NCBI GenBank assembly: GCA_019057375.1
Contig: DXJF01000114.1
Span: 23,787-47,786 of the forward strand
Length of the DNA stretch: 24,000 nucleotides
Origin: Candidatus Heimdallarchaeota archaeon
Lineage (GTDB): Archaea > Asgardarchaeota > Heimdallarchaeia > Heimdallarchaeales > Heimdallarchaeaceae
Direction: 5' to 3'
In this document: positions 1 through 24,000 of the stretch, piece after piece
How the letters are laid out: every line of letters begins with the position of its first letter
Numbering within the stretch: position 1 is the stretch's first letter
Program-made: the position numbers and the translations under genes
The notes under the pieces: model-generated
Seen by the model: only the letters and a program-made list of their open reading frames with translations
Told to the model about the DNA's origin: nothing
Databases searched by the model: none

Positions 1-65
1 TTATCTTTTACCAGATAAACCCCTGGCTCAACAGGGATTTCTTCAAGATCAGAAAAAAGACTCAT
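1..65 (-). CDS. uvrC: UvrC (excinuclease ABC subunit C), first 21 codons only; the gene continues past the left edge
   Basis: The ATG at 65..63 overlaps the uvrB stop (ATGA at 62-65). The translation MSLFSDLEEIPVEPGVYLVKD matches the start of the UvrC GIY-YIG domain (P-x-x-PGVY-h-x-x-D). It lies directly downstream of uvrB. Confidence 0.6.
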   Translation of the reverse strand, partial: MSLFSDLEEIPVEPGVYLVKD

Positions 66-2038
66 CTAGTTTCCACCATTTTCTCAAGTTCTTTAATTTT
101 ATCACGATAAAGTGCAGCTTTTTCAAAATCTAAAGCTCCTGCTGCTTCAGCCATTTTTTCCTTCAAATCATCAATTACATAAAGAATATCTTGACTGGTA
201 AAATCATCTGGAACTTCTATTTTCTCCTCCTCTTTAGGATCAATTTGCATCAATGTCTCAACGATAGATCTTATTTCTTTACGAATTGTTGTAGGTGTGA
301 TACCATGTTTTTCATTATATTCTTGTTGAATCCTTCTTCTTCTATTATTCTCTGTTATAGCTTCTTTCATTGAATCTGTAAGATTATCAGCAAATAAAAT
401 AACACTGCCGTGAACATTTCTACTAGCTCGACCCATAAGTTGGATTAACGAACCTTTAGATCTTAGAAATCCTTCTTTATCTGCATCAAGTATTGCAATC
501 AGAGCTACTTCTGGAAGATCCAATCCTTCTCTTAGAAGGTTTATTCCGACAACTACATCATATTTTCCTAATCTAAGATCTCTTAATATCTCGATTCGAT
601 CTAAAGTGTCTACCTCATGATGTAAATATACTGACTTTATTTTCATTTCCAGAAGATAGTCAGATAGCATCTCTGCACTCTTTTTAGTTATTGTTGTAAC
701 CAAGACTCTTTCTCCCTTACTTACTCTTTGGTTTATCTCGCTTACAAGACCAGTTATTTGTCCATCAGTTCCTCTTACTTCTATCTTTGGATCTACAAGA
801 CCAGTTGGACGAATAATCTGTTCTACAATCTGCTCAGATACATCATATTCATAATTTCGAGGAGTGGCACTTGTGAAAACAACGTTGTGCATATATTTCT
901 CCGTTTCTTCGAATCTGAAAGGACGATTATCAAATGCAGAAGGAAGTCTGAAACCATGCTCAATTAGATTCTTCTTTCTTGAGTAATCTCCACCATACAT
1001 TCCACGAAGTTGAGGGATAGTTAAATGTGATTCATCAATGATAAACAAGAAATCTTCGGGGAAGTGGTCAAGCAAAGCAAAGGGTTTTTCACCAGGTTTT
1101 CTTCTATCAAAATGACGGGAGTAGTTTTCTATTCCAGAGCAGCCACCTGTTTCTCTTAATAACTCCAAATCATATAGTGTCTTCTGCCTCAATCGATGTC
1201 TCTCTACTACTTTGTCATCCTTTTCAAACTCAGCCAAACGCATATCTAATTCCATCTTTATGTCTTCAAGAGCTGATTCAAAGAAAGCATCATTTGCAAG
1301 GTATTGGGTTCCCGGATAAATTAACATTGCTTCATATTCTTTCATCATTTCTCCTGTAACTGAATGTCTAGAAGTTAAACGTTCTATCTCGTCTCCAAAG
1401 AACTCAATACGATAAGCATAATCGCTATATAATGGAAAAATATCAATAGAATCACCTCTAACTCTGAAAGTTTTACGATCCAGAATCACATCATTCCTTT
1501 CGTATTGGTTTTTGACTAATTCTAACATCAAATCCTGTCTATCTAAAGTATCACCTACTTTCAAAGCTATTCTTCTAGAACGATATACATCAGGAGGACC
1601 AGTACCATAAATACAAGAAACAGTTGCACAAACAATTACATCGTCACGAGTAGCTAAAGCTTCAAGAGTTGTATGACGTAAACGCTCAATTTCGCGATTT
1701 ATATCAACATCTTTCTCAATGTAAAGATCTTTAGAAGGGAGATAGGCTTCTGGTTGATAGTAATCATAAAAACTGACATAATAGCACACTGCTGCAGAAG
1801 GAAACAAGGTTTTAAATTCACCAAAAAGCTGTGCAACAAGAGTTTTGTTAGGACCCATAATCAAAGTAGGTTTCTTGATTTTATCAATAACAGAAGCCAT
1901 GGTAAAAGTTTTTCCAGAGCCAGTAACACCTAGAAGTGTTTGATGTTTATGCCCTTTGTTTATTCCTTCAATCAATTGAGCTATTGCTTTAGGTTGATCT
2001 CCCTTTGGAGTGAAAGGTGTATCTAAATCTAATGGCAT
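62..2038 (-). CDS. uvrB: UvrB (excinuclease ABC subunit B, helicase)
   Basis: 658-aa ORF with an ATG start. It has the N-terminal PKGDQPKAI motif, Walker A GVTGSGKT, DESH box IIDESHLT, helicase C motifs (VTTITKKSAE, LREGLDLPEV) and a C-terminal UVR domain (ALDFEKAALYRDKIKELE). Confidence 0.97.
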   Translation of the reverse strand: MPLDLDTPFTPKGDQPKAIAQLIEGINKGHKHQTLLGVTGSGKTFTMASVIDKIKKPTLIMGPNKTLVAQLFGEFKTLFPSAAVCYYVSFYDYYQPEAYLPSKDLYIEKDVDINREIERLRHTTLEALATRDDVIVCATVSCIYGTGPPDVYRSRRIALKVGDTLDRQDLMLELVKNQYERNDVILDRKTFRVRGDSIDIFPLYSDYAYRIEFFGDEIERLTSRHSVTGEMMKEYEAMLIYPGTQYLANDAFFESALEDIKMELDMRLAEFEKDDKVVERHRLRQKTLYDLELLRETGGCSGIENYSRHFDRRKPGEKPFALLDHFPEDFLFIIDESHLTIPQLRGMYGGDYSRKKNLIEHGFRLPSAFDNRPFRFEETEKYMHNVVFTSATPRNYEYDVSEQIVEQIIRPTGLVDPKIEVRGTDGQITGLVSEINQRVSKGERVLVTTITKKSAEMLSDYLLEMKIKSVYLHHEVDTLDRIEILRDLRLGKYDVVVGINLLREGLDLPEVALIAILDADKEGFLRSKGSLIQLMGRASRNVHGSVILFADNLTDSMKEAITENNRRRRIQQEYNEKHGITPTTIRKEIRSIVETLMQIDPKEEEKIEVPDDFTSQDILYVIDDLKEKMAEAAGALDFEKAALYRDKIKELEKMVETR

Positions 2039-2245
2039 TCTTGTTTCTCCTATCTTTTAATTGTTAAAAAGTATGTTTATTAGTCAGAAAGATTTCATTT
2101 TAAAAACTAGGAAAAAGAGAAACTAACTTTTACATTCTGAATTTTTATCTGGATCAAGTTATGTAAGTTTTATTCTAACAAGCAGTACAAATGTATCAGC
2201 CGTGTAATACAACATATAAAGAAGTGAAATCTTGATTCTCAGTAT

Positions 2246-2455
2246 ATGGAATTCAGAAATTATTTTGATGTTCCACGTGAAGAAATCGATGAAAAAGGTG
2301 TTATGAGTTACCTTGAGAGTCTTTATAGGAAAATCGGAGCTCCAAAGGGAAGGATAAGGGCTTGGTACTCTTTACCTCACGAGGATAAAGGGATAAAAAG
2401 AATTTGCGTCTTTTATTCTGTTGATGAAATTCAAGAGAAGCAAGCAGTTAGATAA
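2246..2455 (+). CDS. Hypothetical small protein (69 aa)
   Basis: ATG-initiated ORF in an otherwise empty intergenic region. Amino-acid composition is balanced, not low-complexity. No motif recognised. Confidence 0.4.
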   Translation: MEFRNYFDVPREEIDEKGVMSYLESLYRKIGAPKGRIRAWYSLPHEDKGIKRICVFYSVDEIQEKQAVR

Positions 2456-2540
2456 TATCAGTTCTTTCATACAATGTGCAAAGGGCACAAATAGCAATTT
2501 TGTCGGTCTTAAATACTGAAATATTTATTTTAAAACAAGT

Positions 2541-2801
2541 ATGGTTTCAACTATTAGTACAAAACAACTCGTTTTAGATGAGTTAAAGTTTATACTACCT
2601 CATCAAAAAAGAGCTCTTCTTCTGTTAGAATCGGATATTATTAGGGAAAGAATGAAGGGATATGCATTGCTAACTACATGTTTCCAGATGAGTTCTCGTG
2701 ATATTCAAAACCATATTCGTAATAGATGGAAAGAGGAAAAAGATTTGAAAGATATAAAAAAAGCATTTATCGAGTATTGTGAACAAACATTTCAAAGATA
2801 G
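2541..2801 (+). CDS. Hypothetical small protein (86 aa)
   Basis: ATG-initiated ORF with helical-looking, charged composition. It is convergent with the HEAT-repeat gene. No motif recognised. Confidence 0.4.
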   Translation: MVSTISTKQLVLDELKFILPHQKRALLLLESDIIRERMKGYALLTTCFQMSSRDIQNHIRNRWKEEKDLKDIKKAFIEYCEQTFQR

Positions 2802-2806
2802 ATGCA

Positions 2807-3580
2807 TCAGTTGTTTTCTTCTTGCAAGGGAAAGTAAACAGGAAATATAAGACGAGCAAAATTTTGGTACATTTCAACACTATAATCTTTCTGTTCGATT
2901 AATCCTTCCAGTTTTACGATTTCAGATTCAGTATAACCTCTCATATCTGGAAATTCACTTTGGTTACCATAATCCATAATTTTGCAAATTATTTCACCGA
3001 CTTGCTCTAATTCTAGATATGATTCGATTAGGATATGAATGTGGGGAGTTAGTTTATCTGATTGCTCTTCCTCTTTAACTGAATCAGCTATTCTTACTGC
3101 AGAAAGGATTGCAGCTCTTCTTGTAATGTAGTCCTTTGCATAAACTACATTCTTCAATGGATAAAGAACGTCTGCATCATCTAAGTAACCTATCGCCCTA
3201 ATTGCTGCATACTGAAGGTCATAATCACTTTCTTCTAGTATTTTTACCAAATAAGGTTTGGACGCATAATCCTTTAAATGACCTAAAACTTCCAAAGTGG
3301 ATAGTTTAATCGCCAATGAACTTTGTTCTATAAGATCATGAAGAAAGCTTAAGATTTTCTCTTTAAGCTCTGGAAATTTTGAAGCATATTCAACTAGGGT
3401 TGAAGCTGCGGCATTTCTTACATTCCAGTCAGAATCTTCTATTAGTGGATAAACTTTGTTGATTCTCTTTGCTTTACCATTCTTCTGTAAGAATAAAGCA
3501 AAATTAGCTCGATCTAGGGGATCGTCGCTTTTTTGTTTTCTACCTATGAATAAACCTCTAAAGAAATCTACTAAACTCAT
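2807..3580 (-). CDS. HEAT-repeat (PBS-lyase-type HEAT) protein, last gene of the five-gene operon
   Basis: It has three or more HEAT_PBS-like repeats: LIEDSDWNVRNAAASTLVE, ILEESDYDLQYAAIRAIGYLDD, VVYAKDYITRRAAILSAVRI. Its ATG (3580..3578) overlaps the upstream stop as ATGA, which indicates translational coupling. Confidence 0.8.
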   Translation of the reverse strand: MSLVDFFRGLFIGRKQKSDDPLDRANFALFLQKNGKAKRINKVYPLIEDSDWNVRNAAASTLVEYASKFPELKEKILSFLHDLIEQSSLAIKLSTLEVLGHLKDYASKPYLVKILEESDYDLQYAAIRAIGYLDDADVLYPLKNVVYAKDYITRRAAILSAVRIADSVKEEEQSDKLTPHIHILIESYLELEQVGEIICKIMDYGNQSEFPDMRGYTESEIVKLEGLIEQKDYSVEMYQNFARLIFPVYFPLQEENN

Positions 3581-5181
3581 AATTCAAACAACCCCTCTTT
3601 AATGAGATAACTTATAGCTCCTCTTTGTGGTTGAGTTAGCTTTCTAAGAAATGTATAATCTATTTTTCTAACTTCAAACCTTTCTTCCTTTTCTTCATCT
3701 AAATCAAACTTGTAAGCATCCTTCCTTTTTGTAACTTGAACAGCTCTTGTAACTACAGGAAGGTTATATGGCGATAAAGATTTGTACTTTGCTTTATGAA
3801 CTGCAAATAAGGTTGCAACATGAATTCCCCCTATTTTCTTGAAAACGATAATATCCGCAAAAGCTGGAAGGATTGTTTTGAAATCGTCTCTATACAAAGC
3901 CATATGATTATGTAAAATGACTAACTGATCAATTCCTACACCGTACTCGTTGGCTTCAAACACATATACCTTCTTATCATCTACTTTTACATATCCTTTT
4001 GAGGAAATTCTAGGATTATCATCAAGTAGTTGCCCAAAGGTGGAATATTTTCTTCTAAACACCTTACTTACGTATTCTTCAATTTGTCTCCACCCATATG
4101 CATAAACAGACCAAATATCAGTCCATCTGCTTCTGGATGAGTGCCAATGTTCAACTACAAACTCAGAGTGAGCGTTTTTGTTAACAGCTTGTAAATCCTT
4201 AATCTCATTCCATGAAAACTCTTCAAGGAATTCTAAATCAGACTTAAATGAGAAAAGCTTCTGAAATACTGTTTCCTCATCACTGTACTTTGCAACTAGT
4301 TTATTCATCGCAGCAAGACTAAATTCACCTATAGGAGGTGCAAGGAAAGCTTTCAATTCTTTAGGATAGATAATTGTTTTATCTTCGTGTCTTTTTGGAA
4401 GCTTATACTCATCTTTCTCTAGTAAATAATTAATTGCTTTTTTCTGAATGTAATGTGCAAAGCCCTCACCTATAAGTTCATGGAGATTCTTTTTTCTTGC
4501 AACCTTAGCCCTTTCATTTATCAGATTAACTGCTTCTATTGAAAAATTATTGAAAAGAGTATATTTCCGAGCATCTTCTGGGGGAGTATAGAAATCTTCT
4601 ACTCCTGCTTCTGTAAATAATCGAATTACACCTATCAAATCTTGGAAGTATTGCCAAGCCCAAACATGTTTATTTTGTGAAGCCTTGTTCAATTGAAATA
4701 CATTGTTTGTCATTAGTTCTTTTAGAACTAAATCTAATTGGTATAATTGTGCTAAAATTCCTGGTGAGTTAGACTCAGTTTTTTCATTCATATAAGCATG
4801 AGCAAATGCATGTATCAACATAACTCTTAGAGTTAATTCTTGTTCTTTAGTAAGTTCTTTTGGAGGAACAGAAAGATAAACAAGAGTTGGTAAAGAGTTA
4901 TAGACAGTTTCCTTTCCAGTTGGAAGGAAATCACTAATCCTAGCTGACCGAAGGTTTGTAATTTGTTCAGAAGTGAGTATAGCTTGTGGAGTTCCTGTTA
5001 CCTCTACAACTCTATTAACAGAAATATGCATCTCAGGATTAATGAAAATTAATATTCTATAATTCTCAGGTGTTGCTCCAATAAGAGTTTTAAAGTCAAC
5101 TCTTGCATTGTTGTAAACTTGGATTACGTCACTAAGTTCTTCTTTAAGCATGAAATATACTCTCCCGTAGTATTTGCTCAC
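3577..5181 (-). CDS. Hypothetical 534-aa protein; possibly a catalytically inactive zincin (peptidase-MA-like) fold
   Basis: Long ORF with a GTG start at 5181; an alternative ATG lies at 5151. HAFAH (nt 4798-4812) plus the downstream EGFAHY (nt 4450-4467) resembles the HExxH ... EGxAxY gluzincin signature with the catalytic Glu replaced by Ala. The N-terminal 25 aa are paralogous to the N-terminus of the upstream VWA protein, which supports the GTG start. Confidence 0.75.
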   Translation of the reverse strand: MSKYYGRVYFMLKEELSDVIQVYNNARVDFKTLIGATPENYRILIFINPEMHISVNRVVEVTGTPQAILTSEQITNLRSARISDFLPTGKETVYNSLPTLVYLSVPPKELTKEQELTLRVMLIHAFAHAYMNEKTESNSPGILAQLYQLDLVLKELMTNNVFQLNKASQNKHVWAWQYFQDLIGVIRLFTEAGVEDFYTPPEDARKYTLFNNFSIEAVNLINERAKVARKKNLHELIGEGFAHYIQKKAINYLLEKDEYKLPKRHEDKTIIYPKELKAFLAPPIGEFSLAAMNKLVAKYSDEETVFQKLFSFKSDLEFLEEFSWNEIKDLQAVNKNAHSEFVVEHWHSSRSRWTDIWSVYAYGWRQIEEYVSKVFRRKYSTFGQLLDDNPRISSKGYVKVDDKKVYVFEANEYGVGIDQLVILHNHMALYRDDFKTILPAFADIIVFKKIGGIHVATLFAVHKAKYKSLSPYNLPVVTRAVQVTKRKDAYKFDLDEEKEERFEVRKIDYTFLRKLTQPQRGAISYLIKEGLFEL

Positions 5182-6529
5182 CCAAATTCTTTATTTGAGC
5201 AGGATCTATTAAGATGGGTTTGGTAATACCTTTGAGCATTCTTTTTGTATGGATATAGATCTCTTTGTTCCTTAGAGCCTCAGTTCCCATTAAGAAGTAA
5301 GAAATGTTCCAATTCCTAGAACGATCAGCCTTTAAAGAGCTGAATATTGCATTTAATTGTTGCAAACATTCTCGTGTATCTGCATTTGTTTTTGTTTCAA
5401 CCTCATCGAAGTATTTCTTAAGTTCTTGACTTTTTTTGAAACTAAATGGATAGACAGGAACATTAGGCATACCATCTGTTACTATAGTAAATTGAACATC
5501 AATATCTTTGTCTGTATACTGTTTCTTTGCGTGTTCAATAGCTTTTAGAATGCTCTGAACCATGTGTGTCTTTCCTCGTGCTTCAGCAGTGAGAAGAAGT
5601 TGTTCCATTTTCTTATCATCATCAACTACAAGGGGGTTTTTAATTATAGGAACAACAGCTAGCTTAAACATATCAAATCGCTTTCTTTTTCTTCTATTAA
5701 TCATTTTGAAATAATAATAGAGACTAAGACTTGTTAAAAGAGCTCCATCCAATCTAGACATTTTTCCTTCAAACACGGTTTTTCTCATGGATTGACTCAT
5801 ATCAACTATCAGATAAACTAAGGAACGACGATCCTTCTTTATCCTCATAATATCTTCTTGTTTGACTTCTGTTGGAGGGATAGCTTGAGAACTAAGAATA
5901 GCACTCTTGTAGGTCTCTTTCAAACGAATTGTACCATGTGGTCTTTTTTGAACTTCATCAATAGGTGCAACAGAAATCTGTTTTATTAGATATCTACCTA
6001 AAATCTTTCCAAGGAGATCCATAACACTTTCTCGAGAAATTCTTTTCTTCCTACCAAATGCGTCAGTAATTTCTATATCCACTATTTCAGTTAATTGACT
6101 TAATTTCTCTGCTAATTGTTGAAGATCTACAGTTCCTTCTTGTTTAAGTTCTTTCAAAAGATCTTGAATATATTTGAGAATTTCCTCAACAGTCTGTAAC
6201 TCGTTTCGGTTAACTCTCTCCAGAACATCGGGTAAAATTCGTTCTCCAATGAATCGAAGGAGTTTCATTTCATTAACCAAACGTTCTTCTTCTTCAGATA
6301 TTAGAAAAGTGTTCATGATTTTCTGAACAATATTGTCTACGGCAACAGCATTTTTCGCTGCAATAGATAAGACTGCACCTTCACGAGAACTTCTTCCAAG
6401 ATGCGGATTCCTCCATAAGCGTAGTACTTGTGCTGCATCCTCGAATTCTAATACAAATTCTTGATTAGAATAATGCTGCAAGGGATCAGCAAATTCTGCT
6501 TCTGTTACGAAATATATTCGATGGGGCAT
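5144..6529 (-). CDS. von Willebrand factor A (VWA) domain protein with an intact MIDAS motif
   Basis: The C-terminal half has LVYLIVDMSQSM (DxSxS MIDAS, nt 5789-5803) and FTIVTDGMPN (the TDG motif of VWA). The N-terminal ~230 aa are helical and unassigned. It lies immediately downstream of a MoxR-like ATPase, the classic AAA+/VWA pairing. Confidence 0.85.
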   Translation of the reverse strand: MPHRIYFVTEAEFADPLQHYSNQEFVLEFEDAAQVLRLWRNPHLGRSSREGAVLSIAAKNAVAVDNIVQKIMNTFLISEEEERLVNEMKLLRFIGERILPDVLERVNRNELQTVEEILKYIQDLLKELKQEGTVDLQQLAEKLSQLTEIVDIEITDAFGRKKRISRESVMDLLGKILGRYLIKQISVAPIDEVQKRPHGTIRLKETYKSAILSSQAIPPTEVKQEDIMRIKKDRRSLVYLIVDMSQSMRKTVFEGKMSRLDGALLTSLSLYYYFKMINRRKRKRFDMFKLAVVPIIKNPLVVDDDKKMEQLLLTAEARGKTHMVQSILKAIEHAKKQYTDKDIDVQFTIVTDGMPNVPVYPFSFKKSQELKKYFDEVETKTNADTRECLQQLNAIFSSLKADRSRNWNISYFLMGTEALRNKEIYIHTKRMLKGITKPILIDPAQIKNLGEQILRESIFHA

Positions 6530-6566
6530 TTTATCATCTCTAAAAGTTACTAGGAGAGTTTTAAGA

Positions 6567-8117
6567 TTAGATATAATCTACTCTGAGTAACAGTTCATAT
6601 GATGGTTTTAGTTTTTCTACGACTTGCTTTCGAATGTTTTCTTTGTATTTGTCTAAACCTTCAAATTTCACTACAAGTTCAGCTAATTCGGCATCGCTTA
6701 ATGCTTTCATTTTAGATATATCTTCGGATATATCTTGAACACTAATTGATACGTCGGATTCTTTGATAGATGTACGTAAAACAATCTTAAGTTGTTGTAG
6801 TGCATCATTAATCATTGAAACTGGAATATCATAAGCATTCATTGTATTTCTTATTCTTTCCAATGTAATGACGTTAATATCAGTTATTTCATCTTCTCTT
6901 GCTTGAAGTAATACTGTTTCCCCAATGATGTTATTCATTGTACGAAGATCAATATGTGGATTTCTTTGAGGGTCATGAATTTCATCTAAACCAGTATAGA
7001 AATCAGTTCTAGCCATTCTACTCTCAGAACGAACACCTTTTGTTTTGAGATTATCAGGTAGTGAATTGTTACCTAAGAAAGCTAGAAAATCAACTGCTAA
7101 TCGACTTACGAAATCAGTTGTTTCTTTTTCTAATTCATGTAGTTGAATAATAGAGGGGTTAGCAGTAATTTTTCTTCGAGAAAGAACAATTTGTTCATCA
7201 AACATATCTTTAATGATTTGTTCTCTGCTTTCCACAGAACGAGCGGGCCAGAGAACTTCAGGAATACGATTAATGATTGGTTGACTTTCTTCTCCAAATA
7301 CTGTTAAAGGAGCATTCGAGGTGAAAAGAACTGCGCCATCAATATAAACTGGCTCGCCTTGAATATTGTATTTGATAACCATTGGCTCCTCAAGAAAACC
7401 CATCAAAGATTCTAGCAGGCTTAATGGAAGCCTTTGTATTTCATTAACTACAATGAAACCATGTGATAATATTCCTACTTTGTGTGAAGTTGCCGCATAT
7501 GTAGTTGAGGTTTCTTTTCCAAACAATTCTTCTAAATTCTCAACACCAGCAAGAAGCATGGATAAGCTTTCAGGATCGGTTCTTGGATCTAGTTGGGATC
7601 TTCTAACTATAGTTTTAGTAGCTCCAAGTTTTCCTAAACGACTAACTACTTCCTTTGGAGGAATGGCTAACATACTATTTGTATTATCTAAATCGACGGT
7701 GTTGTTATCTGTTGAAAGTATGGCTTCAATATTCTTTCTACAATATGGACAGAGAGATTGCATAACACGAATTCCAGCAAAGGGATTTGCTGGGAAATTG
7801 TTCATTACATCCACTATATATCCAGCATCCTCTAAGAATGGACATCCTTCAATATGGTATTTGGAATTATTAATTTCTCTAACAACATGATCTAGCAAAA
7901 TTCTAGCAAACAATGATTTAGCTTCTCCTGTTGGACCAGTAAGTAGAACTTTTCCACCTACAGCTAGTTTATCCATTACCAGATTTTTACCAACATCATT
8001 TCCTCTAACGCTGACGTCTTTTGAAACTCTTTCACGGAATTCAGGATTCATAAGGATTGATCTAACAGAAAATCCATCATAACCATCCTTCATTAATTTC
8101 TGTATTGTGAGTGTCAT
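6567..8117 (-). CDS. MoxR/ChlI-like AAA+ ATPase with a Zn-ribbon insertion
   Basis: Walker A-like LLTGPTGEAKS (nt 7914-7937). Walker B region GFIVVNEIQRLPLSLLESLMGFLEEP is comparable to MoxR hhhhDEINRa...LLeaMeE. Sensor-1 is LFTSNAP. H88/C92/C123/C126 (YHIEGCPF ... SLCPYCRK) are inserted between Walker A and Walker B. Confidence 0.85.
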   Translation of the reverse strand: MTLTIQKLMKDGYDGFSVRSILMNPEFRERVSKDVSVRGNDVGKNLVMDKLAVGGKVLLTGPTGEAKSLFARILLDHVVREINNSKYHIEGCPFLEDAGYIVDVMNNFPANPFAGIRVMQSLCPYCRKNIEAILSTDNNTVDLDNTNSMLAIPPKEVVSRLGKLGATKTIVRRSQLDPRTDPESLSMLLAGVENLEELFGKETSTTYAATSHKVGILSHGFIVVNEIQRLPLSLLESLMGFLEEPMVIKYNIQGEPVYIDGAVLFTSNAPLTVFGEESQPIINRIPEVLWPARSVESREQIIKDMFDEQIVLSRRKITANPSIIQLHELEKETTDFVSRLAVDFLAFLGNNSLPDNLKTKGVRSESRMARTDFYTGLDEIHDPQRNPHIDLRTMNNIIGETVLLQAREDEITDINVITLERIRNTMNAYDIPVSMINDALQQLKIVLRTSIKESDVSISVQDISEDISKMKALSDAELAELVVKFEGLDKYKENIRKQVVEKLKPSYELLLRVDYI

Positions 8118-8134
8118 GAGCTTTACCTTTTTTA

Positions 8135-14915: not shown

Positions 14916-16808
14916 ATGTCTCCCTCGTCAAAGGGAGTGATGAGAAGTTATCAGGTGGTGCTCAAGTGTATAGACCAATCCCAAAGAGAAGAGATTAACC
15001 AGAGAATAAAAACATTAGAAGAACAACAAAATCAGCTACTCACCCCTCAAGTTGTCAAGCAAGCAGTAGAACTCTATAGAACCAATCCCAAAGAAGGATT
15101 TTTCACACGCCAACTCTGCAAAAAAGTAGGGAAAAGTCCAAATATTGCAGAAAGTGCTTTCCACTGGTTATACATAGCTATCAAAGGAAAGATAGATAAG
15201 GAGAAGAAAGTGGAAGGGTTATTGAGCTTTCTTTTGAAAAATCCTCAACAGCTGATAGAATGGCTGATTTTTGGTCGTTCCCCTTATACTGAGCGAAGTT
15301 TAGAAAACTATTGGAGACTAAAAAGAAAATATATCATTAACCTCCTCACCAGTACTAGATCCAAAACTGATTCCTATTGGAGAAAAAAACACAAACACAA
15401 CTATTTTGCTGACTTCCTACAATTCAACGACTCCCTTCCTTTTACGTCACAAACTGATATCCTCCAAGCTCTTGATGATGCGCTGTTTTACTACAATCAT
15501 GAATTTTCTCTCATCCCACAGCTTACCAAAAATCAGAAAGCATTTCTGAAAAAACTCCAACTCTTAAAGAAGGAACAAAAAACTGTAGTACCTTTTCTCA
15601 CTTCATGGATCAAAGGTCCTCAAACTTCTCGATGGAAAAGTCTCAAAACTCTCTCCGAACAACTAGCTTCAATTATAGGCAAACCTTCTCGAAAACTCTT
15701 TTCAGTAGTTAGACTGATAATTGTTTTCACACTCTTTGATCATTACATGCAGAGTGTCCCTCAGTTAGTTAAGGCTCTCCCTATTGCTAATGTTGTTCCC
15801 CTACCATTTAAACGAAAAAAGAAAGGAAGATTACCAATCAAATTGCTAATGAAGAAAAACTATGTTATCACCCGTCAAGGGAATGCTCAAGAATTGACTG
15901 ATCAGGTAAAAAAACAAGGATGGACGGAATTTTGTTTTCCGCAAAAGGGAAAACAGCGACTAACAGCTCAAGTTCACTTTCCTAAAAAAGTAATAGGGTA
16001 TATTGGAAATGGTGCACACTTCAAAGTCTTCCAAGTAAGTAGTGGACAAGCTCCTAGTTTCAAACCTAGGGTGGATGTGGTACTCGAAGGAGCTCATGCT
16101 TGCTTCCATTCATCCAAACTTCTTCACCGTTATCTTGCTAATGTTTCTGCAAAGAAAGCTTCTATTCTTGGAGTAGATATTAACCGCTTAGGACAGTATA
16201 TGGTCGTGTTTAACACCCCTATCCCTCTGCCTCCAGATTTACTAAACTTAGCAGCACACTATAAACATCTCAGCACAAAAGTTCTGGATGAGTTGAACAC
16301 AGGTTTTCTCCGTAAAAGAAAAGAGTATGATTCCCACGGGTGTTGTAAACTTAAAGGTGAACTTGACCGTGTTTATACTCGTCGCAGCCGCATCCTTCGC
16401 GAAATCACTTATCTCCTCCCCCACTTTCTTGCTGCAGTAATGGTGAAAAAGAAGTGTAAAGTGTTAAAGATTGAACGTTTAACTGTTGATCCTACCGGCA
16501 CCAGAGGAGCTTTAGCTAAAGCTATTTACACCATGCCCGATAGTTTGTTCATTTACAAAAAAGCAGTGTGGTTAGCTTCTTTGGAGTTAGGGTATGATGT
16601 GCAGTTAGAAGCAGTTCACCCATATCATACCAGCACCATTCATTACGGATGTGGAGGTCTTCTTACTCGTCAAAAAGGTCAGTATGATGTTGCTCCTTGT
16701 AAAAAGTGTGGTCAAAAGGTCCCTACTCATGCTAATGCTGCCAAAAATATTGCTTCCCTTCAAGGTATCTTTCTTCCTCCCGATTCCTTCCCCTCAACGC
16801 ACGTGTAG
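14916..16808 (+). CDS. tnpB: TnpB/Cas12-like RNA-guided nuclease homolog (RuvC plus Zn finger) with an enlarged N-terminal half
   Basis: RuvC-I ILGVDINRLG (D at nt 16176-16178). RuvC-II KVLKIERLTV (E at 16473-16475). Zn finger HYGCGG...CKKCG. RuvC-III-like THANAAKNIA, where the expected Asp is His (CAT at 16728-16730). The N-terminal MRSYQVVLKC resembles the first TnpB WED strand. The ORF-track start is TTG 14856; ATG 14916 (or 14940) is preferred. Confidence 0.85.
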   Translation: MSPSSKGVMRSYQVVLKCIDQSQREEINQRIKTLEEQQNQLLTPQVVKQAVELYRTNPKEGFFTRQLCKKVGKSPNIAESAFHWLYIAIKGKIDKEKKVEGLLSFLLKNPQQLIEWLIFGRSPYTERSLENYWRLKRKYIINLLTSTRSKTDSYWRKKHKHNYFADFLQFNDSLPFTSQTDILQALDDALFYYNHEFSLIPQLTKNQKAFLKKLQLLKKEQKTVVPFLTSWIKGPQTSRWKSLKTLSEQLASIIGKPSRKLFSVVRLIIVFTLFDHYMQSVPQLVKALPIANVVPLPFKRKKKGRLPIKLLMKKNYVITRQGNAQELTDQVKKQGWTEFCFPQKGKQRLTAQVHFPKKVIGYIGNGAHFKVFQVSSGQAPSFKPRVDVVLEGAHACFHSSKLLHRYLANVSAKKASILGVDINRLGQYMVVFNTPIPLPPDLLNLAAHYKHLSTKVLDELNTGFLRKRKEYDSHGCCKLKGELDRVYTRRSRILREITYLLPHFLAAVMVKKKCKVLKIERLTVDPTGTRGALAKAIYTMPDSLFIYKKAVWLASLELGYDVQLEAVHPYHTSTIHYGCGGLLTRQKGQYDVAPCKKCGQKVPTHANAAKNIASLQGIFLPPDSFPSTHV

Positions 16809-16892
16809 GGGACCCATTCAAACGACGGTTAAATAGCCTCTGCAAGTTTAACCAAGTTTCATAACGTGCGCCGACTTCCTCCACGTCAAGGA
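16798..16892 (+). ncRNA. Candidate omega-RNA (reRNA) 3' scaffold plus guide. Only the 3' part is delimited; the true 5' end probably lies inside the tnpB ORF
   Basis: Nested inverted repeats: cgcacgt 16798-16804 pairs with acgtgcg 16864-16870, enclosing ggttaaa 16827-16833 paired with tttaacc 16847-16853. The structure spans the tnpB stop codon and ends 0-2 nt from the tRNA break. This is the expected location and geometry for a TnpB guide RNA. Confidence 0.35.
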
Positions 16893-16922
16893 GGTATCAT
16901 AGCCAGGCTAGATCACTGCCCC
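16869..16922 (-). pseudogene. 5' portion (nt 1-52) of an intronless tRNA-Val(GAC), truncated in the T stem
   Basis: The reverse complement reads GGGGCAG-TG-ATCTAGCCTGGCTATGATA-CCTCC-TTGACGT-GGAGG-AAGTC-GGCG and then diverges (CACGTTATG...). Over positions 1-48 it differs from the intact copy only by one D-loop base, position 37 and the intron. GGCG is complementary to the CCGCC of the fragment at 12513-12535. Confidence 0.8.
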
Positions 16923-16956
16923 CTTTTATTGATAGGTCTTTCTTCGTTCTCTTCTT

Positions 16957-16984
16957 TCTTGTTTTCTTTAAATATTTTTTGTTA
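16957..16984 (-). promoter_or_regulatory. Putative promoter block of the disrupted tRNA-Val (paralog of 14691-14718)
   Basis: tcttgttttctttaaatattttttgtta lies at the same distance (about 35-62 nt) from the tRNA 5' end as the block upstream of the intact gene. Confidence 0.35.
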
Positions 16985-17271
16985 CAAATCTATGTTTCAC
17001 CAATATTTGATATTTCTCTCTTTTTGGTTCATTAAAATCTTCTTTTTTTTCATTCTAATTATTAATTTGGTTTCTTCTAATTTGCTCGTTTTCTTTAATA
17101 TTTCCCCCTTAAGATACCATTTTGTCAAACTTTCGTTTTTTTCCGACTCAAAATCATATTCCAATCCTTGTTTCTTTTTTCAATATCACTAGGTAACATT
17201 TATAAAAACTTCAGCAGACAATCTATCAAAGGAATAGTGTTAAACTATTCTGTCCACTCGAGTGATTTATT

Positions 17272-19887
17272 ATGGATAAAAGTGTAGCAATGTCTTTAAA
17301 AATCGTTGGTTTTCTCCTTATTCTTACTTCTGCCTGGGTACCTATATATACAATTACATTTGATTCTACAACAACTGAACCTGAACCAATTATTCTTGTT
17401 GGTTCTCAGAGCATTACTGGAGTCCTTCATAATGTATATTACGAAAATAATCTAGCATTTGTAGTAGATTCAGATACAGGGTTAAATATTGTAAATGTAA
17501 CTGATGCAACAACACCTGAGATTATTGGGACATACAATATTGCAAATGGGGCCAATGGTATATTCGTGAAGGATAACTATGCTTACATTGCAGATACGGT
17601 CACAGGATTACAGATTGTTAATATTACTGACCCTACTTCACCAACACAAGTTGGTACATATAGTATTACAGGAGGGGCCACTGATGTATTTGTATCAGGA
17701 AATTATACTTACATTGTAGATTCAACAATAGGGTTTCAAATACTAAATATTAGTGACCCAACAACACCAACACAAGAGGGTGTATTTAGTATTTCAGGGG
17801 AAATAAACAGTTTAATTGTAAAAGATGAATTCGCATATATTGTAGATTCAGTAACTGGTTTACGTATTCTAAATATTACTGACGCAACTTTACCAAGCTT
17901 GGTTGCAACCTTCGATGTAAACGAACCAGTATATGATGTAGCTGTTTTAGGAAGTTATGCTTACATTGTTGGTGAAAATATTGGCATACAAGTAGTAAAT
18001 ATAAGTAATCCTCAATCTCCCGTTCTCACTAGTTCTTATTATATTGAAGGAAATGTCAATGGAATACATATTGAAAATGAACATGCATATATTGTTGATT
18101 CGACTGTTGGAATACAAATTGTTTCAATTATAAATCCAGAAGAATTAACTATTGTAGGCTCACAGGAAATTACAGGAGAGATATATGGAATATTCGTAAA
18201 AGATGGATATGCATATGTTGTAGGATCAGATCTAGAAATCTTTATAGTAAGACCCAGATCTGAGTATGATTCATCAGGTACACTAGTACGAATCTTCGGT
18301 TTCAAAATCGATTATAAAATGTTAACTTACAGTAGTGCAAACAACCTCGCTCAAGAACGATTCTTGGAAGCAGAAACACCCAGTAGTGTTGTTATTCTTG
18401 CTGCAGCTTTGTGGTTTATACTAATCTTTGCTACAGCTGCTGTTGTTTTGGGTCAGGTTTTTCAAAGTGGTGGTTTCAAATCGAGGGGCACTATTGCAGA
18501 TATTGCTGCAGGAATTCTTTTACTTTTGGCTCTGGTAGTTGCTATTTTATCAATGAGCAGATCAATGATTATAGCAGCAGAAAGATACCAAGCTTTAGTA
18601 ACGGGACAAACTGCAGCCTCAACGGTGCCTCTTACGTTTAACCCGAATGATTCTACACCAGCTTACTTTGACATTGGTTTAACAGGTTCAGTTGGACCAG
18701 GATTCTACATATTCACCATTGGAATATTAATGATGGTAACTGGTATCTTTCTACCAGTCAATTGGCAACAACCAACCAGCTCCAAAATGTCAAGAAGAAT
18801 TGGTGATACTGGTGTTCTTAGATGGGTTAAAAACATAGCATCATTAAGATTAACTACTTATGTTACTAGAAGATTATTAACACTTATTCCTCTCTTCATT
18901 GCAATATGTGTGATGACATTTGTAATGGTAAACGGAATGGGTGACCCAGTTGCATTATTGCTACTTGGAAAACAAAGAGTAACGGAACAAGATAGGATAA
19001 ATCTTACTAAAAAACTTGGTCTAGATCAGCCCATTTATATTCAATTCGTTACTTGGTTCTATAACCTTATACGAGGGGACATGGGTATAAGTTTCCAATC
19101 AGGTCAATCAATTAATAATATGATTGGTGGATTAATTTGGGAAACTTTAAAGCTTCAGTTAGCATCATTTGTGCTAGCTTTGCTTATTTCGATACCTTTG
19201 GGTGTTTTAGCAGCAAAGAATCAAAATACTTGGATTGACTCAGCTGCAAGTTCTTTCGCACTCTTAGGTCTCTCAATGCCAATTTTTGTGTTTGGTTTAT
19301 TAATGATTTATATATTCAGCGGATATGGTTTAGGATGGTTCCCAGCTGCAAAAGCTCACCGAATACCAGCGCCCACGCCTGTGTTTAGTCAGACGAACTG
19401 GCAATTATTCTGGTCAGGGCAGTGGGGAGGTGTTGGTGGATTTTGGAATAATGTAGGTGTAAGATTAGGGGATTCACTCCTTCATATGGCTTTACCAACT
19501 ATAACTTTGACATTTGCTTTCTTAGCCCTATATACTAGGTTAGTTAGGGCAACAATGCTTGAAGTTCTTAGACAAGATTATGTCTTATCTGCAAGAGCAA
19601 ATGGAATATCTGAAAGAACCATTACATGGAGACATGCATTCAGAAATGTTTTGATCCCTGTAGTAACCTATGTTGGGTTGTTTATGGCTACAGCTTTAGC
19701 TGGAGCTCCAATTACTGAAACACTCTTCACATGGCCGGGTTTAGGATTCAAATATGTAGGTGCGGTGCTTCTTTTGGACTTCCCGATGGTCTTAGGTACG
19801 ACGGCGATTCTGACTTTACTTATCTTACTAGGTAACTTGATAACAGATATTGCTTATGTTGCGGTAGATCCGCGTATAGAACTATGA
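17272..19887 (+). CDS. oppB: Fusion protein: signal/TM, 7x LVIVD-repeat beta-propeller, 3 TM helices, then an Opp/Dpp-type ABC permease (OppB/DppB family)
   Basis: Uninterrupted 871-aa ORF. Residues ~43-326 hold seven ~42-aa repeats (YAYIxDsxxGLqIvNItDPtxP). Residues ~520-871 match DppB/OppB (YVTRRLLTLIPLFIAICVMTFVMVNGMGDP, EAA-loop region LRQDYVLSARANGISERTI, C-terminal ITDIAYVAVDPRIE). Confidence 0.9.
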   Translation: MDKSVAMSLKIVGFLLILTSAWVPIYTITFDSTTTEPEPIILVGSQSITGVLHNVYYENNLAFVVDSDTGLNIVNVTDATTPEIIGTYNIANGANGIFVKDNYAYIADTVTGLQIVNITDPTSPTQVGTYSITGGATDVFVSGNYTYIVDSTIGFQILNISDPTTPTQEGVFSISGEINSLIVKDEFAYIVDSVTGLRILNITDATLPSLVATFDVNEPVYDVAVLGSYAYIVGENIGIQVVNISNPQSPVLTSSYYIEGNVNGIHIENEHAYIVDSTVGIQIVSIINPEELTIVGSQEITGEIYGIFVKDGYAYVVGSDLEIFIVRPRSEYDSSGTLVRIFGFKIDYKMLTYSSANNLAQERFLEAETPSSVVILAAALWFILIFATAAVVLGQVFQSGGFKSRGTIADIAAGILLLLALVVAILSMSRSMIIAAERYQALVTGQTAASTVPLTFNPNDSTPAYFDIGLTGSVGPGFYIFTIGILMMVTGIFLPVNWQQPTSSKMSRRIGDTGVLRWVKNIASLRLTTYVTRRLLTLIPLFIAICVMTFVMVNGMGDPVALLLLGKQRVTEQDRINLTKKLGLDQPIYIQFVTWFYNLIRGDMGISFQSGQSINNMIGGLIWETLKLQLASFVLALLISIPLGVLAAKNQNTWIDSAASSFALLGLSMPIFVFGLLMIYIFSGYGLGWFPAAKAHRIPAPTPVFSQTNWQLFWSGQWGGVGGFWNNVGVRLGDSLLHMALPTITLTFAFLALYTRLVRATMLEVLRQDYVLSARANGISERTITWRHAFRNVLIPVVTYVGLFMATALAGAPITETLFTWPGLGFKYVGAVLLLDFPMVLGTTAILTLLILLGNLITDIAYVAVDPRIEL
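17398..18249 (+). repeat. Seven tandem LVIVD-type coding repeats (~126 bp period) inside the permease fusion gene
   Basis: The repeated peptide blocks are AFVVDSDTGLNIVNVTD, AYIADTVTGLQIVNITD, TYIVDSTIGFQILNISD, AYIVDSVTGLRILNITD, AYIVGENIGIQVVNISN, AYIVDSTVGIQIVSIIN and AYVVGSDLEIFIV. Confidence 0.75.
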
Positions 19888-19904
19888 TAAACAGGTGATA
19901 TGAG

Positions 19905-21182
19905 TTGCAAAAAGCTAAGAAAACACAAAAAGGGTCTTTTTCTAAAAGACTTGATAATTACTTAGTGGAAAAAAGGTTACCAAGATCTATGTCTTGGGCT
20001 GGAGCACTCGCTGTGCTCTGGCAGCACTACTACCTTAACTATATCATACAATTCTTAGGGATTATCTTAATATTTGGAATTGGATTACCATATGGTCTTA
20101 GAGCATTCGGAGTTTCCATGAGTGTAGACGGTGTTCGACTAGGACCAATTGGATCTCCATTCGCATATCTTATCTATATAGGAATCGTAGCATTAGTATG
20201 GGTTGGTGTAAAGGTAGGTTGGAGATATTACCAGAAGGTAACTGGTAAGAAAGAAATGATTATTGCAAAAGATGGAACTCTTCGAGAAAGAAGTCCTTCT
20301 CAATGGACACTTGTTTGGAGAAGATATAAGAAAAACAAAGTTGCAGTCTTATCTGCTACTCTCGTAGTTGGAATCACAATTCTGGCAATTACTTATCCAA
20401 TCTTGATGCCCTTTAGCCCTGTAGGAACTTCCCCCCTGTTTGATGCATGGAATGGAGGTGGTTCTTTAGCTAATCCAAATCTAAAGTATCCTGGAGGAAC
20501 AGATATTCTTGGAAGAGATGAATTCTCAAGGTTACTTGCTGGTAGTGAAGTTTCCTTAACTGTAGGATTATTCTCAACTGTGATGTCTGTTCTAATAGGA
20601 GTAACATTAGGTGCCCTTGCTGGATACTATAGAGGATGGACTGAAGAAATTATTATGAGAATTACAGACATGTTTCTCGCTCTACCATTTCTTGTAATAG
20701 CAATTCTAGCAGTTTCATTCATCAGAAGAGGAAGATTAGTTTTTTTGAGACGGATACCACAATCAATAGTTATTATTATTGTACTAGGAATATTTGGTTG
20801 GGCAGGACTATGTAGGTTAGTCACAGCTAACACGAAGCAGATTTACAACTTAGATTATGTAAATGCTGCAAGAGTATTAGGAGCAAGTAATCGGAGAATC
20901 ATTTTAGTCCATATACTACCGAATATTTTAGCTCCTATCATTGTTATTGCCACAATATCCATTGCAGGAGGAATTCTCTCAGAAGCAGGATTAACCTTTT
21001 TAGGTTTAGGAAGTCCAACAACGATTTCTTGGGGACAGATGGTTAATGAAGCACAAACGGTTCTTAAAACGAACCCAGAATTAGCGCTTCTACCAGGATT
21101 CGCAATATTCTTTGTAGTACTGGCATTCAACTTGCTAGGAGACGCATTAAGAGATGCGCTAGATCCAAGATTAAGAGAGTGA
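19905..21182 (+). CDS. oppC: Opp/Dpp-type ABC permease (OppC/DppC family) with a ~130-aa N-terminal membrane extension
   Basis: TTG start preceded by AGGTGA (19893-19898). The core has QWTLVWRRYKKNKVAVLSA, the binding-protein-dependent transport signature region NYVNAARVLGASNRRIILVHILPN, and a C-terminal LGDALRDALDPRLR. Confidence 0.88.
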   Translation: MQKAKKTQKGSFSKRLDNYLVEKRLPRSMSWAGALAVLWQHYYLNYIIQFLGIILIFGIGLPYGLRAFGVSMSVDGVRLGPIGSPFAYLIYIGIVALVWVGVKVGWRYYQKVTGKKEMIIAKDGTLRERSPSQWTLVWRRYKKNKVAVLSATLVVGITILAITYPILMPFSPVGTSPLFDAWNGGGSLANPNLKYPGGTDILGRDEFSRLLAGSEVSLTVGLFSTVMSVLIGVTLGALAGYYRGWTEEIIMRITDMFLALPFLVIAILAVSFIRRGRLVFLRRIPQSIVIIIVLGIFGWAGLCRLVTANTKQIYNLDYVNAARVLGASNRRIILVHILPNILAPIIVIATISIAGGILSEAGLTFLGLGSPTTISWGQMVNEAQTVLKTNPELALLPGFAIFFVVLAFNLLGDALRDALDPRLRE

Positions 21183-21186
21183 TACA

Positions 21187-22221
21187 ATGGCACAAAATAA
21201 AAAAATACTAGACGCACGAAATATTTACACATACTTCTATACTGAGAGCGGTGTTGTTGAAGCCTTAGATGGTGTTTCCTTCGATGTTAATTATGGTGAA
21301 CCTGTAGGTATTGTTGGAGAATCAGGCTGTGGTAAAACAGTCACTGCTCACTCCACTTTACGTATCTTACCTAAAAATGGTAAAACTGTTGCTGGTGATA
21401 TAATCTACAAGGGTGTTAACCTTCTTGATTTACCTGATCTTCAAATGAGAAGGATACGTGGTAAAGAAATTGCTATGATTTTCCAAGATCCTATGACAAG
21501 CTTGAATCCAATTTTCAAAGTATCAGATCAGATGACTGAAGTTATTGCTTTGCATAGAAAATGCAATAAGAAAGAAGCTTTAGAGATTGCTATTGAAACT
21601 CTTGATCAAGTAGGAATTTCCGAAGCTGAAAAACGTATTACTGATTATCCTCACCAATTTAGTGGAGGAATGCGTCAGAGAATTCTCATAGCCAGAGCAC
21701 TTGCTCTTCAACCCAGTCTTTTGATTGCTGATGAACCTACAACTGCTTTAGATGTTACAATTCAAGCACAGGTTCTTGAAATCATCAAAGAGATGCAAAA
21801 AAAACTAGGGTTAGCTATGATGCTCATTACTCACAATCTTGGAGTTGTTGCAGAGACTACAAAGCGAGTTCATATTTTCTATGGTGGTCGTGTCGTTGAA
21901 TCTGGACCAACAGAAGAGATATTCCTTGATCCCAAACATCCATACACATATGCACTCTTTGAAAGTATTCCATCTCTGGAAAAAGACAAGACACGTCTTG
22001 AAACGATTCCTGGTAATGTACCAAGATTGATTAATCCTCCAAAGGGATGTCGTTTCCACCCGAGATGTAAATATGCAACTGAAATTTGTTCTCGTGTTCG
22101 ACCTCCTGAATTTAAGTTTGGCAAGGGTCGTCGTGTTGCTTGTCATCATTTCGAGGAACTAGATTTGCATATAGATATGGAATCTATACGTGAGAGTAAG
22201 GCTATAAAGGAGGAAGCATGA
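21187..22221 (+). CDS. oppD: Oligopeptide/dipeptide ABC transporter ATP-binding protein (OppD/DppD)
   Basis: Walker A GESGCGKT, signature FSGGMRQR, Walker B LLIADEPTTALD, and a C-terminal Opp-type Cys motif GCRFHPRCKYATEIC...VACHH. Confidence 0.93.
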   Translation: MAQNKKILDARNIYTYFYTESGVVEALDGVSFDVNYGEPVGIVGESGCGKTVTAHSTLRILPKNGKTVAGDIIYKGVNLLDLPDLQMRRIRGKEIAMIFQDPMTSLNPIFKVSDQMTEVIALHRKCNKKEALEIAIETLDQVGISEAEKRITDYPHQFSGGMRQRILIARALALQPSLLIADEPTTALDVTIQAQVLEIIKEMQKKLGLAMMLITHNLGVVAETTKRVHIFYGGRVVESGPTEEIFLDPKHPYTYALFESIPSLEKDKTRLETIPGNVPRLINPPKGCRFHPRCKYATEICSRVRPPEFKFGKGRRVACHHFEELDLHIDMESIRESKAIKEEA

Positions 22222-22222
22222 A

Positions 22223-23260
22223 ATGACAACGCTTGAAGAATATGAAACAATTGATCTCTTCTCTAATTGGGACCAAAAAACACAACCTATTATAACAATT
22301 GATAACCTAAAGAAATGGTTTCCTGTAAGTCAACAGTCAGTCCTTTTCTCTCGAGTGGTTGCAAATATTAAGGCTGTTGATGGGGTAAACCTATTTCTTA
22401 ACAAAGGTGAAACTCTGGGTCTAGTTGGTGAATCAGGCTGTGGTAAAAGTACAACAGCCAGAGTTATTGTCAAGTTAGAAAAACCTACTGAGGGTTCTAT
22501 TTATTTCAAAGGAATAGACATCTTCCAACCTATGTCTCGTGAAGAAGAACTAGCAGTTAAACGTCAATTACAGATGGTTTTCCAAGATCCTTATTCCAGT
22601 TTGAATCCAAGGAGAATGGTTCTTGATTTAATCAAAGAGCCTTTTGATATACATTATCCAGATATGCTCTATGAAGAAAAAGAATCAAGAGTCCTTGAAA
22701 TTCTTGCAAAGGTAGGATTAGAAGATTACCATGCTTTAAGATATCCTCACGAATTCAGTGGTGGTCAAAGACAAAGATTAGGGATTGCAAGGGCTTTAGC
22801 AATTCACCCAGAAGTAATTTTGTTAGATGAACCAGTTTCAGCTCTTGATGTCTCTGTGCAGGCACAAATCCTGAATCTTCTACATGACTTGCAAAAGGAT
22901 TTCGATCTAACTTTCATGTTTATTGCACATGATCTCAGTGTTATCAAACATGTCTCAGATAGAGTAGCAGTAATGTACCTAGGAAAAATCATGGAAATGT
23001 GTCCAACAGGAGAATTGTTTCGTAAGACAGCTCATCCCTATTCAGTATCTTTGCTTTCAGCTATTCCTCGTCCAGATCCTCGTATAAAAATGGATCGTAT
23101 AATTCTTGAGGGTGATGTTCCAAGTGCAATTAATCCTCCTACAGGATGTCCATTTCACCCAAGATGTTACAAGGCTCAAGAGATATGCTCAAAAGTTACT
23201 CCTCAATTAGAAGAACTAGAACCAAATCACTACGTTTCATGTCATTTTCCAGAAATTTAA
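22223..23260 (+). CDS. oppF: Oligopeptide/dipeptide ABC transporter ATP-binding protein (OppF/DppF)
   Basis: Walker A GESGCGKST, signature FSGGQRQR, Walker B ILLDEPVSALD, and a C-terminal GCPFHPRCYKAQEIC...VSCH. The start lies 2 nt after the oppD stop. Confidence 0.93.
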   Translation: MTTLEEYETIDLFSNWDQKTQPIITIDNLKKWFPVSQQSVLFSRVVANIKAVDGVNLFLNKGETLGLVGESGCGKSTTARVIVKLEKPTEGSIYFKGIDIFQPMSREEELAVKRQLQMVFQDPYSSLNPRRMVLDLIKEPFDIHYPDMLYEEKESRVLEILAKVGLEDYHALRYPHEFSGGQRQRLGIARALAIHPEVILLDEPVSALDVSVQAQILNLLHDLQKDFDLTFMFIAHDLSVIKHVSDRVAVMYLGKIMEMCPTGELFRKTAHPYSVSLLSAIPRPDPRIKMDRIILEGDVPSAINPPTGCPFHPRCYKAQEICSKVTPQLEELEPNHYVSCHFPEI

Positions 23261-23291
23261 TTTGTTACTTTTTTCTTTTCTTTTTATTTTT
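23261..23291 (+). terminator. Oligo-T tract, candidate archaeal-type terminator of the opp operon
   Basis: tttgttacttttttcttttctttttattttt follows the oppF stop directly. Archaeal termination typically uses T-runs. Confidence 0.3.
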
Positions 23292-23346
23292 GAATTAACT
23301 CTGAACAATAGAGAGTTTTTTAACTTTCTTAGGTAACAACCCCATA

Positions 23347-23925
23347 ATGCACGTGTCACAATATTTCAAGAAACGAACTTATACTTTCAAAGCATTCAGG
23401 CGAGACGTTTCAAAAATATTTAGAAATAGATCTCAGATTAGAGAATCTAGGAAAACAGAAAGATTGTCTCCACAGTTCAGAGAGCGAATTATGTTAGCAG
23501 TAACAGCTGTTAATGGTTGTAGATATTGTGAGTGGGGTCACACAAAAGCAGCATTAAATCTTGGGTGTACAGAAGAAGAAATAGAACAGATTATGAAACA
23601 CGATTTCGGTTCTTGTGACCCTGATGAAGTTATAGGTCTTGCTTATGCCCAACATTATGCTGAATCAGGTGGATCACCAGCAGAAGACGCAAAACAGAAA
23701 TTATTGGAATTTTATGGTGAACAGAAGGCTCGAGACATTCAACTATACATAGATATGGTTACAATAGGGAACTTACTTGGAAATACAGTAGATGCTTTTG
23801 AAAGTAGACTAAAGGGTTTACCACCAGAAAATGGATCGTTTCTATTTGAGTTGTTACTCTATTCCTTAGGTTTTCCTTTTGTTATTATCTTCAATAGAAA
23901 AGAGAAAAAGAAACGTAAAAATTAG
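23347..23925 (+). CDS. AhpD-like / carboxymuconolactone decarboxylase (CMD) family protein with a C-terminal hydrophobic tail
   Basis: CxxC-x3-H motif in VNGCRYCEWGH, typical of the AhpD/CMD core. 192 aa. C-terminal FLFELLLYSLGFPFVIIF followed by a Lys/Arg tail. Confidence 0.75.
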   Translation: MHVSQYFKKRTYTFKAFRRDVSKIFRNRSQIRESRKTERLSPQFRERIMLAVTAVNGCRYCEWGHTKAALNLGCTEEEIEQIMKHDFGSCDPDEVIGLAYAQHYAESGGSPAEDAKQKLLEFYGEQKARDIQLYIDMVTIGNLLGNTVDAFESRLKGLPPENGSFLFELLLYSLGFPFVIIFNRKEKKKRKN

Positions 23926-24000
23926 TAGCCTTCTTCAAGATTTACCTCATTCAAGAATTTCTTCTTACCTTTTGCAAATCTACGTAAATTTTCTATTTGT

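Follow-up and report, generated by a model that had tools for sequence, protein, structure and literature searches.

Does the end of a TnpB-like gene that adjoins a broken tRNA-Val gene encode the scaffold of a guide RNA, and is the guide taken from the tRNA? The question is raised by a 24,000-nt stretch of Heimdallarchaeota DNA (here called the window). The original prediction, made from the sequence alone, proposed a nested stem structure that spans the tnpB stop codon, ends at the tRNA break and takes its guide from the flank, in the manner of IS200/IS605 elements. The analysis described here favors a modified version: positions 16790 to 16870 are quite probably the omega-RNA scaffold of an IS607-type TnpB element whose flank is the guide and whose homing target is tRNA-Val, in a copy that has since decayed. 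The gene and the parts of the scaffold are as follows.

14916-16808, plus strand: TnpB-like gene, 630 amino acids from the ATG; the open reading frame (ORF) opens at 14856
16790-16811, plus strand: hairpin P1, CCCCTC (16790-95) pairing with GAGGGG (16805, 16807-11), with T16806 bulged; its loop holds the 5' arm of the pseudoknot
16798-16804, plus strand: 5' arm of the pseudoknot, cgcacgt, pairing with 16864-16870
16827-16853, plus strand: hairpin P3, ggttaaa/tttaacc, with a small apical GC/GC extension
16854-16863, plus strand: invariant linker AAGTTTCATA between P3 and the 3' arm of the pseudoknot
16864-16870, plus strand: 3' arm of the pseudoknot, acgtgcg; these 7 nt complete the scaffold and form the element's right end
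16871-16890, plus strand: predicted guide CCGACTTCCTCCACGTCAAG, antisense to tRNA-Val(GAC) positions 31-50, anticodon included

Direct reading of the sequence bore out both predicted stems. The outer stem is formed by cgcacgt (16798-16804) and its complement acgtgcg (16864-16870), and the inner stem, P3, by ggttaaa (16827-16833) and tttaacc (16847-16853), with 13 nt between the arms. The structure does span the tnpB stop codon, as TAG at 16806-16808 lies within hairpin P1. The check suggested in advance, folding with homologs, gave a divided outcome. In the single sequence, two such stems are not beyond chance: the energy computed by RNAfold for 16786-16871 was -20.6 kcal/mol (z = -1.34), 22 of 200 shuffles were equally stable, and the opposite strand of the region gave z = -0.01.

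The homologs, in turn, provided covariation. In an alignment of 54 distinct homologous loci of related Heimdallarchaeota (alignment A2), standard pairs occupied 98.0% of the cells of the two stems and a third hairpin, P1, compared with 23 to 48% when the 3' partner was slid by 1 to 3 columns as a control. Compensatory double changes were found at 7 pairs versus 1.9 expected, and none of 500 shuffles reached the observed value on any measure. Four of these pairs belong to the outer stem (4 of its 7 pairs; 97.4% of cells paired) and three to P3 (3 of 7; 97.3%), where a G-U pair at columns 48-65 is present in 28 sequences. P1 (CCCCTC/GAGGGG, 16790-16795 with 16805-16811) is nearly invariant across the 54 loci and was also recovered by RNAalifold; its pairing is kept in distant clades, with a C-G pair replaced by U-A in 5 of 15 sequences and with U-G variants as well. 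All 20 scaffold pairs form in the window except C16795-T16806, and there the closing pair of P1 shifts to C16795-G16805 with T16806 bulged, a bulge common in the family. Thus, the expectation of conserved, covarying stems held, but simple nesting did not: because the 5' arm of the outer stem sits in the loop of P1, the fold is an H-type pseudoknot. A pseudoknot is contained in the omega-RNA scaffold of ISDra2, too. No further supported helices were detected by RNAalifold in the 260 nt upstream of the right end, inside the coding region, and the detected scaffold is short (about 82 nt). The proposed scan for known RNA families came back empty, since Rfam covariance models run over 14300-17300 returned nothing but tRNA at E <= 10 and nothing at gathering thresholds.

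Wobble cells in the stems of the homologous loci indicate the strand. As G-U cells exceed A-C cells by 50 to 14, the scaffold RNA should be read on the tnpB strand. Taken together, the comparison supports a plus-strand structure, conserved and covarying, that shares sequence with the 3' end of the TnpB-like gene, and it supports the identification of this structure as a putative guide-RNA (omega RNA) scaffold at the right end of a Heimdall TnpB transposon.

The stems might instead be DNA-level sites at the right end for TnpA binding or synapsis. The supposedly single-stranded linker is the most conserved stretch (alignment A2 shows no variation in columns 71-77 and 79, G-TTTCAT and A-A, and at least 90% conservation in columns 70, 78, and 80), and together with CAAGTTTAACC it gives a twice-repeated AAGTTT motif. 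The repeats are invariant, lie about 10 to 11 nt apart in the right end and recur inverted in the left ends (left end in reverse complement: GGTAAGATTGGGTAAGTTTT); they are probably TnpA binding sites, and IS607 ends are reported to bind several TnpA dimers (PMC6188088). However, DNA bound by protein needs no compensatory changes between arms 13 to 60 nt apart, and seven pairs covary here. The excess of G-U over A-C makes sense only for an RNA of one strand, and P1 and the pseudoknot fall outside the repeats. A purely DNA-level role is thus quite unlikely, and the RNA scaffold is retained, while the AAGTTT repeats, one part of what is conserved, may be kept for the binding of TnpA to DNA and not for the RNA. 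Scaffold and binding roles can share the same bases.

The same loci place the end of the element. Conservation across about 55 loci stops at 16870, the end of the outer stem, where the boundary had been predicted. The last 8 positions of the right end are 77 to 98% conserved; beyond +1, base composition is that of the background, and the flanks differ at every locus and are unrelated by eye. The +1 base itself is T in 52 of 56 loci, but C in the window. Judged from this alignment, 16870 is the right end of the transposon and the predicted scaffold/guide boundary. Scaffold/guide boundaries were found by aligning downstream regions in the survey of Altae-Tran et al. (PMC10691335).

Matching dinucleotides occur at the two ends of 19 of the 23 complete elements, with C[CG]T at the left and G[CG]T at the right in 13 elements and TG/TG in 6. 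The CG at 16869-70 is, from these comparisons, the putative core dinucleotide common to the target, and it is also the last scaffold pair. Under a CG-core model, the right junction GTG-CG-CCGACTT is exact. TA and GT were considered as crossover dinucleotides and rejected, as both are contradicted by the flank statistics and the window junction; CG fits. Neither target duplications at the flanks nor terminal inverted repeats were seen. The left flank ends in A in 31 of 35 cases, ahead of C[C/T]GT, and the empty site described below carries AAC-CG ahead of the guide match. ACCG, with the CG core included, is the predicted transposon-adjacent motif (TAM).

The partner gene settles the type of element differently from the original prediction. 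Upstream of tnpB, many loci carry tnpA with a MerR helix-turn-helix (HTH) and a Resolvase domain; for example, TnpA of locus L020 (2326-2913) matches PF00376 MerR (E 2e-13) and PF00239 Resolvase (E 1e-21). A Y1 transposase was found in none of 78 loci, the partner being a serine recombinase. On gene content, then, the element is of the IS607 type, and the assignment to IS200/IS605 is abandoned. The elements measure about 2.1 kb with tnpB only or about 2.7 kb with tnpA and tnpB, and there are several copies per metagenome-assembled genome (MAG).

The 630-aa protein belongs to a family with more than 120 homologues, all from Heimdallarchaeota. Its PF07282 match (E 1e-4) is under the Pfam cut-off, and in the PDB profile match to CnCas12f1 (E 2e-7), H605 falls opposite the catalytic Asp of NADxNAA. 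With an AF2 model (pLDDT 86), Foldseek returned 34 PDB hits at E <= 1e-3, all of them Cas12f, TnpB, Fanzor2, Cas12-type, or V-K CAST (Cas12k) proteins, the best spanning about 460 to 530 columns; according to the model, the protein has a Cas12f/TnpB fold. The RuvC residues are D421, E520, and H605, and the zinc-finger region is of the HCCC type. D421 and E520 are invariant in the family. The canonical Asp-Glu-Asp RuvC triad is absent, and the third position is an invariant His605 (THxNAAxNI versus NADxNAA). His replaces the RuvC-III Asp across the whole family, so that nuclease activity is putative. Branches with a replaced RuvC-III Asp are considered probably active (PMC10691335), and by analogy the Heimdall protein may be active as well. 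The branch-wide Asp-to-His change is shared with the RIIIr and Ser-6 branches of Altae-Tran et al. 2023 (PMC10691335), and some of the RuvC-III-rearranged TnpB branches are archaeal and associated with serine recombinases (PMC10691335). RIIIr-4 lacks the zinc finger (PMC10691335), whereas the Heimdall family retains it.

Among characterized systems, the Clostridium botulinum IStron (CboTnpB/TnpAS; Zedaveinyte et al., PMC10690162) is similar in several respects: a serine-recombinase TnpA (MerR HTH plus resolvase) upstream of tnpB; no terminal inverted repeats, with matching core dinucleotides at the left and right ends; a scaffold that overlaps the 3' end of tnpB and stops at the right end, so that the flank is the guide; and identity between the last two bases of the scaffold and the last two of the target/TAM motif. 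As reported previously, IS607 experiments showed that the TAM includes the core dinucleotide and that the scaffold ends with the same two bases (PMC10690162). The Heimdall element differs in its core, CG (or TG), and in its predicted motif, ACCG, compared with GG and TGGG in the IStron. The N-terminal 300 aa or so of its 630- to 650-aa protein are helical, and RuvC-III has His rather than Asp. In addition, it is archaeal, lacks a group I intron and is known here from sequence alone. With ISDra2 TnpB of the IS200/IS605 group (PDB 8H1J), it shares the RNA-guided TnpB fold (Foldseek E 5e-6), a guide that lies 3' of the scaffold and comes from the flank, and homing by cutting of the empty site, which for the Heimdall element is a proposal. 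The Y1 transposase, single-stranded DNA transposition, D-E-D triad and length of about 400 aa of ISDra2 are not found in the Heimdall element, and the Heimdall scaffold has no sequence similarity to the ISDra2 RNA and no Rfam hit.

What lies beyond the right end, and how the tRNA came to be broken, depends on the neighboring parts of the window.

12513-12535, minus strand: displaced remnant of the 3' end of the native tRNA-Val, comprising CCA and T-loop as well as the 3' strands of the acceptor and the T-stem
12536-14548: beta-helix-gene segment, an older insertion
14549-14657, minus strand: complete tRNA-Val(GAC) allele (Rfam tRNA, 49.3 bits; ARAGORN intron option)
14658-14718: promoter region of the complete tRNA-Val allele
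14733-14826, plus strand: 3' remnant of tnpA, ending ...QVDKFAENMDKLAISFARSINRQQRGKTHHN, serine recombinase (tblastn with L020 TnpA)
16869-16926, minus strand: pseudo-tRNA that retains positions 1-52, the 5' part, of native tRNA-Val(GAC) and is 95% identical to L079 from 5599 on; repeats D1, D2, and D9
16927-16984: promoter region of the pseudo-tRNA, which it follows

A related locus, L079, represents the empty site. It has 95% identical DNA without the element and an intact, intron-less tRNA-Val(GAC), ...ggcggattcgaaccgccgacttcc..., on which the guide and tRNA positions are numbered here. Homology to this gene begins at window position 16869, confirming the predicted tRNA break and overlapping the last two stem bases, CG; the insertion point is AAC[CG]CC in the T-stem. 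Insertion into a tRNA-Val gene means that the predicted guide of the element consists of tRNA sequence. The tRNA-derived, antisense guide of the original prediction is therefore kept with a shift: the guide most likely starts at 16871 (CCGACTTCC...) and not at 16869, and it is antisense to positions 31-50 and not to about 52-33. The 20-nt guide has exact matches in the intact tRNA-Val genes of L079, L080-83, and L086 and none in L084-type loci. Within the window, there is no other guide match and no intact gene that it matches, so that the predicted pairing with the tRNA gene would apply to intact genes of the L079 type and not to the window itself.

Could the stems be part of the tRNA instead, left over from a split or permuted tRNA or from an unusual intron in the T-arm? 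The outer stem adjoins the T-stem, and relatives have odd introns, e.g., L080, whose tRNA has one in the T-loop. However, the stems occur in 54 loci with unrelated, non-tRNA flanks, the intact L079 gene has none of the stem sequence, and the 3' part that the broken tRNA lacks is found at 12513-12535, at a distance of 4.3 kb. Both the empty site and the family alignment refute a tRNA origin, which has a practically negligible chance of being correct, and the stems are assigned to the transposon.

The resident gene is a second allele. It was found only by permissive Rfam filters and the ARAGORN intron option; with ARAGORN defaults and Rfam gathering thresholds, no tRNA was detected in the window. 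This presumably functional tRNA-Val(GAC) has a 31-nt intron at 37/38, the T-stem GCAAG/CTTGC and an encoded CCA, and an identical intron-bearing allele is present in L084, which lacks the insertion sequence (IS). Only 13 contiguous nt of the resident gene match the guide, and ACCG is missing. The spliced resident tRNA-Val matches the guide at 18 of 20 positions, and guide pairing with the tRNA transcript is possible on paper only.

The two alleles meet in a composite stretch of DNA. The window is L084-like up to 14718, where homology to L084 ends, and L079-like from 16869; the junction with the upstream DNA of the tRNA lies within 14719-14732, and L079 1-5597 corresponds to window 6938-12535. 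When L020 TnpA was compared with the window by tblastn, residues 123-196 aligned (E 2.5e-5), convincingly over roughly residues 165-196. The window copy thus keeps the last ~30 codons of tnpA, or about 100 nt, and the left-end motif is absent from the whole window. The junction ggattcgaa|tagactcc of the tRNA-Val 3' remnant is identical in L084, and, by this comparison, the remnant was apparently left by the older insertion of the beta-helix-gene segment. No homologue of the beta-helix ORF was found among the two extra ORFs of L080. Three simpler accounts were discarded. Tandem duplication was dropped once the complete tRNA-Val was detected, and 14576-16871 as one element with its own tRNA 5' half was rejected by the L079 and L084 comparisons. 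For 12536-16868 (4.3 kb) as one IS607-derived unit with a left end at TAGAC, the Smith-Waterman score was at chance (12536-12580 against 29 genuine left ends: score 20; shuffle mean 20.0, with 158 of 300 shuffles as high). A sigma-70 and terminator scan was also run and is uninformative for archaeal DNA.

A composite of this kind could reflect an assembly chimera of two co-occurring strains, in which the complete tRNA, the truncated IS and the tRNA fragment were joined artificially. The left part is L084-like and the right part L079-like, and when independent contigs were searched for these junctions, the source contig, at 10x coverage, was the only one to carry them. Against this, the 14718/14733 junction joins tRNA upstream DNA to the interior of tnpA, which have no repeat in common that could confuse an assembler; identity between the duplicated 100-bp stretches is only 85%; and the junction of right end and tRNA is a clean CG-core insertion into an L079-type gene, independent of the left junction. 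We consider a chimera very improbable and treat the arrangement as genuine.

The following course of events would account for the locus. Its serine recombinase would have inserted the element into an intron-less tRNA-Val(GAC), at the core CG of the T-stem sequence AAC[CG]CC, which places guide 16871-16890 antisense to positions 31-50. As in the IS605 and IS607 systems that have been characterized, transcription of the scaffold in the tnpB direction would run on into the flank, with roughly 16 to 20 nt acting as the guide. The natural target would be the uninterrupted tRNA-Val allele, preceded by ~ACCG; TnpB would cut this empty allele, and repair would copy the element back in (homing). Later, the left end and nearly all of tnpA may have been lost through recombination with DNA of a sister lineage, which would also have supplied a working tRNA-Val allele. 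In this new allele, the T-stem GCAAG/CTTGC would destroy ACCG, and the 31-nt intron would break the match after 13 nt.

The copy in the window may be an inert relic, since it lacks a left end and tnpA and finds no matching target there. In the strongest form of this alternative, the scaffold is genuine for the family, but the window copy is dead, that is, immobile and producing an RNA with neither target nor role. The missing left-end motif, the short tnpA remnant (about 100 nt), the guide without another match in the window and the resident tRNA-Val with its 13 matching nt and no ACCG all agree with this, and transcripts antisense to the scaffold might start from the pseudo-tRNA promoter. However, tnpB has kept an intact ORF and every residue that is invariant in the family, as well as the conserved upstream TATA-like box (gagtttaaaaacc, about 14841-14853), the scaffold has no disruptive changes, and the search for guide targets covered only the window. 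A completely dead copy is possible, but we consider it the less likely outcome; a decayed copy of a homing element remains the preferred reading.

A similar arrangement is known from Caldiarchaeum subterraneum, in which a tRNA 5' fragment adjoins a multi-copy IS of about 1.9 kb (Sugahara et al. 2012, PMC3293823). There, too, the fragment lies next to a complete tRNA of matching identity that has additional intron(s), and the population is heterogeneous at the locus (PMC3293823). The Caldiarchaeum IS codes for a putative recombinase of 270 aa, and neither an RNA-guided nuclease nor a guide was recognized (PMC3293823), whereas in the Heimdall locus the tRNA fragment itself would directly supply the guide of a TnpB element.

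The guide mechanism is already known, and it is the setting in tRNA-Val that is instructive. For an uncharacterized, Asgard-restricted TnpB clade, a concrete scaffold, a boundary and a predicted TAM/core (ACCG/CG) are now available; the clade, with its long N-terminal region and RuvC-III His, is therefore open to synthesis and direct testing. In addition, the loci form a three-state series: an empty tRNA-Val (L079), an escape allele with intron and new T-stem (L084), and the element lodged in the old allele with the escape allele next to it (the window). With such a series, the old idea that interruptions of tRNA genes protect against mobile elements becomes testable. The escape allele of the window has an altered TAM/core and a 31-nt intron inside the target, right beside the nuclease gene. 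More speculatively, and in our view rather doubtfully, the TnpB family may repeatedly home to tRNA genes, its guides then selecting escape alleles (introns, changed T- or D-arms). RNA-guided transposon nucleases would then be among the causes of disrupted and intron-rich tRNA genes in archaea. Fragments of tRNA adjoin the right end in L035 (tRNA-Met), in L061, L064, L065, and L069 (tRNA-Asn), and at six orthologous tRNA-Cys loci; judged by eye and not by counting, fragment and resident tRNA differ in each of these three groups. In L057, a complete tRNA-Leu lies about 40 nt past the right end, and on the left-end side of this locus an apparent tRNA-Leu 3' fragment can be read.

The region examined belongs to an IS607-type TnpB/omega-RNA element, in mechanism and membership an already known kind of system in which the TnpB guide RNA (omega RNA) overlaps the 3' end of tnpB. 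The features concerned are as follows.

14549-14657, minus strand: complete tRNA-Val(GAC) with a 31-nt intron at 37/38, found with permissive Rfam filters and the ARAGORN intron setting
14916-16808, plus strand: tnpB-like ORF, 630 aa
16790-95 with 16805-11, plus strand: third hairpin (P1), CCCCTC/GAGGGG
16869-16926, minus strand: 5' portion of another tRNA-Val, one that has no intron; a promoter-like region comes next

Both stems of the original prediction could be read off the window sequence: cgcacgt (16798-16804) complements acgtgcg (16864-16870) in the outer stem, and ggttaaa (16827-16833) complements tttaacc (16847-16853) in the inner stem. The stop codon of the plus-strand tnpB ORF, TAG at 16806-16808, lies between the outer-stem arms, as had been noted. 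RNAfold of 16786-16871 recovered both stems (z = -1.34, with 22 of 200 shuffles folding equally well), and the opposite strand gave z = -0.01. Taken alone, this single-sequence support is weak. No Rfam family matched the stem region.

The stems were then compared across homologs. For this, 78 loci encoding protein relatives were retrieved and their DNA was aligned from codon ~612 on, and pairs of the two stems and P1 were scored in an alignment of 54 distinct scaffolds (A2). Standard pairs filled 98.0% of the cells over the three helices, compared with 23-48% when the 3' partners were slid. Compensatory double changes occurred at 7 pairs (1.9 expected), and none of 500 shuffles matched any measure. 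The conservation and covariation in homologs that had been proposed as a check on the stems were thus found. Examples are the covariant outer stem CGCTCGT/ATCGAGCG in locus L014, the pairing ACACACGT/ACGTGTGT in L051, and the inner stem GGTTAGG/CCTAACC in L010. Distant clades, at 38-48% protein identity, keep the layout with different sequences, such as CTCCTC/GAGGAG and CGCATAC/GTATGCG. There are 50 G-U cells but only 14 A-C cells, so the predicted RNA derives from the tnpB strand. The stems had been described as nested; both stand, but simple nesting does not, as the 5' arm of the outer stem lies within the P1 loop. This makes the fold a pseudoknot, as is also known for the ISDra2 omega RNA. 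A single T at 16806 (A2 column 21; GTG-T-AGGGG), present in 23 of the 54 family copies, forms a bulge in P1 and is the source of the TAG stop; copies without it extend 3-12 further codons (..HVRG..).

Similarity among ~55 loci runs through ...GGTTAnA...TTTAACCAAGTTTCATAACGTGCG and then ends. Conservation is 77-98% over the last eight positions, 52 of 56 loci have T as the first base beyond them, and composition is at background from +2. Since conservation stops at 16870, this position is the right end of the mobile element, in line with the boundary claimed. Assignment to IS200/IS605 was not upheld: directly upstream of tnpB, many loci encode a 196-aa protein that combines a MerR HTH with a resolvase catalytic domain, which is the IS607 architecture. 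The motif common to left ends is [..A]C[C/T]GT..ACTGAAGAG..AAACTTACCCAATCTTACC. Of 23 complete elements, 19 have the same dinucleotide at the bracketed positions of C[CG]T (left end) and G[CG]T (right end), CG/CG in 13 and TG/TG in 6. In IS607 experiments, the core dinucleotide lies inside the transposon-adjacent motif (TAM) and the last two scaffold bases are identical to it (PMC10690162). By analogy, the TAM here would be approximately ACCG, the scaffold would end in ...GUGCG, and the guide would start at 16871. Characterized IS607-type TnpB elements differ in core and motif (GG and TGGG, against CG and ACCG here), as well as in protein size, the RuvC-III His, and host lineage. An AAGTTT motif is repeated at 10-11 nt in the right end and inverted in the left end; these repeats are putative TnpA-binding sites, and some bases probably double as DNA and RNA signals.

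The 630-aa product gave only a sub-threshold Pfam match, to the Cas12f1-like TNB domain. It has >120 homologs (41-85% identity), all in Heimdallarchaeota and frequently several per MAG. Its family profile matched CnCas12f1 and TnpB chains in the PDB, and structural matches of the AlphaFold model (pLDDT 86) were exclusively Cas12f, TnpB, Fanzor2, and other Cas12 proteins. RuvC residues D421 and E520 are invariant, and the third is an invariant His605 (THANAAKNI, ~600-612, window 16715-16735; all 38 aligned homologs). Catalogued TnpB branches with an Asp-to-His change are regarded as probably active (PMC10691335). The zinc-finger ligands appear to be H576, C579, C595, and C598.

With ARAGORN defaults and Rfam gathering thresholds, the tRNA in the window was missed. 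Under permissive filters, the intron-bearing tRNA-Val scores 49 bits (cut-off, 29) despite this miss; default tools can overlook intron-containing archaeal tRNAs. Loci L079, L084, and L080/L086 were found via homologs of neighboring genes. L079 (DNA 94-95% identical) has no element and carries an intact intron-less tRNA-Val (...ggcgg attcgaa ccgcc gacttcctccacgtcaagg...); its positions 1-5597 correspond to window 6938-12535, and 5599 on to window 16869 on. The claim of a tRNA-Val fragment from 16869 was thereby borne out. L084 is 94.7% identical across window 6597-14718 and shares the tRNA 3' remnant (12513-12535), the beta-helix gene, and the intron-bearing tRNA-Val with T-stem GCAAG/CTTGC, directly followed by native upstream DNA with no IS. 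The L086 allele is an intron-less gene, and that of L080 has a T-loop intron. The latter (L080 5560-5650, same locus, 69%-identity lineage) has an insert of ~30 nt (ggcgg-actttcagttgtttactcgcaagtaaacaaaatttgaa-ccgcc, plus strand) at a non-canonical site for an intron; this gene was missed by ARAGORN. The promoter-like region past 16926 resembles that beside the complete tRNA-Val. On the minus strand, 16927-16984 is 95% identical to the promoter region of the intact L079 gene, and this pseudo-tRNA promoter could yield an antisense transcript over the guide, scaffold, and tnpB 3' end (16926-16790).

The predicted guide, the 20 nt past the scaffold, is CCGACTTCCTCCACGTCAAG. It is antisense to tRNA-Val, as proposed, but with the start at 16871 it covers positions 31-50, anticodon included, rather than ~52-33. 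The 20-mer is exact in the intact tRNA-Val genes of L079, L080-83, and L086, with AACCG directly before it in L079; the window holds no copy apart from the junction. A guide matching the uninterrupted allele is a prediction of the homing model. The resident allele (AACTT-GCGACTTCCTCCAC-TTTTTG) lacks the ACCG motif and the core, differs at position 1, and has an intron that ends the match after 13 nt. As RNA, this guide would be complementary to the spliced resident tRNA at 18 of 20 positions; no observation points to TnpB acting on RNA. A precedent for the setting comes from Caldiarchaeum, in which a tRNA fragment and an insertion element occur with a tRNA that carries an intron (PMC3293823), but no guide RNA was recognized there.

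From the L084 and L079 comparisons, the window resembles L084 as far as 14718 and L079 from 16869 on. The stretch in between comprises ~14 nt (no assigned origin), the last ~30 tnpA codons, tnpB, and the scaffold; no left-end motif was found anywhere in the window. An IS607-type element probably entered an L079-type tRNA-Val at AAC[CG]CC (tRNA positions 51-52), and the right junction GTG-CG-CCGACTT is the exact product expected of a CG crossover. L084-type DNA would later have taken the place of the left end and the bulk of tnpA, through recombination that was homologous at one side and illegitimate, within tnpA, at the other; with it came the beta-helix gene and a tRNA-Val that works. The arrangement was found on one contig only, which would fit an assembly chimera, but this is unlikely because the 14718/14733 junction lies outside any repeat. 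The beta-helix segment (12536-14548), which L084 also has, would be an older, separate insertion. Derivation of its left end from an IS left end was rejected by comparison with such ends. It breaks the same tRNA-Val at a point just 1-4 nt away from the IS site: after the displaced 3' remnant (12513-12535, CCA to T-loop) come TAGACTCC... and a gene for a NosD-like parallel beta-helix protein of 655 aa. L084 has the identical junction, the segment is absent in L079, and 12513-14548 contains no integrase. Also adjoining the tRNA hot spot is a presence/absence polymorphism: an LVIVD-repeat domain (17368-18277) fused to the N-terminus of the ABC permease, which totals 871 aa; the domain is also in L079 and absent in the L084 and L086 permeases (587-592 aa).

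Other family copies also lie against tRNA pieces, which hints at a possible wider conflict between TnpB guides and tRNA genes; the sample is small, and several of its loci are orthologous. In L035, a close-clade copy, the right end GTG[CG] is followed by TGCCCCACCA, the acceptor/CCA 3' end of a tRNA-Met(CAT)-like gene (4943-4960); the locus also has a complete two-intron copy (2576-2709) and a 5' fragment (2058-~2092). The right end abuts a decayed tRNA-Asn 3' half in L061, L064, L065, and L069, copies that begin ~80 nt past a complete tRNA-Asn(GTT) (~2840-2920). A 3' fragment of tRNA-Leu lies on the left-end side in both L057 and L058, and in L057 a complete intron-bearing tRNA-Leu(TAA) lies ~40 nt past the right end. 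In six MAGs (L063, L070-L073, and L078), elements of a distant clade occupy an orthologous locus, where the right flank ACGCATAGCCGCTTTG... is antisense to the tRNA-Cys D-arm, with a complete tRNA-Cys 55-65 nt downstream. Compared by eye, fragment and resident tRNA disagree at several positions for Met, Asn, and Cys, and for Cys in all six genomes. In L070 and L073, two D-arm types are swapped between the tRNA-Cys fragment and the gene.

Follow-up and report, generated by a model that had tools for sequence, protein, structure and literature searches.

The window analysed here is a stretch of 24,000 nucleotides of Candidatus Heimdallarchaeota archaeon DNA (contig DXJF01000114.1, forward-strand positions 23,787 to 47,786). 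It contains a gene for a TnpB, that is, an omega-RNA-guided RuvC protein, of an Asgard-specific IS607-family insertion sequence, together with the pieces of a disrupted tRNA-Val gene and a second, complete copy of that tRNA (Table 1). The tnpB reading frame is intact and in its longest form (14856-16808) encodes 650 amino acids, with an ATG at 14916 as an alternative start that would give 630. A TTG at 14880 is the likely start, giving 642 residues, since the relatives are 642 residues long and their N-terminal alignment begins at MVTQ. Residues are numbered below in the 630-residue form, such that D421 and E520 are the D441 and E540 of the initial annotation, which counted from the 650-residue frame.

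Table 1. Features of the tnpB and tRNA-Val locus, in window coordinates.
Feature	Position	Strand	Evidence
Displaced 3′ fragment of the intronless tRNA-Val, CCA end to T-loop	12513..12535	-	L079 alignment; direct repeat D5
Beta-helix (NosD-like) protein gene, inside the 4.33-kb insertion	12587..14542	+	Pfam Beta_helix/NosD
Complete tRNA-Val(GAC), 31-nt anticodon-loop intron, different T-stem (GCAAG)	14549..14657	-	intron-aware ARAGORN, c[14549,14657]; alignment to tRNA-Val fragment
Upstream (promoter) region of the intact tRNA-Val	14658..14719	-	repeated at 16920-16984; direct repeats D1, D2
3′ remnant of IS607-type tnpA, ~34 codons (...QVDKFAENMDKLAISFARSINRQQRGK...)	14731..14847	+	aligns to TnpA C-terminus of full-length relatives
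TATA-like box (TTTAAAAA) upstream of tnpB	14843..14850	+	TTTAAATA kept at equal distance in relatives
tnpB gene (large TnpB-like protein)	14880..16808	+	ORF, homologs, AF2 model, Foldseek, dN/dS
Expanded all-helical REC-like insertion, residues 21-293	14976..15794	+	DSSP of AF2 model
RuvC-I Asp codon, D421 in GVDINR	16176..16178	+	invariant in 30/30 family members and 81/81 distant representatives
RuvC-II Glu codon, E520 in KIERL	16473..16475	+	family-invariant; aligns to RuvC-II region of CnCas12f1
Zinc finger (TNB domain), H576/C579/C595/C598	16641..16709	+	ligand conservation; weak Pfam PF07282 match
CAT codon, His605 in THANAAKNIA, at the RuvC-III catalytic Asp position	16728..16730	+	profile alignment and homologs
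omega-RNA-like scaffold, 3′ part	16735..16868	+	overlaps tnpB end plus 60 nt of non-coding DNA
CG dinucleotide common to element right end and target	16869..16870	+	empty site GAAC-CG-CCGACTT
Disrupted intronless tRNA-Val(GAC), 5′ fragment, ~54 nt	16869..16922	-	96% identical to intact L079 tRNA-Val locus

The history of the locus can be read from close strains. Positions 1-1562 of L079 align to window positions 10974-12535 and end inside the tRNA, and, compared with L079, one tRNA gene of the window is interrupted by an insertion of 4.33 kb. L086 and L088 carry the NosD-like gene at this locus but no tnpB, and in L086 the gene is accompanied by the intron-containing tRNA. The tnpB locus is accordingly polymorphic among close strains, with neither L079 nor L086 carrying the gene. 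The empty site shows that AC-CG-C, in the T-stem of the intronless tRNA-Val(GAC), was where the element inserted. Two other layouts were set aside: a simple tandem pair of tRNA copies with a deletion is ruled out by the 4.33-kb insertion relative to L079 together with the L086 arrangement, and a simple att model of the integrase type, applied to the NosD segment, is at odds with how far the 'a-type' tRNA sequence extends. Default ARAGORN and Rfam searches of the window returned no tRNA or RNA family, and ARAGORN found no complete tRNA at 16869..16922. The complete gene emerged with intron-aware settings, and about 200 bp separate it from tnpB downstream. The initial annotation had envisaged a guide matching a tRNA gene; a match to tRNA-Val is indeed present, but the adjoining sequence is only a 5′ fragment and the complete gene is the intron-containing copy on the other side of tnpB. 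The plus strand of the 5′ fragment forms the guide-template region adjoining the scaffold and, since a tRNA-Val gene was the insertion target of the element, the tRNA-matching guide is simply the flank of the element's right end.

Structural comparison places the protein in the TnpB/Cas12 lineage, as had been proposed. Foldseek searches with the AlphaFold2 model (pLDDT 86) matched Cas12f/TnpB structures at E values of about 1e-8 to 1e-9, the best fold matches (5e-9 to 2e-6) being Cas12f (CnCas12f1, 8hr5; AsCas12f, 8j3r) and ISDra2/ISFba1 TnpB, and profile alignment to Cas12f/TnpB chains gave its best matches over RuvC-II, the zinc finger and RuvC-III. TM-scores to these structures are low (0.3-0.4) because the REC region differs from theirs. 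DSSP assigns a strand to residues 8-17, helices only to 21-293 and then the WED/RuvC strands at 308-432. The roughly 300 extra residues remarked upon in the initial annotation thus form an all-helical, REC-like block, and this insertion of about 280 residues accounts for the large size of the protein, which is about 200 residues larger than the usual IS607 TnpB and close to Cas12f. It differs from Cas12f in its REC, in the histidine that replaces the RuvC-III aspartate and in its context, as no tandem or spaced repeats indicative of a CRISPR array were found in the window. The predicted split RuvC and HCCC finger are both present and conserved, with the RuvC-I Asp and RuvC-II Glu set in an RNase H fold and the zinc-finger/TNB domain lying between RuvC-II and RuvC-III. 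Pfam applied to the protein alone was nearly uninformative (a sub-threshold TNB match of 22.9 bits against a cutoff of 26.3), and PF07282 is a precomputed match in many of the homologs.

The residue that sets this protein apart is His605. The RuvC-III aspartate of the D-x-N-A-A motif is absent from the window protein, whereas the N-A-A-x-N-I remainder is kept, and profile alignment to solved Cas12f/TnpB chains sets His605 against the Asp of NADxNAA in 8hr5, 9nzp and 9nzq, in agreement with the original reading of the CAT codon. A homolog search returned 123 homologs, all from Heimdallarchaeota, and the histidine is invariant in the roughly 100 that carry the motif (41-100% identity). A wider set comprised 81 more distant Asgard representatives with less than 50% identity, and covered Heimdall, Hod, Odin and Loki archaea. 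His is retained in 78 of these (96%), alongside a fully conserved D421 and an E520 column that is acidic throughout (84% E, 16% D); the three zinc-finger cysteines are present in 99-100% and the first ligand is H in 81% and C in 19%. Whether the histidine is conserved or unique to this copy, a question raised at the outset, is therefore answered in favour of conservation. The dN/dS against ten relatives (0.11-0.14, about 0.13) shows strong purifying selection on tnpB. On these alignments, His605 is a conserved character of great age in a large family of Asgard proteins, not damage. Some relatives reach 1200-1800 residues, and the giant Odin and Hod proteins among them show weak MazE/AbrB-like matches.

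The surroundings of tnpB in full-length relatives are those of an IS607 element. There, tnpB follows a tnpA whose product is a serine recombinase carrying a MerR-like HTH at its N-terminus, and is itself followed by a conserved 3′ RNA scaffold that ends sharply on the right. Such tnpA genes are found in L007, L013, L020 and L033-35, for example, and the TnpA of L019 has a Resolvase Pfam match (E 9.6e-15). The relatives match IS607 elements in gene order, in conserved left and right ends, in the right-flank guide and in having a 2-bp dinucleotide at both junctions, which covaries between the left (AC[YG]T) and right (GTG[YG]T) sides and divides them into separate CG and TG clades. By analogy, the CG at the right end of the window copy would be the serine-recombinase crossover site, and the TATA-like box a putative promoter element of tnpB. 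Unlike the usual IS607 element, the window copy has its right end (16853-16870) but no left-end motif anywhere in the window, and the tnpA remnant is the only trace there of the complete serine-recombinase gene. The left end and most of tnpA were lost after insertion, and this copy is no longer able to transpose. Relatives are present in several copies per genome, at differing sites. No near-identical paralogs that would signal recent transposition were seen, the best within-genome identity being about 87-91%. Some relatives lack tnpA and are fixed in conserved synteny; syntenic orthologs adjoin tRNA-Cys, tRNA-Pro and tRNA-Leu, and only a guide-length tRNA-like segment stays conserved there. 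In the tRNA-Cys group (L065, L067, L070, L077 and L078) the conserved guide measures 20 nt.

Conservation at the DNA level runs past the tnpB stop codon and stops abruptly at ...CAAGTTTCATAACGTG-YG-T across 53 loci. A 3′ scaffold that overlaps the gene end, with a sharp drop in conservation at the guide boundary, is what is expected of an OMEGA system. A 20-nt guide of the window copy would read CGCCGACTTCCTCCACGTCA, and the predicted TAM has AC directly 5′ of the YG dinucleotide. Two scaffold hairpins (CCCCTC/GAGGGG and GGTTARA/TYTAACC) are conserved, with a few compensatory changes and sparse covariation, and the single-sequence RNA fold of the scaffold is not unusual (z = 0). The Cas1H-Asgard TnpB groups have a hypervariable region followed by a conserved GTTCACTCA downstream of tnpB, and are associated with aCas1 (PMC10691335). 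The family described here is unlike them, as the 120 nt around the right end contain this motif in 0 of 53 loci and the neighbours of tnpB are serine recombinases, not Cas1.

Replacement of the RuvC-III Asp by His is a class of change that has already been described, and the Asgard family is a new member of it. Major TnpB clades carry this replacement and their activity has been argued from conservation (Altae-Tran 2023, PMC10691335); they include RIIIr-4/MazE-TnpB and the archaeal RIIIr-6/Ser-6 branches (PMC10691335). The RIIIr clades (PMC10691335) and the Asgard family have in common the same-position substitution with conserved RuvC-I D and RuvC-II E, an archaeal distribution and, in some branches, serine recombinases, and the MazE/AbrB-like matches of the giant relatives echo the MazE association of RIIIr-4. 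However, RIIIr-4 is described as being without a C4 zinc finger (PMC10691335) whereas the Asgard proteins keep an [H/C]CCC finger, and the Asgard family may belong to another of the His-bearing branches. It also differs in its length (620-650 residues) and its REC of about 280 residues, the comparison with the RIIIr clades being one of published descriptions.

We consider it reasonably probable that the locus as a whole is explained by an IS607-family TnpB with a long-standing D-E-H site, probably still a nuclease, residing in a tRNA-Val insertion. The third RuvC residue of the family is His instead of Asp, giving a D-E-H triad in proteins that also have an [H/C]CCC finger and a REC lobe that is large and helical. 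The protein would still bind its own omega RNA, with a guide transcribed from the flanking tRNA fragment. Catalytic competence of the D-E-H site is proposed because other RNase H-fold nucleases use a histidine in the corresponding position to bind metal, Argonaute with its DEDH site being an example. If competent, the ribonucleoprotein could cut the uninterrupted, intronless tRNA-Val allele (i.e. the empty site), and the insertion would then be retained or homed by recombination, as is known for canonical TnpB. Meanwhile, the intron-containing tRNA-Val upstream supplies tRNA function. Our literature searches found no biochemically tested D-E-H (His-variant) TnpB.

The same conservation might instead reflect a clade composed entirely of nuclease-dead, RNA-guided DNA binders, in which D, E and H serve nucleic-acid or metal binding and the proteins aid the transposon or the host in the manner of Cas12k, Cas12m or TldR. 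The canonical Asp is missing clade-wide, recent transposition was not detected, and some subfamilies are immobile beside tRNA genes, in conserved synteny and with a conserved guide-length segment; relatives fixed in this way without tnpA would also fit a host-serving role that does not involve cleavage. Nevertheless, we regard this as rather unlikely. In the known dead derivatives, several catalytic residues or the C-terminus are typically missing (PMC10691335), whereas here D and E/D are retained without exception, and His almost so, over deep divergence, and the main family keeps tnpA, its ends and many insertion sites.

A true rearrangement, in which another acidic residue occupies the catalytic site and His605 is a bystander, appears improbable. 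There is a precedent in the relocated Glu documented in other TnpB clades (PMC10691335), and there are two candidates in this protein: D591, a zinc-finger-loop residue with 85% conservation, and E482, which does not vary within the close family. Neither is universal across the clade, since the D591 column contains D, H, N, E, R and Q and the E482 column contains E and Q, and no alternative acidic residue is universally conserved of the kind that the initial annotation said would overturn its reading. Its suggestion of an altered active site survives as the best-supported option, but in the form of a same-position Asp-to-His substitution with no relocated residue.

It is very improbable that domestication has turned the window copy alone into a TldR-like regulator of the tRNA-Val gene beside it, as was first suggested for the adjacent tRNA promoter. 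The copy does resemble TldR proteins in being TnpB-derived, immobile (without a left end and with only a remnant of tnpA) and altered in RuvC-III, and its guide is antisense to tRNA-Val with an intact tRNA-Val close by. However, the guide is the ordinary flank of a tRNA-gene insertion and not a conserved promoter-matching sequence. It matches the tRNA gene body, not the promoter, and against the intact intron-containing gene the match is 13 contiguous nt only, with mismatches at the first guide positions. Furthermore, the protein retains D and E and is not truncated at its C-terminus, the family is still transposon-borne, and the absence of the gene from L079 and L086 indicates that the arrangement is not conserved. 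Finally, although CAT is one substitution from GAT, the idea that the histidine reflects recent inactivation of the gene or a miscalled base at 16728, which was also raised initially, is refuted by a histidine in every related protein examined, from 100% to below 40% identity, and the frame is intact and under purifying selection.

We return, then, to a probable D-E-H nuclease in a tRNA-Val insertion. A more speculative extension, which we consider a long shot, is that some Asgard D-E-H TnpB copies are fixed, tRNA-gene-directed RNA-guided modules. The guide would derive from the uninterrupted tRNA gene, and a linked functional tRNA would be resistant by virtue of its intron and/or stem changes, making the locus either a 'cleave-and-rescue' or homing-only selfish element, or an RNA-guided regulator of tRNA genes. 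The layout of such a module fits both the window, with tRNA-Val, and the syntenic orthologs beside tRNA-Cys, tRNA-Pro and tRNA-Leu.

The locus provides a clean case of a tRNA gene disrupted by a transposon while a copy with an intron serves as its backup, and the empty-site and deleted haplotypes allow comparison at tRNA-Val. Beyond the locus, the alignments document a D-E-H site that is deeply conserved across Asgard archaea, in TnpBs of unusual size that keep their ties to IS607. If the D-E-H site does cut DNA, this would broaden the catalytic repertoire of TnpB/Cas12-type proteins, perhaps with a different metal preference. If these proteins only bind, the family would instead be a sizeable natural source of RNA-guided DNA binders.

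The window carries an intact ORF for a large TnpB-like protein, whose likely start is a TTG giving 642 aa (relatives begin MVTQ...); the ATG chosen in the initial annotation gives 630 aa, the form on which our numbering is based. The split RuvC domain, HCCC finger and histidine reported there are borne out. In an alignment of a 30-member family profile with solved structures, N-T-H-x-N-A-A lies over N-A-D-x-N-A-A of CnCas12f1 and other Cas12f/TnpB chains, which places H605 in the column of the RuvC-III Asp. An AlphaFold2 model of the protein (mean pLDDT 86, pTM 0.67) predicts an N-terminal strand (8-17), an all-helical region (21-293) and then the WED/RuvC strands and zinc-finger region. Its top Foldseek matches are Cas12f proteins, ISFba1 TnpB and ISDra2 TnpB (E 5e-9 to 2e-6), in agreement with the proposed TnpB/Cas12 lineage; Pfam by itself gives only a TNB match, below threshold.

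Features of the window tnpB and its tRNA-Val insertion site, with residue conservation across 81 representatives
Feature	Window position	Conservation
tnpA remnant (~34 C-terminal codons)	from ~14731	
tnpB, likely TTG start	14880	
tnpB, ATG start	14916	
RuvC-I D421 in GVDINR	16176-16178	D 100%
RuvC-II E520 in KIERL	16473-16475	E 84%, D 16%
HCCC finger, H576/C579/C595/C598		576: H 81%, C 19%; three Cys 99-100%
RuvC-III H605 (CAT) in THANAAKNIA	16728-16730	H 96%, Q in 3
tnpB, end of stop	16808	
Right end	16853-16870	
Complete tRNA-Val(GAC), 31-nt intron, differing T-stem	14549-14657, complement	
Disrupted tRNA-Val, 3' piece	12513-12535	
Disrupted tRNA-Val, 5' piece	16869-16922	

A homology search returned 123 homologs (41-100% identity, mostly 620-650 aa), and those with a named source are all Heimdallarchaeota MAGs. 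Every homolog that retains the motif has (N/P)-T-H-x-N-A-A, with the position after His varying freely. Searching 1.84 billion cluster representatives with a profile yielded 335 relatives, the named ones from Heimdall, Hodarchaeales, Odin and Loki archaea. Conservation was scored across 81 representatives less than 50% identical to one another (Table), and none of the other acidic residues is shared by all of them (D591 reaches 85%, and position 482 holds E or Q). On these alignments, H605 is a family trait. The initial annotation had considered recent inactivation or a base error at the CAT codon, for which His should be unique; instead it is kept in the homologs and in nearly all of the distant representatives, and this, together with a dN/dS of 0.11-0.14 for the window gene against ten relatives, excludes both. 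Four giant relatives from Odin and Hodarchaeales archaea (P0174, P0179, P0184 and P0155; 1300-1800 aa) keep an NTH-x-(N/S)AA motif and have weak MazE/AbrB-like matches in a long N-terminal extension; their C-terminal tails are rich in proline. These proteins may represent fusions linked to the published association of MazE with TnpB.

The ~60 nt past the tnpB stop are highly conserved; in 53 loci this conservation stops sharply at ...CAAGTTTCATAACGTG-YG-T, and beyond that point the sequences show no relationship to one another. Judged from conservation, this abrupt end is the scaffold/guide boundary expected for a TnpB omega RNA. Two scaffold hairpins are conserved with a few compensatory changes, and single-sequence folding gave no unusual thermodynamic stability. 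In the scaffold nucleotide alignment of relatives, RNAalifold also pairs the N-A-A codons (AUGCUGC; columns 65-71, window ~16735-16741) with the scaffold's final bases (GUGCGU; columns 204-209, window ~16866-16871). The substitutions here affect one side and keep the pair (13 sequences have GU in place of GC); the pairing may be a guide-adjacent stem or chance.

Full-length relatives have a conserved left end and, upstream of tnpB, a ~200-220-aa MerR-HTH and serine-recombinase gene (Resolvase, E 9.6e-15). Clade by clade, the same dinucleotide stands at the left junction, AC-[CG or TG]-T, and the right junction, GTG-[CG or TG]-T, which is exactly what serine-recombinase crossover predicts; the junction sequences imply a target/TAM-like consensus AC-YG-T. 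Members are inserted at numerous different sites and occur in several copies per genome. The presence of tnpA, the ends and the matching dinucleotides together identify the family as an IS607-type element; among the copies found, none exceeds 94% identity, which gives no sign of recent movement. Clade-level descriptions of the Asp-to-His change in RuvC-III, of association with serine recombinases and of restriction to archaea have been published (PMC10691335). The window family keeps its zinc finger, unlike the RIIIr-4 clade as described in print, and lacks the downstream GTTCACTCA motif and Cas1 of the Cas1H-Asgard groups. In contrast to type V CRISPR-Cas, no CRISPR array is present in the window.

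The window copy has a right end, no left end within the window, and only a remnant of tnpA. Intact intronless tRNA-Val(GAC) genes turned up when metagenomes were scanned with the tRNA fragment, and an empty site (L079) aligns to window 10974-12535 (94%) and 16869-17378 (96%). The gap marks 12536-16868 (4.33 kb) as an insertion in the T-stem at GGCGGATTCGAAC-CG-CCGACTTCC, and the right junction, GTG-CG-CCGACTT, agrees with the AC-YG target model. Read from the left, the insertion opens with a NosD-like beta-helix gene and the intron-bearing tRNA-Val(GAC), a segment that stands in place of the IS left end; next come 62 nt from upstream of this tRNA, 11 nt of filler and the tnpA remnant, followed by tnpB and the scaffold. 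In two related loci (L086 and L087) the flanks match the window at 94% identity; the NosD gene and an intron-bearing tRNA-Val are present there, and tnpB is absent. Their tRNA is chimeric, resembling the window's complete copy in its 3' part and intron and the fragment in its D-loop and promoter, which fits IS loss by recombination between the two tRNA copies.

Several further features of this region were observed. The NosD-like segment lies between two direct copies of 23 nt from the tRNA 3' end (12513-12535 and 14549-14571, 87% identical), an arrangement like the att sites of an integrated element; no integrase is present. At another locus without tnpB (L088), the NosD island includes an additional gene of 580 aa. 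The orthologous tRNA-Val of L082 (3130-3180) and L084 (same sequence, reverse strand) has a ~31-nt T-loop insert, GGCGGA[CTTTCAG...ACAAAA]TTTGAACCGCC, a non-canonical intron position adjoining the window IS site; ARAGORN makes no gene call for it. The downstream gene (17272-19887) encodes an 871-aa protein in which LVIVD/beta-propeller repeats are fused to an ABC-transporter permease, the permease orthologs in L086 and L088 being only 587-592 aa and without the N-terminal repeat domain.

The D-E-H site (D421, E520, H605) is probably active: long-term selection acts on each of the three residues, transposons still carry the family, and in other RNase H-fold nucleases a His at the equivalent position is accepted as a metal ligand, as in the DEDH tetrad of Argonaute. 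TnpB clades with the same Asp-to-His change have likewise been inferred to be active (Altae-Tran et al., 2023; PMC10691335). Our literature search turned up no His-variant TnpB that had been tested experimentally, and a conserved binder-only function of the D-E-H family is a real rival to activity. The most likely targets of the RNP are AC-YG-flanked sequences that match the flank. An immobile copy could persist by cutting empty alleles and then being copied in by recombination; such a homing role is established for canonical TnpB.

The initial annotation also listed, as one of three possibilities, a nuclease-dead RNA-guided binder that could act on the adjacent tRNA promoter if its guide matched a tRNA gene. 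The guide region does match a tRNA, because the IS landed in a tRNA gene, and taking the guide from the insertion flank is ordinary TnpB biology. The match to the intact intron-bearing tRNA-Val is only 13 contiguous nt, with mismatches at the first guide positions and the intron interrupting thereafter, so that this gene is predicted to escape targeting; the tnpB-tRNA-Val arrangement is strain-specific, and the locus shows no sign of promoter targeting.

Elsewhere, subfamilies that have diverged to 37-43% identity hold fixed positions next to tRNA genes, in conserved synteny. In five or six MAGs (L065, L067, L070, L077 and L078, ~4435-4570 in each; L069 partial), a RING-finger membrane protein is followed by a TnpB without tnpA, ~20 nt resembling tRNA-Cys, and a complete tRNA-Cys(GCA). 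These D-E-H TnpBs are orthologous (58-88% identical to one another). The 20 nt, AYGCATRGCC.CT.TGCTAA, start directly after an AC-CG motif, resemble the tRNA-Cys D-arm/anticodon stem and are ~80% conserved between genomes; the 30-60-nt spacer beyond is unalignable. Directly past the scaffold lie a tRNA-Pro anticodon loop/stem in L062 (~4330-4600), where the nearby complete tRNA-Pro has an intron at that spot, a tRNA-Leu piece in L058 (~4445-4620), with a complete tRNA nearby, and T-arm-like sequence in the downstream flank of L063, L068, L071 and L076, with tRNA-Asn at ~2340-2419. Given these tRNA-side subfamilies, it is conceivable, at low probability, that some D-E-H TnpBs may be tRNA-gene-directed modules, which would be of interest if true.
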